Assembly: GCA_964488165.1 (NCBI GenBank) | Contig: CAZATU010000003.1 | Span: 79,372 to 143,371 of the forward strand | Length of the DNA: 64,000 bases | Origin: an uncultured Candidatus Peribacteria bacterium | GTDB taxonomy: Bacteria > Patescibacteriota > Gracilibacteria > Peribacterales > Peribacteraceae | Direction of reading: 5' to 3' | Shown here: positions 1 to 64,000 of the stretch, piece after piece | Layout: each line of letters begins with the position of its first letter | Position numbering within the stretch: position 1 is the stretch's first letter | Translations under genes and position numbers: made by a program | Notes under the pieces: generated by a model | The model's database searches: none | The model's input: only the letters and a program-made list of their open reading frames with translations | Told to the model about the DNA's origin: nothing

Positions 1-826
1 CACACTCTTGGAACGCCTGCGTGTACTGCAGCGCCACTTCCACCTGGCCGTCGTCGGTGTCCTTGTCGAACACGATCGGCGAGCCGATGCGTTCTTTGGA
101 CTCATTGAGATGCGACACATACGCGCCGATGCCGCCGTCGAACTGGAAGCGGTAGAGGCGGGGGAATTTTCGGTCGCCTTCGGGGCGCTCCTTGCGGGCG
201 TCGAGCACGCCGAGGGAGATGCCGCGCGTCAGGTAGGTTTGCTGGCGGAAGCGTGTCAGCAGCGTTTCGAGGCTCAGCTCCAACGTGTCAAAAATCTGCG
301 AATCCGGAAGGAAGCTGATCATGGTGCCGCGCTTCTCCGTCTTGCCGCCGACTTTCATGTCGCCGTGCACTTTGCCGCGGCGGAATTCCTGCACATGGCA
401 TTTGCCGTCGCGCCACACTTCGGCACGCAGCCATTCGCTGAGCGCGTTGACGACGGAGGAACCGACGCCGTGCAAGCCGCCAGAGACCTTATACCCGGAA
501 GCGTCGCCGCCGAACTTGCCGCCGGCGTGCAGGGTTGTTAGCACCACTTCGAGGGCAGGGCGGCCGGTTTGCTTGTGCTTGTCGACGGGGATGCCGCGGC
601 CGTTATCCTCCACGCTCACCGAACCGTCTTCCTGCAAGGTGACAAGGATGGCGTTGCAGTGGCCAGCCATGGCTTCGTCGATCGCGTTGTCGACGATTTC
701 GTACACAAGGTGATGCAAGCCTCGGGCATCGGTGGAACCGATGTACATACCCGGGCGCTTGCGCACAGGTTCAAGGCCTTCGAGGACTTGGATGCTATCG
801 GAGTTATAGGACGGCTGAGCGGACAT
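1..826 (-). CDS. gyrB: DNA gyrase subunit B, N-terminal ~275 codons (gene continues beyond window start)
   Basis: Not in ORF track because it runs off the edge. Minus-strand translation from the ATG (complement of 824-826) reads MSAQPSYNSDSIQVLEGLEPVRKRPGMYIGSTDARGLHHLVYEIVDNAIDEAMAG..., the canonical GyrB/ParE GHKL ATPase N-terminus. The frame stays open to position 2 (...DDGQVEVALQYTQAFQEC). Confidence 0.9.
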   Translation of the reverse strand, partial: MSAQPSYNSDSIQVLEGLEPVRKRPGMYIGSTDARGLHHLVYEIVDNAIDEAMAGHCNAILVTLQEDGSVSVEDNGRGIPVDKHKQTGRPALEVVLTTLHAGGKFGGDASGYKVSGGLHGVGSSVVNALSEWLRAEVWRDGKCHVQEFRRGKVHGDMKVGGKTEKRGTMISFLPDSQIFDTLELSLETLLTRFRQQTYLTRGISLGVLDARKERPEGDRKFPRLYRFQFDGGIGAYVSHLNESKERIGSPIVFDKDTDDGQVEVALQYTQAFQEC

Positions 827-1009
827 GCGGGAAACTGGCGAAAAGATGAACGGAGTCTACGTGAACGCACGCTGCGTGAAAAGCCCCGTTTTTACCGTTT
901 TACTCCGGATTTCGTTTGTTTCTCGCGCCCGACCGCCGGCCGGAAGAGGCCTACTTGCATCGGCGGCGCATGTGCCGTACCCTCTCTGCACGTTTCCCCT
1001 GCATTTCTC

Positions 1010-1225
1010 GTGGCTATCTACGCAGTACGCAAAGGTGAAGAATCCAACGACCGCCTCCAACAGCGGTTCAAGCAGCAGTGCCAGAAGGCTGGCATCGTGA
1101 AGCTGCTCCGCGTCCGCAACATCTTCAAGCGCAAGCCCAACCGCCGCTTGAGCCGCCTCCGCGCGCTCAAGTGCGAGGAATTCCGCGCGGTAAACCGCAA
1201 GAAGAAGTTTTACTCCAACATGTAA
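1010..1225 (+). CDS. rpsU: 30S ribosomal protein S21
   Basis: Last 71 codons of the 569..1225 ORF, starting at GTG 1010: VAIYAVRKGEESNDRLQQRFKQQCQKAGIVKLLRVRNIFKRKPNRRLSRLRALKCEEFRAVNRKKK. This matches the S21 pattern (V.V..GE..D.AL.RFK..C.K.GI..E.R.R..F.KP..R). Confidence 0.7.
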   Translation: MAIYAVRKGEESNDRLQQRFKQQCQKAGIVKLLRVRNIFKRKPNRRLSRLRALKCEEFRAVNRKKKFYSNM

Positions 1226-1226
1226 T

Positions 1227-1243
1227 CCTTCCTCGGAAGGTTT
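1227..1243 (+). terminator. Possible small hairpin plus T-run after rpsU
   Basis: CCTTCC-tc-GGAAGG (1227-1240) followed by TTT, immediately after the rpsU stop. Short stem, weak. Confidence 0.3.
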
Positions 1244-1276
1244 GCCCGCGGCGGTGTTTTTTCGTAATGGCACTTC

Positions 1277-1792
1277 TTATTTAGCCTTGCCGCGGCAACA
1301 ACGCTTGAACTTCTGGCCGCTGCCGCAGGGGCATTTGTCGTTTACCCCGATTTTCTGGCCTTGGTTACGCACGGTCCTGCCAGGCAATAGGCGCGACAGC
1401 ACCTTCTTGGCGCCTTGATCTTGCGCAAGCTCCGTCACCGCTTTGGTCATGGCGGCAGGGTCCGTCACATCCACGCCCTCGAGTGCGGCAAGCACCGGGA
1501 TTTCTGCATCGTCGATGTCGTTGCCGACCCTCAGGAGACTCTTGAGACGTTCTTGAATGACCGCGGCCAGATCCATCGCTGTATCGCCTTGGTTGCGCGT
1601 GCTCAGAATCTCGTGCGCCAAGCGCAGCACCTGATCCTTGTTCATGCCGATGCGTTTGCCGCCGGCCTTACTAAGAATGCCGTCGAGCACAGCTTGCACT
1701 TCGGGCTGCGCCAAAGCGCCGAGGAGCGGCAACTCTTCGGGGGGCACATCATCGGCCGGCAGCTGCTCTTCATTCGGCATCGCTCGGCGCAT
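1277..1792 (-). CDS. SEC-C metal-binding motif protein (hypothetical)
   Basis: C-terminus ...KCPCGSGQKFKRCCRGKAK is the SecA-type SEC-C zinc motif (CPCGSG.K.K.CC). The start is ambiguous (1819, 1792 or 1780); it must lie below the ctp stop at 1845. Confidence 0.7.
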   Translation of the reverse strand: MRRAMPNEEQLPADDVPPEELPLLGALAQPEVQAVLDGILSKAGGKRIGMNKDQVLRLAHEILSTRNQGDTAMDLAAVIQERLKSLLRVGNDIDDAEIPVLAALEGVDVTDPAAMTKAVTELAQDQGAKKVLSRLLPGRTVRNQGQKIGVNDKCPCGSGQKFKRCCRGKAK

Positions 1793-1844
1793 CGTAAAAG
1801 AGCATGCAACAAGAGGCAAACACTCCGGAGGCGATCGTGGCTCG

Positions 1845-3485
1845 TCAGCGCAACAAATCGAGTGCGCGGAGCATCTGCTCGTCGCGGACGTCTTCGTTGC
1901 GCACGGTGAAGTCGGGTTCGATGCCTTCGCCGTCGATTTTGCGGCGATTGGGCGTGAACCACTCGGCGATGGTCATCTTGAGACTGGAGCCGTCCTTGAA
2001 ATCGACCACCTGCTGCACGGTGCCCTTACCAAAGGTGCGCTCGCCGACGATGTTCGCGCGCTTGTAATCCTGGAGGGCACCAACGACGATCTCCGACGAG
2101 CTCGCCGAGCCGCGGTTTGCCAGGACCACCACGGGGACCGACGGGTCGAGCGTGGGCGGATCGAGTGTTTCCTCGGTGTATTCGTCGCCACGGGTCTTGA
2201 TGCGCACGACGGTCGAACCCTTCGGCAGGAAATTGCTGAGCACGACGGTTGCCGCGTCGAGCAGGCCGCCGGGATTGTTGCGGATATCGAGGATGAAGCC
2301 CTTGGGATGCTTGTCGTTGACGTCCTGCATGATGGACCGCAGTTCGCGCTGCGTGCGCTCGCCGAACTGGACGAGGTGCACCACGGCGATGGACCCCTGC
2401 CAGGAAAGCTCGACTTCGGGGACATTGATGACGGCGCGCTCCACGAGCACATCGAACTGACTTCCCTCGCGCTTGATCCTGAGCTTCACGCTCGTGCCTT
2501 CCTTGCCGCGTACTTTGCTCACAGCCTCGACAAACGACATACCGCTCAAGCTCACGTCGTCGGCGCTGATGATCTCATCACCCGAGAGCAAGCCCGCGCG
2601 CTGCGCCGGAGATTGCGGCAGGGGCGAAACGATGAGCAACGCGTTGTTGTGGTATTCCACTTGGGCGCCGATACCGGTGACTTTGCCCTCCAACCGCGAT
2701 TGAAATTCATCGGCGTTGACCGGTCGTAAGAAGGTCGTGTAGGGGTCGTCCAAGGTCTGAACCATCGCCTCGGCGGCGCTGTAGGCGGCTTTTTCGGGGT
2801 CGATCTTCTCGGCGTGCAGGTACTGATCCTGCAACAACATCCACATCGCCTGCAGGACATCCTGCTGCGGGAGCGGCTCACGCGCGCGCGACTTGAAGCG
2901 GATCACCGTCTTGCTGCGCTGTTCGTCGACGGGTGCCGCGATATCCTCCCCCGTCACCTTGCGCAGGAGCAGGCGCGCCGAGGCGCCCGTCACCGCGCGC
3001 TCGGGTACGAAACGCTTGCCGCGGGCGGCCGTGACCCAGTGGCGTTCGACGGCGATATTGACGGCGCGCTCCAAGGCAGTGCCTTCGGGTACATCGGTGA
3101 AGTGCGTGATGGGCGGCGTGGGTTCAAGACTTTGGAGCTGCATGAGTATTTGCAGCGCTTCGCCCAGCGTGATAGGCCGGCCGATGTTCAGCTCGCTGCC
3201 GAAGAGCGACAGCGCACCGCGCTTGTACGCGGCGGCGATGAACGGACGGTAGGACGACGGAATGGCGCGCGAGTAGGGCATCTCGACTGAGACGTCCTTA
3301 GGCATGCCCAACGTATCGACGGCAGCGCGGATGAATTCTCCGCGAGACACGGGCTGATCGAGCGACTTGGCGAATGCGTCGACCCACGGAGACGACGCAC
3401 TAGCCGTGGAAACGGCGAAGACGAACACTCCAAATGCAGCCACGCGGCAACAAGCCCTGAATGCAGGAAACTTCATGCTGCGCAT
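1845..3485 (-). CDS. ctpA: S41 family C-terminal processing peptidase with N-terminal signal peptide and SLH-like repeats
   Basis: PDZ segment (GIGAQVE...SPAQRAGLLSGDEII) plus Ser/Lys dyad motifs RGSASSSEIVVGAL and ERTFGKGTVQ. The N-terminal part has SLH-like segments (FTDVPEGTALERAVNIAVERHWV...). Confidence 0.9.
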   Translation of the reverse strand: MRSMKFPAFRACCRVAAFGVFVFAVSTASASSPWVDAFAKSLDQPVSRGEFIRAAVDTLGMPKDVSVEMPYSRAIPSSYRPFIAAAYKRGALSLFGSELNIGRPITLGEALQILMQLQSLEPTPPITHFTDVPEGTALERAVNIAVERHWVTAARGKRFVPERAVTGASARLLLRKVTGEDIAAPVDEQRSKTVIRFKSRAREPLPQQDVLQAMWMLLQDQYLHAEKIDPEKAAYSAAEAMVQTLDDPYTTFLRPVNADEFQSRLEGKVTGIGAQVEYHNNALLIVSPLPQSPAQRAGLLSGDEIISADDVSLSGMSFVEAVSKVRGKEGTSVKLRIKREGSQFDVLVERAVINVPEVELSWQGSIAVVHLVQFGERTQRELRSIMQDVNDKHPKGFILDIRNNPGGLLDAATVVLSNFLPKGSTVVRIKTRGDEYTEETLDPPTLDPSVPVVVLANRGSASSSEIVVGALQDYKRANIVGERTFGKGTVQQVVDFKDGSSLKMTIAEWFTPNRRKIDGEGIEPDFTVRNEDVRDEQMLRALDLLR

Positions 3486-3500
3486 TGTACTCCCCTTCCC

Positions 3501-4859
3501 CTACACCGCAACGCCGTCGACGTCGCGCACGAAGAGCTCGGATGCCTGAATATGGCCATGTTCCTCGCGATTTTGCTTGCACAAGAAGAGCCACGTCAGA
3601 AGCCAGAACCCTCCCACTACGTAGAGCAACGCCGGAAGGAGCAACAGCGGGATGAGCCGCAACGAAGAGCCGGCGGGGCTGCCGAGCAGTTCCCCGATAT
3701 TCGTCGGTTGGCCGGGCAGCAAATCGGGCAGTGTGACGAGGAAGTTGAAGACAGCATGCAGTACGATGGCCGATACGAGGCCGATAGAAATCATTTCGAT
3801 GCGGAGTACGCGCTCGTCGCTGATGCGCAGCGCCTGCGCGATGCGTCCGGTGATGCCCGTGCCGCGGCCGCGCGCCCGCTGCTGCACCAAGAGAGGCTTT
3901 GCGAAGATGGCAATGCCGAGGAAGTACCCCATCACGCCGGTCGATACGATGTGGACCATGCTCGTGAGCACCGACCGCCCCAGCACATTGCTGAAGAAGC
4001 CCATGACATCGGGCGTTTCGGGGCGCAGCAGATATCCCTCCACGAAGCCCTGGAAGTAGAGCGGATTCACGACGTTCTCGGCAAACGAGAAGCCGATCGC
4101 CGCGATCACCGACAGCTGCAGCACATCGTCGACGCTGGTGAACACCGGCTGGCCGCTGCGGCGCATCACCCAGTATTTGCTCACCTCTTCAAGGACGCCA
4201 ACGAGCAAAAACGCGACGAACTCGGTGGCAAGCAATGCCGTGAGTTTGTTGTGGATACCGAGCGTGTCGTGCACGAAGGAATTGGCAGATTGGTGGAAGC
4301 TTTCCGGAACGATTTTGACGAGGAAGAACTGCAGCTCCACGCCGTGCCGCACCAGCGAGTCGTAAAAGAGGATCGGCAGCGTGGAAAGCATGCCCGCGAA
4401 GAAGAGCAGTAAAACGGCGGAGCGCCGCTCTGTGTGGTACTTGAGGAAGAGGCGACACCAGACGATGGCTGGTATGAGCGCCACGGCACCGGCGATGAGG
4501 TGGGCGTTGCGGTCTTGCGGGGCTTGATGACTGAGGGTGCTAAGCCCCAGCCAGAAAAGGAAGATCCCCAGGATCGTTACTTTTGTTTCCACTTCCCAAG
4601 GGCCGAAGAGCGCCTTCCATCCCAAGATGAGCAGCAGGATGCCGACCGCCGACACGTACGCATTCACGACAGAACCCGGCGTTTGGTAGACCGCGGCGAT
4701 TTTGAGCATCGCCACCGAGCAGAGCGTGCCGAAGACACACGCAAAGAGCAGGTGCAGATTGCGGTGCTGCACGCGCTGGGACAGGTCGAACGCCGCAAGC
4801 AACCCCACAGCAAGAAGCACCATGACCGTGCGCTGCGAGAGGAGATCGGCAAAAGGCAT
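3501..4859 (-). CDS. PrsW-family intramembrane protease
   Basis: Polytopic membrane protein with the PrsW motifs EExxK (LEEVSKYW), FxxxE (GFSFAEN) and HxxxN (LHAVFNF). Start trimmed to MPFADLL. Confidence 0.75.
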   Translation of the reverse strand: MPFADLLSQRTVMVLLAVGLLAAFDLSQRVQHRNLHLLFACVFGTLCSVAMLKIAAVYQTPGSVVNAYVSAVGILLLILGWKALFGPWEVETKVTILGIFLFWLGLSTLSHQAPQDRNAHLIAGAVALIPAIVWCRLFLKYHTERRSAVLLLFFAGMLSTLPILFYDSLVRHGVELQFFLVKIVPESFHQSANSFVHDTLGIHNKLTALLATEFVAFLLVGVLEEVSKYWVMRRSGQPVFTSVDDVLQLSVIAAIGFSFAENVVNPLYFQGFVEGYLLRPETPDVMGFFSNVLGRSVLTSMVHIVSTGVMGYFLGIAIFAKPLLVQQRARGRGTGITGRIAQALRISDERVLRIEMISIGLVSAIVLHAVFNFLVTLPDLLPGQPTNIGELLGSPAGSSLRLIPLLLLPALLYVVGGFWLLTWLFLCKQNREEHGHIQASELFVRDVDGVAV

Positions 4860-4952
4860 CGGTATATTGTACCAGGTTCTGAGAAGTTTCGCTAGCGTTG
4901 GCTGCGCATGGGGCCATGGCACGGCCGGGCGTCAATCGCTAGACTCCAGGCC

Positions 4953-6494
4953 ATGCAGCTGCCTTTTTTCTCAAAGGACGACGCGTTTGAAGGACGTACC
5001 GGCGCCTGGCTCGGCGGCGTAGCGGTGCTCGTAATTTCGTTCTTCAGCGTCTTTTACAACTTCTGGACCCCTCGTTCGTTCTTCTGGGATGAGAACTACC
5101 ACGTGGCCGCGGCACAGAAATATTTGAACGGCGTCTTCTTCATGGAGCCGCATCCGCCGCTCGGCAAGCTCGTGATCGCCGCGGGCGAAGCATTGCTGGG
5201 CTTCAACACGACGAACGACCAGTTCATCGGCACCGATTACGCCAACAACCCGCCGGAGGATTTCGTGATGACGGGCTTCCGTCTCTTCCCCACGTTGCTG
5301 GCGTGGCTCTCGGCCCCGCTGCTTTTCCTGTGCTTCCTCGCGCTCACCAAGAAGCCGCTGCACGCCACGCTCTTGAGCTTCTTCTACATGTTCGACAACG
5401 CCATCCTGGTGCAAGTACGCGCGGCGATGCTCGAAGGCACGCTCATCTTCTTCTGCGCGCTCACGATCCTAAGCTTCCTCCTCCTGCGCGACGCGGTGGA
5501 TCGGCCCAAGCGCTGCTTGTGGCTTGCGGCGCTGTTTGGCGTTGCATGGGGCGCCGCGGTGACTACCAAAATCTTCGCGCTGATCTTCCTTCTTCTACTC
5601 CCAACCATCGCCTGGTGGCTGCGGAAATCGCCGGCGCTCCTCCTGCAAACGCTCGGTGTCATTGCCGCGACCTTCCTTCTGACGGGCGTCGCGGTGTGGC
5701 AGGTGCACTTCGCCGTCGGCACGTCGATCCAGCCGAGCCTCTCCGATGAGGGCTACTACCAGGCTTCCGATACCTACAAGACGTACCTGGAAGAAGGAAA
5801 GAATCGTTCGCTCACAGCCTTCCCGGTGATGCTGCGCGACTCCATGGCGTACATGCACAGCTACGAAAGCGGCGTGCCGAAGCTCAACCTCTGCAAAGAC
5901 GATGAGAACGGCAGCCCGTGGTTCTTCTGGCCGGTGGGCGGACGCACAATCAGCTACCGCTGGGAGACGCCCGACAACAGCGTCTATCAGTATCTCTACC
6001 TCGTTCCGAACCCCGTCGTGTGGGGCCTCGCCCTGCTCGCCGTGCTCTTCGCGGTGAGCTTGGTCTTCGGCGCGCTGTTCGGCGGCGGCATGAAGGACGT
6101 GAAAGACCTCCCGCTACTCCTGACGTTCTTGGCGCTCTACTGCGGTTTCTTCGCCGCAGTGGCCCATATCGAGCGCGTGCTCTACTTGTACCATTACTTC
6201 CTGCCGCTCATCTTCGGCATGCTGCTCGTGCCGCTGTGTGTGAGCAATATCCGCAGCTTCGGCACGAAGGTGGCAACCGAGAGCGCCAAGACGACGCTGC
6301 TGCTCGTGCTCAGCGCCATGACCTTCCTGTCGTTCCAGTACTTCCGGCCGCTGACGTATTACGAGCCGATGTCGGATGAGGCCGTCGCGCGCCGCGCACT
6401 GCTGCCTATCTGGGAACTGCGCTGCGCCCGCTGCACCCGCGATAGCAAGATCGCCCTGCCGGTCGTCGAGCAGAAGGTCGATGTCGTCGAATAA
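4953..6494 (+). CDS. Dolichyl/polyprenyl-phosphate-mannose protein O-mannosyltransferase-like (GT39/PMT family)
   Basis: N-terminal loop FWDENYHVAAAQKYLNGVFFMEPHPPLGKL resembles the PMT DE-motif loop. Many TM helices. Start trimmed to MQLPFFSKDD. Confidence 0.8.
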   Translation: MQLPFFSKDDAFEGRTGAWLGGVAVLVISFFSVFYNFWTPRSFFWDENYHVAAAQKYLNGVFFMEPHPPLGKLVIAAGEALLGFNTTNDQFIGTDYANNPPEDFVMTGFRLFPTLLAWLSAPLLFLCFLALTKKPLHATLLSFFYMFDNAILVQVRAAMLEGTLIFFCALTILSFLLLRDAVDRPKRCLWLAALFGVAWGAAVTTKIFALIFLLLLPTIAWWLRKSPALLLQTLGVIAATFLLTGVAVWQVHFAVGTSIQPSLSDEGYYQASDTYKTYLEEGKNRSLTAFPVMLRDSMAYMHSYESGVPKLNLCKDDENGSPWFFWPVGGRTISYRWETPDNSVYQYLYLVPNPVVWGLALLAVLFAVSLVFGALFGGGMKDVKDLPLLLTFLALYCGFFAAVAHIERVLYLYHYFLPLIFGMLLVPLCVSNIRSFGTKVATESAKTTLLLVLSAMTFLSFQYFRPLTYYEPMSDEAVARRALLPIWELRCARCTRDSKIALPVVEQKVDVVE

Positions 6495-6547
6495 TTCTTC
6501 ATGACGGGACCTTCGTCGACCGGAAGCGTCAATGGCGCCTGCACCCA

Positions 6548-7867
6548 ATGCTTGCGATACTGACGCGCATGCGGTCCGCCCCTTCCGGGAACCCGGAGTG
6601 TTGCACGATCACGTGGCTGAGTATCATAGTGGTCGGCGCGATCTTACTGCGCGTGCTGCTCCTGGGTTCGCCGGGCAACGGCTTTGACTTGCATACCAAC
6701 GAAGGCTGGGCGCTCAGCGGCGTGGTGTATGGGACCCCTGCGTCGTACGTCCATCAGGATTTCGGCACGATGCTGCCCAATTATCCGGCGTTTTCACTGT
6801 CACTGTTCTCCGGCATCGGCAGGCTCTACGCCCTCGTCTCCCCCACCCTCGACCGGGGCCCGCTGCTCCGCAGTCTAATTAAGCTGCCGGGTGTGGTGGC
6901 GGATGTCGCCATCTGCATCATGGTGTTCTTCTTCGTGCGGCGCATCGGCGGCAAGCAACGCGCGCTGGCGGCCTCGGCCATCTACGCCGTGCACCCGGCG
7001 GCCCTCGGGAACTCCGCGATCTGGGGGCAGATCGACAGCGTCCATAGCGCCTTCATGCTGGGCTTCATCATGATGGCTCTCGACAAACGCTGGTTTCTGG
7101 CCGGCGTGCTCCTGGCTTTGGGGCTGCTCTCCAAGGTGCAAACGGCCCTCCTTGGACCGCTGGTCGTGGTGCTGACATTTACGGATTTCCGCTCCCTCTG
7201 GAAGCTGCCCGCCGGGACTATTGCGGGCGCCATGGCCGTCTTGCTGCCGTTCGCGGCGGGAGGGCACCTGAGCAATGCGCTACACATTCTTTCGAGTTCG
7301 GTGAATTTCTATCGGCAAACCTCGATGAACGCCTACAACCTTTGGTTCGCGGTCTACGGCCCGGCGAGCTTTCACATCACCGACAGCACGCTCCTGCCGT
7401 GGAAGCTGAGCATCCATACCACGGGGCTGCTGCTCTACCTCGCATCGGCGGTGGTGCTGCTATGGTGCGTCCGCAGGAGCATCGTCGCCACGCCCGCCAA
7501 GGCACAGCAGACACCCCTGCTGACGCGGGCAACGGGCCTGCTCATCGCATCCGCTGGGCTCTCCTTCGCGTTCTTTATCGTGAATACCCAAATGCACGAA
7601 CGGTATTTGCAGCCGCTGGTCGTCCTGGGCTTGCCGCTGGCGTTCGTGAGCCCCAGGTGGGCCTGGATCTACGGGCTGAGCACCACGCTCTACGCGATCA
7701 ACATGATGAACGTGATCGGCGGCAACGGCTGGGCTCAATCCATCGTCCGTGCGGTTCCGCATGGTGTCACCGTCATCGCCGTCTGCCAAACGCTCCTCTT
7801 GGCATGGTTGTTCTGGGAGGCGCTTGCCTGGAGGAAGCGGCTGCGCCTCAGCGCAGCGAACGCTTGA
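6548..7867 (+). CDS. Polytopic membrane protein, GT-C-fold glycosyltransferase-like
   Basis: ~12 hydrophobic segments, sitting inside the glycosyltransferase cluster. The family assignment is inference only. Confidence 0.65.
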   Translation: MLAILTRMRSAPSGNPECCTITWLSIIVVGAILLRVLLLGSPGNGFDLHTNEGWALSGVVYGTPASYVHQDFGTMLPNYPAFSLSLFSGIGRLYALVSPTLDRGPLLRSLIKLPGVVADVAICIMVFFFVRRIGGKQRALAASAIYAVHPAALGNSAIWGQIDSVHSAFMLGFIMMALDKRWFLAGVLLALGLLSKVQTALLGPLVVVLTFTDFRSLWKLPAGTIAGAMAVLLPFAAGGHLSNALHILSSSVNFYRQTSMNAYNLWFAVYGPASFHITDSTLLPWKLSIHTTGLLLYLASAVVLLWCVRRSIVATPAKAQQTPLLTRATGLLIASAGLSFAFFIVNTQMHERYLQPLVVLGLPLAFVSPRWAWIYGLSTTLYAINMMNVIGGNGWAQSIVRAVPHGVTVIAVCQTLLLAWLFWEALAWRKRLRLSAANA

Positions 7868-8546
7868 GCTGGAGGAGCTCCGAAAACATGCGGATGATCA
7901 CGGAGAACTTGGCGCCGGTTTGTTGGCCGGCGCGGCGTGGGTAATGCGGCACGGGTACTTCGGCCCAACGGATGCCAGCGCGCTTCCAGCGGTAGAACAT
8001 TTCGCCGTTGATGAGTGCGCCCGTGGCGATGGTCGGCCTGCCGATCTTCCACGCCTCGCGGGTGAAGAGCTTGAGCCCGCAGTTTACGTCCCCGACACGC
8101 ACCCCGAGAATCGAGCGGACGAGCGCGCCGTAGAGCCGGGCGTTGAGCTTGCGCCTCCAAGGGTCGGCCCTGCGCACGCGAATGCCCGTGACCACCGCAT
8201 GGGTTGCAATCTGTGCGAGGAGCTTGCCGGTGTCTTCGGCATGGAATTGGCCATCGCTGTCCATGAAGGCGATCAAGTCTGTGTCGGCGCTGTCGCAGCC
8301 CGTACGGACAGCGGCGCCGTATCCCTGGTTGGCCGCATGCCGAACAAGGCGGACGCGCGGATCGTCCTTGGCCATCTTCTCCACGATCCCCACCGAGGCG
8401 TCCTGGGAACCGTCGTCGACGACGATGACTTTGCCCGCAACACCCTCGGCGTCATACCAACCAAGAACATCGATGATAGTGGCCCGAATGTTCGGCTCCT
8501 CGTTATAGCACGGCAGAACAATGGTGAGGGAACGCGCTTCGGCCAT
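7848..8546 (-). CDS. GT2 polyprenyl-phosphate glycosyltransferase (Dpm1/GtrB/ArnC-like)
   Basis: LTIVLPCYNEEPNI...VIVVDDGSQD...AANQGYGAAV...FMDSDGQF (GT-A fold, DxD motif). Start trimmed to MAEARSL. The 3' end overlaps the convergent 6548..7867 by 20 nt. Confidence 0.85.
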   Translation of the reverse strand: MAEARSLTIVLPCYNEEPNIRATIIDVLGWYDAEGVAGKVIVVDDGSQDASVGIVEKMAKDDPRVRLVRHAANQGYGAAVRTGCDSADTDLIAFMDSDGQFHAEDTGKLLAQIATHAVVTGIRVRRADPWRRKLNARLYGALVRSILGVRVGDVNCGLKLFTREAWKIGRPTIATGALINGEMFYRWKRAGIRWAEVPVPHYPRRAGQQTGAKFSVIIRMFSELLQLKRSLR

Positions 8547-8622
8547 GCGCCACAGTGTCCCAAGACAATCGCCGCAAGGCAAGAAGCAGATGCAACCACG
8601 CAAATCGTGGTAGGCTTGCAGC

Positions 8623-10449
8623 ATGTTGCCTTCTCTGATTCAGCGGATTTCCCGGTGCGTCCCGTCGCTGGAACGCTGCTTTGCCCATCGGCGTGCGCTC
8701 TGCGCCGCAGGGCTCCTGTCGCTGCTTGTAGCAGCATTCCTGCAGAGTGCGGCGCAGCCGAAGGTGTTGGACGTGAACTATCGGTTCAACGACGGCGAAC
8801 GGACGTGGGCCACACTGCCGTTGTCCTTTACATCCGATGAAGGCGGCACGATCGCCGTCGATATTGTGTTCAAAATGGGGCTGCTGACGCCGACGTCGCT
8901 GCGCTTCATCCCCGATGACTGCATCGAGGACATCGCGCTCAACGCCGCCCCGATCGTGTTGCCCGAGGGCGACGTGTGCGACTTTGAACGCGGCATCGCC
9001 ATCGATCTTTCCTCGGCGCTCAAGCCGGGGGAAAACCTCGTCAGTATCACCCTCTCGGACTTCGGGGGCGTGGGGGGCATCGACATGACCCTGCCCGCGT
9101 TCGCCGCAGTTTCGCTCGTGCCCCAGGCGCTGGCGATCATTGGCATGCTGCTGCTCGCGCTCGGCATCTTTCCGAGGCTGCGCTTCTTGCGCGACGACCC
9201 GCTGCTGCTCGGCACGCTGATCGCAGGAACCGCGCTGCGCACCATCTACCTGCTGCTGACACCGGCGAATGTCCGGGGCCATGACGTCGACGGGCACATC
9301 GAATACATCCTCTACATGACCAGCCACGTCTTTCCGCCGCCGTCGGACATGGGATGGGAGACCTACCAGCCCCCGCTGTACTACGGCCTTTCGGCCCTCT
9401 GGCTCCACATCACCCGGCTGCTGCCGTCGAGCATGCTGTCGGATCGTTCATCGCTGCAACTCTTCTCGCTACTACTGTCCGTCGCGACGCTCACGGGATG
9501 CGCGTGGATCGCCAAGAAAACGCTCGGCAGCTTCGGCCGAACGTTCCCGGCGCTCGCACTGGGCCTGCTGGCTGCGCTGCCGTCGTGGGTGTTCTTCAGC
9601 GCGCGCATCAACAACGACGTCCTTTCCCTCTTCGTGCTTGTCTGCGGCGTTGCTGCCGCGATAGCGTGGTGGGAACGGGGCGGCACGGTGCGCTGGTACC
9701 TCTGCTGTGTCATCGCCGCGCTGGCCGTGTGGGTCAAGGCGAACGGCATCGCGCTGCTGCCCCCCATCCTGCTCCTCTACGTTCTGCGCCGCGGCGAAGG
9801 AACCGCCCTCCACCGCGTGGAGCGGGCTTGCGGTGGGCTCGTGCTGGCAAGCGTGCTGATCCTCAGTATGTACGCCCCGCGGATGCTGAGCCATTCCGAA
9901 GGACCGCGCCTCGTGGGCAACGCGCTGCATATCGGCGACGAAATGCGCCTGCCGAACGCGCTCGAAAACCTGACGACGTTCGACCCGGCACGCTTCCTGC
10001 TGGAACCGTTCAATTCGCCCTGGGAGGGTCACCGTCGTGAATTCTTCCTGGAGTACGTGTATCGATCGGCGTTCTTCGGCGAATTCAATTTCGGCGATGC
10101 GCTGATTCCCTTCGGCTCCGCCATTCTCGGCGTCAGCCTCTTCGCACTTGCGTTGGCGGTGGTGGGCGGGGGCATGGGGATGGTGCGTCACGCGAAGCAG
10201 TTCACTCCAGTGATGCTGGTGGGTCTGGCCGTCTTCTTCGCACATCTGTGCTTCCGTCTTTCCTACCCCTTTTCGGTCAGCCAGGATTTCCGCTATTCGC
10301 CGCTGCTTGCGTTGCCCGTGGCTATCGCGGCGGCCGCCGGGGCGAGTATGGGCGGCAGCGCGCTGCGGCGGGCTTCGACGTGGCTCTTGGTGCTGCTGTG
10401 TGTCCTCTGCACCACCTTCACACTGATCATTGCGCCAGGCTCTGCATGA
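8623..10449 (+). CDS. Membrane protein with extracytoplasmic N-domain plus GT-C (ArnT/PMT_2-like) polytopic region
   Basis: Signal anchor, then a ~130 aa soluble domain, then >10 TM helices including ETYQPPLYYGLSALW, as in the first loop of ArnT-type enzymes. Confidence 0.7.
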   Translation: MLPSLIQRISRCVPSLERCFAHRRALCAAGLLSLLVAAFLQSAAQPKVLDVNYRFNDGERTWATLPLSFTSDEGGTIAVDIVFKMGLLTPTSLRFIPDDCIEDIALNAAPIVLPEGDVCDFERGIAIDLSSALKPGENLVSITLSDFGGVGGIDMTLPAFAAVSLVPQALAIIGMLLLALGIFPRLRFLRDDPLLLGTLIAGTALRTIYLLLTPANVRGHDVDGHIEYILYMTSHVFPPPSDMGWETYQPPLYYGLSALWLHITRLLPSSMLSDRSSLQLFSLLLSVATLTGCAWIAKKTLGSFGRTFPALALGLLAALPSWVFFSARINNDVLSLFVLVCGVAAAIAWWERGGTVRWYLCCVIAALAVWVKANGIALLPPILLLYVLRRGEGTALHRVERACGGLVLASVLILSMYAPRMLSHSEGPRLVGNALHIGDEMRLPNALENLTTFDPARFLLEPFNSPWEGHRREFFLEYVYRSAFFGEFNFGDALIPFGSAILGVSLFALALAVVGGGMGMVRHAKQFTPVMLVGLAVFFAHLCFRLSYPFSVSQDFRYSPLLALPVAIAAAAGASMGGSALRRASTWLLVLLCVLCTTFTLIIAPGSA

Positions 10450-12068
10450 CGCGCGGCGCCCGCCAGCACCGGGCCGCCTTCCCTCCGACATGGGCACATG
10501 CCATAGCTGCGCTGCGCAACGAATGGGTGCTGCTCTCGCTCATCGTGGCGTTGGCGATGATCGTCCGGCTCTACCGCTTCGGCGCAATTCCGGGCGGCCT
10601 CAACCAGGACGAAGGATCGCTGGCCTACGACGCCTATTCGCTGCTGCGCTACGGCATGGAACGCAATGGCCACACATGGCCGCTGATGCTTGAAGCGTAT
10701 GGATCGTCGATGAGCGGTACGTTAGCGGCGTACCTCTCGATGCCATTCATGGCCATCGGCGGACTGACAATTGCCACAGCCCGCTCGCTTAACGCCGTCA
10801 TGGGTATCATCACCGTGGGGACATTCTGGGCCATCGGACGGGAGGGTTGGAATGCGCGCACGGGTCTTCTTGCCGCGTTCTTCGTGGCCATCAGCCCCTG
10901 GCACATCATGGCCTCCCGCTGGGGACTCGATTGCAACCTCTTCCCGCCGCTGTTTGCGCTCGCCTTCCTTGTACTGCTGACGCTCCGCGAACGGCCCTGG
11001 GGGCTCAGCCTCTCGGCGGCGATCTTCGGACTCTCGCTCTACAGCTACGGCGTGGCGCTTGTGGCCGTTCCCGCATTCTTACTTCTTGCGCTTGCAGCGC
11101 TCCATCTGCGAGGAGAGTGGCGATGGAAACCCATCCTTGCGGCGGGAGCGTGCTTCGCCGTGATCGCGCTGCCGATGGCTGTTTATCTGTTCGTGAATGA
11201 ACGGGAGCTGCCGACGGTGCATCTGGGGCCATTCACCATCACCAACCTCGCCACCACGCCACGCTACCGCGAAGGATCATCCGTGTTTTCAGCGCATTTC
11301 TTCATGGACGCGGTGCACAACCTCCGCACCTTCGGGTACGCGCTACTACGCCAGCATGACGGCTGGTCGCACAACACCATGTGGCCGCACGGCATCGTGT
11401 ACTTCCCGGGCGCCGTCGCGGCCGTCCTCGGCGCGGGGGCATTGCTCCGTCGCGCAGTGCGCGAACGCCACAGCGGTTCGCTCTACATGCTGGCATGGAT
11501 GGGAGCCGCAGTGGTGCTGGGCGGCGTCGTCCATGCGGACGCCATCAACCGGATCAACATCGCCATGCTGCCGATGATCTTCTGCTGCGCGCTGGGGGTC
11601 TCCGTCGTCCCGTGGCCGCGCGTGCGCGTCGCCGTCGTGTGCATGTTTTTAGTGCTCTTCGGCTGGTTCAGCTGGGACTACTTCACCGTATTCCCACAGA
11701 AGATCGCCCCGGAATTTTTCGCGGGCCTCACGGACGCCTCCGCCAAAGCATCTTCACTCACCACGGGCAAGATCTGCGTCACTGAGCAAGCCAACATGCC
11801 CGAGATCGCCGTGCTCTTCGGCACGAAGCTCGATCCCCATATTTTCGCCTCCACTGTCGAGTACGCGGACCCCAACGCCCATTATCGCCACGCGATCCGC
11901 TTCGGACGTTATACATTCGGGCTTGCGCGCTGCGACGCCGAAGGCGGTGGCGCTGCGTACGTTGCGCATGCGGCGGAGGTACCAGCATTGATCAGCCGCG
12001 GCTTTGCGCTCCAAGGCACGTACCAGGGCTACTCCGTACTTACGCCGCCGACGGCTTCCGCACTTTGA
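10446..12068 (+). CDS. GT-C glycosyltransferase (ArnT/PMT_2-like)
   Basis: LYRFGAIPGGLNQDEGSLAYDAYSLL is the typical ArnT-family first periplasmic loop. Start set to ATG 10446, which forms an ATGA overlap with the upstream stop. Confidence 0.75.
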   Translation: MTRGARQHRAAFPPTWAHAIAALRNEWVLLSLIVALAMIVRLYRFGAIPGGLNQDEGSLAYDAYSLLRYGMERNGHTWPLMLEAYGSSMSGTLAAYLSMPFMAIGGLTIATARSLNAVMGIITVGTFWAIGREGWNARTGLLAAFFVAISPWHIMASRWGLDCNLFPPLFALAFLVLLTLRERPWGLSLSAAIFGLSLYSYGVALVAVPAFLLLALAALHLRGEWRWKPILAAGACFAVIALPMAVYLFVNERELPTVHLGPFTITNLATTPRYREGSSVFSAHFFMDAVHNLRTFGYALLRQHDGWSHNTMWPHGIVYFPGAVAAVLGAGALLRRAVRERHSGSLYMLAWMGAAVVLGGVVHADAINRINIAMLPMIFCCALGVSVVPWPRVRVAVVCMFLVLFGWFSWDYFTVFPQKIAPEFFAGLTDASAKASSLTTGKICVTEQANMPEIAVLFGTKLDPHIFASTVEYADPNAHYRHAIRFGRYTFGLARCDAEGGGAAYVAHAAEVPALISRGFALQGTYQGYSVLTPPTASAL

Positions 12069-12705
12069 ACAAATCCAGCATGCCCAAGAGGAAACGGTGC
12101 CTGCGCTCCACGACGAAGCCGACGCTCTGCGCCAGCTCGCCGAGCGCTCCGTTTTGAAATGACTGTACATGCGTGTCATCCCAAATGATGCCGCGCGTGC
12201 GCGTCCATACCGCCCAGATCATACGAAACAGCAGGTTGTCGCTCGGAACGAGCAACAATGCATAGCCACCAGGCTTCAGGATTCTCAGCATCTCGGCGAG
12301 GGCTTTGCGGGGTTCGAAGACATGCTCGAGCATTTCAAAGCAGGTCACCACATCCGCCGATGCATCGGGAAACGGCAACGCATGAGCGTCGGCGACCGAG
12401 AAGTGCATCCCCGGGATCGAAGCCCAATGGTGCTTGGCCCATGCGATCGAGTCCGGCAAGACGTCGATGGCATCGATCCGCGCGGGTGCGACCTGATCCC
12501 ATACCACCTTCGTGAGGACGCCGTCGGCGCAACCGATATCGACGATCGTGGCGCCGGGGCATCGCTCAAGGAGCGAGCGCACGGCATGAAAACGACGGGT
12601 ATGCCAGAAGCGCTGCAGCGGATTCACCTGCAACGAGCGGTGGTACCAGTCCGGGGGAACATTCCTGTGGAGATGTGCCGCATCTTGCTGTCGTGCGTTG
12701 GTCAT
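12040..12705 (-). CDS. Class I SAM-dependent methyltransferase
   Basis: Motif I VDIGCADGVL and post-I/II LKPGGYALLLV. The start abuts the stop of the upstream Cys-rich protein gene (12706). Confidence 0.8.
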   Translation of the reverse strand: MTNARQQDAAHLHRNVPPDWYHRSLQVNPLQRFWHTRRFHAVRSLLERCPGATIVDIGCADGVLTKVVWDQVAPARIDAIDVLPDSIAWAKHHWASIPGMHFSVADAHALPFPDASADVVTCFEMLEHVFEPRKALAEMLRILKPGGYALLLVPSDNLLFRMIWAVWTRTRGIIWDDTHVQSFQNGALGELAQSVGFVVERRHRFLLGMLDLFKVRKPSAA

Positions 12706-14508
12706 TTAGCTTCGGCGGCGGCGCATCCAAGCAATGCCACCGGCCGCGCCGGCTGCCATCACCGCGATGATGCCGGGGCCGGACTGCGGCACCGGAGCGC
12801 CCGTGGGCAGCTGCGCAGGAAGCGTGGAAGCGGTTGTTGTGACGGTGGTAACTGCCGATCCGCGCAGGAACCGGAAGAGCGAGGCATCGGTCCACTTCTT
12901 CGCCATGACCACTTCCCGCGCCTGCTCTTGCTTACAGGTCCGCGAGCAGCCATCGCCGTGGATCAGGTTGCCATCGTCGCACTCCTCGTCGCCGTCGACG
13001 ATCAGATCACCGCAGCGCGCGAAGGAACAATCGGACCTGCACATGCTTCCGGGGCTGTTGGCGTTGTCATTGCCCATGTCACACTGCTCGCCGGCCTGGC
13101 GCATGCCGTCGCCGCATGAACGAGACAGGAAGCGGCAATCGGGCGTGCAGATATAGGGAAGCGACGGATTGTGCTTCTTCGGCTCGCACTGCTCGCCGAG
13201 CAAGACCTCCACGACGCCGTCACCGCAGGACCCCTTCTCGAAGTAACAATCGAAGCTGCAACCGTCGCGGTCCTTCGTGTTGCCGTCATCGCACTCCTCC
13301 TGCTCGCCGTCCAGCCTGCCGTTGCCGCAGAGCGGATGCCGGCGCAGCCAATCGAGCATCGCAAATTCCTCCGTTTCCAGGATGGGTTGGGGCACGTCCT
13401 CGACAACTTCTTCGACGACTTCTTCCTGCCATTCTTCCTCCGGAGGGGTATCCGCCTGCTCCTCGGGGATCTGCTCTGTTTCGTCGCCCTGGCCTTCGTC
13501 CGTCAACACCTCGTCAGACGGGGGAACCTGTTCTTCCTCAACGACAGGCTCATCGTTGCGCTCCATTTCTTCGACGGGGATCGGCTCCAACACATTCTCG
13601 GCATTCAGCCGCAGCGGCGCTCGACGCTCGGGCTCTGCGGGTGCTCCATCGCACGCGCCGTCGGAACAATCCGGCTGGCAGGTCATGACATCGGGGCGGT
13701 CCGGCGCGGGCAGACACACGGAAGCGTAGGGCCTGTAGGCCTCCGGGTCGGCGTCGGCGGGCGCTCCTTGGTAGCACTGCATGGAGCTCTCGCACGGCAG
13801 ACCGTCAGCGATGAACGCATAGGAATCGCCGGACGGATGCATGCCACACTGACGCATGCGAATGTCGGGGGCGCAGATCGCCGGATGGTCATTGGGGGCG
13901 GACGGGTCGAGCGAGAGCCGCCAGGGTTGTGGCAAGGTGTTTTCGACGAATGCCTCCCAGACGCCGTCCACGTTCCGGAACGGCCCCTTTGCGGGGTCGC
14001 ACATCGTAAAGGCTACGGCGCCGCGCGGGCACTTGCCGTTGCAATTGCCGTCGGGAGACCACGCGACGTCGGCGTTGGGGAAGAGCCCCTGTTCCAGGAA
14101 GGAGACTTCCTGCTCGGTGGGCATACGGATGCAGACCGGATACGACCATGTCTTCGTACACTCGCTGTCCAACTCCGAATTCTCTGCATCGCATCGCTCG
14201 GTGCAACCGATATCCGCGCCGAAGAGCATGGCATTCTCGGGCACATCGCAGGCCACGGCGCCTTCGGTTGCGGCTATGCAATCGTCGACGGACGGGTACC
14301 ACACCTCGCCGCTCGCTTCGTCGCACACATCTTCAAAGAGCGGCGTGCAGATGCGTTCTTCGGCAAGCGGGGGCGACGAACACGCGCCCTGGGGGGCCGC
14401 GACCTCGCCGAGCAGTGAGCGCATCGACGGCGATCCACCGTAGAGCATGACCACTCCGCCAAGGAGCAGGAGTGTTCCGCCAACGGCAAGCAGCGACCGT
14501 CGTGTCAT
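12706..14508 (-). CDS. Cys-rich-repeat surface protein with acidic linker and C-terminal sorting-signal-like tail
   Basis: N-terminal signal anchor. Three to four CG(D/N)G.....E.CDDGN....DGC...C repeats (Myxococcus-type cysteine-rich repeat / DUF4215-like). The tail is ...LPAQLPTGAPVPQSGPGIIAVMAAGAAGGIAWMRRRRS. Confidence 0.8.
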   Translation of the reverse strand: MTRRSLLAVGGTLLLLGGVVMLYGGSPSMRSLLGEVAAPQGACSSPPLAEERICTPLFEDVCDEASGEVWYPSVDDCIAATEGAVACDVPENAMLFGADIGCTERCDAENSELDSECTKTWSYPVCIRMPTEQEVSFLEQGLFPNADVAWSPDGNCNGKCPRGAVAFTMCDPAKGPFRNVDGVWEAFVENTLPQPWRLSLDPSAPNDHPAICAPDIRMRQCGMHPSGDSYAFIADGLPCESSMQCYQGAPADADPEAYRPYASVCLPAPDRPDVMTCQPDCSDGACDGAPAEPERRAPLRLNAENVLEPIPVEEMERNDEPVVEEEQVPPSDEVLTDEGQGDETEQIPEEQADTPPEEEWQEEVVEEVVEDVPQPILETEEFAMLDWLRRHPLCGNGRLDGEQEECDDGNTKDRDGCSFDCYFEKGSCGDGVVEVLLGEQCEPKKHNPSLPYICTPDCRFLSRSCGDGMRQAGEQCDMGNDNANSPGSMCRSDCSFARCGDLIVDGDEECDDGNLIHGDGCSRTCKQEQAREVVMAKKWTDASLFRFLRGSAVTTVTTTASTLPAQLPTGAPVPQSGPGIIAVMAAGAAGGIAWMRRRRS

Positions 14509-14611
14509 TGCGCACCATTGTAGCAGCACTCACCCACGTTGCACGCCATTGCATTCGCACGCGACTCGCTGCCTGGTATGCTCTCCCTGTTCACACTCTT
14601 TTTTCCGCATC

Positions 14612-16009
14612 ATGCCCGCCACAGCACTCGACCAGATCGTCTCCCTCTGCAAGCGTCGCGGCTTCATCTTCCCCGGTTCGGAAATTTACGGAGGACTGGC
14701 CAATACGTGGGATTACGGCCCGCTCGGCATCGAGCTCAAAAACCGCGTGCAGCGGCTGTGGTGGAACCGCTTCGTGCGGCAGCGCCAGGACATGGTGGGC
14801 CTGGAGAGCGGCATCCTCATGAACCCCAGAGTGTGGGAGGCCAGCGGCCATGTGGGCAACTTCGGAGACCCGCTCGTCGATTGCAAATCGTGCAAGCAAC
14901 GGTTCCGCGGCGACAAGCTGATTGAGGAGAAGCTCGGCGTGGAGGCGGCCGCGATCCTCAAGCTCGAGCAGGTCCAGCCGATGCTCATGGCCGAGAAGAT
15001 CGCCTGCCCCGCGTGTGGCAAGCTTGATTGGACGGTGGCCAAGAAATTCAGCCTGATGTTCAAAACGCAACAGGGTGTGATCGAAGGTGAAGGCGCCGAC
15101 ATCTACCTGCGCCCCGAAACGGCCCAGGGCATGTTCGTCGATTTCAAGCAGGTCAGCCAATCGATGCGCAAGCGCTTACCGTTTGGCATCGCACAGGTGG
15201 GCACGGTCTTCCGCAACGAGATCACGCCGGGCAACTTCACGTTCCGCACCCGCGAGTTCCAGCAAATGGAGATCGAGTACTTCGTGGAACCCGGCAGCGA
15301 AGCCGCCATCTTCGAGGACTGGAAAAACCAGATGTGGCAGTGGTGCCTGGATATCGGCCTCTCACCCGAGCGCCTGCGCATCCGCGAGCACACCAAAGAA
15401 GAACTCTCGCACTATTCCAGCCGCACGCTCGATATCGAATATCTCTACCCCTGGGGTTGGGGCGAGCTGTACGGCCTGGCGAACCGCTCCGACTTCGACC
15501 TCACGCAGCATCAAACGACGTCCGGCGAAGACCTGCAGTACACCGACCCCGACGACGCGCAGCACAAGTTCCTGCCGTACGTTGTGGAGCCCACGTTCGG
15601 CCTCACGCGCACCGTGCTCGCGCTGCTGCTGGAAGCATACGACGAGGAGAAGCTCGCCGAAGACGATACGCGCACCGTGCTGCGCCTCGTGCCGGCCATG
15701 GCTCCAGTGGACGTCGCCATCCTGCCGCTGAGCAAGAAGGAGCACCTGCTCGGCAAAGCACAGGAGTTGTATAAAAAATTGATTCATGAAACGCCCCTCT
15801 CCATCGACTTCGACGTGACGGGTTCGATCGGCAAACGCTACCGCCGCCAGGATGAAATCGGCACGCCCAAGTGCATCACGGTCGACTTCGGCACGCTGGG
15901 CGAAGACCCGGCGCAGGGCGAACCCGATACGGTCACCGTCCGCGACCGCGATACGCTCCAGCAGGTACGCCTGCCGATTGCGGAACTCGTAGCGCATTTG
16001 GCCAAGTAA
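14612..16009 (+). CDS. glyQS: Glycine--tRNA ligase (class II, homodimeric GlyQS type)
   Basis: MPATALDQIVSLCKRRGFIFPGSEIYGGLANTWDYGPLG..., FRNEITPGNFTFRTREFQQMEIEYF. Start trimmed by 55 codons from the ORF-track start. Confidence 0.92.
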   Translation: MPATALDQIVSLCKRRGFIFPGSEIYGGLANTWDYGPLGIELKNRVQRLWWNRFVRQRQDMVGLESGILMNPRVWEASGHVGNFGDPLVDCKSCKQRFRGDKLIEEKLGVEAAAILKLEQVQPMLMAEKIACPACGKLDWTVAKKFSLMFKTQQGVIEGEGADIYLRPETAQGMFVDFKQVSQSMRKRLPFGIAQVGTVFRNEITPGNFTFRTREFQQMEIEYFVEPGSEAAIFEDWKNQMWQWCLDIGLSPERLRIREHTKEELSHYSSRTLDIEYLYPWGWGELYGLANRSDFDLTQHQTTSGEDLQYTDPDDAQHKFLPYVVEPTFGLTRTVLALLLEAYDEEKLAEDDTRTVLRLVPAMAPVDVAILPLSKKEHLLGKAQELYKKLIHETPLSIDFDVTGSIGKRYRRQDEIGTPKCITVDFGTLGEDPAQGEPDTVTVRDRDTLQQVRLPIAELVAHLAK

Positions 16010-16113
16010 CGCGATCTTCTCCGAACGCTCTCTCTTTCTTGATCATATTTTGTATACAAGAAAAAGACGCACTGTAGCTTGCCGCTGCGTCGGACAATCG
16101 GTAGACACACGGC

Positions 16114-16491
16114 ATGACAGAATTCCCCCAGCCTTCCGAGGAGCCGCACATGATCATCGTGCGATGGCAAAGCGACGTGTTCAAAGCGCACGAAGCACTG
16201 TCACCGCAGACGCGTCAGAACATCGAAAACCTCCATACGATGCGTCTGATGCGCGTCATGACGGACTATATGGCGCTCGTGCGATCGGTCGTGGAAAGCA
16301 TCCTCAAGCAGAATGCGCCCGGGTTTCCTTCTCGTTTTGCCTATCTGCCGCCATCGATTGTGTGCGATGACGAAGGCATTCACGGTGCGCTGACGGTGAT
16401 CGCCACGGCCCCCGCCCATCTCTGGACGACGGTGGAGCACCACGTCACGCAAACACTTGAAGGCCTGCACCAGGAGGTCTGCACGCAATGA
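16114..16491 (+). CDS. Hypothetical protein
   Basis: 125-aa ORF with non-mirror composition and an ATGA overlap with the next ORF. No motif recognised. Confidence 0.5.
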   Translation: MTEFPQPSEEPHMIIVRWQSDVFKAHEALSPQTRQNIENLHTMRLMRVMTDYMALVRSVVESILKQNAPGFPSRFAYLPPSIVCDDEGIHGALTVIATAPAHLWTTVEHHVTQTLEGLHQEVCTQ

Positions 16492-16856
16492 CAACATCCG
16501 GCATTCGTGCTAGCTTTGGGGCCATGAAGCCCAAGGAATTCGCCCAACGACTCGGGGAAACATTCGCCGTCATCCAGCACGGCATGGACCTCGGCGCCGA
16601 ATGGGCATTGAAGAAAGTCGCCAAGATGCAGGAAGAGCAACAGCGCGAGGAGAAGCAACTACGCGCAGAGCTCGCGGCCGCCACAGGCGAAAACCCCACC
16701 GCAGAACCGCCGGAAGCGGCGCAACCATCGTTCGTCAGCCGCGGTTTACAGGGTGCGAAGACCTTCTTTCAGATGCTCACCGACATCGGCGAAACCTATT
16801 ACAAGCGCTACGGCGAGATCAAAAAAGACACCGCACAGGCCCATCCGAAGCCCTAA
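16488..16856 (+). CDS. Hypothetical protein (charged, helical)
   Basis: 122-aa ORF coupled to the previous ORF by ATGA. E/K/Q-rich centre. No motif recognised. Confidence 0.5.
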   Translation: MTTSGIRASFGAMKPKEFAQRLGETFAVIQHGMDLGAEWALKKVAKMQEEQQREEKQLRAELAAATGENPTAEPPEAAQPSFVSRGLQGAKTFFQMLTDIGETYYKRYGEIKKDTAQAHPKP

Positions 16857-16860
16857 GCAC

Positions 16861-16889
16861 TTGCATCGAGGGCCTTGGGGCGGTATATC
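16861..16889 (+). promoter_or_regulatory. Sigma70-like promoter candidate for rpsB-tsf
   Basis: TTGCAT (16861-16866), 17-nt spacer, TATATC (16884-16889). Confidence 0.45.
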
Positions 16890-17012
16890 TATCCGGTCCC
16901 TTCCGACCGATCGCTGCGGTCCTGACCCGCAAGGGTATCCTCCGCACCAGGCGAAATGACGTCGGAAGCAGTCCCCAAGGATCCACTACCGCTCCCCTTC
17001 CCCACGCGTCCC

Positions 17013-17726
17013 ATGACGACGATTCCGTCCGAAAAAGAGCTGATCGCCGCTGCCTGCCACTTCGGCCACCCGAAAGAGAAGTGGAACCCGAAGATGAAGC
17101 CCTATCTGTATACGACGCAGAAAGGCATCCATATCTTCGACCTCGTGCAGACGCGCGCCCATTTGGAGGAACTCTGCCAGCATTTGCGCAAGTTCCAGGC
17201 CGAAGGCAAGACCGTGCTGCTCGTTTCCACGAAGCAGCAGAGCTTGCACTTGGTGGAACGCCTGGGCCAGAAGCTCGGGCAGCCCGTGGTTACGAAGAAG
17301 TGGATCCCGGGGCTCATCACCAACTGGGCCACGCTCAAAAAGCGCCTCCAGTACTACAAGGACCTCCGCAAGGGCTTCGTGACCGGCGAAGTGGAGAAGT
17401 TCACGAAGAAGGAACAGGTCGCCCTTCGCAAGAAACTCGCCAAGCTCGACAGCGCCCTTGCCGGCGTCGCCGAGATGACGGGCCTGCCCCAGGCGCTGTT
17501 CGTCGTCGACGCGCTGCGCGACAACGTGGCCGTAAAGGAAGCGATCAAGATGAAGATCCCCGTCTTCGGCATCTGCGACAGCAACGCCGACCCCGACGAA
17601 TTCGCCTGCTTCGTGCCCTGCAACGACGATGCTACGAAGTCCGTCGAGATCGTCCTGCAGACCATCGAACGCTCCCTCGCCGACCTGCGCCCCAAGCAGG
17701 ATGATGAGGAAGAAGTGTCCATCTGA
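17013..17726 (+). CDS. rpsB: 30S ribosomal protein S2
   Basis: LIAAACHFGHPKEKWNPKMKPYLYTTQKGIHIFDL...FVVD...A.KEA.K..IPVFGI.DSN. Start trimmed to MTTIPSEKE (16956 is also possible). Confidence 0.92.
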   Translation: MTTIPSEKELIAAACHFGHPKEKWNPKMKPYLYTTQKGIHIFDLVQTRAHLEELCQHLRKFQAEGKTVLLVSTKQQSLHLVERLGQKLGQPVVTKKWIPGLITNWATLKKRLQYYKDLRKGFVTGEVEKFTKKEQVALRKKLAKLDSALAGVAEMTGLPQALFVVDALRDNVAVKEAIKMKIPVFGICDSNADPDEFACFVPCNDDATKSVEIVLQTIERSLADLRPKQDDEEEVSI

Positions 17727-17754
17727 TCGCTCCGTTCGCCTTCCCCCCTCCGCC

Positions 17755-18531
17755 ATGTCTTCCGTTTCCGCCGCCGCCGTTTCCGCCCTTCGCGCCCGCA
17801 CGGGCGTTTCGATTCTTGCCTGCAAGGAAGCCCTTGAGGAATCCGGCGGCAATGAGGAAAAGGCCATTGAGCTGCTGCGCAAGCGCGGCATTTCTCAGGC
17901 AGCGAAGAAGGCTGAACGCGCCCAGGGCGAAGGAAAGATCTTCGCCGCCGAGGCCGATGGCAAAGCTGCCGTGGTCTTGCTGCGCTGCGAAACGGACTTC
18001 GTCGCCCGTGCCGACGGCTTCAGCGCGCTCGGCGCCGAGCTTGCTGACGCGTTGCTGGCAGGTGGCGAAGCCGCTGTGAAAGCCCTTGCCGACAAGAAGC
18101 TTCCCGAAGCCGTGCAGTCGTTGGGAGAGAACGTTTCGATGGACGAAGTGCATGTGATCTCCGCTCCGGTGATCGGCACGTACGTGCACTCCAACGGCAA
18201 GATCGCCGTGATTATCGGCCTTTCAAAGGGAAGCCGCGAGATGGCCCGCGACGTCGGCATGCATGCGACGGCCATGAACCCCCAAGTAGTGAGCCCCGAT
18301 GAGATTGCCGAGGCCCTGGTGGAGAAGGAGAAGGAAATCTGGCGCGAACAGCTGAAGAAAGAAGGCAAGCCCGAAGCGATGTTCGACAAGATCATGCTGG
18401 GCAAGGAGAAGAAGTTCCGCGAGGAGAACGCCTTGCTCAAGCAGCCATTCGTGAAAGACGGGCAGAAAACCGTGGAGCAGTATATCGACGGCGCCACGGT
18501 GACGGCCTACATCCGCCTTTCCGTCTCGTAG
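17755..18531 (+). CDS. tsf: Translation elongation factor Ts
   Basis: MSSVSAAAVSALRARTGVSILACKEALEESGGNEEKAIELLRKRG (UBA-like N-domain). Start trimmed by 42 codons. Confidence 0.92.
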   Translation: MSSVSAAAVSALRARTGVSILACKEALEESGGNEEKAIELLRKRGISQAAKKAERAQGEGKIFAAEADGKAAVVLLRCETDFVARADGFSALGAELADALLAGGEAAVKALADKKLPEAVQSLGENVSMDEVHVISAPVIGTYVHSNGKIAVIIGLSKGSREMARDVGMHATAMNPQVVSPDEIAEALVEKEKEIWREQLKKEGKPEAMFDKIMLGKEKKFREENALLKQPFVKDGQKTVEQYIDGATVTAYIRLSVS

Positions 18532-18548
18532 GTTTCTCGCATCGCCGG

Positions 18549-18935
18549 TTACCAGCCCAAGAGCTTTTTCATTCTTGTGCCGAAGGTTTCGGCAGGCTTC
18601 ACGAGGCCGGTCTTCTGATCGTAGCTCGGCAAGCCTTCGATCTGCATGCCGGGATTCCACGTATGAAGATCGGCGATCGAAACCTGTTTTCCCTGCTCGC
18701 TATTGGCATAGAAGACAACAACACGCAGCTTGCCATCGGCATTGCGACGAACAACGGAAGGGCCTGCCGACACCATCGTCTGTTTGGTCTTTGAGAACAC
18801 CTGCAGTTGATGGTCCGCATCATCGACAGAGATAGTCCAACAATTCTCAGCCACCTGATGAAACCGCAGTGTGCAGGGCACAACTGGCTCGGCCTCGCCG
18901 TGTTCGGAATCTCCGGGAATAGATGGATCACGCAT
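18549..18935 (-). CDS. Hypothetical protein
   Basis: ORF directly downstream of the 640-aa Cys-rich protein gene. Start trimmed to MRDPSIPGD so that it does not overlap that gene. No motif recognised. Confidence 0.5.
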   Translation of the reverse strand: MRDPSIPGDSEHGEAEPVVPCTLRFHQVAENCWTISVDDADHQLQVFSKTKQTMVSAGPSVVRRNADGKLRVVVFYANSEQGKQVSIADLHTWNPGMQIEGLPSYDQKTGLVKPAETFGTRMKKLLGW

Positions 18936-18957
18936 ACAATATGGGGGAACAAAAGGC

Positions 18958-20880
18958 TTACCAGCTTCTCCAGGGCATCTCGATTTCATCGAGCGGAACG
19001 TCTTCGATAGATAACAGATGGCCGTCCTGCCCGCTTGCAGCCGGCGCCGGCTTGCGCTTGCGGATGCGCGCAATGACTAGAGAAAAGAGTGCCACCACTG
19101 TCAGGCCCGCAAGGCCTACAAGAAGAGGCTGCGGGTTGATCATGGAGAGCACGGAAGTCGACGGCGCGGCGTTGCGCATGAGCCCGCTGCCCGCCGAGGG
19201 CGGCTGCTGGCCATTCGCGGAGACCAAGACGACCTTCACGGCAATCTTGCAGCCGCTGCCGCAGTCGGTGCCACCGTCGCATTCTTCCTTGCCCTGGACG
19301 ATGCCGTCGCCGCAACGGGCCTTCCTGCACTCGTTCGTGCACATATCGTCGTTGATCGCGTTGGCGTCGTCGCATTCTTCCGCCAGCTGACGGATGCCGT
19401 CACCACAGAACACGGTGTGGCAGCCATTGGTACAGCCGTCGGTGTCGATCAGGTTGCCGTCATCGCAGTCTTCTCCGCGCTGAATAAATCCGTCGCCGCA
19501 CGACTGGAATTTGCAGAGCGCGGTGCAGGCGTCGGCGCTGCTTGTATTGCCGTCATCGCACTGTTCGCCCTGCTGCACGATGCCGTCGCCGCACGACGGG
19601 AGCTTGCAGGTATTGGTGCAGGCGTCGGTGTTCATTTGATTGCTATCGTCGCACTGTTCGCCCTGCTGCACGATGCCATCGCCGCACGCGGGGCTGCGGC
19701 AGGAATTGGAACAAATGTCCCCGTTGACGGCGTTGGCATCATCGCAATCTTCGCCGTATTGCACGATGCCGTCGCCGCAGGTCGGCGGGCGGCAGGCATT
19801 GCTGCACCCGTCATCGTTGATGCCGTTGCCGTCGTCGCACAGTTCCGGTGACTGCGTAAAGCCGTCGCCGCAGCCGGGTAAACGGCACGCAACGGTGCAG
19901 AGATCGGCGTTGTTCTCATTGCCGTCATCACACTGTTCGCCGTACTGGAGAATAGCGTCGCCGCAGCTGGGCATGGTGCAGTCGGCCGTGCAACCGTCAT
20001 TGGAGCTGCGATTGCCGTCGTCGCACTGTTCGCCGTACTGGAGGATGCCGTCGCCACACGCCGGACGCTTGCAGGCGTTGGTGCACATGTCCGCATCGAA
20101 TGTGTTTCCGTCGTCGCATTCCTCCCACGGCTGCAAAAAGCCATCGCTGCACCGCGAACTCAGGCAGAGAATCGTGCACGAGTCGGCACTGTTGCGGTTG
20201 CCGTCGTCGCATTCTTCGCCGCGATCGAGCTGGCCGTTGCCGCATTGAGGCGAATACTCGACGACATTCCCCTGCACTGCGGCTTGCTCCTGCGGACGTT
20301 GCACGGCTTGCGCCGCGGCGACCTGTGTTTGCTGTGTGCAGGCGGCGAGGAATTGCGACTCGCAGCCGCCGAAACAACCGTCGTCACCGCAGTCGGGTAC
20401 GGTGCAGATCTGGCCACATGCGGGCTGCTCCTTAAAGCGGAGCACGATGGCATTTTCATCGATTTCCTGGTCGTATTCACCGTACGCGTAATACTGCTGC
20501 GGTTCACAGGACTCGCCGATGGAAGGCGAAACGACGCCATCGCCGCAGAAGAGCTGGCGGCATTTGGCAGTGCAATCGCCGCTGCCGTTCCTGCCGAAGC
20601 CAGTGTCACACTCCTCCCCCTCCTCCATTTGGATCGTGGCGTCCCCGCAATGCGGCGGACGGGGAATGTCATCCTCGGAAAGCTGCACCGGGGGAGCAAG
20701 CTCCACGGGCGGACAGCCGGGCGTATTAATGGCAAGCCCGACGCATTCCATCTGGGCCGAGCCCATTGCGGCGAAGACGCTGAGCGTCACGCCGCCGAGG
20801 AGCACCAAGCTCACAACCGTGGACTGGCGCGATATGGCTCGGGAGGAAGTCATAAATCCAAGTAGTATAGCAAAGAACAT
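18958..20880 (-). CDS. Cys-rich-repeat type I membrane protein (11 tandem 31-aa repeats)
   Basis: Signal peptide, 11 repeats of CGDG.....E.CDD(G/A/S)N....D.C...C at exactly 31-aa spacing, then a TM helix (LLVGLAGLTVVALFSLVIA) and a ~45-aa cytoplasmic tail. Confidence 0.85.
   Translation of the reverse strand: MFFAILLGFMTSSRAISRQSTVVSLVLLGGVTLSVFAAMGSAQMECVGLAINTPGCPPVELAPPVQLSEDDIPRPPHCGDATIQMEEGEECDTGFGRNGSGDCTAKCRQLFCGDGVVSPSIGESCEPQQYYAYGEYDQEIDENAIVLRFKEQPACGQICTVPDCGDDGCFGGCESQFLAACTQQTQVAAAQAVQRPQEQAAVQGNVVEYSPQCGNGQLDRGEECDDGNRNSADSCTILCLSSRCSDGFLQPWEECDDGNTFDADMCTNACKRPACGDGILQYGEQCDDGNRSSNDGCTADCTMPSCGDAILQYGEQCDDGNENNADLCTVACRLPGCGDGFTQSPELCDDGNGINDDGCSNACRPPTCGDGIVQYGEDCDDANAVNGDICSNSCRSPACGDGIVQQGEQCDDSNQMNTDACTNTCKLPSCGDGIVQQGEQCDDGNTSSADACTALCKFQSCGDGFIQRGEDCDDGNLIDTDGCTNGCHTVFCGDGIRQLAEECDDANAINDDMCTNECRKARCGDGIVQGKEECDGGTDCGSGCKIAVKVVLVSANGQQPPSAGSGLMRNAAPSTSVLSMINPQPLLVGLAGLTVVALFSLVIARIRKRKPAPAASGQDGHLLSIEDVPLDEIEMPWRSW
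19246..20244 (-). repeat. 93-bp-period coding tandem repeat array (11 units)
   Basis: The first Cys of successive repeats falls at residues 213, 244, 275 ... 523 of the 640-aa protein, a strict 31-aa (93-nt) period. This is a coding repeat, not a CRISPR. Confidence 0.85.
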
Positions 20881-20902
20881 CGAATTCTGCTCTTGGATAC
20901 TC

Positions 20903-20931
20903 TTGTCAAATTATCATGACAGTGGTAGAAT
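20903..20931 (+). promoter_or_regulatory. Sigma70-like promoter candidate for the response-regulator gene
   Basis: TTGTCA (20903-20908), 17-nt spacer, TAGAAT (20926-20931). This implies the GTG at 20932 is not the start and favours ATG 20983. Confidence 0.5.
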
Positions 20932-20982
20932 GTGAAGTTGGATCGGGTAGAGAGCACCGCACCCCCGTCCTCACCAACACCC

Positions 20983-21372
20983 ATGGCCAAAGGAACACTC
21001 ATCATCGCGGAAGACGACATGGCTCTCCGAAACCTCTACATGAAGAAGTTCGGACTCTCGGGCTATAACCTCAAAACGTGTGAAAACGGCCAGGAGGCAC
21101 TGACTGCCCTCCAGACGATCACGCCGGATATTCTCGTGCTCGACATCCACATGCCGGTGATGGACGGCTTCACCGTGTTGCAGAACCTTCCGCCCCCGGG
21201 GCAGCGCCCGTACGCCGTGCTGATGCTCACGAACTTCAGCGACCCGAAGGCGTTCGAACAGGGCAAAGCGCTCGGCGCAGACGGCTTCTTTGTGAAGAAG
21301 GATATGAGCATCCGCAAATTAGTCGAGATGGTCGATGCGCTCATGCTGCAGAAGCGCCAGGGGCAAAGCTAA
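20983..21372 (+). CDS. Stand-alone response regulator receiver (CheY-like REC) protein
   Basis: LIIAEDD...DILVLDIHMPVMDGF...LMLTN...GADGFFVKK. No output domain. Confidence 0.85.
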   Translation: MAKGTLIIAEDDMALRNLYMKKFGLSGYNLKTCENGQEALTALQTITPDILVLDIHMPVMDGFTVLQNLPPPGQRPYAVLMLTNFSDPKAFEQGKALGADGFFVKKDMSIRKLVEMVDALMLQKRQGQS

Positions 21373-22535
21373 AGGCCGATGCGCGCAAGCATGCGCGCGA
21401 ACCAGCGCAGCGATGGAGGGCTGGTGAGCGGCTCACTACTGAGGATATCGCCGCGAAGGGCTTCGCGCATTTTGGTGACGGCGATGCTGGAGGATGACTC
21501 GACGAGCACGTTCACCTCGCCCATGTCATCGAGGGAAGAGGTCATCAGGTTGGCCGAGCCGAGGAACAGCGTCGAGCGATCGACCAGGATCACTTTGCCG
21601 TGGACGATCCTCGGGTAGAGCAGCAACTGCAACTTCCCCGGTGCGCCTTCGGCGATCAGCCGCGCCATGGACTGGAGATTGGCATGGTGATGCAAGTCGA
21701 CGCTTTTCGGCATGATGACGACTACACGCAGGCCTTCTTTGCTCCGGCGTATGAGCAAATCGATCACTGCGGCGTCGCTAACGTAACAATGCTCCACGAC
21801 GATGGATTCCCTGGCATGTTCGAGGAGGCGCATCACGGTGGGGCGGATGCTCTTTCGCACCTCGGTATTCATGATGAGGCGCACCGCGCCGTCGCCTCCC
21901 CGGTCCGAACGCTTCAAGAATTGCTCCACGAATTGTTCGCCACGCAGCTCCACGAGGTAGTCGTGCCAGTCGTAGCGATATTCATCGGAAATGTTCATGC
22001 CCGCGAGCAGCAAAATGGACCCGTCGATGATGTAGACCTTGGTGTGATCGTTGTGCTTGGCGTAGACGACTTCGATATTCGGATGCGACCAGAACCGCTT
22101 CCATAAGGGCAAATCGCTTGTGCGAGTGCCGAGGAAATCCTCGTGGAATTCGAAGAAATCGCCGATGACCTCTTTCATCAAACTCACTTTGACGCCGCGG
22201 TCGGCGGCTTCGAGGAGCACCGAGGCGATGCGTTGGCCGGTGCTGTCGTCCTTCCAGATGAACATCTGGATGATGATGGTGTGGCGCGCGCGGCGCAGCA
22301 GGAGTTCGATGCGCGGGAACGCCTCCTGGCCGTCGACCCATACGCGCACGGGAGGCCGCTGGACGATGCGTCCGACGTGCTCGGACTGCAGCACCACCTC
22401 CATGCGGATGCGGTAGAACAGGCGCAGGAAGCTCACCATCCGCTGACCCTTGCGGCCGAAGAGATAGCGCGAGAGGAACCGCGCGATGGTGCGCACATGA
22501 CGCTGCTGCCAGAACCACAGATTGGCCATGTGCAC
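21369..22535 (-). CDS. Phospholipase D family protein (cardiolipin synthase-like), two HKD motifs
   Basis: HTKVYIIDGSILLLAGMNISDEY and HGKVILVDRSTLFLGSANLMTSS, both HxK(x)4D. Confidence 0.85.
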   Translation of the reverse strand: MHMANLWFWQQRHVRTIARFLSRYLFGRKGQRMVSFLRLFYRIRMEVVLQSEHVGRIVQRPPVRVWVDGQEAFPRIELLLRRARHTIIIQMFIWKDDSTGQRIASVLLEAADRGVKVSLMKEVIGDFFEFHEDFLGTRTSDLPLWKRFWSHPNIEVVYAKHNDHTKVYIIDGSILLLAGMNISDEYRYDWHDYLVELRGEQFVEQFLKRSDRGGDGAVRLIMNTEVRKSIRPTVMRLLEHARESIVVEHCYVSDAAVIDLLIRRSKEGLRVVVIMPKSVDLHHHANLQSMARLIAEGAPGKLQLLLYPRIVHGKVILVDRSTLFLGSANLMTSSLDDMGEVNVLVESSSSIAVTKMREALRGDILSSEPLTSPPSLRWFARMLARIGL

Positions 22536-22630
22536 AGCCTACGGCAGCCGAAAGAAACGCGCTCGTGGAAATATTGCTGCAAAAAGGCATTTATGCTATA
22601 ATTCTCAGAACATTCCGAACATCCACACCC

Positions 22631-25630
22631 ATGCCTCCCCAAACACCTTCTTGGCTTACCGGACGCACGGGAACCGCTCTCGCCACGGGTGCGCTCGCGG
22701 TGATCATCGGCGTGGCGGGCCGCAGCATGCTCAGCGCCTCCGTGAGCACGCCGTTTCCGGATGTTCCCGACAACTACCCGTACCTCCAGGCGATTAACTT
22801 CGTCCGCAAGAACGAGGTGATGACGGGGCATGACGACGGCACGTTCCGACCGAACGTATCGCTGCAGCGCATCGAACTCGTCAAAATCGTGATGACGCTC
22901 AACAGCACAACGGATCAGCGCTTCGCATGCACCGAACGCATGCGCGCCGAGCCCGTGCCCTTCAACGACATCCAAACGGAACGCGGCATCTGGTACTGGC
23001 CCTATCTGTGCCTGGCGCACGAACGCGGGATCATCAACGGCTATCCCGACGGTTCGTTTAAGCCCACGAAAGCCGTCTCGTTCGCCGAGCTTTCAAAGAT
23101 CGTCGCCAAGGCGTTCGGCATCGAACCGATCGTCGTGGTAGAAGACGATGCGCCGTGGTACGCCCGCCCGATGCAGGCTCTCTACGACCACGATCTCGTG
23201 CCTCCGACGGTCCAGGAGCCAGCCGTACCGGTAAGCCGTGGCGAAACCGCCGAAGTGCTCTACCGCATTCTGAAGCAAGCGGCAGATGGGCGGGTCGGCG
23301 ACGAGGGCTGGCACGGCGCGGCGCCAAGCCAACAGGGAGACGTGGAAACCACATCGTTCGATTTCGGCGAGTGGGCCTCGCGCTTCAGCTGGACGCAGCC
23401 CGAACCCAAAGGCCTGCGACCGATTCGCGGAGCGACGTCGAGCGCCAGCATTTACCTGGAAGACGAGGATTCGAGCAGCAGTTCGGATGATGACGAGAGC
23501 TCTTCCAACGGCAGCGACGGTAATTCTTCGGGCTCATCCCAGCGTTCCTCGAACGATTCTTCGGATGACGATGGCGGAAGTTCGTCCTCCAGCAGGAGCA
23601 CGAGCGGTGGCACGACGAGCGGCTCCCTCAGTAGGACAACGACGAGTAGCAGGACCTCCGTTTCCAGCACCCGCAGCACCACACGCTCTGCGTCGTCTGA
23701 TGGGCAAACGTCATCGTCCGACAGCAGTGACAATTCATCGACGTCCGACAGCAGTGACAATTCGTCAACGTCGTCCGATGCGACGTCCTCGGCGACATCA
23801 AGCTCCGTCAGCAGCTTCCCCGTCAATCGCTACCCCGCGACCTACGAGGCTATTTCGTACGATGAAGTGCGTGACCGCAAATTCTTCTTCCGCGATATGA
23901 ACGGCGGCGATGAGGCCTTCTCGACCTTCTTCAGCATCTATGGGTTCCTGCCAAACGTGGTCAGCAGCGACCCGGGCTTCCTGCCCGAAAGCAACGGCAC
24001 GTTCAGCGCGGAAACCCTCGACCGCTGGGAATGGTTCATCCGCGACAATGCAGAGTTCTTCGGCATCGATGACCCGGGCCGGTTCCACTTTGACGACGTC
24101 ACTCCGGGGAAGAACCTCTACGTCGCCTCCGATCCGGCATTCCCCTTCCAGCTGCCGTTTGCAGGGCAATATAACCCATTCGGCTCACTGCGGCTCCAGG
24201 CGCAAGTGCGGTATGACGGCACAAGCGAACGCCGCGTAGCAGTCGTCACCGGGCACTGGTGGCCGGAAGCCGGGTTCCCGAACCCGCGCTTTACGTTCGA
24301 CGCCGTTGCAGAACGTCTCATCGACAAGGAGATTCGCTTGATCGTTACAGTGCGATCGTCGAAAGTCCTCGTCGACGGCCAGGTGCAAAGCTCGTCGCAA
24401 GCCTGGGGCTATGGCGGCATGGAGGATAATCCCCTCGCCCGGTGGACGCCGTGCGACCCTCCGGCATGGTGCCCTGAACCGGAGCCCTACGAATGGTGGG
24501 ATGACATCCAGCCTGAAGATCTCACGGTGAACCTCATGTACATGGGCTTCATCCCCCAGCAGGGGTTCAATATCCGGCACGAGGACACCAAGCTCGAATT
24601 GCGCCTCGTACACCGCGTCACGTTCCGCCGTGATCTCGGCGACGGCGTCACCGTGATGTTCACCAAGTACTACGACGCGATCCAAGGGAACGAGCTCAAG
24701 ATTCCCGTCATGTGCCCCGCGCAGGAGCGCGTCTGGCCGGAGCAAAACGGCTTCGATCCTTCCGCGCTCGACAAGCCGACGGAAAACCCCGACCAGGACA
24801 TCGAGGGCTACCCGAAGCCTCTGACCAGCAACCATCGACTGCAGCCCCCGGATGATCCGGAATCGTGGCAGGGGCTCAGCATCGAAGAGTTGATCGACCG
24901 GCGCAAATGGGAATTCATCGACCGCAACCCGGACGTGTCGTTCGACCTCATCGACATGGATTCCAGCGGCATCATCCGCCAACTCGTGACCCGCGACCCG
25001 CGCTTCGTGCAGGACGTCGACGACGACGTTCCCGAGTATCCCCTGGAATGGTCGCAGATCGACTTCAACGGCGGCGAACAGGGAGAATGGCGTGCACTCC
25101 TCGAAGACAACGCCGAATTCTTCGGCCTGGAACGGGGCTTCGGCATGCGGCACATCAGCCACTGCCCGGCGCCGATGGACACGATCTTCGGGCGCTCGCC
25201 GCGCTCGCTCGACATCGGCTACGAAATCGACGGCGGGTTCGATTTGGCGCTGCGCATGATGCCGACGTCGACCCCCTCACCAAAAATGTTCTACGCCTCG
25301 GGAGGGCCCAGGGTAACGAAAATGTCCGGGCTCTACAGCACAGGCCAGATGAGCCGGAAGATGGTTGCAACCCTCACGATGGCCTTTTACCCCGATGCTT
25401 CGCTGCCGCGCAAGCCGGTGCTCGCCCGTTGGGAGATCGAAGATCGCTTCCGCGATTTCATCCCCATGGACAACCTACAAATCCGCCTTGGGCCGATGTT
25501 CGTGTGGAGCGGCGGGCAGAATGCGCTGCGCCTTGTGTATGCGGTTGGCACGCACTTCGATGATCGGTCGCCCATGGGCCTCTGGGAATGGATCATTGAC
25601 GCCATGACCGGTGAAGAGCTCACGCAGTAA
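22631..25630 (+). CDS. Large SLH-domain surface protein with Ser/Thr/Asp-rich linker
   Basis: Signal anchor. SLH repeats (FPDVPDNYPYLQAINFVRKNEVMTGHDDGTFRPNVSLQRIELVKIV; ...ERGIINGYPDGSFKPTKAVSFAELSKIV). A ~120-aa S/T/D-rich linker, then a ~600-aa C-terminal region with no recognisable motif. Confidence 0.85.
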   Translation: MPPQTPSWLTGRTGTALATGALAVIIGVAGRSMLSASVSTPFPDVPDNYPYLQAINFVRKNEVMTGHDDGTFRPNVSLQRIELVKIVMTLNSTTDQRFACTERMRAEPVPFNDIQTERGIWYWPYLCLAHERGIINGYPDGSFKPTKAVSFAELSKIVAKAFGIEPIVVVEDDAPWYARPMQALYDHDLVPPTVQEPAVPVSRGETAEVLYRILKQAADGRVGDEGWHGAAPSQQGDVETTSFDFGEWASRFSWTQPEPKGLRPIRGATSSASIYLEDEDSSSSSDDDESSSNGSDGNSSGSSQRSSNDSSDDDGGSSSSSRSTSGGTTSGSLSRTTTSSRTSVSSTRSTTRSASSDGQTSSSDSSDNSSTSDSSDNSSTSSDATSSATSSSVSSFPVNRYPATYEAISYDEVRDRKFFFRDMNGGDEAFSTFFSIYGFLPNVVSSDPGFLPESNGTFSAETLDRWEWFIRDNAEFFGIDDPGRFHFDDVTPGKNLYVASDPAFPFQLPFAGQYNPFGSLRLQAQVRYDGTSERRVAVVTGHWWPEAGFPNPRFTFDAVAERLIDKEIRLIVTVRSSKVLVDGQVQSSSQAWGYGGMEDNPLARWTPCDPPAWCPEPEPYEWWDDIQPEDLTVNLMYMGFIPQQGFNIRHEDTKLELRLVHRVTFRRDLGDGVTVMFTKYYDAIQGNELKIPVMCPAQERVWPEQNGFDPSALDKPTENPDQDIEGYPKPLTSNHRLQPPDDPESWQGLSIEELIDRRKWEFIDRNPDVSFDLIDMDSSGIIRQLVTRDPRFVQDVDDDVPEYPLEWSQIDFNGGEQGEWRALLEDNAEFFGLERGFGMRHISHCPAPMDTIFGRSPRSLDIGYEIDGGFDLALRMMPTSTPSPKMFYASGGPRVTKMSGLYSTGQMSRKMVATLTMAFYPDASLPRKPVLARWEIEDRFRDFIPMDNLQIRLGPMFVWSGGQNALRLVYAVGTHFDDRSPMGLWEWIIDAMTGEELTQ
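23461..23816 (+). repeat. Low-complexity Ser/Thr/Asp-rich coding region with a 27-bp tandem duplication
   Basis: SSSSDDDESSSNGSDGNSSGSS...SSDSSDNSSTSDSSDNSSTSS. Units tccgacagcagtgacaattcatcgacg (23717-23743) and tccgacagcagtgacaattcgtcaacg (23744-23770). Confidence 0.85.
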
Positions 25631-25696
25631 AACCGTCCCGTGCGCATCGCAAGCGAGTCACAGACGCATCCTTCCCCCTCCTGCTAGGATACACCC

Positions 25697-28177
25697 ATGC
25701 AATTCCAGATTGCCGCAATCGCCGCTCTTGTCGCCGCCATCGTAGGCGGGGCCATCGGCATACTGCGCTTCCTGGCCGATCGCAAGCGCGAGGAGGACAT
25801 GGTGTGCCTGCAATTGCTCGTACCGAAGAAAGTGACGCGCGAGGAAAAGGATGAGGAGAGCGATCAGTACGGCAAGGACTTCAAGGAGGTCACGGGCGTG
25901 ATGGACCACCTCTTCCAATCGGCGCACAGCATTTGCGAGGGGTCGCTCTCGAGGCTCTGGAAGGGGCAACCGTTCTTCTCGCTCGAATACGCAGCGATGG
26001 AGGGAGAAATCCTCTTCTTCGCGGTGTGTCCACGCTCAATCGCGGCCACCCTCGAAAAGCATTTTACGTCGTTCTACCCGGAATGCCTCGTGGAAGAAGT
26101 CGAGGATTACAACATCTTCACTCCGCAGTCGGTCGTTGCCGCATGCACGCTCGCCCCCTCGGGGACCTATGAAAAAGTCTTCAAGACATACCAGCACATG
26201 AAGAGCGACCCGCTGAATGCCATCACCAACGCGTTCTCCAAGATCCGCAGGGACGAAGGCGCGGCCGTGCAGTTCGTGCTGCGCCCCCAAGTCGGCACCT
26301 GGCAGCACCGCGTGCAGAAGGAGGCGATCAACCTCCTCAATCCCAAAAAGAAACGTGGCAACGGTTCCATCTTCAACCCGCTCTACTGGGTACGCGCCGT
26401 CTTCGAGTTGATTACGGCCTCCGGCGACGTCGTCGATCTTTCGGCCCAAGACCAGCCCACGAGCGAACGTGTTTCCCAGATGCTTGAGGAATACAGCAAG
26501 GCGGTGGATGAAAAGGCGTCGACACCGGGCTTCCAGTGTACCGTGCGCATCGTGGCCTCAGCGCCCACCCAGGCACGCGCCGACGGCATTCTCGACGGCA
26601 TCGTGGGCTCCTTTGGCCAATTCACGGAAGTGCGCGGCAACGGCTTCCGCCGGGTGCGCTTCTCAAGCAAGCGCTCGATCATCGATCGCTACCTGCGCCG
26701 CACCCCCCATCGCACATTCCGTCAGCGCCTGCAGTTCCCGGCGATGCTGCTCGGTACAAACGAGCTCTCGAGCTTCTTCCATCTGCCGCACATCAAGTAC
26801 AACAAGGCCGACACGATCAAGTGGCAGAATTTCAAACTCGCCCCCGCCCCCAAGAATATTCCCGAGGAGGGCTTGTTCCTCGGCTACAACACCTACCGCG
26901 GCGAAAAACGGCTCGTCAAAATGCACAACGAGGATCGCTTCCGCCACTTCTACATCATCGGACAGACGGGTACGGGTAAATCCTCGATCCTCCAGCTCAT
27001 GGCACGCCAGGATTTCAGCCAGGGCAAGGGTGTGTGCGTGGTGGATCCGCACGGTTCACTCATCGACGACTTGATGCCGTATATCCCGCGCGAGCGCGCC
27101 GACGACGTCATCTACTTCAACCCGGCCGATACCGAGCGCCCGATGGGCTTGAACCTCCTCGAAGGCAAGTCCCCGGAGGAGCGCGACCTCATCGCCCTGG
27201 ACGCCATGAACATGATGGTGAAGATGTTCGGCGAGGAAGTGTTCGGCCCCCGCATCCAAGACTACTTCCGCAACGGGTGTCTCACGCTCATGGAAGACGA
27301 CGAAGAGGGCGGCGCCATCACCGACCTCGTGCGCCTCTTCACCGACGATGAATGGCAGAAGTACAAAGTTTCCAAGGTGAAAAACCCAATCGTAAAATCC
27401 TTTTGGACGAACCAAATGGCAAAAACCGGCCAGCGCGAGAAGCAGGAGATGATCCCCTACTTCGCCGCGAAGTTCGGACAGTTCTACACCAACACACTGA
27501 TGCGCAATATCGTCGGCCAGACGCGCAGCTCCTTCGACGTGGCACAGTGCATGAATGAAGGGAAGATCTTGCTGATGAACCTCTCGAAAGGTCTCATCGG
27601 CGACATCAACTCGACGCTGCTGGGCATGATCGTGGTCAACAAGATCCAAGTGGCCGCCATGCGCCGCCAGCGCGAGGACGTTTCGACCCGCAAGGATTTC
27701 TTCCTGTACATCGACGAATTCCAAAACTTCGTCACGCAATCCATCGAATCGATCCTCTCCGAGGCTCGCAAATACCGCCTCGGGCTGATCCTGGCGCACC
27801 AATACATCGACCAGCTGGAAAAGGAGAGCAAGCTGTCTGGCTCCGTGAGTCTCAAGGGCGCAATCTTCGGTAACGTCGGCTCCATGATGTTCTACAAAAT
27901 CGGCCCGCAGGACGCCGAAGTGGGCGCCAAGGAAATGGGGCCCGTCTTCAGCGAACAGGATCTCGTGAACATGGACAAGTTCAAGGGCGCCATGAAGCTC
28001 TGCATCGACGGCCAGCCCTCGCGCCCCTTCACAATCGAAGTACCGCGCCCCTGGCTCGACACCACTTACGTCAAGGACAGCCAGGCCGCCGAAGCGTTCA
28101 AGCAGCTCTCGCGCCTGAAGTACGGCAGGCAGAAAGATTTCGTCAGCCGCGAAATCCTGCGGCGCATCGGCGCGTAA
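25697..28177 (+). CDS. VirD4/TraD/TraG-like P-loop ATPase (type IV coupling-protein family) with N-terminal TM helix
   Basis: Walker A YIIGQTGTGKSSIL. GVCVVDPHGSL. Walker B FFLYIDEFQNF. ...GLILAHQYIDQL. N-terminal hydrophobic helix. Confidence 0.75.
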   Translation: MQFQIAAIAALVAAIVGGAIGILRFLADRKREEDMVCLQLLVPKKVTREEKDEESDQYGKDFKEVTGVMDHLFQSAHSICEGSLSRLWKGQPFFSLEYAAMEGEILFFAVCPRSIAATLEKHFTSFYPECLVEEVEDYNIFTPQSVVAACTLAPSGTYEKVFKTYQHMKSDPLNAITNAFSKIRRDEGAAVQFVLRPQVGTWQHRVQKEAINLLNPKKKRGNGSIFNPLYWVRAVFELITASGDVVDLSAQDQPTSERVSQMLEEYSKAVDEKASTPGFQCTVRIVASAPTQARADGILDGIVGSFGQFTEVRGNGFRRVRFSSKRSIIDRYLRRTPHRTFRQRLQFPAMLLGTNELSSFFHLPHIKYNKADTIKWQNFKLAPAPKNIPEEGLFLGYNTYRGEKRLVKMHNEDRFRHFYIIGQTGTGKSSILQLMARQDFSQGKGVCVVDPHGSLIDDLMPYIPRERADDVIYFNPADTERPMGLNLLEGKSPEERDLIALDAMNMMVKMFGEEVFGPRIQDYFRNGCLTLMEDDEEGGAITDLVRLFTDDEWQKYKVSKVKNPIVKSFWTNQMAKTGQREKQEMIPYFAAKFGQFYTNTLMRNIVGQTRSSFDVAQCMNEGKILLMNLSKGLIGDINSTLLGMIVVNKIQVAAMRRQREDVSTRKDFFLYIDEFQNFVTQSIESILSEARKYRLGLILAHQYIDQLEKESKLSGSVSLKGAIFGNVGSMMFYKIGPQDAEVGAKEMGPVFSEQDLVNMDKFKGAMKLCIDGQPSRPFTIEVPRPWLDTTYVKDSQAAEAFKQLSRLKYGRQKDFVSREILRRIGA

Positions 28178-28186
28178 TCGCAGTGT

Positions 28187-29533
28187 TTACCACGCGTCGG
28201 CTACTTCGTGTTCGGGCGTCGCGATCACCAGGTAGCGTTCGCTGATCGAGTCCGGAGGCCAGCAGGTATAGAGGATGAGCTCTTCGCCGTCGCCCTCTTC
28301 CTGGTAGGTGGCGAGGTCCTTTGCCGGAACGGTCTTCTTCTCGCGGACGAGGTAGGTGAAGGTGCGCCCCTCGAAGGACACGGTCACGCGGTCGCCGATC
28401 TGCAACTCGCTGATGCGGCGGAAGATCTTGGTGAAGGCGGACACATCCCACGGGTAACTGCTCGAGTGACCGTAGACGAGGATTTTACCGCCGCGTCCGG
28501 GGTAGCTGAAGAGGTGTCCGACGCCGTCCCGCAAGGGCGCGAGCAAGCCCTGGTGTGTGAAGGGGTCAGCCGGGTGGTTAATGTTCAACGAATCAATCCC
28601 AAGGCTTGGCAGCGAGATGGCGAAGGTGTCGTTTGCGGCGGGCGAGGCATCGGCGACGAACGTGGTGGTCGAGGGGGTGAAGCGCTCGATTCGGGGAGCC
28701 GGTGCAGGAGGTGGCAGATCGACATGCTCCACGTCGAGGGGCTCTTCGATGGTCGCCGCTTCCTGCGGCTCCTGATGTTCCAACACCAACTCCGGATCAT
28801 CTGCGGGCGAGGCAGCCTCCTGCTCGGGTGCAGTATCGACGTCCTCCATCTCCTCCTCGGGCGCTGTAGCAGGTTCGTCCGCTGGGACAGCATCATCAAA
28901 CACGTAGGGTTCACCGGGCGCGTGCTGCCCTCCGACACTGGCCATCAAGGCACCGTTGCCCACGGCGATCTGGCGGCCGCTCCACTGCATCACAGAAGAA
29001 TCGAGCGATGCGACGGCATCATTGCCATAGAGGAGGCTCAGCAAATAGACGTACTCCTCGCGCGGCAGCGGCACAGAGCTCACCGGCGTGCGCATGCCAT
29101 AGGCGGCTGCCACTTCCTGGAGCGTGGGGACGTACTGCACGTCGGGGTTCGGGCCGGGGACGTAGAGGAGCGGGCTCTCCTGCTGCCAGGCGCGCGACAA
29201 CAAAATCGCCGCCTCTTCGCTGCTGAGCACCGAGCCGGGGCGGAAGGTGCCGTCGGGGTTCCCCTGGATCAACTTGGCTTGGAACGCGCTCTCCAAGAAC
29301 GGTGCATACCAATGATGCTGGCGCACATCCGAAAAGAGCGCCACCGGAGGCATGCCGGAGCGGTAGTGATCGACTGCATCCCTCGCGGCGGGGCTGGATT
29401 CCACAAGCAATGCAACGGCCTCGGCGCGCGACAGCGTCGCGTCTTCGGCATGGGCGGATACGGCAAAGACTCCTCCGGAGGCCAGGATGACGCTGAGAGC
29501 CAACAGGGTGATACCACGGGTGGCGTTCGTCAT
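28187..29533 (-). CDS. Sortase-domain protein with cleavable-looking signal peptide and N-terminal SLH domain
   Basis: C-terminal sortase motifs: ISLPSLGIDSLNI, GGKILVYGHSSS (His), ELILYTCWPP (TLxTC-type Cys), ERYLVIA (Arg). The N-terminus is ...VFAVSAHAED, then FSDVRQHHWYAPFLESAFQAKLIQGNPDGTFRPGSVLSSEEAAILL (SLH). Confidence 0.8.
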   Translation of the reverse strand: MTNATRGITLLALSVILASGGVFAVSAHAEDATLSRAEAVALLVESSPAARDAVDHYRSGMPPVALFSDVRQHHWYAPFLESAFQAKLIQGNPDGTFRPGSVLSSEEAAILLSRAWQQESPLLYVPGPNPDVQYVPTLQEVAAAYGMRTPVSSVPLPREEYVYLLSLLYGNDAVASLDSSVMQWSGRQIAVGNGALMASVGGQHAPGEPYVFDDAVPADEPATAPEEEMEDVDTAPEQEAASPADDPELVLEHQEPQEAATIEEPLDVEHVDLPPPAPAPRIERFTPSTTTFVADASPAANDTFAISLPSLGIDSLNINHPADPFTHQGLLAPLRDGVGHLFSYPGRGGKILVYGHSSSYPWDVSAFTKIFRRISELQIGDRVTVSFEGRTFTYLVREKKTVPAKDLATYQEEGDGEELILYTCWPPDSISERYLVIATPEHEVADAW

Positions 29534-29564
29534 AGTTCGAACAACTTAATACTTTTTATGACTT

Positions 29565-29593
29565 TTGTCAATATCGACTCCTGCATGTATGCT
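29565..29593 (+). promoter_or_regulatory. Sigma70-like promoter candidate for ychF (near-leaderless)
   Basis: TTGTCA (29565-29570), 17-nt spacer, TATGCT (29588-29593). The ychF ATG at 29604 lies only 10 nt after the -10 element. Confidence 0.45.
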
Positions 29594-29603
29594 CTGTGCT
29601 CCT

Positions 29604-30698
29604 ATGGCGCTCCAAATCGGCATCGTCGGCCTCCCCAATGTGGGCAAATCGACCCTCTTTAACGCCTTAACGCGCACCCGCGGCGCCCAGGCGGCCAATT
29701 ACCCCTTCTGCACGATCGACCCCAACGTGGGCATCGTGGAGGTACGCGACCAGCGCCTTTCGGAGCTCGTGCGCCTGGTGGAGCCCAAGAAGTCGATTCC
29801 CGCCACCGTCCGCTTCGTCGATATCGCCGGGCTCGTGAAAGGCGCCAGCCAGGGGCAAGGCCTCGGCAACCAATTCCTGCACCACATCCGCGAAGTGGAC
29901 GCGATTTGCCACGTCGTCCGGGCGTTTACCGGCGGCGACATCATCCACGTTGAAGGGTCCGTCGACCCCAAACGCGACCGGGAGATCATCGAAACCGAGC
30001 TGTGCCTCGCCGACCTCGACAGCGTGCGCAAACGACTCGATAAGTCCCAAGGAGCGGCGCGCACCGGCGACGTCAAAAAGCGCGCGGAAGTCGACGTGCT
30101 GCAACGTGTGCTGGCGGCCCTGGAGCAAGGGATGTTGGCCGGAACGGTCGAACGGAGCCCGGATGAAGCGCTGCTGCTTGCCGACCTGCACCTCCTCACC
30201 GACAAGCCGATCATCTACGCGATCAATGTCGCCGAAAATGACCTCAAAACAGCGATGGGGCAGGATTTCCATGCACAGCTGGGTTTGCCTTCCACGGTCC
30301 AGATCACCCCGATTTCGGCAAAAATCGAAGAGGATCTTCAGGACCTTACCCCCGAGGACGCCTCCGTCTTCCTCCAGGACCTTGGCGTGACCTCCTCCGG
30401 CCTCGATCGCCTGATCGATAGCGCCTACGCAGCCCTTGGCCTCCAGACCTTCTTCACTGCCGGCGTGCAGGAAGTGCGCGCCTGGACGGTGCATGTCGGC
30501 GCTACCGCCCCGCAAGCCGCAGGTGTCATCCATACCGACTTTGAAAAAGGATTCATCTGCGCGGAGACTATTTCGTATAAAGATTTTGTTCAATTTGGAA
30601 GCGAGCAGAAAGCCAAAGAAGCAGGAAAGATGCGCCAAGAAGGAAAGGGGTACGTGGTCCAAGATGGCGACATCTTCCACTTCCGTTTCAACGTCTAA
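29604..30698 (+). CDS. ychF: Redox-regulated ribosome-binding ATPase YchF
   Basis: MALQIGIVGLPNVGKSTLFNALT...ANYPFCTIDPN...; C-terminal ...YVVQDGDIFHFRFNV. Confidence 0.92.
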   Translation: MALQIGIVGLPNVGKSTLFNALTRTRGAQAANYPFCTIDPNVGIVEVRDQRLSELVRLVEPKKSIPATVRFVDIAGLVKGASQGQGLGNQFLHHIREVDAICHVVRAFTGGDIIHVEGSVDPKRDREIIETELCLADLDSVRKRLDKSQGAARTGDVKKRAEVDVLQRVLAALEQGMLAGTVERSPDEALLLADLHLLTDKPIIYAINVAENDLKTAMGQDFHAQLGLPSTVQITPISAKIEEDLQDLTPEDASVFLQDLGVTSSGLDRLIDSAYAALGLQTFFTAGVQEVRAWTVHVGATAPQAAGVIHTDFEKGFICAETISYKDFVQFGSEQKAKEAGKMRQEGKGYVVQDGDIFHFRFNV

Positions 30699-30703
30699 AC
30701 ACC

Positions 30704-31015
30704 ATGAGCACGTTCATCGCCCGCGAGGAACCGTTCGTCTGCGGCAGATGTGGCAAAAACGTTCATCCCTTGGGAAAGGGCTCCTATAGGAACCATTGCC
30801 CATTTTGCCTCTGGAGCAAACACGTCGATGATGAAGGCCCGGGCGACCGCGCATCGGCCTGCAATGGTTTGGAGCAACCGATGGGTGTTGATTTCCGCTC
30901 CAAGAAGGGCTGGATCATTCTTCATGTCTGCACGAAATGTGGAAAAACCATCCGCAATAAAGCTGCTCCGGATGATGATCAGGAGATTCTTTCCACATTG
31001 CGTCCACAGATCTGA
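30704..31015 (+). CDS. RNHCP domain protein
   Basis: Contains the eponymous motif ...GSYRNHCPFCLWSKHVD... plus flanking CxxC pairs (CGRCG, CTKCG). Confidence 0.75.
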   Translation: MSTFIAREEPFVCGRCGKNVHPLGKGSYRNHCPFCLWSKHVDDEGPGDRASACNGLEQPMGVDFRSKKGWIILHVCTKCGKTIRNKAAPDDDQEILSTLRPQI

Positions 31016-31155
31016 AGTATTTTTGTGTTCGGTTTTTCCTTCTTCTGCAAGGGCTCTTTTCCTTATGGTGCTTGCTGTCGAAGAAGGAGTGAGAGTAGCG
31101 TCACCCCTTGCCATGCGTTTCCTGGTGTTTGCCGCCCTCTTCGGCCTGTTGTTCG

Positions 31156-31617
31156 TCAGCTTTTAGGCTTCCCTCCGCCTGCCGACAACACCTGAGCGAT
31201 GTACCGATCGCTGAAGCTGGTCTTCACCGGCAGACGTTCTTGCACATTGCCTTCGGGGAGGGCGTGCACGGCGTCTTCATGGGTTGCGGGGTGCGGCTCC
31301 ACAGCAACGGAGAAGTTCCCCTGCTGCATCGCCGCACGGACACTGGGGGGCGCCTCCTCGGCGTCGAGCACGGCATCAATGCCGTGCGTGCCAATATCCT
31401 CTCGCATGCGCTCATACACCATTCCCTGTGCTTGGGGTTCTGCCTCCAGCGCAAAATGGAATTCTGCGAGCTGTTCGGCTTTACGCATTTCCTTCTCCAA
31501 ATCTTCGGGGCCCTTCACGTTATCGCGCAAACGCTCATACGCTTCGGGGCTGCGCATGCGCTGGCGAATTTTCTCTCGTTCATGCGATGGCAGATGATCG
31601 ACCCAGGAACCTTGCAT
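31156..31617 (-). CDS. Hypothetical protein
   Basis: 153-aa ORF with a charged helical N-half (EREKIRQRMRSPEAYERLRDNVKGPEDLEKEMRKAEQL). No motif recognised. Confidence 0.55.
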   Translation of the reverse strand: MQGSWVDHLPSHEREKIRQRMRSPEAYERLRDNVKGPEDLEKEMRKAEQLAEFHFALEAEPQAQGMVYERMREDIGTHGIDAVLDAEEAPPSVRAAMQQGNFSVAVEPHPATHEDAVHALPEGNVQERLPVKTSFSDRYIAQVLSAGGGKPKS

Positions 31618-31661
31618 GCGCCCATGCTACTGGAGGAACGCGCGGCCGACGAGCGCGGCGC

Positions 31662-31928
31662 CTACTTGGTTCGCCGCATCGGCATTTGCTGATCTCGCAT
31701 GTCCATCTGCATTTCCTGGCGCTGGCCCTGGCGCATCATATCCATCGGTTTACCGGTGCGGGCGTCGCGCATGCCATGGAAGAACATCGCCGCGAAGACC
31801 CCCATCATCAGGACCCACAGCAGCAGGAACACCGCCGATACAATCACGTGCGCCACGAGCGCGTGCCCGTAGATCGCGAAGCAGCGCTTGAGGAAGTTGT
31901 CGGACGTAAGCCAGGTGTCGTGCTTCAT
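31662..31928 (-). CDS. Small membrane protein (hypothetical)
   Basis: Two hydrophobic helices followed by a Met/Gln/Arg-rich tail. Start trimmed to MKHDTW to avoid overlap with the nrdJ 3' end. Confidence 0.45.
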   Translation of the reverse strand: MKHDTWLTSDNFLKRCFAIYGHALVAHVIVSAVFLLLWVLMMGVFAAMFFHGMRDARTGKPMDMMRQGQRQEMQMDMRDQQMPMRRTK

Positions 31929-31962
31929 GGCGCGCTTGGGGGAAAAAGCAATGCCCAGCATA

Positions 31963-34900
31963 TCACGAGCAGCCGCTGGTGGCACCACAATCAAGGCAGA
32001 CCTCGCACGACCCGTTGCGCTTCATCTTCACAGAACCGCAGCCGCCGCAAATGGCGCCGGTGAACCCCTGGAGCTTCGCCTGCTGCAGCTTGCTGCCCAC
32101 CGTAGACGACGTGTGCACGGCATTCTCCAGCTCGTGATGGGTCTTGTCGTCGGTGCGGGTGAGGAAGTCCGACGGCGCGGCGGAGCCTTCGTCGAGGACG
32201 GGCAGGCGCATGGCGAACGCGTCTTTGCTCTTGGTGCCCGTAGCGTAGGCGATATCGACCAATTCGCTATTGTGCACGCGCTTTGCCTTTTCCTTGGTGA
32301 GGAACTTGAGGGCGAGCCAGCGTCCCATGTAATCCATCAAGCTCTTGGCCATGGGGATTTCCTCGTTCATGGTGAAGCCCGACGGCTCAAAGCGGGTGTG
32401 GACCAGCTTGTCGCAGAGCACTTCAAGCGGCACGCCGTACTGCAGGTTGAGCGAGAGGCTCAATGCCAACGTATCCATCACGCCGGAGAGCGTGGTCCCC
32501 TCCTTGCTCATCTTGATGAAGATCTCGCCGGGCTGGCCGTCTTCGTACATGCCCACGTGGATGTAGCCCTCGTGGCCGGCGATGGAGAACTTGTGCGTGA
32601 TCGACAGGCGTTCGGCCGCGAGCTTGCGGCGGCGCGGCACCTCCTTGATCACGATTTTTTCGCGGATTTCCACCTGCTTCTCCTCCTTCTTGTCGTCTTT
32701 ATCGGACGATGAGGTGTTGAGCGCCTGGCTCATCTTGCAGCCGTCGCGGTAGAGCGCATTGGCCTTGATGCCGAGCTTCCAGCTGAGCAGGTAGGCGTTC
32801 TTGATGTCCTCGACGGTCGCTTCGTTGGGCAGGTTGATCGTCTTGCTGATGGCTCCGGAGATGAAGGGCTGCGCGGCGGCCATCATGCGGATGTGGCCCT
32901 GGTACGCGATGAAGCGCTTGCCGATCTTGCCGCACTTGTTGGCGCAGTCGAAGACCGCCATGTGCTCGGGCTTGATGTGCGGGCAGCCTTCGGTGGTCAT
33001 ATAGCCGCAGACGACCAAGTTGGCCTCTTCGATCTGCTCCTTCGTAAAACCGATGGCCTCGAGCAGGTTGAACGTGGGCGACTGCATCTGCTCATCGCTG
33101 ATGCCCAAGCGCTTGAGCGTGGCGTCGCCAAGCGCCCAGCGCGTGAAGGCGAAGCTCAGTTCGAACACCTGCGAGAGCTGCGCCTCGATCTTGGCGATGT
33201 CCTCGTCGGTGAAGCCTTTCTGCTTGAGGCTCTGGCGATTGACGTGAGGCACCCCCTCGAGGCTCATGGCCCCCATGACGTAGCGCATGATCTCGCGGAC
33301 CTCGGTATCGCTGTAGCCAAGCGCGTGCATTGCCGGCTCCACCGACTGGTTGGCGATCTTCATGTAGCCGCCGCCGGCGAGCTTCTTGAACTTCACGAGC
33401 GCAAAGTCGGGCTCGATGCCCGTGGTATCGCAATCCATGACGAGCCCGATGGTGCCCGTGGGCGCGATAACGGTGGATTGGGCGTTGCGGTAGCCGAACT
33501 GCTCGCCGAGGCTCAGGGCGCGATCCCAGCACTCCTTGGCGGCTTCGAGCATCGCGGGAGGGCAGATGTCCTGGTCGATGCCGACAGGAATGACATGGAG
33601 GCCTTCGTAGTCTTTGGCCGGAGCGTCGTAGGCGGCGCGGCGGTGATTACGCATGACGCGGAGCATGTGCTCGCGGTTCTTGTCGTAGCGGGCAAACGTA
33701 CCGAGCGGCTTGGCCATTTCGGCGGAAGCGGCGTACGACTGGCCCGTGAGGATCGATGTCAGTGCGGCGCAGATGGCGCGGCCCTGGTCGGAATCGTAGG
33801 GAATGCCCATGCGCATGAGCAGGGCACCCAAGTTGGCGTACCCCAAGCCCAGCGTGCGGAACTTGTAGCTGAGTTCGGCGATCTCCTTGCTCGGGAACTG
33901 GGCCATCAGCACGGAAATCTCCAAGACGACGGTCCAGAGGCGCACCGCGTGCTTGTAGCGCTCCAGCTCGAAGGTGGCGTGCTCCTGGTCGTAGAACTTG
34001 AGCAGGTTGATGGATGCGAGGTTGCAGGCCGTGTTGTCGAGGAACATGTATTCGCTGCAGGGGTTCGACGCATTGATGCGGCCGTCCTCGGGGCAGGTGT
34101 GCCAATCGTTGATCGTCGTGTCGTACTGCAGGCCGGGGTCAGCGCACGCCCAGGCGGCGTAGCCGATTTTGTCCCAGAGCTGACGCGCCTTGAGGGCCTT
34201 GCAGGCCTGCGCGGGGCGGCCGGCGGCCGCAGACTTCGCAAGCTCGGTGCGCCAGAAGAGCTGCCAATCGCCGTCGCGCTCCAGCGCCTCAAAGAACTCG
34301 TGGGCGATGCGCACGGAGTTGTTGGAGTTCTGGCCCGAGACGGTGGCGTAGGCTTCGCCGTTAAAATCGCGGTCGTAGCCTGCGGCCACAAGCGCTGCGA
34401 CTTTCTTCTCTTCGTTGACCTTCCAATCGATGAACGCCTCGATATCGGGGTGGTCCAAGTTGAGACAGACCATTTTCGCGGCGCGGCGCGTGGTGCCGCC
34501 GGACTTGATGGCCCCCGCGGCGCGGTCGCCGATTTTGAGGAAGCTCATGAGGCCCGAGCTCTTGCCGCCGCCGGAGAGAGGCTCGCCTGAGCCGCGCAAA
34601 CTGGAGAAGTTCGTCCCTGTGCCGGAGCCGAACTTGAAGAGGCGTGCCTCGCGGGTCCAGAGGTCCATGATGCCGCCCTCGTTGACCATGTCGTCGGACA
34701 CGGACTGGATGAAGCAGGCATGGGGCTGGGGGTGCGTGTAGGCGTCCTCGCTCTTGTGCACCTCGCCCGTGGCAGGGTCGCAGTAGTAGTGCCCCTGTGC
34801 GGGGCCGGTGATGCCGTAGGCGTAATGGAGGCCTGTATTGAACCATTGGGGGCTGTTGGGAGCCGCCATCTGGTGCACAAGCATGTACGACAGCTCGTCC

Positions 34901-35334
34901 TCGAACGCCTGGGCGTCCTGAGGCGTGGCGAAGTACCCGTGCGTCTCGCCCCAAAACCTCCAGCAACCAGCAAGGCGGCGCACCACCTGCTTCACGCTGC
35001 GCTCGGGCCCGAGAATGACGTTGCCGGAAGCATCGCGGATCACGTTGCCCTTGGCATCAAGCTGGGGCACCCCGGCCTTGCGGAAATACTTGCTCACCAC
35101 GATGTCGGTTGCCACCTGGCTCCAGCCCGCCGGGATCTCTGCGCCTTCCATTTCAGAGACCACGGAACCGTCGGTGTTCTTGATGCGGCTCGTGCGCTTC
35201 TCGTAGGTCACTTCCTCCAGCGGGTCGCTGCCCGGCGTCGTGAAGACGCGCGAGATGGAAAGACCGGTGCCGTACACGGACGACGAAGGCCGGGAAGAGG
35301 TTGCCGCGGAAGCGGCAAGAGAGACGGGAACCAT
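31963..35334 (-). CDS. nrdJ: Adenosylcobalamin-dependent (class II) ribonucleotide reductase
   Basis: GLSISRVFTTPG..., ...NPCSEYMFLDNTACNLASINL..., C-terminal Cys cluster CGGCGSVKMKRNGSCEVCLDCGATSGCS. Start trimmed to MVPVSL (ATG complement of 35332-35334). The 85 upstream codons of the ORF-track call are Arg/Pro/Cys-rich and overlap the regulatory palindromes. Confidence 0.9.
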   Translation of the reverse strand: MVPVSLAASAATSSRPSSSVYGTGLSISRVFTTPGSDPLEEVTYEKRTSRIKNTDGSVVSEMEGAEIPAGWSQVATDIVVSKYFRKAGVPQLDAKGNVIRDASGNVILGPERSVKQVVRRLAGCWRFWGETHGYFATPQDAQAFEDELSYMLVHQMAAPNSPQWFNTGLHYAYGITGPAQGHYYCDPATGEVHKSEDAYTHPQPHACFIQSVSDDMVNEGGIMDLWTREARLFKFGSGTGTNFSSLRGSGEPLSGGGKSSGLMSFLKIGDRAAGAIKSGGTTRRAAKMVCLNLDHPDIEAFIDWKVNEEKKVAALVAAGYDRDFNGEAYATVSGQNSNNSVRIAHEFFEALERDGDWQLFWRTELAKSAAAGRPAQACKALKARQLWDKIGYAAWACADPGLQYDTTINDWHTCPEDGRINASNPCSEYMFLDNTACNLASINLLKFYDQEHATFELERYKHAVRLWTVVLEISVLMAQFPSKEIAELSYKFRTLGLGYANLGALLMRMGIPYDSDQGRAICAALTSILTGQSYAASAEMAKPLGTFARYDKNREHMLRVMRNHRRAAYDAPAKDYEGLHVIPVGIDQDICPPAMLEAAKECWDRALSLGEQFGYRNAQSTVIAPTGTIGLVMDCDTTGIEPDFALVKFKKLAGGGYMKIANQSVEPAMHALGYSDTEVREIMRYVMGAMSLEGVPHVNRQSLKQKGFTDEDIAKIEAQLSQVFELSFAFTRWALGDATLKRLGISDEQMQSPTFNLLEAIGFTKEQIEEANLVVCGYMTTEGCPHIKPEHMAVFDCANKCGKIGKRFIAYQGHIRMMAAAQPFISGAISKTINLPNEATVEDIKNAYLLSWKLGIKANALYRDGCKMSQALNTSSSDKDDKKEEKQVEIREKIVIKEVPRRRKLAAERLSITHKFSIAGHEGYIHVGMYEDGQPGEIFIKMSKEGTTLSGVMDTLALSLSLNLQYGVPLEVLCDKLVHTRFEPSGFTMNEEIPMAKSLMDYMGRWLALKFLTKEKAKRVHNSELVDIAYATGTKSKDAFAMRLPVLDEGSAAPSDFLTRTDDKTHHELENAVHTSSTVGSKLQQAKLQGFTGAICGGCGSVKMKRNGSCEVCLDCGATSGCS

Positions 35335-35368
35335 GGGGACAGGGGGAACGACGGTGAAGGAGGGAGGG

Positions 35369-35416
35369 ACACAGGATCTAGTGTCCCTTGGGCGACAACA
35401 CCACAAGGTATAGGAG
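35369..35416 (-). promoter_or_regulatory. Tandem NrdR-box-like palindromes upstream of nrdJ
   Basis: Minus-strand reading. Box A is ctcctataccttgtgg (35416-35401). Box B is acactagatcctgtgt (35384-35369), embedded in the perfect inverted repeat GGGACAC-n8-GTGTCCC (35366-35387). The boxes are separated by 16 nt, giving 32 bp centre to centre as for NrdR sites (consensus acaCwAtATaTwGtgt). Confidence 0.5.
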
Positions 35417-35658
35417 TCCTCCCGTCGCGCCAACAGTGCCGAGGGTGGACGACCGGACGAGAAAGCGACAGGAATTTTTCGTGATTCCTGAGCGCAACTC
35501 CCAGGTGCTGTAGTGGAGACGGAAATGGTATTCAGGCACGCGTTGGAACGCGGTGCAAGAGGAACCCCGCACGGCGTGTCACGACGCATTCACATCGGGC
35601 GTCCAACGACGGCTACGGCGGATGCAGGCAGCCAGAAAAACATGGTACGCTGTGGCGC

Positions 35659-36327
35659 ATGACGATCCTCCTCCTTCTTGCCGGTACCAACGAACAGAGC
35701 AATAGCGCAATGCTCGCGGACGCTTTCGCCGAAGGTGCGAGAGCGGCGGGCGCCACGGTGGACATCCTTCGTCTGCGCGAATTGCACATCGAGCACTTCA
35801 CGCTCGACTGCTACAAGAACGACTATCCCCACGAACCCGATTTCCTCCAGGTGCAGCGCGCAGTCCAGGGCGCTCACGGCCTGGTGATCGCTACGCCCAT
35901 CTGGAACTTCGGCGTTCCTGCACACCTCAAAAACCTCATCGACCGCATGGGGAGCTTCGCTCTCGACCCGACGCATTCCAAGGGGACGCTCGGCGGCAAG
36001 CCGCTCTTTACGATCTTCACGGGTGGCGCGCCGCTGCCCGCATGGCTCGGCCTGATGAGGAAAACGACGAGCTTCGTCGCCGAGGGGCTGCGCTACTTCG
36101 GCGCGACGCCGTGTGGCACGTCGTTCGAACCCAAGTGCACGCCGGGCCGCGGCGTCTTCGGGGTCGTTGTCGACAAGCGCCCCGACAGCCTTGCCAAGGC
36201 ACGCAGGGATGGCGCGGCCTTCGCCTGCGTCGTGGAGGCATTTGCCAAGGACGGCACGCTGCCAGCTGCGCAGGGGCTGCTGCGCAAGTGCTATGCGCTC
36301 GGGCAGAAGATCATGAAAGCCCTGTAA
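35659..36327 (+). CDS. NAD(P)H-dependent FMN reductase / flavodoxin-like fold oxidoreductase
   Basis: MTILLLLAGTNEQSNSAMLA...GLVIATPIWNFGVPAHLKNLIDR, the typical FMN_red family signature. Confidence 0.8.
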   Translation: MTILLLLAGTNEQSNSAMLADAFAEGARAAGATVDILRLRELHIEHFTLDCYKNDYPHEPDFLQVQRAVQGAHGLVIATPIWNFGVPAHLKNLIDRMGSFALDPTHSKGTLGGKPLFTIFTGGAPLPAWLGLMRKTTSFVAEGLRYFGATPCGTSFEPKCTPGRGVFGVVVDKRPDSLAKARRDGAAFACVVEAFAKDGTLPAAQGLLRKCYALGQKIMKAL

Positions 36328-37369
36328 GCAGCACCTCTTCATCCACGACACCGGCATCGCGGAACCTACGCCATGTGGCACCACCTCCCTCCACAAGGAC
36401 GCTTGTGATGCCCCCTGCTCCGCCCCGATGCGACAACAGGGCATCCCAGAGCGGTGCCCATGCGAAGCCGCCTTCCGCAAAGGGCAGGCACTCTACGGCA
36501 ATGCCCCGCGATCGGAGCTCCTGTACTGCCGTGTCGCCATCGCTGACACGGGCGGCATCCACAACAAGCATCGTACGATCGGGCCGGTCGTCGGTCAGGA
36601 CCCTGGCGCCTCTCGGGCAACGCAGCGTCGGATCGAGAATGATGCGAAGCGGTTGTACATGATCAATTTTTGTACTCGTTCTATTTTTTTGTTCAATGAT
36701 ATTGTTTTCTTGAAGAGAAAAAATTTGAACACTTCTGTTATTCAATAATGGATCATCCGAGCGAACTGTGTCGACGCCTACGAGGATGGCATCGTGCCGC
36801 GCGCGCAGCCAGGCATGGGACCATTGGTTCTGTGTGTCGCTCGTGATGCGACGCGGGGAACCGTCGGGGTTCGCGATGGCACCATCGCGGGCAATCGCCT
36901 GTTTGAGCGTCACCCACGGGCGGCCGAGGCGACGGGCGGCAACGAAGCCGCGATTGAACCGTTCGCAGAGGAGCGACGATACCGGACCCCGCACGTCGAC
37001 GCCCTGCGCGCGCAGCCGCTGGATGCCGGCGCCCGCGACTCTCGGGTCGGGGTCGACCATGCCGACGACGACGCGCCGGATACCCGCCGCAACGATGGCC
37101 TCCGTGCAGGGAGGCGTTTTGCCCGTGTGGCAACAGGGTTCCAGATTGACGTAGAGGATGTCTTCTGAACTAATTTTTTGATCAAACTTTTGGAGAAGAT
37201 CTCGCTCCGCATGCGGATTTCCATATCCGCAGTGCCACCCCTCCGCGAGCACAGCACCATCGCGAACAAGGATGGCCCCGACGAGCGCGCCGTTGCCCAC
37301 TAATCCCCTGCCCCGCTCCGCGAGATCGAGGCACCGGCGCAGCAACGCGTCATGGTGCTCGAAGCTCAT
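36311..37369 (-). CDS. ribD: Bifunctional riboflavin biosynthesis protein RibD (deaminase/reductase)
   Basis: Deaminase zinc motifs HAE...PCCHTGKTPPC. Reductase part ...DDPLLNNR...PLRIILD...VEGG. Start trimmed to MSFEHHDALL, an ATGA overlap with the upstream gene. Confidence 0.9.
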   Translation of the reverse strand: MSFEHHDALLRRCLDLAERGRGLVGNGALVGAILVRDGAVLAEGWHCGYGNPHAERDLLQKFDQKISSEDILYVNLEPCCHTGKTPPCTEAIVAAGIRRVVVGMVDPDPRVAGAGIQRLRAQGVDVRGPVSSLLCERFNRGFVAARRLGRPWVTLKQAIARDGAIANPDGSPRRITSDTQNQWSHAWLRARHDAILVGVDTVRSDDPLLNNRSVQIFSLQENNIIEQKNRTSTKIDHVQPLRIILDPTLRCPRGARVLTDDRPDRTMLVVDAARVSDGDTAVQELRSRGIAVECLPFAEGGFAWAPLWDALLSHRGGAGGITSVLVEGGGATWRRFRDAGVVDEEVLLTGLS

Positions 37370-37809
37370 CGGCGGTCGAGGTACTTCTGCAGTGGTGAGA
37401 GGTGCGGTGGTACTTGCGGGAGCGGCGCGGGTGGTTCTTCTGCGACGGGCTCCTCCATCGGCGTCTGCTCGGCGGACACGCTCGGCTTGGGCAGCAACCG
37501 ATGATGGCGATGGATCTTCAGAAGATTGCGCAGGCCGCCAGTGCCGTTCTCGAGGACATGCGCGATGCGCGTCACTGTCGCCGTGCTGGCTCCGGTCTCT
37601 TTGGCGACCTGGCGGTAGCTCCACCCCTTGCCGATGAGCCGTGCGATTTCGAGGCGCTCGCTCAACGCCTGCATCTCGCTGAGTGTGCTCAAATCACGGA
37701 GCACATCTTCAAACGGAGCATCCGATCGGGCGGCCGTACGCAGGGCCGAAACCAACGATCGAAACCACGGTTCCTTGCGCCAAGCGTCTTCTGTAAAACG
37801 TCGCTTCAT
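37366..37809 (-). CDS. TrpR-like YerC/YecD family DNA-binding protein with C-terminal extension
   Basis: ...LSERLEIARLIGKGWSYRQVAKETGASTATVTRIAHVLENGTGG matches the YerC/YecD HTH (TGASTATI.RV). Start could be 37857 or 37809. Confidence 0.75.
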   Translation of the reverse strand: MKRRFTEDAWRKEPWFRSLVSALRTAARSDAPFEDVLRDLSTLSEMQALSERLEIARLIGKGWSYRQVAKETGASTATVTRIAHVLENGTGGLRNLLKIHRHHRLLPKPSVSAEQTPMEEPVAEEPPAPLPQVPPHLSPLQKYLDRR

Positions 37810-37921
37810 GCGAACAAGACTACTATAGACCATTCCAGTGTCAACGTAGTAAAACATTGATCATCTGGATGACGCTTGGAATCCTTCGCTCCTTTTGACA
37901 GCCGTACTACACTGTTGACGC

Positions 37922-38557
37922 ATGCGCAAAGAAGATGCATTAAACGCTGTAGAGGACGTGTCGAGTTTCCTCGCCGGCGGAGGCTCGGTGTGCTCGTTTG
38001 CAACCATGGCCGCGCGGTGCGGCCAGGTACTCTATTGCCCCACGACAATTGATGCAGGCACTCAGCGGACGATTGCTCCCGTGATACGCAGATTCCTCCA
38101 AGGGGCACAGCGCGACACTGCAGGCCGCGCCTACGCCTGCATCGTCATCGACACTGCGGCGCCGACCACGGCGGCGGAACACCGCGACCGTGCCTATGCG
38201 TTACGGGAGGAGGTCGGCGTGGCCATCCTCCAATCGCAGCGTCTGCTGCCGATTGCCTGGGGTCTTCGTTCACAGGCAAAGCACCTGCTGGAAGAGCGCC
38301 CGGGCGTCTTGTCGATCCCGGCGGGCGCGCTGGAAACCGTGCTCTTTGCCATGGCACCGCACTATCCCCCGCGCCATCGCCGCCACGCCCCGAGGCTCAT
38401 CCTGCCACTCACGCTGCGCAACGACGCGATTATGCTGGGCACGGCGCACCCCAAGGTCGTCGAGATGATCCACGACGAGGTATTCCAGCGCTGCGACGAA
38501 CTGCTGGGTGCTATGGCCTTCTACGAAGAGATGACGTCGGAAAGCAGTGGGGCGTAG
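37922..38557 (+). CDS. Hypothetical protein
   Basis: 211-aa ORF, divergent from the TrpR-like gene. No motif recognised. Confidence 0.5.
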   Translation: MRKEDALNAVEDVSSFLAGGGSVCSFATMAARCGQVLYCPTTIDAGTQRTIAPVIRRFLQGAQRDTAGRAYACIVIDTAAPTTAAEHRDRAYALREEVGVAILQSQRLLPIAWGLRSQAKHLLEERPGVLSIPAGALETVLFAMAPHYPPRHRRHAPRLILPLTLRNDAIMLGTAHPKVVEMIHDEVFQRCDELLGAMAFYEEMTSESSGA

Positions 38558-38566
38558 AATGCCGGC

Positions 38567-39973
38567 ATGTACGAACGCCTCCTGCGCGCGTCGGCTCTTG
38601 CCTTCACCATCGCGTTTGCCGCAGCTGCTATTGGCATGTTCTTTCATGATATCGCGATCAACCCGCAGTACGACAATCAAGGCATCTGGTACGCATCCGA
38701 TGGAATCACGGCACTCTACCGCGGAACGCTGGATGACTTCTACTTCGCCAAACGCAAGTACCCGCTGCTCTACGTCATGCCATACATTCCCCTCCTGCTC
38801 CCACTGCCGTACGGGGGACCGCCCACCGCCATCTTCTTCGCCATCGGGCGCTTCGTGAGCTTTGTATACGGCATCGGGACGCTCGCGATGCTCTGGCTTG
38901 CTGGCAAGAGACTGCACTTGGGCAAAACACCCATGCTCCTCGCAATGACCAGCATCATGCTGGTGTTGTTCTCTTCGGCCATACGTCCACACATCGCCGT
39001 TACGTTCTGGACACTGTGCACGTACATCTGCGCACTACGCCTCGCGGAGCGGCGGACCACTTCACGGGCAGTGCTAGCATTTGGCGCAGCGACCATCGCT
39101 TTCTGCACCCTGCAGAGCGGACTGTTGGCATTCATTTTTCCGGTCTGGGCATGGCTGCGGACGAGTCGCTCCCGGCGCGACGCCCTCCTCCTTGGCTCGA
39201 TCCTGTGCGTGTGTGCCGGAGTCAGTGCGGTGCTGGGCTACCCCTTCCTCTTTGCGCCAGGTACCGAAGTTTCGGCGGACTTAGGTCACGACGTGGGCCT
39301 GCGGTTCGGTGTCGCACACCTGCCTGCCCTCCTCGCACACCTCCTGGGTAATAGCCCCCTTCTCTTCCTCCTCGCAGCACTTGGCGTAGCACGATGGATC
39401 CGCGGCCCGCGCGAACCATGGGACGTCCGGTTGACCCCCGTCGTGGTCTACATCGCCCTCTTCACAAGCATATTTACCCTGCACACCTCGACCGTTGGGC
39501 GGTTTTTCCTGCCCGTACTCCTCCTCCTGCCTCTCCTTACGGCGCGCACGTTCGTGTCACTCCCCCGTCCGCTCGCCGCAGCATTCCTCCTCGCCATGAC
39601 CGTCGTGCACGGGAATATCGCTCGGCTCTCGCTGAAGCCCAATACCTACCAGCGCACCTGGGAATTCCTGGACCAGCGCGAAGGATTCGTTGCCACCGTA
39701 GGGCAGCCGTACTATTTCTTCGGCCTGGAACAGGCACGCATTGCCACTACGCCGGAAGAGGTGGAGCGCACGCAGACGCTCGTGATCCCTGACTATGACG
39801 GCAGAACGGGAAACCCCGAAACGTGGTCCTACTGCTTCCGGGTAGAATCGTCGCACTGGACAAAGGAGATCGTCCTCCTCTGGAACGATACCCCATGGGC
39901 ATTCGTGCACGCGCTCGAGGCCCGGGCGCTTGGCCCGAACCTCAGCGTATATTGCAGAAAGGAGGGTGCTTAA
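38567..39973 (+). CDS. Polytopic membrane protein, GT-C/ArnT-like (putative)
   Basis: ~11 hydrophobic segments followed by a C-terminal soluble domain. Architecture resembles the GT-C proteins at 6.5-12 kb. Function is inferred only. Confidence 0.6.
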
Positions 39974-42090
39974 CCGTTGCTGCGATCGATGGTCGTGGCA
40001 CCGGCGCGTGACTTCACGATCTCTTCGGCGACGTTCCGCGGCACCTTGTCGTAGTGGCTCGGCTCCATCGCGTAGCTCGCGCGACCCTGGGTCATGGAGC
40101 GCACGTCGGTGGCGTAGCCGAACATTTCGGCCAGTGGCACGCGGGCGTCGATGACTTTGGCCGTACCACGCTCGGTCTGGCCCAAGATGAGTCCGCGGCG
40201 GGACGACAGGTCGCCCATCACGTCGCCGAGGTATTCCTCGGGCGTCACCACTTCCACCTTCATGATCGGCTCGAGGATCACCGGGTCGGCCTTGCGTGCG
40301 GCGTCCTGGAACCCGATGGATGCAGCGAACTTATACGCCATTTCGGAGGAGTCGACGTCGTGGTACGAACCGTCGAGCAGCTCCACTTTGACGTCCACGA
40401 CGGAGAAACCGGCGAGGATGCCGCGGCTCATACCCTCCTGGAAGCCCTTGTCGCAGGGCGAGATGAATTCGCGGGGAATACGGCCACCCACCACGGAGTT
40501 GACGAATTCGTAACCCTTGCCCGCTTCCTGCGGGAAGAGCTTGAAGACGACGTGACCGTACTGACCGCGGCCACCCGTCTGCTTGATGTACTTGCTCTCG
40601 CCGTCGACTTCCTTCTGGATCGTTTCGCGGTAGGCCACCTGGGGCTTACCGACGTTGGATTCCACTTTGAACTCGCGGCGCATGCGGTCGACGATGATAT
40701 CGAGGTGGAGCTCTCCCATGCCCGCGATGATCGTCTGGCCGGTCTCGTCGTCGGTGCGGACGCGGAAGGTCGGGTCTTCTTCGGCCAGTTTCTGGAGGGC
40801 AATGCCCAATTTCTCCTGGTCGGCCTTGGTCTTGGGTTCGATGGCCATGGAGATCACCGGTTCAGCGAAGGAGATCGATTCGAGCTGGATCGGCTTGTCG
40901 CCGTCGCAAAGGGTTTCACCCGTGCGGACATCCTTGAGGCCGATGACAGCGCCGATGTCGCCCGCTTCGATCTGGGTGATTTCCTCGCGGGAGTTGGCGT
41001 GTAGGCGCACCAAGCGACCGATGCGCTCGGTGTTGCCAGAGCGCGCGTTAATGACGCCCGTACCGGCCTTGAGCACGCCGGAATAGACGCGGACGAAGGT
41101 CAGGCGGCCCACGAACGGGTCGGTGGCGATTTTGAACGCCAAGCCCGAGAAGGGCTGGTCGTTTGCGGCCTTGCGGGCCTCTTTCTCGCCCGAGTTCGGA
41201 TTGGTACCTTCCACAGCAGGGATGTCGAGAGGGCTCGGGAGGTAGGCAACGACGGCGTCGAGAAGGAGCTGGACGCCCATGTTCTTGAGGCTCGATCCGC
41301 AAAGCACGGGGTAGATCTTGCCGCTGACGGTGGCCTGGCGGATGCCGCGGTAGAGCTGCTCGTCGGTGAGCGCGCCGTTTTCGAGGTAATGGTCGATCAT
41401 GTCGTCATTGGCTTCGGCGACTTTCTCCATGAGCACAGCGCGGTACTCAAGCATCGGCTCATGCATATCCTCTGGAACGGGGCACTCCACCTGCTTCTCG
41501 CCGTGTTCGCCTTCGAAGGTGTAGGCCTTCTTGGCCACGAGGTCGATGATGCCCTTGAAGGTGCTCTCGGAGCCGATGGGCAGCTGAATCGCCACGGCAG
41601 CCTTGCTCAAACGGTCGTGGATTGAGCCGAGCGACATGAAGAAGTCACCACCGGTTTTATCCATTTTGTTGACGAAGGCGATGCGCGGCACGTCGTACTT
41701 ATCGGCCTGGCGCCACACCGTTTCCGACTGGGGCTCCACGCCCTGCGAGCCGTCGAAGACGACGCAACCACCGTCCAAGACGCGAAGGCTGCGTTCCACT
41801 TCGGCGGTGAAGTCGACGTGTCCGGGAGTATCGATGAGGTTGATTGTGAAATCGATGGGCGTGGGCTCGCCGGGGGCGATGCCCTTCCAGCGGCACTGCG
41901 TGGCGGCGGCGGTGATGGTGATGCCGCGCTCGCGCTCCTGTTCCATCCAGTCCATGGTGGCTTCACCCTCGTGCACTTCACCGATTTTGTAGTTCTTGCC
42001 GGTGTAGAAGAGGATGCGCTCGGACGTCGTCGTCTTGCCCGCGTCGATGTGGGCGATAATACCGATGTTTCGTACGTGCTTGAGATCCAT
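39970..42090 (-). CDS. fusA: Translation elongation factor G
   Basis: [31 protein letters not shown]...[11 protein letters not shown]. Start trimmed by 9 codons. Confidence 0.95.
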
Positions 42091-42155
42091 AGAACGACAG
42101 GTGAAAACAGGTAGCAAAGGCGGACTCCGGGCACGGTGCCCGCAGACGCTTGGGG

Positions 42156-42184
42156 ACTATAGGGAAGCCCCGAAACAAGCGCAA
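42156..42184 (-). promoter_or_regulatory. Sigma70-like promoter candidate for fusA
   Basis: Minus strand: TTGCGC (42184-42179), 17-nt spacer, TATAGT (42161-42156). Confidence 0.45.
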
Positions 42185-42214
42185 TGGCTGATCCGGCGGC
42201 AAATCGCTTTGCCG

Positions 42215-42439
42215 TCAGGCCGCGAGCCAGGCTCCCCGACGCTCCAACTCGGCATCGACGATGGGGCCGATCTGCGCGAGCGCGGATTCCCCTTCCCCCA
42301 TCGGCATATCCGCTGCCAGAACCGCCCCCCAGACGTCGCGACGCAGCACATCGCTTAGGCCCACACGCGAGGCTTCCATGAGCGACGTATAGTATGCTTC
42401 AAATGCGCTTTGGAGCTGCGGGAACAGGGAATCGTTCAT
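42215..42439 (-). CDS. Small hypothetical protein (74 aa)
   Basis: ORF preceded by the best promoter match in the window (next feature). No motif recognised. Confidence 0.5.
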   Translation of the reverse strand: MNDSLFPQLQSAFEAYYTSLMEASRVGLSDVLRRDVWGAVLAADMPMGEGESALAQIGPIVDAELERRGAWLAA

Positions 42440-42474
42440 GGGAGCTGCGTTGGGGGAAGTTTTTTGACCGAACT

Positions 42475-42502
42475 ATTATACTGATTTTTCTATTTTTTGC
42501 AA
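42475..42502 (-). promoter_or_regulatory. Strong sigma70-like promoter candidate in an AT-rich spacer
   Basis: Minus strand: TTGCAA (42502-42497), 16-nt spacer, TATAAT (42480-42475). A 35-nt leader runs to ATG 42439. Confidence 0.55.
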
Positions 42503-42549
42503 TGGTCCATGAGGCACTCCCAAAGAGAGCGTACCCAGCCGCACCACCC

Positions 42550-42945
42550 TCAAGCCGTACGACGTCCGAGTTCGCGCCATGTATACCCAAGACGCCGCAG
42601 CCGCCAGGCAGAGCGCCCTGCAGCCGCAAGCACGAAAGCAAAGAACAGCCACGGAATGAGTCCGCCCACCACCACCGCGACCAGTGCCACCAGCGGCGGA
42701 ATCCGCAGCTCCACAGCCACCTGGAAGAGGAAGTACGCCACCGTGAAGAACGCGGCAATATCGGCAAAACTCAGCAGCAGGCTGAGTGTGGTCGCCACGG
42801 CGAGCGGAAGCCCCTGCAGCAACGGCGAGGCGAAGAGTACACAAAGACCGATCGTCATCTTCGCGGCGACGGCGATCAGCAAAGCACGGTTGGTGCGCGC
42901 AAGGTCGGGCAATGGCCGCGATGCTGTGCGGCCGTGGACGATCAC
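42550..42945 (-). CDS. Small polytopic membrane protein (hypothetical)
   Basis: 131 aa with ~4 hydrophobic helices. The GTG start overlaps the rpsG stop (GTGA). Confidence 0.5.
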   Translation of the reverse strand: MIVHGRTASRPLPDLARTNRALLIAVAAKMTIGLCVLFASPLLQGLPLAVATTLSLLLSFADIAAFFTVAYFLFQVAVELRIPPLVALVAVVVGGLIPWLFFAFVLAAAGRSAWRLRRLGYTWRELGRRTA

Positions 42946-43394
42946 TTGGCAAGATGCGCGAACGCCTTGTTGGCCTGGGCCATCTTGAGGACGTCCTGCT
43001 TCTTTTTCACGGCGCCGCCCTGTTCGGCTGAGGCATCAAGCAGCTCGAGAGCGAGCTTCTGTGCCATGGGAATGCCGCTGCGATCGCGCGCGGCATTGAG
43101 GATCCAGCGGAAGGAGAGGGCCTGCTGGCGCTTGGGGTTCACTTCGACCGGCACCTGATACACGGCGCCACCGACGCGCTTGGGGCGCACTTCGACGAGC
43201 GGCGTGGTGTTGAGCAGGGCCTTCTGGAACACTTCGAGCGGAGCGTCTTTCGTGCGCGTCTTGATGACCTCCATGGAATCCCAGAACACGCGGCGGGCTA
43301 CGGACTTCTTGCCGTCGTGCATCATGCAGTTGATAAACTTCTCGATGAGAGGAGAAGAGTCGGCCGGGATGAAAGCTTTGATGGGCTTAGGCAT
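42942..43394 (-). CDS. rpsG: 30S ribosomal protein S7
   Basis: ...KFINCMMHDGKKSVARRVF...VEVRPKRVGGAVYQVPVEV... Confidence 0.95.
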   Translation of the reverse strand: MPKPIKAFIPADSSPLIEKFINCMMHDGKKSVARRVFWDSMEVIKTRTKDAPLEVFQKALLNTTPLVEVRPKRVGGAVYQVPVEVNPKRQQALSFRWILNAARDRSGIPMAQKLALELLDASAEQGGAVKKKQDVLKMAQANKAFAHLAK

Positions 43395-43414
43395 AGAGGG
43401 GGGCGATCAGGAGA

Positions 43415-43837
43415 TTATGCTTTCTTGGGACGGCGCGCGCCGTAGCGGCTGCGGCCTTGCTTGCGGTTGCGAACACCTTCGGTATCGAGCACGCCGCGGA
43501 CGATGTGGTAGCGGACACCCGGAAGGTCTTTCACGCGGCCTCCGCGGACAAGAACGACGGAGTGTTCCTGGAGGTTGTGGCCTTCACCCATGATATAGGC
43601 CTTCACTTCGTGACCGTTGGTAAGGCGAACGCGGGCGATCTTACGCAAGGCGGAGTTCGGCTTCTTCGGCGTCATGGTGGTGACTTTGAGGCACACGCCG
43701 CGCTTGAAGGGGGCGCCTGCAGGCAGCGGAACCGGCTTCATGAGCAGGGAGTTCCAGGTGTACTGGAGCGCCGGGGACTTCGATTTGGCGCGCTTATTGC
43801 GGCGAGGCCGACGGATGAGCTGGTTGATGGTAGGCAT
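43415..43837 (-). CDS. rpsL: 30S ribosomal protein S12
   Basis: [13 protein letters not shown]...[67 protein letters not shown]. Start trimmed to 140 codons. Confidence 0.95.
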
Positions 43838-43881
43838 ACGAGGCTGGAAGGGTACTGGGAAACAAACGGGGTGACAAGGGC

Positions 43882-47727
<3,846 letters not shown>

Positions 47728-47825
47728 GAAACGCTTGGGGAAGAGGAAAAATGCACACATGCAAGCCGGTCGCCTCCTGGCCACGTTCGTCTCAAACGTG
47801 CGGAAAACGCCCGGTGAATGGGTCT

Positions 47826-47853
47826 ATTGTACCGATCCCCTACTTTCTCGCAA
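47826..47853 (-). promoter_or_regulatory. Sigma70-like promoter candidate for rpoC
   Basis: Minus strand: TTGCGA (47853-47848), 16-nt spacer, TACAAT (47831-47826). About 90-nt leader. Confidence 0.45.
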
Positions 47854-47860
47854 GCGGTTT

Positions 47861-50800
47861 TTACGCGAGTTCGTCGCGGGGGGGCATATCCGGCAGCGGA
47901 GGGCGGGTGCCCATGCGCGCCGTTCGGTCGCCTCCTTCCACGCCACTGCGGATCGCAGCGGGATCGAGGCCGGGCATTGTGCGCTTCACGGCTTCATCGG
48001 CAAGCACGTGGGCCTCGCCATACGTGTGTAGGGGCGAGCCATCGGGCTTCTTCTGGTCAAGGAAGTGCAGGAGGTAGAAGGAGTAGTACGAGCTTGCATC
48101 GCTCCAGTCGCCGCCCACTACGCCAGTAGCAATATTGGTGACGATCTCCTTGGTATGCACGATCATCGTGACGCGTCCGGTATGGGCGCTGGAAAGCTCG
48201 GTGTAGAGGTTGGTCCGGAGGTTCGCGGGGTCAAGACCACCGCTGTGGCAGGCGATGACGTCGAACGTGAAGCGGCAATCTGGGAAGGCATCTACAAGCC
48301 TGCCAACATCGGCGGGGCTTAAGGGGAACCGCGTTCTGCCGTCGGCGCTGGTAAACGACATACCCGTTGTGGAGCCGTGCACGCCAAGTGAAATGTAGAA
48401 ATCACGCACACCCTGGGCAGTCATGGCGCGCACACTCTCTTCCATCATCGCGTGAGGATCACGGTCGACGCCGCGCGCCGGCGCGCCGGAACTTACGAAC
48501 GTATGCCCACGGCCGGCGAGCATGCGCGGCATGTTCGTAATGTTGTTGCGAGTGATGTTCTGCTTGGCGTCGTAGAGGCCGATATAGCCAATGGGCCGAT
48601 CGCGAGGCAGGTCGAACGTGCGCATCCTTGCGCTGTCGGCGCGCTCGGAAGCGCGGATCGCCTCGCCACGACGCATGGCCTGCTCTACATCGGGCTTGAT
48701 GGCCGGGGTTCCGGTGGAAATATTGGTAAAGAGATCGCCCAAGTGCAGGCTGATCTGCGTCGACGGATCATCGGCGCGGCGCAACGTCACCTCGCTGCTA
48801 TCACCATCGTCGCCTCGGAGGTCCCAGGTGGAGAAGAGCCAACGCTGGGCAACGCCATCGACCGTGCGGGTAAACCCAAAGCATTCCCAGTCCGCTGCAC
48901 CAGCATTCTTGAATACCTCGATTGAGGTCGTGCCGCTGGTATAGCGCGGTGCGCGGGTGAAGCAGCGGTCGACGGATTGGTAGAAATTGAATTTGTCTTG
49001 GTTTGAGAGAGCCCTTCTGCGCAAAAGGAACAGCACCGAGCTGCGAGTATTGACTGAATTGGCTCCGCCTTCGGGCGTTTGCGTCGAGGCATCGTAGGTC
49101 ATCTGCCAGCCGCGGTAGCTCATGTGCACTTTGCGACCCTCGATGCGATGGCCCATGGTGCCCCAGGTGAGGGCATTAACGCGCTTGGCAAAGTCCTGGT
49201 CATCGGCGGAGGGGCCGATGGCATCGGCACCCGTCACATCGCCTGCGCTATACTCGGGAGGCCGCACCGGCGCAGTCTTCACGAATGTAAGCGCTCTACG
49301 TTGCTCGGCGGCAGGATCGGTAATGATCCTGTTGCCCTCTGCGGCACGATTACGAAGCAACGTACGCGACGTATCGTTGGCAGCAAGGGCGGTCAGCGCT
49401 GCGGGTGCTTCGAGCGTGTCGGCTACAGCAAGGCGCTGCTCCACCGTAGCGTTCTTGATGAGGTACGATGACCCGCTCGCCGGCACAATCGTGATGATGC
49501 CCATGAGTCGCGTTGCCGAGAACGGCGCAGGATCGGCATCGGGCAAGGCGATCGAACCGTTGGCTTGAATGGTGTAGCGCTTGGTTGTAGCGCCAACGGT
49601 GACATCGACAGTCACGGCTGCCGTCGCAGGATCGACTGAGAAGGTGGTTGCCCTGTTCTTGATGAGCCTTGGAGGCAAGCCCACAAGCGCTGCTGGGCGC
49701 ACGGCCTCAGGGGCGACATCGCGCGTCACGGCGGGGCTGCCGGCGGGCTGGAAGGTAAAGCGGCCGGGCGTGCGGGAGGTAAAGAGCACGGCGCCTCCTG
49801 CTCTACCGATGCTAAAGGGCAAAGTGGTGATATCCACGGCGCGGCCCCCCGTCTTGAGGCTGCCGTCTGCCAATACTTCATAGACAGTGGTCGTACCGTT
49901 GATGACTGCGGTAAAGGAGATCGGTGATGCGGGCGGCGCAACGCGGAATTCGTGGGTGCGGAAAATCGTCATCGCAGCCGGGAAGCCCTCGAAGCCGGCC
50001 GCTGGCGCGGTGGGCACGCGGTCGACTTCATCGCGGAACGCGCGCGCCGCAGCTTCGAGACGGTCTTTGACCGTGCTGTTCGGCTCGAGCACGTTGAACG
50101 AGCGCGTGGTGCCCCTGTAGGTAAGGGCGACGCTGCGGGGAGGCGTGATGGCAAAGGTCATGCCCGCGGGCAACACAGCGGAAGCCACTGCGGCTTCGAA
50201 GCTGCCGGGCGGGGCCTCTGGGGCGTTGAGCGAAATGCCCGCGGCGATGATGGCATTCGTGTAGGTCGTTTCGAGTGCGGCACCCGAATCAGGCTCCGCG
50301 CCCACGGGGGCCAGGTTGATATCGACGGTGCGGGTGACGCCCGTCTTGCTCATGCGGACAAGGGTGTAGCTCGGGTACGCCTTGGTGATGCTGCCCGGGA
50401 GCGTCACTCTCGACCATGCCCGCTCAAAGCCCCTGCGGCGCTGCAGCTCCCTTGCCGACATCGTGAGGAAGGGCGTGATGGCAACGGCGGTGGTGAGGCC
50501 GGGAGCAATCGGGACCGTGCGCGTGAGGCCGTCAAACGACAATGTCACATCGCGCCCGGCGACCGTCACGATCGAAACACCTGCGGGCAACACGATGCCG
50601 CGGACCATGGCTTCGAAGCCGGGAGCGGTTGTTTCTGCAATGGTACGACGTACGGTCTGCGTGCCGACCTGGAAGGCGAATGTGCCGTTTTGGGTGCAGG
50701 TGATGGTGAGGGCTCCATCGCGGCGGGTGACCGTGAACGGCGCGCCGCCCGCAGGAACGATGGCGCCCGCAGCGTTGATCACGAACGGCCGGGCATCCGC

Positions 50801-51628
50801 GCCTTCCCCAAAGATGATGGTCATGGGCGACGTGGGCGGCGTGACGGTGACGGTAAAAGCGGTGTTGCGCTCGATGCGCTCGGGGATGCCGCGCATGGCA
50901 TCGGGAGTCTCGGGCGAAGAGCCCGGCGTCTCGCCGCTGACAAAGCGCGCCACCTGGTCTTCTAAGTACCTGGCGACGGTGTCGGGACGCTGGCCGCTCA
51001 ATGGAATCACATGCGTGCGGCCGTTCAACTGCACCGTCACCTGCATGGTCTGGTCGTTGAGCAAGACGCCCATCTGCGGGTTGCGCAGCGTGAGGCTCGT
51101 CATGGTCGTGCGCACGTTCTGGAGGAGCAGCATGCGCTCCTGCCCGCCCTCGGGGGCGGAGCCGGGAGGCGTCATGCCCGGGTAGGGAGAGGCGCCGGGA
51201 GGCGCGTACCACATCCACGGGCTGGGGTAGGCGTAGCTCTGGTTGGCATACGGGTACATGCCCGACGTATCGAAGGTACCGTTGGGCCACGTACCGTTCA
51301 TCGCCGGATAGTTCTGCAGGTTGTAGACCATCCCGTAATAGTTCTGCTGGATGCCCTGCATCATGTTGGCGTACACGCCCTGCATCTGCGGCCACATCTG
51401 CTGCTGCATCTGCGGGTACTGGTTGAACATGGGCTGCATCCGGTGCGACATCTGCGCGAAGGTGTTGCACATCTGCAGGCAGAACGCGGCGAAGCCGTCG
51501 ACGTTGAGATCAAGCTGTTGGGGGGCTTCGGTCGTCTGCTGCACAGCCTCGGGAGGCGTGGGCACGGCACCGCTTTCCGGAGGAGCGGATTGCCACAGAA
51601 GCCGGCGTTCGGAGAAACGATGCGACAT
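47861..51628 (-). CDS. Giant protein, paralog 1: ERRLL N-motif, Q/M/Y/P low-complexity region, beta-rich repeats, C-terminal caspase-fold (metacaspase/orthocaspase-like) domain
   Basis: Start trimmed to MSHRFSERRLLWQS. The C-terminal region FYISLGVHGSTTG-(x34)-FTFDVIACHSGGL has His at 48377-48379 and Cys at 48248-48250. No signal peptide or TM. Confidence 0.85.
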   Translation of the reverse strand: MSHRFSERRLLWQSAPPESGAVPTPPEAVQQTTEAPQQLDLNVDGFAAFCLQMCNTFAQMSHRMQPMFNQYPQMQQQMWPQMQGVYANMMQGIQQNYYGMVYNLQNYPAMNGTWPNGTFDTSGMYPYANQSYAYPSPWMWYAPPGASPYPGMTPPGSAPEGGQERMLLLQNVRTTMTSLTLRNPQMGVLLNDQTMQVTVQLNGRTHVIPLSGQRPDTVARYLEDQVARFVSGETPGSSPETPDAMRGIPERIERNTAFTVTVTPPTSPMTIIFGEGADARPFVINAAGAIVPAGGAPFTVTRRDGALTITCTQNGTFAFQVGTQTVRRTIAETTAPGFEAMVRGIVLPAGVSIVTVAGRDVTLSFDGLTRTVPIAPGLTTAVAITPFLTMSARELQRRRGFERAWSRVTLPGSITKAYPSYTLVRMSKTGVTRTVDINLAPVGAEPDSGAALETTYTNAIIAAGISLNAPEAPPGSFEAAVASAVLPAGMTFAITPPRSVALTYRGTTRSFNVLEPNSTVKDRLEAAARAFRDEVDRVPTAPAAGFEGFPAAMTIFRTHEFRVAPPASPISFTAVINGTTTVYEVLADGSLKTGGRAVDITTLPFSIGRAGGAVLFTSRTPGRFTFQPAGSPAVTRDVAPEAVRPAALVGLPPRLIKNRATTFSVDPATAAVTVDVTVGATTKRYTIQANGSIALPDADPAPFSATRLMGIITIVPASGSSYLIKNATVEQRLAVADTLEAPAALTALAANDTSRTLLRNRAAEGNRIITDPAAEQRRALTFVKTAPVRPPEYSAGDVTGADAIGPSADDQDFAKRVNALTWGTMGHRIEGRKVHMSYRGWQMTYDASTQTPEGGANSVNTRSSVLFLLRRRALSNQDKFNFYQSVDRCFTRAPRYTSGTTSIEVFKNAGAADWECFGFTRTVDGVAQRWLFSTWDLRGDDGDSSEVTLRRADDPSTQISLHLGDLFTNISTGTPAIKPDVEQAMRRGEAIRASERADSARMRTFDLPRDRPIGYIGLYDAKQNITRNNITNMPRMLAGRGHTFVSSGAPARGVDRDPHAMMEESVRAMTAQGVRDFYISLGVHGSTTGMSFTSADGRTRFPLSPADVGRLVDAFPDCRFTFDVIACHSGGLDPANLRTNLYTELSSAHTGRVTMIVHTKEIVTNIATGVVGGDWSDASSYYSFYLLHFLDQKKPDGSPLHTYGEAHVLADEAVKRTMPGLDPAAIRSGVEGGDRTARMGTRPPLPDMPPRDELA

Positions 51629-51629
51629 G

Positions 51630-51905
51630 CTATGCGTCGAAATTGGGAAGCGGCTCACTCTGACGTTCCTGTTCTTCCTTGCAGCTGCGGCCGAGCTTCT
51701 CCCCTTTCTTCACGAGCTGGTCCATGGAATCGATCCCCTCTTGCACGACGCGTGCGTGCGCATCAAGACCATCACGGAGGAGCTGGGTGATGCTGATGCG
51801 ATCAATTTCCTTCAGACGATCGCTGGCATCGGCAAGCGCCTGACGCACCGGAGGCGGCAGGAGAGGCATGGCCAGCACGAAGGCGCGGAAGGTGGCGGAG
51901 TCCAT
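51630..51905 (-). CDS. Small helical protein (91 aa), partner of giant paralog 1
   Basis: MDSATFRAFVLAMPLLPPPVRQALADASDRL... The TAG stop lies 1 nt before the giant's ATG. Clear paralog of 54613..54894. Confidence 0.75.
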   Translation of the reverse strand: MDSATFRAFVLAMPLLPPPVRQALADASDRLKEIDRISITQLLRDGLDAHARVVQEGIDSMDQLVKKGEKLGRSCKEEQERQSEPLPNFDA

Positions 51906-51919
51906 GTGTGTTTCTCGCC

Positions 51920-51948
51920 ACTATAGCAAAAAAGCCCGATTGAAGCAA
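51920..51948 (-). promoter_or_regulatory. Sigma70-like promoter candidate, module 1
   Basis: Minus strand: TTGCTT (51948-51943), 17-nt spacer ending ...TGC, TATAGT (51925-51920). Only 14 nt to ATG 51905. Confidence 0.5.
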
Positions 51949-51979
51949 TACGGACATCTTCGCATAAGACAATGACCGT

Positions 51980-54616
51980 TTACGCGCTTGCGCCGGGCGA
52001 GATGCCCGGAGGCAGAGGAGGATGCGCATCGGAGCGCGCCGTGCGCTCGCCGCCTGCAACACCGCTGCGGATGACCGCCGGATCAAGACCAGGCAACGTC
52101 CTTTTGATCGCCTCGTCAGCCAGGAGATGCGCTTCGCCATACGTATACAGAGGAGAGCCATCGGGCTTTTTCTGATCGAGGTAATGCAAGAGGAAGAACG
52201 TGTAGAACGACGTAGCATCGCTCCAATCGCGTCCGCCATTGCGAATCCCGGTGGCGATATTATTGACGATTTGCTTCGTGTGGACGAACACGGTCACGCG
52301 CCCGGCGTGCGCACTGGAAAGCTCGGTATAGAGGTTCGTACCAAGATTTGGCGCATCCAGGCCGCCGGTATGGCAAGCGATAACATCGAAAGTGAAGCGA
52401 CAATCCGGATGCGCATCCACCAGCGTGCCAATCTGCTCGGGCGTGAGCGGATAGCGCTCCGAGCCGTCCCTGAACGCCATACCCGTCATGGAGCCATGGA
52501 CCCCGAGGGAAATATAGAAATCATGCACTCCGCTGCGATACAGTTCCGTCACCCGCTCTTCCATCATGGCCAACGGAGCGCGGTTCACGGGCGTGGCGAC
52601 GTCGCCGGATGTCACGAACGTATGCCCTCTGCTCGCGAGCATGCGCGGCATATCGGTCATCGTGTTCTTCGTCATATTCTCATTGCGATCATAGAGTCCG
52701 ATATACCCAATGGGCCGATCGCGCGGGAGCTCGAACGTGCGTATCCGTGCGGCATCGGCCCGCTCCGAAGCACGGATTGCCTCCGCACGACGCATGGCTT
52801 GCTCCACTTCGGCCTTAATGGCCGGCATTCCAGCCTCAATGTTGGTGAACATGTTCTGGAGCTCCACATTGATTTGCGTCGAGGGATCATCGGCGCGACG
52901 CAGTGTGATACTGCCTTCGACGCCTTGCGCACTGCGCGTTGTAAATACGGAAGCGAACCAGCGCTGTGTGACGCCATTGACGGTGCGGGTACATCCGAAA
53001 TGCTCCCAGTCATTCGCCTTGGCATCCTTGAAGACTTCGACGGTCGTGCCAGCGTCGCTCCATCGCGTTGCCCCTGTGAAGCAGCGATCAAGCGATTGGT
53101 AATAATCGAATTTCTCCTGCGTTCCCAAGGATCTGCCACGAGCAATGAAGAGGGCATCAAGCTCCTCTCTGACCAGTGCTGCCGCGGCTGCAGGCGTTTT
53201 GCCTGCCGTGTCACACGTTCGCATCCAACCTCGGTAGCTCATATGAACAAGGCGCCCTTCAATGCGATGCTTCATCGTACTTCCCCATGGCAACGCATTC
53301 ACGAGCTTTCCAAATTCCTGATCGGCAGCTGAGTCGCCTATGGCATCGGCGCCCGTAACATCGCCTTCGCGATATTCGTCAAGCACGAAGGGCTTCTTTC
53401 GCTGCAAGCGAAAGAGATCCTGCTGATCGAAGAGTGGCTTGGTGAGCAGCTGATCGCCCCGCTGCGCTCGCAACCTCAGCGCATCACGCGATTCTTGATT
53501 GGCTGTAAGGAGCGTGAGGCCCTTTGGCACGACGACAGTATCGGCAACGGCAATACGCGACTCCGCCGCGCCGTTCTTCAACGCATACAATGTACCGCTC
53601 TTCGGCGTGATCGTGATCGCGCCCAGCAGACGGGTGACAGTGAATGGCGCAAGAGTGTCATCAGGGGTGGCGATCGTACCGTTTGCCTGGATTGCATAGC
53701 GCTTGGTGGCGTCACCATCGGTGACATCGACCGTGACGGGCGCATCGGCCGGATCGATGGAGAACGTGCTCGGCTGGTTCCTGATGAAACGCGACGGCAA
53801 AGCAACGAATGCCGACGGACGACGAGGCTCCGGAGCAACGTCACGCGTAATGGGAGCTTCTGCACCGGAGCGGAACGTAAAACGCCCGGCGACGCGCGAT
53901 GCAAACGCTACGGCGCCTCCGGCGCGACCCAGGCTGAACGGCAATGCTGCAATATCCACTGCCTTGCCACCCGTCTTGAGTAGGCCATCGGCACCAAGGT
54001 CGTAGACGGTGCTGACGCCGCCGATGAGCGTCGTGCATGCCAGTGGCGCAGCAGCAGGCACCATGCGGAACGTGGATGCTCCGAAGATCCTCATCGCTTC
54101 AGGAAAATCCTCAAAGCCTCCGGAAGGAGCATCTGCAACGCGCTCCGGCTCACCTTTCGTCTGCACAGCGCCATCTGCGTCCGCGCCAACCGCAGACGTG
54201 CCGCCCGGCGACGGCGTATACCACGTCTCCGGCTGTGGGTAGGCGTCGCTCTGGCCACCATGAGGATATGTACTCGCCGAGCTGACGACATCGTTGGGCC
54301 AGGCGCCGTTCATGGCGGAGTACTTCTGGATTGCCTGAAGCATCCCGTCATAGTTCTGCTCAATGCCCTCCGTCATGGTGGCGTAGACCCCCTGGATCTG
54401 CGGCCAGAGCTGCTGCTGCATAGCCTCGGGATAGCGCTTGAACATAGGCTCGAATGCATGTGTGGCCTGCGAAAACGTGTTCACAAGCTCCGGAGAGGAA
54501 TCTCCGGCATCCTGCATGGCGGCCGGCATTCCTTCAGGAGTGGCGGCAGGCTCGCGTGCCTGTTCGGGGTTGGTAGCCTGGTTCAGAAGCCGTCGTTCGC
54601 GAAGGCTCGCGATCAT
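51980..54616 (-). CDS. Giant protein, paralog 2 (same architecture, shorter repeat region)
   Basis: MIASLRERRLLNQA..., ...FYISLGVHGSMTG-(x34)-FTFDVIACHTGGL (Cys at 52373-52375). Collinear with paralog 1 over its C-terminal ~700 aa. Confidence 0.85.
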   Translation of the reverse strand: MIASLRERRLLNQATNPEQAREPAATPEGMPAAMQDAGDSSPELVNTFSQATHAFEPMFKRYPEAMQQQLWPQIQGVYATMTEGIEQNYDGMLQAIQKYSAMNGAWPNDVVSSASTYPHGGQSDAYPQPETWYTPSPGGTSAVGADADGAVQTKGEPERVADAPSGGFEDFPEAMRIFGASTFRMVPAAAPLACTTLIGGVSTVYDLGADGLLKTGGKAVDIAALPFSLGRAGGAVAFASRVAGRFTFRSGAEAPITRDVAPEPRRPSAFVALPSRFIRNQPSTFSIDPADAPVTVDVTDGDATKRYAIQANGTIATPDDTLAPFTVTRLLGAITITPKSGTLYALKNGAAESRIAVADTVVVPKGLTLLTANQESRDALRLRAQRGDQLLTKPLFDQQDLFRLQRKKPFVLDEYREGDVTGADAIGDSAADQEFGKLVNALPWGSTMKHRIEGRLVHMSYRGWMRTCDTAGKTPAAAAALVREELDALFIARGRSLGTQEKFDYYQSLDRCFTGATRWSDAGTTVEVFKDAKANDWEHFGCTRTVNGVTQRWFASVFTTRSAQGVEGSITLRRADDPSTQINVELQNMFTNIEAGMPAIKAEVEQAMRRAEAIRASERADAARIRTFELPRDRPIGYIGLYDRNENMTKNTMTDMPRMLASRGHTFVTSGDVATPVNRAPLAMMEERVTELYRSGVHDFYISLGVHGSMTGMAFRDGSERYPLTPEQIGTLVDAHPDCRFTFDVIACHTGGLDAPNLGTNLYTELSSAHAGRVTVFVHTKQIVNNIATGIRNGGRDWSDATSFYTFFLLHYLDQKKPDGSPLYTYGEAHLLADEAIKRTLPGLDPAVIRSGVAGGERTARSDAHPPLPPGISPGASA

Positions 54617-54894
54617 GCGGCGGAAGAAAAGTCGGGTAGAGCTTCCGACGAACGCTCGCTCTGCTCATCCAATGCACGCATCATTTTGCCGCCCTTCTTC
54701 ACGAGCTCTTCGATCTGCCTGATGCCCTCATGCAGCAGGCTTGCATGTTGTTCCAGTCCTTTGCGCAGAATCCGGACGATGGCGATGCGATCAGACTCCT
54801 GAAAACGCTCACCGGCGTCTGCGAGCGCCTCACGTACCGCGGGCGGCAGCAAGGGCATGGCGAGCACGTACGCGCGGAAGCTGGCGAGATCCAT
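54613..54894 (-). CDS. Small helical protein (93 aa), partner of giant paralog 2
   Basis: MDLASFRAYVLAMPLLPPAVREALADAGERF... ATGA overlap with the giant's start. Confidence 0.75.
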   Translation of the reverse strand: MDLASFRAYVLAMPLLPPAVREALADAGERFQESDRIAIVRILRKGLEQHASLLHEGIRQIEELVKKGGKMMRALDEQSERSSEALPDFSSAA

Positions 54895-54908
54895 AGGGGT
54901 TTCCCCTA

Positions 54909-54937
54909 ATCATAGCAAAAAGCGCCAAATTCCTCAA
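54909..54937 (-). promoter_or_regulatory. Sigma70-like promoter candidate, module 2
   Basis: Minus strand: TTGAGG (54937-54932), 17-nt spacer ending ...TGC, TATGAT (54914-54909). 14 nt to ATG 54894. The spacer 3' half (gc.tttttgc) is shared with the module 1 promoter. Confidence 0.5.
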
Positions 54938-54951
54938 GAATACGCGGCGAT

Positions 54952-55311
54952 TCAGGCGATGTCGGTTTCTTTCGTCGGCTCGATGAGACTGCCGAACGAA
55001 CCGTTGGTCGACGCAAGCGCCTTGCGCAGCTCACCGACGTCAACACCCTCCGAGCACAGCTGGGTCGAAGCGTTCACGCCGGTCTTCTCGGGCTCGGTTT
55101 CGATGACGCCCTTCGTAAGGCTCTGGAGAGAGGCATGGAGAACGATGTAGGCATCACACGCCTCGCACTTGAGCTGCATCAAGAGAAAATCGTCCCCCGT
55201 CATGCGGACGGACGTGAATTCCACGGGGACCTTGCCCCCGCATTGCGGGCAACGCATCTGCTGACGGATGCGCTGGAGGATGAGGTGCAACGTGTGCGGA
55301 TCCCAAATCAC
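54952..55311 (-). CDS. Zinc-ribbon protein (hypothetical)
   Basis: CPQCGG...(x25)...CEAC arrangement. No further motif recognised. Confidence 0.55.
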   Translation of the reverse strand: MIWDPHTLHLILQRIRQQMRCPQCGGKVPVEFTSVRMTGDDFLLMQLKCEACDAYIVLHASLQSLTKGVIETEPEKTGVNASTQLCSEGVDVGELRKALASTNGSFGSLIEPTKETDIA

Positions 55312-55376
55312 GAAGTCATTGTAGCAGATTGGGTCGAAGACGACAACGATTTCCTGCTAGAATATGCCCCTGGTCT

Positions 55377-55874
55377 ATGCGCCCATCTGTCTTCCTCGCC
55401 GCACTTGCGGCAGCGGCCATCCTCGCACCGCTCGCCGCCCTGTCGCTGCGATTCTCAGCGGCGGTGCTCCCGCCCGCGGGCGGCGAAGTGGTCATCGGCA
55501 TCGACCATCAACACGTCGCCACCCTCACGGTGACGGCGACACGCAGTAACGGAAAGCTGTTGTTCGCGGCCGATAACACCGGAACGTCGGGCTTGGGCCT
55601 GCTCGTGCCCGCCGACTGGAAACGCTCCGAAGTACGCAACGTTCCTATTGATTCGATGACGATGGAGCCTCCGGTGCTCGGCATGCGGCGGGTGAGCATC
55701 GCGTCGGGAGCGGGCGTGAGCTTCACTGGTGCCTTCCCTGCAACACTTAAGCTCCATGCGGCCGGAGCGGCGGCGCTCAAAGTGACGATGATCGCGGTGG
55801 ATCTCGATAACGGAACATCGAGCCGGGATGTGCGGTTAGTGCAGCAATCGACGGTGGTGTTGTGGGGAGAGTAG
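55377..55874 (+). CDS. Small secreted protein (hypothetical)
   Basis: Start trimmed to MRPSVFLAALAAAAILAPLAALS (signal-peptide-like). Beta-rich remainder. Confidence 0.55.
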   Translation: MRPSVFLAALAAAAILAPLAALSLRFSAAVLPPAGGEVVIGIDHQHVATLTVTATRSNGKLLFAADNTGTSGLGLLVPADWKRSEVRNVPIDSMTMEPPVLGMRRVSIASGAGVSFTGAFPATLKLHAAGAAALKVTMIAVDLDNGTSSRDVRLVQQSTVVLWGE

Positions 55875-55910
55875 TTCTTTGCAGTAGGGCCGCTTGGGAA
55901 GCAGACTCTA

Positions 55911-56471
55911 TTCCCACTTTTTTAGAAAAAGTTGCCAACGAAACATGCCGGTTTCTTTGCCAACCACACGAATATTCCACCCTTGTCCAAGCGACAAGGG
56001 TGGAGCCCAAGCGCGTGCCGTCAAAGCCCCCACTCCACTTGCGGCACCACCCCCGGCGTTGACGGCGGGCCACCCCAACACGGCATCGCCGTCTACCGCT
56101 CTCCTAGGTATACACATCGGGAGGAAGGAGAACGGGAGGGCCGCCGGGCTGCTCCATCGCGAAGAATCAATCGAACATCCGAACCAGAAGAATGTTGTAC
56201 AGAAGCGCAGCCTGGTTTCTTCTACCAACCTGGCGCGGCCCCGCTGCCACGGGGGGTGTGAGGGGTAGCCCCGCCGTGTCGTGGCGCAGCGAACCGAGCT
56301 GCGCCAACGAGACGAGGAGTCGGACGGGAAACCTTGGACCGTCCGACGACGAGGCCCGGGGCGGTGCGGAGTGTGCACTTGGCGGCGGAGACTTTTCTTT
56401 CGCCGGTTTCTTTGTGTGGTGACAAAGAAATCGGCATCTCTCGTTACGGCAATTTTCTAAAAAAGTGGGAA
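55911..56471. repeat. ~560-bp non-coding element bounded by ~58-bp imperfect terminal inverted repeats, with a GC-rich hairpin-dense core
   Basis: The reverse complement of the left arm (55911-55969, ttcccacttttttagaaaaagttgccaacgaaacatgccggtttctttgccaaccacac) aligns with the right arm (56414-56471, gtgtggtgacaaagaaatcggcatctctcgttacggcaattttctaaaaaagtgggaa), with most positions identical. The core contains perfect hairpins, e.g. ccacccttgtc/gacaagggtgg (55977-56003), ggcgcagc/gctgcgcc and gtcggacgg/ccgtccgac. Only Arg/Pro-rich junk ORFs overlap it. Confidence 0.7.
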
Positions 56472-56500
56472 AGAGAATTTCTCTATGTAGCAAAGAAAAC

Positions 56501-57232
56501 CTAAATAAACCCCTCCACATGCAAATGCTGTTTCTGCAAGCCCCACGTTTCGAGACAGAGTTTTTTCACCTCCGCCGTCATGTCGGGGTTGCCGCATACG
56601 TACACGGTATGGCCGGAGAGATCCGGCAGGATGGTGGGCGTGATCTGCTGGATGCGTCCGCGCAGCCCCTTCCACGCCGCGCTCGGCTGGGAGAGCGTGA
56701 CATGGAGGCGAACGTGCGGATGCTTGGCGCACAGCGCCGACCACTCTTCGAGCCAGAAGAGATCCTCTTCGCTGCGCACGCCGAACACGACGTCCATGGG
56801 GCGTGTATCGCCGCTGGCAAGCGCCGCACGCACATGCGAGCGGAACGGCGCGATGCCCGTGCTGGTGGAAAGAAACATCAGCGGCCGCCCGTCGTGCTCG
56901 AGAACAAAACGTCCGAAAGGCCCCTGGATATCGACACTCCCCCCTTCGCGAAGCGCATGCTCAATCCAGCGGCTCGCCCTGCCGCCGTCTTTGCGCTTGA
57001 TGATGAAGAGCAGCGTGTCTTCCTCGGGCGAAGAAGCGATGGAATAGGCGCGCGGCTGGATATCGGATGGATCATCGAGGCTTGGCACACGCCACAGGAC
57101 GAACTGCCCGGCTTCGTACGCAAACCCCTCGGGGCGCTCCAGCACGATCTCGTGCGTCCCGCGGGCGATGACCGCATTCTTGAGGCAGCGTACGGCAAAG
57201 ATGGGTGTAGCCACAGAAGCCCACTGTACCAC
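56501..57232 (-). CDS. Ferredoxin-NADP reductase-type FAD/NAD(P)-binding oxidoreductase
   Basis: RAYSIASSP (RxYS FAD motif), STSTGIAPF (NAD(P) motif), C-terminal VCGNPDM. Confidence 0.85.
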   Translation of the reverse strand: MVQWASVATPIFAVRCLKNAVIARGTHEIVLERPEGFAYEAGQFVLWRVPSLDDPSDIQPRAYSIASSPEEDTLLFIIKRKDGGRASRWIEHALREGGSVDIQGPFGRFVLEHDGRPLMFLSTSTGIAPFRSHVRAALASGDTRPMDVVFGVRSEEDLFWLEEWSALCAKHPHVRLHVTLSQPSAAWKGLRGRIQQITPTILPDLSGHTVYVCGNPDMTAEVKKLCLETWGLQKQHLHVEGFI

Positions 57233-57236
57233 GAGT

Positions 57237-58355
57237 TCACGCTTTGGCCGCCTTGATCATGGCCAGAAATTCGTCGAAGAGGAACGCGGCATCCTCGGGT
57301 CCAGGAGAGGCTTCGGGGTGGAACTGCACGGCGCGGAAACGATCGCTCTCGTGGCGAATACCTTCCACCGTGCCGTCATTGGCGTTACGGAACCACACCG
57401 ACCAGCCCTTGGGCAGCTCTTCATTGACGGCGAAGCCGTGGTTTTGCGAGGTGATGAGGCAGCGCTTGGACGGAACGCAGACGCCTTCGCGACACTCGTG
57501 CATGAGACACGGTTGGTTGGCTCCGCGATGGCCGTACTTCAACTTGTAGGTGTCGCTGCCGATGGCCAACGCCATCAGCTGGTTGCCTAGGCAAATACCG
57601 AAGGTGGGGATGTCGCGCTCGATCGCCCGCTTGATGGAGCGAATCGTGGGCACGCATTGCTTCGGGTCTCCGGGCCCGTTGCTGATGAAGACGCCGTCGA
57701 TGGCGCCGACGTGCTTGTCGATGTCGTAATCCCAGGGGACACGGACGATGCGCGCGCCGCGCTTGAGCAAGCTGCGGAGAATGTTGCGCTTCATGCCGCA
57801 GTCGTAGGCAAGGATCGTGGGGGCGTCGGGCAAATTGCCGGGGGGTTCGTACGTCAGCACTTCGCCGCAGCTCACTTCAGCGACAAGGTTCTGCAGATTT
57901 GGATCGGGCACCGTGCCGAGCACGGCATCGTCCTTCTGTGCGATGCGCCCGAGCATCACCCCATGCTCGCGGAGCCGCTTGGTGAGCGCACGGGTATCGA
58001 CGCCGGAAATGCCGGGGATCTTGTGGTGTTCGAGCCAGTTGTGGAGGGAGCTCACCGACGCTTGGTGGCTCTTGAAGCGGCTCTCCTGAGCAACGACAAC
58101 GCCGCGCACGTGCACGGCCTCGCTTTCGAGCAACGCGGAAAACCCTCGCGCATCACGCTCCTCGCTCGGGATGCCGTAGTTGCCGATGAGTGGAAACGTG
58201 AACACGAGGATCTGCCCGCGGAAGCTGGGGTCCGTGAGGCTTTCGGGGTACCCCACCATGTTCGTCGTAAAAACCACCTCGCCATGGGCATCGTTTTCGG
58301 CACCGAATGATGCACCGGAATACGTCGTGCCGTCATGCAGGAGAAGCTTCGCCAT
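57237..58355 (-). CDS. carA: Carbamoyl-phosphate synthase small (glutaminase) subunit
   Basis: ...PTFGICLGNQLMALA...HRGANQP...SQNHGFAV...VQFHPEASPGP. Start trimmed to MAKLLLHDG. Confidence 0.92.
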   Translation of the reverse strand: MAKLLLHDGTTYSGASFGAENDAHGEVVFTTNMVGYPESLTDPSFRGQILVFTFPLIGNYGIPSEERDARGFSALLESEAVHVRGVVVAQESRFKSHQASVSSLHNWLEHHKIPGISGVDTRALTKRLREHGVMLGRIAQKDDAVLGTVPDPNLQNLVAEVSCGEVLTYEPPGNLPDAPTILAYDCGMKRNILRSLLKRGARIVRVPWDYDIDKHVGAIDGVFISNGPGDPKQCVPTIRSIKRAIERDIPTFGICLGNQLMALAIGSDTYKLKYGHRGANQPCLMHECREGVCVPSKRCLITSQNHGFAVNEELPKGWSVWFRNANDGTVEGIRHESDRFRAVQFHPEASPGPEDAAFLFDEFLAMIKAAKA

Positions 58356-58414
58356 GGTGCAAATCTGCAGCATGGTAGCGTCGCCACTCGAGGATGACCA
58401 AGCATTTCCGGTGT

Positions 58415-60532
58415 TTACACCACGTCGGAGCCAGCAGACAGACCGTCAGGGCGGAAGCTCGCCGTTTCGACGCCGCCGGTGGGTGTGGTGCGGAAGACGC
58501 CGGCGTCGAGGCCGGGCCACGCGCGTTTGGTGGCTTCGTCGGCGGCGACATGAGCCTGGCCGTACGTCATGCCCTGGTTCAAGAAATGCACGAGGTAGTA
58601 GTCGTAGGGCGTATCGAAGTTGCGGCTGCGGCTGCCGTCGGGGTTCCTCGTTCTGCTGTCGGTGGTCCGGATGGGGTTCGGGAGCTCGGGCTTGGTCTGG
58701 ATGAAGACGCTGATGCGTCCGGACTCTCCGGCAGCTCGGAATTGCTCCGCCATGCGCCCGCTTTGGAAACCGCCGCTGTTGCAGCAGTTCATGCGCAGCA
58801 CGAAGCGGCAATCGTTGTACTTGCTCTTCTTGAACAAGTTCATGAGCTGGCTCGGCTCCAAATCAATCCTGCCTCCGCCGGGGATACCAAATCCTACACT
58901 CGTAGTATCGCCGTGGACGGAGAAATACAGATAGTGATTCTTGATACCGGCGCGGTAGGCAGCATCGAAACGCGACTCGAGGGTGCCAAGCAAGTCCCTA
59001 CCCGCGGCAAAGGTGTCGTTGCCGCCGCCAACCATGTTGTAGCCACGGCTGCCGAGGAATGAGCCGAAGTTGCGGGCATGGTTCTCCTCGGTGGGATCGG
59101 TCTGATCGAAGACACCCGTGTAGAGGATCGACTCGCCACGCGGGAGATCGAAGTTCCGGACGTTTGCGGCGTCGTTGGTCTCGCTCGCGCGGCGTTTGCG
59201 CGCAACTTGCAATGCTTCCTTGATGGCAGAGCCGTTAAGACCGGGTGATGCCAAGAAGGTTCTCGTAAGACCTGCAGCCTGCATGAGCATATCTGAGGCA
59301 TTCTGGAACACGATATTTTGTTCCATGACATGGTTGGTGACGGCCGCTGCAACGTACCAACGTTCGGTCGTACCACCATGATTGACTTCGATAGCGTACC
59401 TGCGGCCATGCTCCGGAGGATTGACGCGCTTGAGCGTGACACCATCGGAAGTACGATCGATACTGGCATCCAATCTGGTCCGAACACTGGAATCGTAGTC
59501 ATTGGCCATTTGCCGGTACACCGAGTTCGGATCTTCGGCAGTGGTACGCACCCAATCGAGACGTGTTTGAATGAAGGACCGTGCCGTCTCGGAATATTCG
59601 ACGCGATTGTAACCGGCACCTGGCGCGACGTCGGGGCCGCGCGGCATTGCGCCAGGCGGCGTTACTCCGGGGCTTGCCGAACCCGACACGGTAATGTCCT
59701 GCCACTGGTAGGGGTTGCGCTCCATTTGATCCTTCCAGCCCACGGAGAAAAGCCCCGGCCGGGTGAATTCGAAGCGGAATGTATGGATATCGCCGAAACG
59801 CGTGGGGCGCACGCGCACGCCGGCCGCCGCTAGAAGCGCGTTGCCGTTTGCCGGCTCCACACTGAGCGTGCGGCTGTTCACGTACACCGATTGCTGCACG
59901 CCACCGGTGCCCGGGAGTTTGACGGCAACAAGGGAGGTGGCATTCAGAATTTCCGTGGAAGCGAGCACGCCGCCGGGCGTCACCTCGGGAGCGCCGGGGG
60001 GTGGACCATAGGGAGGCGCATACGGGTTCGACGGCGGGCCACCATACGGCGCATACGGGTTCGACGGCGGGCCGGATTGCGACGAAGAGCCGGGTCTCCT
60101 GGGCCGCTGGGGGACTCGGCGGCCACCAGGAATGAAAGGCGAATTCGAAGGGTCGGACTGCGGCATGCCGTTGTAATACGGCGGCATGTACTGCGCGTAG
60201 GGATTCGCCTGCTGGCCGTATTGGCCGTAGTACATGTGGGGATATTGCTGGTTGCCCTGCTGCATGCCCGGGTAGCCACTCATCCCCTGCTGCTGCATGA
60301 ACATGTACATCGAGGCATCCACACCCTGGGAGCCGTACTGCTGATACACATTCTGGTAGCCGGGTGAGGCATAGAACTGATTCACGTATTTGAGCGCTTC
60401 CTGGACGCCGGATTCGATGTCGCGCGGCGTTTCACCGGCTCCCTCGGGGGGCGTCGGTCTGTTCTCGGGAGCGGCATGCTGCGCAAGCAGGCGACGTTCC
60501 GCGGCCGTCGAGAAAGCGATGCGGTGGTTCAT
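58415..60532 (-). CDS. Giant protein, paralog 3 (divergent): ERRLL N-motif, Q/Y/G/M/P low-complexity region, C-terminal caspase-fold domain
   Basis: Start trimmed to MNHRIAFSTAAERRLLAQH. ...HYLYFSVHGDTTSVG-(x32)-RFVLRMNCCNSGG (Cys codons at 58781-58786). It shares NFDLPRG... and YGQAHVAADEATKRAWPGLD with paralogs 1 and 2. Confidence 0.8.
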   Translation of the reverse strand: MNHRIAFSTAAERRLLAQHAAPENRPTPPEGAGETPRDIESGVQEALKYVNQFYASPGYQNVYQQYGSQGVDASMYMFMQQQGMSGYPGMQQGNQQYPHMYYGQYGQQANPYAQYMPPYYNGMPQSDPSNSPFIPGGRRVPQRPRRPGSSSQSGPPSNPYAPYGGPPSNPYAPPYGPPPGAPEVTPGGVLASTEILNATSLVAVKLPGTGGVQQSVYVNSRTLSVEPANGNALLAAAGVRVRPTRFGDIHTFRFEFTRPGLFSVGWKDQMERNPYQWQDITVSGSASPGVTPPGAMPRGPDVAPGAGYNRVEYSETARSFIQTRLDWVRTTAEDPNSVYRQMANDYDSSVRTRLDASIDRTSDGVTLKRVNPPEHGRRYAIEVNHGGTTERWYVAAAVTNHVMEQNIVFQNASDMLMQAAGLTRTFLASPGLNGSAIKEALQVARKRRASETNDAANVRNFDLPRGESILYTGVFDQTDPTEENHARNFGSFLGSRGYNMVGGGNDTFAAGRDLLGTLESRFDAAYRAGIKNHYLYFSVHGDTTSVGFGIPGGGRIDLEPSQLMNLFKKSKYNDCRFVLRMNCCNSGGFQSGRMAEQFRAAGESGRISVFIQTKPELPNPIRTTDSRTRNPDGSRSRNFDTPYDYYLVHFLNQGMTYGQAHVAADEATKRAWPGLDAGVFRTTPTGGVETASFRPDGLSAGSDVV

Positions 60533-60885
60533 ACAGACATGCGGGAAGAAGCGGCGTCGGCACCCAGAAGTTCGTCGGCCATTTTGAGCTGCCACACCCG
60601 CTCCCCTTCTTCTTTCGTGACGCGATCATTGCGCCGGTGCGTCTGGATTTCCTGCGCCTGCACATAGAGATAGCCGCTGAATTCCTTGAGCAGATCGCCG
60701 AACGTGCGGAAGGCCCTCCCGTAACGCTCCATACGCAGCCCGTGCTCCTCGGCCGTTTCACCTTTGTACTCCATGTCGAGGTACGGTAAACGGGCGCTGG
60801 TGAGCTCCGGCTCAATCACCGACATGAATCGGTCGTAAATCCACTCCGGGGGAGGCAAGCCTTGTGGGTTTGGTGTGGAAGGCAT
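60529..60885 (-). CDS. Small protein (118 aa), partner of giant paralog 3
   Basis: ATGA overlap with the giant's start. At most a weak resemblance of its charged C-terminal part to the 91/93-aa partners. Confidence 0.65.
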   Translation of the reverse strand: MPSTPNPQGLPPPEWIYDRFMSVIEPELTSARLPYLDMEYKGETAEEHGLRMERYGRAFRTFGDLLKEFSGYLYVQAQEIQTHRRNDRVTKEEGERVWQLKMADELLGADAASSRMSV

Positions 60886-60914
60886 CGGCGAGGAATGGCG
60901 TATGTGTTATGTAT

Positions 60915-60943
60915 ATTATACTTTTTTTACCCCAGAAAATCAA
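60915..60943 (-). promoter_or_regulatory. Sigma70-like promoter candidate, module 3
   Basis: Minus strand: TTGATT (60943-60938), 17-nt spacer, TATAAT (60920-60915). 29-nt leader to ATG 60885. Confidence 0.55.
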
Positions 60944-61791
60944 GCATCCGACGCCAGGTGCTGGGCACGATCCCACAGCGACTGCATGAGCGCGGAGCGG
61001 CGATTGCGCTCCTCTTCGGTGAGCGAAGACCATTCCTCCGGGGATGACCAGCGTTCGAGCAGCGTTTTGAGTGACTGCGCCTGCCGCAGGGCGGCCATGG
61101 AAGCTTGGTCGCTCTTGCCGGTGAACTGCTCCTGGATGGTGCCGACCACCTCGGCCGCCTTGCCCGCCGGCGCGAAGCCGGTCTGGCGGATCTGCGGGGC
61201 AAACTGCATGCCCGAAGCAGTCGACGACGGCTGTATCTGGGGCTGCGCAGGAAGACCGCCCGTAGGCTGAGCAGCCAGCTGCTGGGCGCGAAACGGCGGC
61301 GAAAGCAGGGCAAGCAACTCCTCCGGCACCACGCACCCCGCTTGGAGGCACAGGCCTTGGCAGCTCATGGAAAATTGCGTCAGCAATGCGAGGCGGCGCT
61401 CAAGATGCTCCACAGCATCGCGTCGCATGTCGAGGAAGATCTGGGGGGTGGGCGCCTGCAGAGCGCTCTCCCAATCGGGCTCGGGGATATCGCTCTGGAG
61501 TAGCGGATCGAGGGTGGCGAAGGCAGCGGCCGCGAGAGGCTGTGCGGCAACCGCGATGTCGCGCAATGTGTCGCGCGCCATAGCGAGCAGGTTCGCCCAC
61601 TGGTTCATGCCTTCGTTGAGACGGCGCCAGCTTTCCTGGAGACCAGCAATGCGGCGGCGCAACACGTCAGGCGTCTGTTCTGCGGCGGCAGCAGTGGCAT
61701 CCTTCTGTGAGAACAAGGCCTCAAACGCATCGCGCACCGAGGGGAGCGAAGCGGAGAGCGTCATGCCGGAAGCGGTCGGTGTGGAGGGCAT
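60940..61791 (-). CDS. Hypothetical helical protein (283 aa)
   Basis: Long ORF with non-mirror composition, lying between the transglutaminase-like gene and module 3. No motif recognised. Confidence 0.65.
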   Translation of the reverse strand: MPSTPTASGMTLSASLPSVRDAFEALFSQKDATAAAAEQTPDVLRRRIAGLQESWRRLNEGMNQWANLLAMARDTLRDIAVAAQPLAAAAFATLDPLLQSDIPEPDWESALQAPTPQIFLDMRRDAVEHLERRLALLTQFSMSCQGLCLQAGCVVPEELLALLSPPFRAQQLAAQPTGGLPAQPQIQPSSTASGMQFAPQIRQTGFAPAGKAAEVVGTIQEQFTGKSDQASMAALRQAQSLKTLLERWSSPEEWSSLTEEERNRRSALMQSLWDRAQHLASDA

Positions 61792-61797
61792 GGTCGT

Positions 61798-63999
61798 TTA
61801 TTGGAAATAGGGCGGATATCCGCCTGGGCCGGGAGGCAGGATGCCTTCCGGCGAGCCGCTGGGAGTGCCCGGGTACCCGCCGTAGGGCGAGGTTCCCGGC
61901 AGCATGCCCGGCGGATACTGCCCCGGAGCACCGGGGAAGTTGCCATAGGACGGCGGGCCTGAAGGACGCATACCACCGTAGGGCAGAGTGCCCGGAATCA
62001 CGCGCGGCGCACCGGGCCGGGTGCCGTAGGGTGCCATGCCCGGACCCATGCCGGGGTAGCCGCTGGGTCCTTGCGGCATACCCGGATAGCCGGGCCGCCC
62101 CTGGGGCATACCAGGCATCCCGGGCATACCGCCGTAGGAGGGTGGGCGCGGCGCGGACATGCCGCCGCCACGATTGTGGACGATCTGGTTCCAATCGAAA
62201 TCCCCGAAACCGATGAACGCATGTTGGGCGTTGCCGCCCTGAATGGTATTGGTGACGATGGCCGAGATGCCGCCGCCGCGTGCAGCCACCTCGCGGGCGC
62301 GACCCTGCGCTTCGGGCGGCATGCCCTGGGTACTGGTGAGTTCCCAGTCGACGCCGCTGCGACCGCCGCCGCTCCAGATGGATTGCATGGCTTCGGCAGG
62401 ATTGCGATAGACGCGCGGCACTCGTTGGAACCCGCCGGTGTCGATCTTGCAGAGGATGTATCCCCCGTTCGACGAACGTTCCAGATAGGCGCACACGTAG
62501 TGACCGGGGGTGGCGCGAGCGACGATGTTGCTGATGCCCGCGGCATCCAGAAGGCTGCTCGCGAGCACGGCGAAGTCCTCGCAGTCGCCGGTGGCGCGCA
62601 TGAGCGATTCTTCGGCCGACTGGATGTACTGCTGGCCCGCAGCCTCCGCTTCGAAGTTCACGGTGGAAGCCGTACGAATGCGGTTGCCGGTGCGCGTGAT
62701 GCTGTCTTCGACGGTGAAGTACGATGACACGAACGCGCCGATCGCCTCGGGCGAACCAAGCTGTCGACCCATTTGCTGGAGCATCTGGCGTGCATGATCC
62801 GGGCTCTGCGGACGTTGATTGAGAGACACGGGGCCACCTTCGCCGACGACGTGCATGCCGTGAGGAAGCTGGATCGGGGCGCCTGTGCCGTCGGCACCGG
62901 CGGACACGGACGCCTGCTGGCCGTTGATGCGCACGAGCGCGGGGCGATCGGTGCGGCCGTCGTAGAACACGGTCGCCACAGGGGTGGAACTGCCGTTAAA
63001 GATTTCGCGCACGGTGCGGCCGTCCTGCAGCTCCACGACGCGCGCACTGCCGCCGGGGCCCTGGATGCGGAATTCATCGCCGCGCGCAGTGGTGCCCCAG
63101 GTGACCTGACTTCCATCGGAGCCCTGCCAGGAGCCGCTGCCGACGCGGACGGGTCCGCGGCCGACGAGCGTCTGCGTCCGCGTGACGACCACCGCCTGGC
63201 CCGACGCACCCTCCGCCCAGATGCGCATGCCGTCACTCATGACGCGCATGGGGCCCATCGACTGGATCGCCATGGTGAGGCGTTGTGCCATGTTCTGGAG
63301 CTCCGCGCCGTGCTCCGCGAGGCGGGACGGCGGAATGTTGTGGCGCAGATGGAACGTGCCGCTCACGCCTTGCACCTCGATGCGCTGCCCAGCGACGGAG
63401 AGTTGCTGAAGGACATTCATGATGTACTGACCGTTGAGCTGCTGCTCCTGTGCGTCCCACTCCACGCTCACGTTGGTATTCGAGGGCGTCGGGCCCATGT
63501 TGGGTGGAGCTCCGTACGGAGCTCCCGGAACTCGGCCCATCTGCGGATATCCGCCCTGGTACATGCCGGGACGGTTGATGTTCACCTGCGGCATGTTGCC
63601 CCAGGCGCTCGGAAGGCCGGGGTACATGCCGGGATTCAATGCATGCGCGTACGGGCGGGCAGGGGCCAGGTACGGGCTACCCGGCTGCGGAAACTGGAAC
63701 TGCCGTCCGTAGTTCATCTGCTGGAAGCGCACCTGCGGAGGCACGCCGTGGTTGGAGGTGACGTGATGCATGGGGCCGCCGGGCCGGTGCGAGCTGAAGA
63801 GCTGCGGCGCGCCGCCGTTGAATGACTGAATCGCAAAGCGCTGGTCGGGGCTGCCCCACACCGGTCCGCTCGCCTGGTGCGGAATGGCCGACGGCCAGCC
63901 GCCAAGCTGCGGTTGCGACGGCATGCCCGGCATGACGAAGGGCGACGTGCGCATGGTCGTTGGGCCCATCTGGGGGCCCATCTGCGACCAGGAGTTCAT
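61798..63999 (-). CDS. P/G/Y/M/Q-rich protein with transglutaminase-like Cys-His-Asp core (may extend beyond window end)
   Basis: ...MRATGDCEDFAVLASSLLDAAGISNIVARATPGHYVCAYLERSSNGGYILCKIDTGG. Cys at 62581-62583, His at 62500-62502, Asp at 62440-62442. Flanked by GMPGMPGMPQGRPGYPGMPQG...GGYPPYFQ and an N-terminal P/Q/G/M-rich region. The ATG at 63997-63999 is 1 nt from the window edge. Confidence 0.8.
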   Translation of the reverse strand: MNSWSQMGPQMGPTTMRTSPFVMPGMPSQPQLGGWPSAIPHQASGPVWGSPDQRFAIQSFNGGAPQLFSSHRPGGPMHHVTSNHGVPPQVRFQQMNYGRQFQFPQPGSPYLAPARPYAHALNPGMYPGLPSAWGNMPQVNINRPGMYQGGYPQMGRVPGAPYGAPPNMGPTPSNTNVSVEWDAQEQQLNGQYIMNVLQQLSVAGQRIEVQGVSGTFHLRHNIPPSRLAEHGAELQNMAQRLTMAIQSMGPMRVMSDGMRIWAEGASGQAVVVTRTQTLVGRGPVRVGSGSWQGSDGSQVTWGTTARGDEFRIQGPGGSARVVELQDGRTVREIFNGSSTPVATVFYDGRTDRPALVRINGQQASVSAGADGTGAPIQLPHGMHVVGEGGPVSLNQRPQSPDHARQMLQQMGRQLGSPEAIGAFVSSYFTVEDSITRTGNRIRTASTVNFEAEAAGQQYIQSAEESLMRATGDCEDFAVLASSLLDAAGISNIVARATPGHYVCAYLERSSNGGYILCKIDTGGFQRVPRVYRNPAEAMQSIWSGGGRSGVDWELTSTQGMPPEAQGRAREVAARGGGISAIVTNTIQGGNAQHAFIGFGDFDWNQIVHNRGGGMSAPRPPSYGGMPGMPGMPQGRPGYPGMPQGPSGYPGMGPGMAPYGTRPGAPRVIPGTLPYGGMRPSGPPSYGNFPGAPGQYPPGMLPGTSPYGGYPGTPSGSPEGILPPGPGGYPPYFQ

Positions 64000-64000
64000 A

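Follow-up and report, generated by a model that had tools for sequence, protein, structure and literature searches.

Bacterial MITEs and foldback elements such as ERIC, RUP and the Tn3-derived TIMEs are non-coding, shorter than 600 bp, bounded by terminal inverted repeats, and intergenic. They are present or absent at orthologous sites and can be folded into one long hairpin. The Correia elements of Neisseria (CREE or NEMIS) also adjoin genes and have inverted-repeat ends. Correia elements duplicate TA, and their co-transcribed copies fold into long hairpins that are cleaved by RNase III. The genomes of CPR bacteria are small and are reputed to be poor in mobile and repetitive DNA.

We describe an element in a CPR genome that resembles MITEs and foldback elements in all of these respects, and that resembles Correia elements in adjoining genes and in its inverted-repeat ends. 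We propose that a non-coding foldback DNA of about 534 bp, restricted to one lineage, sits in the middle of a hairpin at a junction between convergent genes. It was a single syntenic relative that changed the reading of the element.

The element and its surroundings

The window is the whole 64-kb stretch of DNA that was analysed. Its host is Peribacteria-like (CPR): the best matches of the FNR-like oxidoreductase beside the element fall in the Peregrinibacteria/Peribacteria. Chromosomal housekeeping genes surround the element (carA, rpoC, fusA, and class II ribonucleotide reductase). The two genes next to it are convergent, as a first-pass annotation made from the sequence alone had described: the ORF on its left is on the plus strand and the FNR-like oxidoreductase on its right is on the minus strand (Table 1).

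The same part of the window contains paralogous modules (47861-54894), in which the region of an 878-aa gene matches that of a 1265-aa ORF (47915-49858) at 65-73% at the nucleotide level. A paralog of the 93-aa gene lies at about 51703-51932, and a different paralog is found at the position of the 878-aa gene in strain B, a near-identical strain that is described below (L074 1050-2350). Pfam gave no match for any of the large ORFs, which are 1265, 878, 726, and 733 aa long. Exact direct repeats of at least 25 nt occur inside long ORFs at 19556-19660 (93 nt apart) and at 60015-60053 (33 nt apart); the latter pair encodes the peptide PPSNPYAP, which the 726-aa protein contains as a repeat.

The first-pass annotation had reported terminal inverted repeats of about 58 bp, and inverted repeats are indeed present at the ends of the element. 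The outer arms (55911-55929 and 56453-56471) are complementary at 19 of 19 positions, and a second block of 26 nt (55937-55962 and 56420-56445) is 85% complementary. Gapped blastn joins these blocks into a single inverted repeat, 55906-55972 versus 56411-56475, with 84% identity over 69 columns (E = 5e-12); at the left end, CTCT at 55906-55909 gives four extra base pairs beyond a 1-nt bulge. The outer 19-mer is unique within the 64-kb window (0.01 chance matches expected), and we found no other comparable inverted repeat anywhere in the window. The arms also share a 13-mer, GCCGGTTTCTTTG, which has three matches versus 0.1 expected by chance: one in the left arm, one that is an internal direct copy, and one that is inverted in the right arm.

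Between the arms lies a GC-rich core with many hairpins. The local stems that had been named from the sequence are all present, except that the last of them (56402-56435), which had been called perfect, contains a G.T mismatch. Because the 3' half of this last hairpin belongs to the right arm, it competes with the long closing stem. Also, the predicted fold of the whole element pairs the left arm of the 56017-56066 stem differently. A degenerate palindrome spanning the whole element was ruled out, as the halves of the core are complementary to each other no more than shuffled sequences are.

Table 1. Coordinates in the window of the element, its parts, and the genes on either side
Feature	Position	Strand	Description
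Left flanking gene	55377-55874	+	165-aa protein as called in public contigs (165/181-aa ORF); no Pfam match
Left inverted-repeat arm	55906-55972		outer 55911-55929 perfect
Element	55911-56471		about 560 bp; non-coding; between two convergent genes
First 22 nt of the 27-nt hairpin TTCCCACTTTTTTAGAAAAAGTGGGAA	55911-55932		whole hairpin intact in the syntenic relative L003
Alternative parse of the element	55925-56457		533 nt; TA flanks (55923-24, 56458-59); both repeat tips begin GAAAA
Direct repeat AAAAAGT, left copy	55926-55932	+	7 nt; bounds the indel
Indel relative to L003	55933-56466		534 nt
13-mer GCCGGTTTCTTTG, copy 1	55947-55959	+	in the left arm
GC-rich core	55973-56410		438 nt; unique sequence; 65% GC; hairpin-dense
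Hairpin	55976-56004		perfect 12-bp stem; 5-nt loop
Stem	56017-56028 / 56055-56066		11/12 pairs; 26-nt loop
Hairpin	56283-56290 / 56298-56305		perfect 8 bp; 7-nt loop
Hairpin	56319-56327 / 56339-56347		perfect 9 bp; 11-nt loop
13-mer GCCGGTTTCTTTG, copy 2	56402-56414	+	internal direct copy
Hairpin	56402-56415 / 56422-56435		13/14 pairs; the mismatch is G.T
Right inverted-repeat arm	56411-56475		outer 56453-56471 perfect
13-mer GCCGGTTTCTTTG, copy 3	56423-56435	-	inverted; 1 mismatch; in the right arm
Direct repeat AAAAAGT, right copy	56460-56466	+	7 nt; bounds the indel
Last 5 nt (GGGAA) of the 27-nt hairpin	56467-56471		displaced 534 nt downstream in the window
Right flanking gene	56501-57214 (or to 57232)	-	FNR-like FAD/NAD-binding oxidoreductase, 237 aa

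The whole element folds with z = -10.0 on the plus strand and -10.3 on the minus strand. Because these values are dominated by the closing stem, we folded the core (55973-56410) separately, which gave z = -5.4 to -5.5 on the plus strand and -4.0 to -4.6 on the minus strand. For comparison, 39 mostly coding 438-nt windows from the same 64 kb had a mean z of -0.11 (sd 1.31), and 9 control gaps between long ORFs ranged from -2.8 to +1.3. Since the core alone is beyond the controls, its excess structure is real and goes beyond the pairing of the ends. The earlier description of an element with a hairpin-dense core stands: the core has z of about -5.5 (plus strand) and the lowest control is at -2.86. 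(Another non-coding gap in the window, 30699-31283, contains short palindromes at 30771-30802 and 30924-31011, and its fold is unremarkable, with z = -1.3.)

Base composition sets the core apart from most other gaps as well. The control gaps are 54-66% GC, with 7 of the 9 at 54-57% and the others at 59% and 66%. That the core, at 65% GC, lies above the 54-57% of these 7 gaps and is far more structured is consistent with foreign or selfish DNA. As a counterpoint, a core z near -5 together with high GC is also expected from a structured RNA. G.U pairs make up about 7% of the pairs on each strand of the element. Given this and that both strands fold equally well, the element carries no strand-specific RNA signature, and given that the local stems are perfect Watson-Crick stems, palindromy at the level of DNA is favoured over a one-stranded RNA.

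Searches for genes, RNA families, and further copies

The element was described at first as non-coding, and our tests agree: it has no period-3 signal, no Pfam match, and no protein relative. A period-3 GC signal is present in every neighbouring gene and is absent from the element. None of its six reading frames matches Pfam at E <= 10, and its concatenated six-frame translation has no match at E <= 10 among 5.8 billion proteins. On these three grounds we rejected a hidden protein gene. A decayed pseudogene of the F420_ligase-like gene that some relatives have at this junction was also rejected: nothing was found by tblastn, by the family HMM with its filters off, or by blastn.

The first reading, by eye, had seen no resemblance to known RNA families and had proposed a covariance-model scan. 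We found no match in Rfam 15 at the gathering thresholds across the whole 64-kb window. Relaxing the cut-off to E <= 10 gave only noise in the region: 18-19 bits for a miRNA precursor and for a lncRNA region, both of them eukaryotic families. ARAGORN found no tRNA or tmRNA. An ORF-less class C group II intron was rejected because there is no match to Intron_gpII or to D1-D4 at E <= 10 and because the ends are not GUGYG...AY. A consensus scan identified no promoter-like site within the element, and it does not call the outer hairpin as an intrinsic terminator; facing terminators for the two flanking genes had been one suggestion of the first-pass annotation. The T and A runs of the outer hairpin sit within its stem; its counterpart in L003 has UUUU 2 nt past the stem, on one strand only.

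No second copy of the element was found by blastn within the 64-kb window, and plasmids and phages that were searched by blastn had no match to it. A scan of JGI metagenomes with the motif that is conserved between the arms gave five chance-level matches, and none of them extended. The four scans of IMG/VR produced either no match, generic hairpins, or a single chance match of 22 nt. The outer 19-mer, scanned against GTDB in a set that is evidently without the source lineage, was found in unrelated taxa only, in A/T hairpins that match by chance or by convergence. Exact-pattern scans with the arm motifs did not find an autonomous IS with matching ends. The hairpins are not a REP/BIME-type repeated palindromic unit: they are unrelated to each other in sequence, and no motif from them recurs elsewhere in the window. 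The literature that we searched on MITEs in CPR or Peribacteria, and on insertion into terminator hairpins, held nothing relevant.

We observed two kinds of similar short sequence in other bacteria. In a Kistimonas MAG, the A/T-rich 19-mer TTCCCACTTTTTTAGAAAA is present 10 times on a single chromosome (OZ220224.1; L004, L007, L011, L014, L024, L028, L035, L036, L045, and L046), where it is apparently a repeat family of its own. Near-identical hairpins of 22-26 nt are found in several unrelated bacteria, and these look convergent rather than homologous to the element.

A single syntenic copy with covariation had been put forward as the mark of an ncRNA. This is not what we found: the closest syntenic relative is without the element, so there is no homolog for covariation testing, and our searches found no homologs with compensatory changes. 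The first-pass annotation had left the choice between a structured ncRNA and a MITE-like element. What holds from both options is that the element is non-coding, bounded by inverted repeats, structured, and without an RNA family; the reading as a conserved ncRNA is not supported.

An empty site in a relative and a rearranged junction in a strain

The closest other lineage is represented by an ENA contig (L003), whose FNR protein is 75% identical (amino acids) to that of the window. The gene order is the same in L003: carA and FNR, followed by convergent ORFs of 165 aa, 120 aa, and 93 aa and a large ORF. However, the element is absent from the syntenic site. The convergent genes of L003 are only 121 nt apart, and the spacer between them holds an intact 27-nt hairpin, TTCCCACTTTTTTAGAAAAAGTGGGAA. 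In the window, the two parts of this hairpin are 534 nt apart: the left junction reads TTCCCACTTTTTTAGAAAAAGT and the right junction reads GGGAA. Removing 55933-56466, so that 55911-55932 is joined to 56467-56471, gives the 27-nt hairpin of L003, base for base.

As removal of the indel regenerates the L003 hairpin, the perfect outer part of the "terminal inverted repeat" consists largely of a pre-existing hairpin that is split in two. The repeats reported by the first-pass annotation are thus real, but that annotation had overlooked that their 19-nt perfect part is essentially this split hairpin. The element proper lies inside the hairpin halves, with imperfect inverted repeats of its own of about 45 nt.

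Because the indel is bounded by the direct repeat AAAAAGT, its placement can slide by 7 nt. Another parse of the element has TA on both sides (Table 1), but TA is self-complementary and lies inside an inverted repeat, so the pair of TAs is no independent evidence for a target duplication. The A/T-palindromic context by itself would be expected to produce both candidate target duplications (TA/TA and AAAAAGT/AAAAAGT), and the repeat tips do not agree cleanly with either. Judging by these sequences, the indel would be explained equally well by insertion in the lineage of the window and by loss from L003 through slippage at the AAAAAGT repeats. The orthologous site is filled in the window, has both ends in strain B, and has only the 27-nt hairpin in L003.

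The T5-YAG-A5-GT motif occurs a second time in the spacer of L003, as TTTTTCAGAAAAAGTT, on the upstream side of the conserved hairpin (3700-3795, reverse strand). It resembles the left junction of the window, at about 5 sd above shuffled sequences. This suggests repeated turnover of small palindromes in the spacer.

Among the more distant relatives that we examined, we found no outgroup with the same gene adjacency. An F420_ligase-like gene occupies this junction in L048, L049, and L079-L081, and FNR is in the other orientation in L048 and L077-L081. The arrangement of these genes varies among the related Peribacteria (L049 5001-7046; L079 1702-3729; L077 1052-2325; window 55377-57232): in some the 169-aa gene, the ligase gene, and FNR are co-directional, and in some the ligase gene is missing. 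FNR is inverted and coupled to carA in L049 and in the lineage of the window. The element occupies the position that the ligase gene has in these relatives, with no detectable remnant of that gene.

We also compared the window with strain B, which we reached by a cluster look-up (loci L071-L076, from five Logan runs). Strain B differs from the window by about 2-3% over the adjacent 1 kb or so on the left and by about 2% over FNR-carA on the right. The left spacer and the left arm of strain B are identical to those of the window up to 55967, and its outer right arm, TTTTCTAAAAAAGTGGGAAA (56453-56472), is identical as well. The right spacer, from the element to the FNR stop codon, is 28 nt in the window (56473-56500), 61-62 nt in strain B (read from L071 3671-3731, L072, and L073), and 18 nt in L003, and these three spacers cannot be aligned with each other. 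Since the right spacer of strain B is unalignable even though its flanks are about 98% identical, the boundary at 56472/56473 is a rearrangement junction between near-identical strains.

The left arm is independently confirmed by Logan contigs of the same strain, to 55999, and of strain B, to 55967; the outer 20-30 nt of the right arm are independently confirmed in L001, L002, and L071-L073. All 8 of the independent k = 31 Logan flank contigs that reach the element stop inside it (5 runs; L001, L002, L051, and L071-L075). Runs with strain A include SRR14271332 and SRR13076506, and runs with strain B include SRR14271353, SRR14271359, SRR14271360, and SRR14271361. Contigs of strain A, the strain of the window, stop at 55999 from the left (read from one contig) and at 56443 from the right; those of strain B stop at 55967 from the left and at 56453 from the right. 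The right end in strain A and both ends in strain B recur at the same base in 2 or 3 independent runs. The stretch 56000-56442 is spanned by no independent assembly and its sequence comes from the source assembly alone.

The 64-kb window contains no repeated 30-mer that would explain these breaks, so some other sequence in the samples shares these 30-mers and then diverges. This sequence could come from other copies, divergent interiors, or internal-deletion alleles. A simple inverton is disfavoured: if the perfect 19-nt repeat were the site of the flip, left contigs should break at 55929, but they break at 55967 and 55999. A simple model with a multicopy MITE does not explain the breaks either, as the positions that it predicts do not fit all four contig ends. 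All four would be predicted if full-length alleles were mixed with internally deleted ones. The element exemplifies a type of sequence that breaks short-k metagenome assemblies.

Origin of the element and related systems

We tentatively favour a MITE-like or foldback insertion that is lodged in a hairpin and restricted to this lineage, or else its deletion-prone remnant, and we give this reading a probability of roughly 0.4. Its MITE traits are terminal inverted repeats, a length of 534-565 bp without a transposase or other coding capacity, and filled and empty sites. It would most likely be a mobile element, MITE-like and non-autonomous, that entered this site, or else the relic of one. As a whole, the feature is best viewed as an indel polymorphism at a conserved hairpin. 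The difference from L003 would then reflect insertion rather than deletion in L003. The locus also appears to be structurally unstable, given the relative that is without the element and the right junction that is rearranged between near-identical strains. If a read-through transcript entered the element from either flanking gene, the base of the original hairpin would be rebuilt by the closing stem of about 65 bp, of which 19 bp are perfect. This stem may present a long double-stranded 3' structure, of the type that RNase III can cleave, as in Correia elements.

It is less probable, though conceivable, that the element is a non-mobile palindromic spacer that was locally rearranged after the loss of the F420_ligase-like gene and has no function beyond its basal hairpin. 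An inverted duplication would have made the arms, the ancestor of the three lineages would have had the long form, and slippage between the two copies of AAAAAGT would have removed 534 nt from L003. A deletion at this 7-nt microhomology reproduces every base of the L003 hairpin, and there are no other copies in the window or in the JGI metagenome scan. The junction is also volatile in ways that suit this account: its right side was replaced between strains that are about 2% apart, its gene order was repeatedly rearranged among relatives, and the reproducible contig breaks would fit co-existing internal-deletion alleles. But neutral decay leaves unexplained why a 438-nt core should have z of about -5, perfect stems of 8-12 bp, and high GC. 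Nor can a simple inverted duplication generate the core, because the core halves are not a degenerate palindrome, and the lost gene has left no remnant. A lineage-specific structured RNA of about 440-560 nt, transcribed by read-through and excised or stabilised via the closing stem of about 65 bp, seems unlikely. It would account for the extreme fold z of the whole element and of the core alone, both well beyond the background, and for the GC enrichment of the core relative to most other non-coding gaps; the right arm has alternative pairings, with the left arm or with the internal copy of the 13-mer, and two strains retain both ends. On the other hand, the closest other lineage is without the element at the syntenic site, there is no covariation support since no homolog was found, and Rfam gave no match. 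Fold energy and G.U content show no asymmetry between the strands, there is no promoter-like site, and a stable functional RNA would not usually have long perfect stems and a perfect duplex of 19 bp. Nothing that we saw marks the element as an independent RNA gene.

We consider it very improbable that the core arose as an error in the assembly of the source MAG, through a wrong path that joined two genuine contig ends, each bearing a hairpin. The lack of any independent assembly that bridges 56000-56442, with all of the flank contigs stopping at or before this stretch, is what such an error would look like. However, the inner right arm (56411-56442) is able to pair with the left arm, for which there is independent verification, the arms are imperfect (84%) and fold-back artefacts are perfect, and the verified left contig already extends 27 nt into the core. 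Rather improbable, too, is an element of a type undescribed in CPR: either a mobile foldback DNA that targets hairpin loops, or a strain-variable structured RNA of about 440 nt that is freed from read-through transcripts by cleavage of the closing stem. Either form, if true, would account for the heterogeneity of the assemblies, because the interior would vary between co-occurring cells or be missing from some of them.

If the element is a foldback insert that targets hairpins or derives from hairpins in a CPR bacterium, then it would be a useful marker for genome instability and strain variation. It is also a cautionary case: an RNA gene should not be deduced from a strong fold z and long pairing of the ends alone.

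Among the known systems, the large ornate ncRNAs (OLE, GOLLD, ROOL, and HEARO) are similar to the element in size (about 400-800 nt), in their heavy predicted structure, and in being intergenic. They differ in that they are conserved across many genomes with covariation, whereas the element is found in one narrow lineage and has no match in Rfam 15. We have not filed the element as a MITE: unlike MITEs, it has no second copy or copy family, no cognate IS, and no clear target duplication in the searched data. Its arms are also unusually long for a MITE (about 65 nt), and its core is GC-rich and packed with unrelated perfect hairpins. Correia elements differ in being 100-155 bp long, with 26-bp repeats, in hundreds of copies, and in Neisseria only, and they have no sequence similarity to the element; TA flanks one parse of the element, as in the Correia duplication, but it is uninformative because it lies inside a palindrome. 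The position of the element recalls the IS that insert into palindromes, namely IS1397 and ISKpn1 in REP loops and IS110/IS1111-type elements in REP-like hairpins. Those are autonomous IS with a transposase or recombinase, which the element does not have, and the hairpin that the element occupies is not a repeated REP family within the window, unlike the REP targets. What they have in common with the element is a position at the centre of a pre-existing hairpin, so that the halves of the target flank the element and lengthen its apparent terminal repeats.

Follow-up and report, generated by a model that had tools for sequence, protein, structure and literature searches.

Organization of the locus

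The window analysed here is a 64,000-nucleotide stretch of DNA from an uncultured Candidatus Peribacteria bacterium, and it closes within a minus-strand gene for a transglutaminase-like protein (TGL), the in-window part of which covers 61798..64000, with a TAA stop codon at 61798-61800; all features described below lie on the same strand. A preliminary description of this DNA began the reading frame at 63999 and proposed extending the contig to find the true N-terminus. On extension, the real ATG was located 42 codons beyond the window end, at window-equivalent 64125 (C3:143496), giving a full ORF of 61798-64125 and a protein of 775 aa, whose N-terminus (MPFQPES) can be aligned with that of orthologue P0003 (MPYGPEY).

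TGL consists of four parts in order: an N-terminal tract rich in P, Q, G and M (63472..64000 in the window and a further 126 nt outside, 218 aa in full); a globular domain in which helices lead into an antiparallel beta-meander of 12 strands (62815..63471), supported by an AlphaFold2 (AF2) model; a transglutaminase-like cysteine-peptidase core of 217 aa (62164..62814), supported by Pfam, PDB profile, hhalign, AF2 and Foldseek evidence; and a C-terminal tail of 121 aa rich in P, G, Y and M (61801..62163). Neither a signal peptide nor a transmembrane segment occurs in any of the 31 TGL family members (31/31 without a hydrophobic N-terminal segment) and, to judge from sequence, the enzyme is non-secreted.

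Both outer tracts, defined by composition, stand apart from the long ORFs of the contig, which have about 6/8/2/3 % P/G/Y/M; the preliminary description had already placed such tracts on either side of the core. The N-terminal tract contains 17% P, 13% Q, 12% G and 10% M, with 29 Gln, and the tail 28% P, 26% G, 9% Y and 7% M; lysine is absent from both. Close orthologues (P0003, P0004 and P0007) have the N-terminal tract, which is missing in distant family members; the tail is missing in P0003 and P0004 and has another composition in P0005. The Gln-rich tracts are lineage-specific and the enzyme family is wider. The whole protein has a single lysine in 775 aa, a depletion limited to the closest TGL clade, distant members having 2-7% Lys. 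Expansion of tandem repeats at the DNA level was considered as a source of the tracts and ruled out, just three short arrays being found; a short 9-bp repeat is the sole DNA-level repeat in the region of the C-terminal tail.

TGL belongs to the transglutaminase-like superfamily

Searches of Pfam, NCBIfam and PDB with the single sequence returned sub-threshold matches only, and profiles were therefore needed. With the domain alone as query, DUF553 (PF04473) scored 20.5 bits, exactly its cut-off of 20.5, and Transglut_core (PF01841) 18.6 bits against a cut-off of 23; with the full-length protein these scores were 18 and 16 bits respectively. The LapG family, Peptidase_C93 (PF06035), scored 12.6 bits, far below its cut-off of 27. 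Weak matches to DUF553 and Transglut_core recur in 4/4 close homologues and to Peptidase_C93 in 3/4, and 14/31 members of the wider TGL family match Transglut_core at E <= 0.01. The N-terminal globular domain had no match in Pfam.

A profile of the TGL family retrieved LapG only from the PDB (4fgo at E = 1.4e-3, plus 4u65) and, from 1.84 billion representatives, 64 distant matches at E <= 1e-3, among which Transglut_core was present in 46, DUF553 in 42 and Peptidase_C93 in 32. Alignment of the TGL family with 20 of the distant matches by hhalign gave a probability of 99.6% (E = 2.6e-24), placing Cys on Cys and His on His; 19 of these 20 proteins are bona fide Pfam members. Hence the profile similarity to transglutaminase-like and BTLCP proteins that the preliminary description had proposed as a check was obtained, and these alignments show homology to the superfamily beyond chance. 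The family comprises about 30 clusters at 50% identity, confined to a portion of a single Peribacteria-like taxonomic family, and a phylum-wide sample of 300 genomes contained no match outside that family. On sequence evidence, we regard TGL as a lineage-restricted and previously uncatalogued family inside the transglutaminase-like (papain-fold) cysteine-peptidase superfamily.

Predicted structure and active site

The AF2 model of the two globular domains (436 aa) has a pLDDT of 91.7 and a pTM of 0.91, and the core alone a pLDDT of 91.9. The beta-rich region that had been noted ahead of the core resolves into 12 consecutive strands with pLDDT > 90, a domain that packs rigidly against the catalytic core and weakly resembles the single-layer beta-sheet of OspA (Foldseek probability 0.7-0.9). 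For the core, the best 14 Foldseek matches are all transglutaminase-fold proteases (LapG, CPR-C4, 3isr), LapG and CPR-C4 reaching a probability of 1.00; menin, Rad4 and PNGase occur among the lower matches, with PeiP and PNGase among the weak ones. E-values are modest (2e-3) and TM-scores of 0.35-0.43 mean that superposition is limited to the core. Profile similarity and predicted structure thus agree on the papain-like/transglutaminase-like thiol-enzyme fold first suspected from the sequence.

The core peptide originally quoted is present in the translated sequence, as are the three residues assigned to a Cys-His-Asp pattern: the nucleophile Cys515 (TGC, 62581..62583) within GDCEDFA, identified by conservation, alignment to the catalytic Cys of LapG and its position at a helix N-terminus; the predicted catalytic His542, 27 residues later (62500..62502), which is conserved and matches, in the alignment, the His kept in Transglut_core-type proteins; and, after 20 more residues, Asp562 (62440..62442), a candidate third triad residue chosen by strand register. 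Cys515 is the first residue of a helix in the AF2 model, His542 the first residue of a beta-strand, and Asp562 ends the antiparallel strand adjoining that of the His. The anticipated fold is predicted, and we infer the proximity of the three residues from secondary-structure register and homology only. Glu549, nearly invariant in a YLE motif at His +7, was rejected as the third catalytic residue, since it is placed at the distal end of the strand bearing the His.

Across 31 family representatives with an overall identity of only 20-50%, Cys and His never vary (31/31), and the acidic flanks of the Cys are nearly invariant (in GDCED, D in 29/31, E in 25/31 and the second D in 28/31). The third position varies, with Asp in 14 of the 31 representatives, Gly in 8, His in 6 and Glu in 2; the window protein has all three triad residues, as do its close relatives.

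A conserved gene trio

TGL is the third gene of a conserved trio, observed in 12 loci, in which it follows a highly conserved helical protein of ~112 aa (the type-A small gene) and a fast-evolving protein of ~610-810 aa (about 700 aa as a rule) with the N-terminal leader ME..H..LF...SLRExRL. The family of large proteins has a mean column identity of 25%, and conservation is limited to the leader, which is kept in 13/13 proteins. In at least 17 genomes from at least 10 genera, TGL follows the type-A small gene on the same strand at a distance of 2.5-5 kb, and the presence of the one gene goes with that of the other (18/27 vs 13/173 genomes, Fisher p = 3e-11). Within the taxonomic family, 188/200 genomes have members of the small-protein family as a whole, often in multiple copies. 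TGL family members themselves bear a related N-terminal motif, E..RR(V/L)..IE. A promoter-like site stands upstream of the small gene of the trio, and none was seen in the 82-nt gap ahead of TGL.

The upstream leader-bearing protein of the window genome has 692 aa; its M/G/P tail holds one Lys, within a C-terminal KPSG motif common to its two closest orthologues. Downstream, a helical protein of 283 aa (60940..61791) begins 6 nt past the TGL stop, co-directional as previously stated; it is genus-specific, with a lone homologue at the same position in the sister genome, and its gene is probably the last of the TGL transcription unit. The 692-aa protein, the small protein, the 283-aa protein and the large neighbours elsewhere had no Pfam, PADLOC or PHROGs matches worth noting, and a defence-system or phage origin is unsupported by those searches.

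The preliminary description had TGL heading the gene string of module 3, but TGL is instead third in a separate, conserved upstream unit. A promoter-like site (TTGATT-17-TATAAT, 60915..60943, reading 60943-60915; L031 positions 3314-3286), identified by a 10/12 consensus match only, precedes the small gene of module 3 and parts that module from the TGL unit. The same description implied that TGL and three caspase-fold proteins form one proteolytic cascade. In this genome three caspase-like genes do lie within about 16 kb of TGL, their C-terminal domains carry an invariant His/Cys pair, and on one metagenomic contig (L002) a caspase-like gene is two genes downstream of TGL. The profile of the caspase-like domain found no sequence match in the PDB. 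In a set of 200 genomes from the taxonomic family, however, co-conservation of TGL with the orthocaspase-like genes was not borne out, 6 genomes sharing both vs 4.3 expected (Fisher p = 0.25); the sister genome, G493, carries TGL without any caspase-like gene, and in the other genomes holding both, the two are on different contigs. With module 3 also preceded by its own promoter-like site, gene distribution has already largely ruled out a common cascade, which we consider very improbable.

Comparison with known systems

LapG/DvhG (BTLCP, Peptidase_C93; PDB 4FGO, 4U65) is the best match of TGL in both sequence profile and structure. The G-D-C-E-D-(F/Y)-A motif is identical in TGL, and the Cys-His-Asp order is held in common (spacing Cys-His 27, His-Asp 20). 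In LapG/DvhG the D and E of this motif bind calcium (PMC13090378, PMC4359373), and mutation of the calcium ligands in DvhG (D316A/E318A) inactivates the enzyme (PMC13090378). The D and E beside the TGL Cys correspond to these ligands, and TGL may bind metal as well. The two differ in that LapG is a secreted, periplasmic protein with a signal peptide, which is found in 0/31 of the TGL family; in that TGL is about four times larger, adding the beta-meander domain and low-complexity tracts; and in operon context, the neighbours of TGL being orphan proteins without family matches, among which no LapD/LapA-type partner or TAAG site was identified; LapG works with a LapD-type receptor and a T1SS adhesin that bears a (T/A/P)AAG site. 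CPR bacteria are commonly regarded as monoderm, and hence as lacking a periplasm.

A further comparison is with CPR-C4 (PDB 7OB6, 7PJO; PMC9108980) and the human vasohibins, CPR-C4 being itself a CPR enzyme, a cysteine protease of the transglutaminase-like kind. Foldseek matches it to TGL at a probability of 1.00, with a TM of 0.35 and an rmsd of 3.8-5 Å over about 137 columns, but no sequence similarity is detectable and the TGL family profile misses 7OB6; to judge from the model, the likeness to the CPR-C4/vasohibin family is structural only. CPR-C4 differs in being a 220-aa homodimer that has a zinc site and lacks the accessory domains of TGL and, in place of the canonical Asp of the window TGL, it uses the backbone carbonyl of a Leu at the third triad position (PMC9108980). 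By analogy, a backbone-carbonyl triad of this kind could explain the Gly and His variants at the third position in TGL. Short, probably secreted DUF553/Transglut_core proteins (e.g. P0043-P0095) have the motif TP...(D)YWQSP.ETL...GDCEDFA.LA...HA.C in common with TGL, but these are of 150-210 aa, lack the beta-meander domain and the trio context, and many of the 20 aligned by hhalign have a hydrophobic, signal-peptide-like N-terminus.

Alternative functions

Beyond peptidases, the superfamily holds transamidases, deamidases, acyltransferases and non-enzymes (menin, Rad4), and other roles for TGL must be weighed. The preliminary description offered cross-linking or processing of the low-complexity proteins, a fair pair of options of which processing is favoured. 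A true cross-linking transglutaminase would stitch Gln-rich proteins into a matrix or coat through Gln-Lys isopeptide bonds, as Tgl of the Bacillus spore coat exemplifies; superfamily and triad are in common, Gln-rich tracts occur both in the neighbours and in the enzyme (the 29 Gln of its N-terminal tract), a nearly lysine-free enzyme (1/775) would be blocked from cross-linking itself, and the upstream protein offers the one Lys of its KPSG motif. Yet the TGL tracts contain no lysine and so cannot supply the amine partner, which makes Gln-Lys cross-linking of these tracts unlikely, and lysine depletion is found only in the closest clade. Bacillus subtilis Tgl and the animal transglutaminases, which apply papain-like thiol chemistry to Gln-rich or low-complexity structural proteins, have no specific sequence similarity to TGL and provide a functional analogy only. 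Animal transglutaminases of the factor XIII/TG2 type have a G-Q-C-W signature, and conserved tryptophans are needed for transamidation; TGL lacks the Trp-containing signature, its motif being G-D-C-E-D-F-A as in BTLCP proteases, and no member of its family has a Trp beside the Cys. As the closest relatives in sequence and structure are all hydrolases, we consider a cross-linking role unlikely.

A protein glutaminase/deamidase or other amidase, which would turn Gln residues of the Gln/Met-rich tracts into Glu and so alter their charge and assembly, seems less likely still. The fold is common to Cys-His-Asp deamidases and amidases (protein-glutaminase, Ntaq1, PNGase), PNGase and PeiP come up as weak Foldseek matches and uncharged Gln-rich tracts are plentiful nearby, but TGL resembles no deamidase family specifically, its best matches are endopeptidases, and the tracts are lineage-specific in a broader enzyme family. 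That TGL is an inert scaffold keeping the fold alone, like menin and Rad4/XPC, is hardly probable: variation of the third triad residue and the non-enzymes among the lower Foldseek matches would accord with it, but invariance of Cys and His across such divergent sequences, with nearly invariant acidic flanks, speaks against it.

Proposed function and significance

The reading that we favour, and to which we would give an even chance, is that TGL acts as a peptidase of the BTLCP type in the processing of the leader-bearing protein encoded with it. The invariant Cys-His pair would perform catalysis, with Asp in the third triad position of the window protein, and the activity would be endopeptidase hydrolysis, with a possible need for metal, and not cross-linking. 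A docking platform or spacer is the likely role of the beta-meander domain in this scheme. Since TGL is third in the operon-like trio, its leader-bearing partner is proposed as the substrate, and other leader-bearing paralogues may perhaps be substrates too; di-alanine cleavage motifs of the LapG type are not evident in the SLRExRL leader. More speculatively, and with distinctly less confidence, one may picture a leader-dependent system of protein handling found throughout the Peribacteria, with TGL as its dedicated maturation protease or ligase: the small helical protein would be an 'escort' that binds the SLRExRL leader on a large cargo, and TGL would remove or remodel that leader. Such a route, were it real, would give CPR bacteria a new targeting or assembly pathway independent of Sec.

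CPR bacteria account for a large share of bacterial diversity, and most lineage-specific proteins in them lack annotation. Here an orphan Peribacteria family gains a fold and a probable chemistry, and its operon assignment is corrected. Should TGL turn out to be no more than a housekeeping protease, what remains is a useful annotation. The first member of the trio to which TGL is tied comes from a near-universal, multi-copy small-protein family, leading to a concrete enzyme-substrate hypothesis, and the trio may represent a new way for episymbiotic bacteria to handle large low-complexity proteins.

Gene boundaries and protein architecture

The window covers C3:79372-143371, C3 being a contig of the host genome (1.23 Mb in 10 contigs, 62% GC, 99.8% complete), which encodes a transglutaminase-like protein, hereafter TGL, whose closest named relative is from Candidatus Peregrinibacteria bacterium Gr01-1014_25. 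The minus-strand reading frame of the preliminary description is real, but its start at 63999 was not, the frame remaining open for 89 codons past the window end. Since the first ATG there, at 64125, gives the N-terminus MPFQPESPHGQD..., which aligns with the orthologue start MPYGPEYQ..., the gene spans 61798-64125 (positions past 64,000 are window-equivalent) and encodes 775 aa.

As had been described, low-complexity tracts flank the core on both sides: residues 1-218 are P/Q/G/M-rich and residues 655-775 are a P/G/Y/M tract (P 28%, G 26%, Y 9%, M 7%). The globular part between them (residues 219-654, 436 aa), modelled with AlphaFold2 from a 31-sequence alignment (pLDDT 91.7, pTM 0.91), consists of three helices, twelve consecutive antiparallel strands, matching the beta-rich region reported before the core, and the alpha/beta core itself. 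Because pTM is high, the beta-meander and core are predicted to form one rigid body; the meander weakly matches the single-layer sheet of OspA (Foldseek). The near-identical strain copy P0002 differs by three substitutions, Q41H, G692A and L763P, all within the low-complexity tracts and none within the 436 globular residues, and two of three close orthologues have no C-terminal tract, which indicates that the tracts are fast-evolving appendages.

Lysine is extremely depleted across the whole protein, whose 775 aa include one Lys against 48 Arg (contig median 2.6% Lys); close orthologues (0.3–0.8%) show the same depletion, distant ones (2–7%) do not. Other Lys-poor low-complexity proteins on the contig lie at window-equivalent 71989-74505 (4 Lys in 838 residues), 81098-82216 (2 in 372) and 82213-82542 (0 in 109). 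Most family members (P0006-P0031) start MP..(T)PE... and carry, about 35–45 residues in, an E..RR(V/L)..(I/V)(E/D) motif reminiscent of the SLRExRL leader of a neighbouring protein; the corresponding region here is now Q/M-rich (WQQRQTQMMQ). No signal peptide or membrane segment was found in any of 31 family members, and so these proteins either stay in the cytoplasm or leave it by a route that is not recognised.

A transglutaminase-like catalytic core

TGL carries a transglutaminase-like domain. In Pfam searches the full protein alone matched just DUF553 (E = 2e-3) and Transglut_core (E = 0.015), both over the Cys motif, and a domain-only query scored exactly the DUF553 cut-off; among four close homologues, DUF553 and Transglut_core were matched in all and Peptidase_C93 in three. 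Against the PDB, the sole match of a core profile was LapG (4fgo, E = 1.4e-3; 4u65), in an alignment spanning ...YWKSPVEFIVDGGGDCEDFAI.... A globular-region profile searched against 1.84 billion representatives returned 30 family members at E <= 1e-10, together with 64 remoter proteins (E <= 1e-3); Pfam assigns 46 of the latter to Transglut_core, 42 to DUF553 and 32 to BTLCP, bearing out the papain-like/transglutaminase assignment made originally. The family aligns with 20 short distant matches at 99.6% probability (hhalign), a value somewhat inflated by their selection with the same profile, their Pfam membership being independent. The structure prediction proposed at that stage gave a confident core-only model (pLDDT 91.9), for which Foldseek listed LapG and CPR-C4 at probability 1.00, then 3isr, 3kd4, menin, Rad4, PeiP and PNGase, all transglutaminase-fold proteins. 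TM-scores were just 0.35–0.43, so the resemblance is confined to the catalytic core.

The family's nearest sequence relatives outside it, themselves uncharacterised, are a widespread group of 150–210-aa DUF553/Transglut_core proteins (P0043-P0095), many with a hydrophobic, signal-peptide-like N-terminus, which have in common with it the extended motif TP...DYWQSP.ETL...GDCEDFA.LA...HA.C.

The models place Cys515 at a helix start, His542 at a strand start and Asp562 at the end of the adjacent antiparallel strand, a predicted layout that fits the fold and suggests that the three residues are close together. Of the triad first proposed, Cys and His are invariant among 31 representatives sharing 20–50% identity, but the Asp562 position holds Asp in only 14 (Gly in 8, His in 6, Glu in 2). 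CPR-C4 and vasohibins use a backbone carbonyl at the third triad position (PMC9108980), and similar usage could account for these variants. The D-C-E-D around Cys515 is nearly invariant in the same set; its residues flanking Cys515 correspond to the calcium ligands of DvhG, mutation of which inactivates that enzyme (PMC13090378).

Gene neighbourhood

TGL had been placed at the head of module 3, the downstream gene string. It falls instead within an upstream unit, mostly outside the window, in which a helical protein of ~112 aa (about 66310-66645, within C3:145678-146118 at 66307-66747) is followed by a 692-aa 'big' protein (64208-66286; C3:143579-145657), TGL and the 283-aa helical ORF correctly reported beside it. 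The small gene of this unit is preceded by a promoter-like site, and a separate one (60943-60915) precedes the small gene of module 3; no such site lies in the 82 nt between the 'big' gene and TGL. The small–big–TGL trio recurs in 12 retrieved loci, and in at least 17 genomes of at least 10 genera TGL follows the small gene at a distance of 2.5–5 kb in the same orientation, usually adjoining carA.

The small protein is 46–68% identical across genera, and the 'big' proteins are barely alignable apart from their N-terminal leader, ME..H..LF...SLRExRL. Among 200 genomes from the taxonomic family, 188 encode homologues of the small protein (1–9 copies), and its TGL-linked version, type A, tracks TGL presence (Fisher p = 3e-11). 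This small 'escort' family, with the motif LYD.LM.EIEPDLL...LDAKYAGET.EEH..RM.RY..AYKKFD and no Pfam match, has five copies in the host genome, one paralogue lying inside the window at 60529-60885. Across loci L001, L002 and L019-L029 the 'big' proteins measure ~610–810 aa, with S15, E18 and R20 of the leader invariant; the three closest orthologues end in KPSG(S/N)(D/N)S.P(R/V), which carries the only Lys of the M/G/P tail.

In L019-L025, from several distant genera, a divergent ORF pair (~1000–1380 and ~280–500 aa) lies upstream of the trio small gene; it gave no Pfam match in the two loci scanned (L019, L021) and resembled none of the 21 labelled C3 proteins with which it was compared by BLAST. 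Outside the window at 71989-79239, a co-directional set conserved in the sister genome (L030 6037-13066) encodes, in this order, a 1049-aa signal-peptide protein, a 525-aa Gly-rich multi-pass membrane protein and a protein of 838 aa whose N-terminus is rich in M/P/G and which seems to have two hydrophobic segments that may cross the membrane.

Function and distribution

The favoured reading is that TGL is a Cys-His(-Asp) endopeptidase, possibly calcium-dependent, which would act on the co-encoded leader-bearing protein. The fold, key residues and synteny behind this reading are established, the chemistry and substrate inferred. In sequence as well as in structure TGL stands closest to endopeptidases, and its active-site motif is that of BTLCP; it lacks the tryptophan signature of cross-linking transglutaminases. 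Of the two activities originally suggested, processing is thus preferred over cross-linking, Gln-Lys bonding between the low-complexity tracts being implausible because a composition count found no lysine in them.

Cross-linking, deamidation and an inert scaffold role are rivals to the endopeptidase reading, as is a joint cascade with the three nearby caspase-like proteins, whose C-terminal domains share an invariant His/Cys pair. Among 200 genomes, however, 31 carry TGL, 28 carry caspase-like genes and 6 carry both, where chance predicts 4.3 (p = 0.25); in the sister genome TGL is present without any caspase-like gene, and other genomes with both carry them on different contigs. The suggested grouping therefore reflects local proximity here and no conserved association.

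Neither a defence nor a phage signal was detected, and 300 other genomes of the phylum gave no match to the family outside its taxonomic family. TGL represents a new family and architecture inside a well-known superfamily, and it is confined to a portion of a single CPR taxonomic family.
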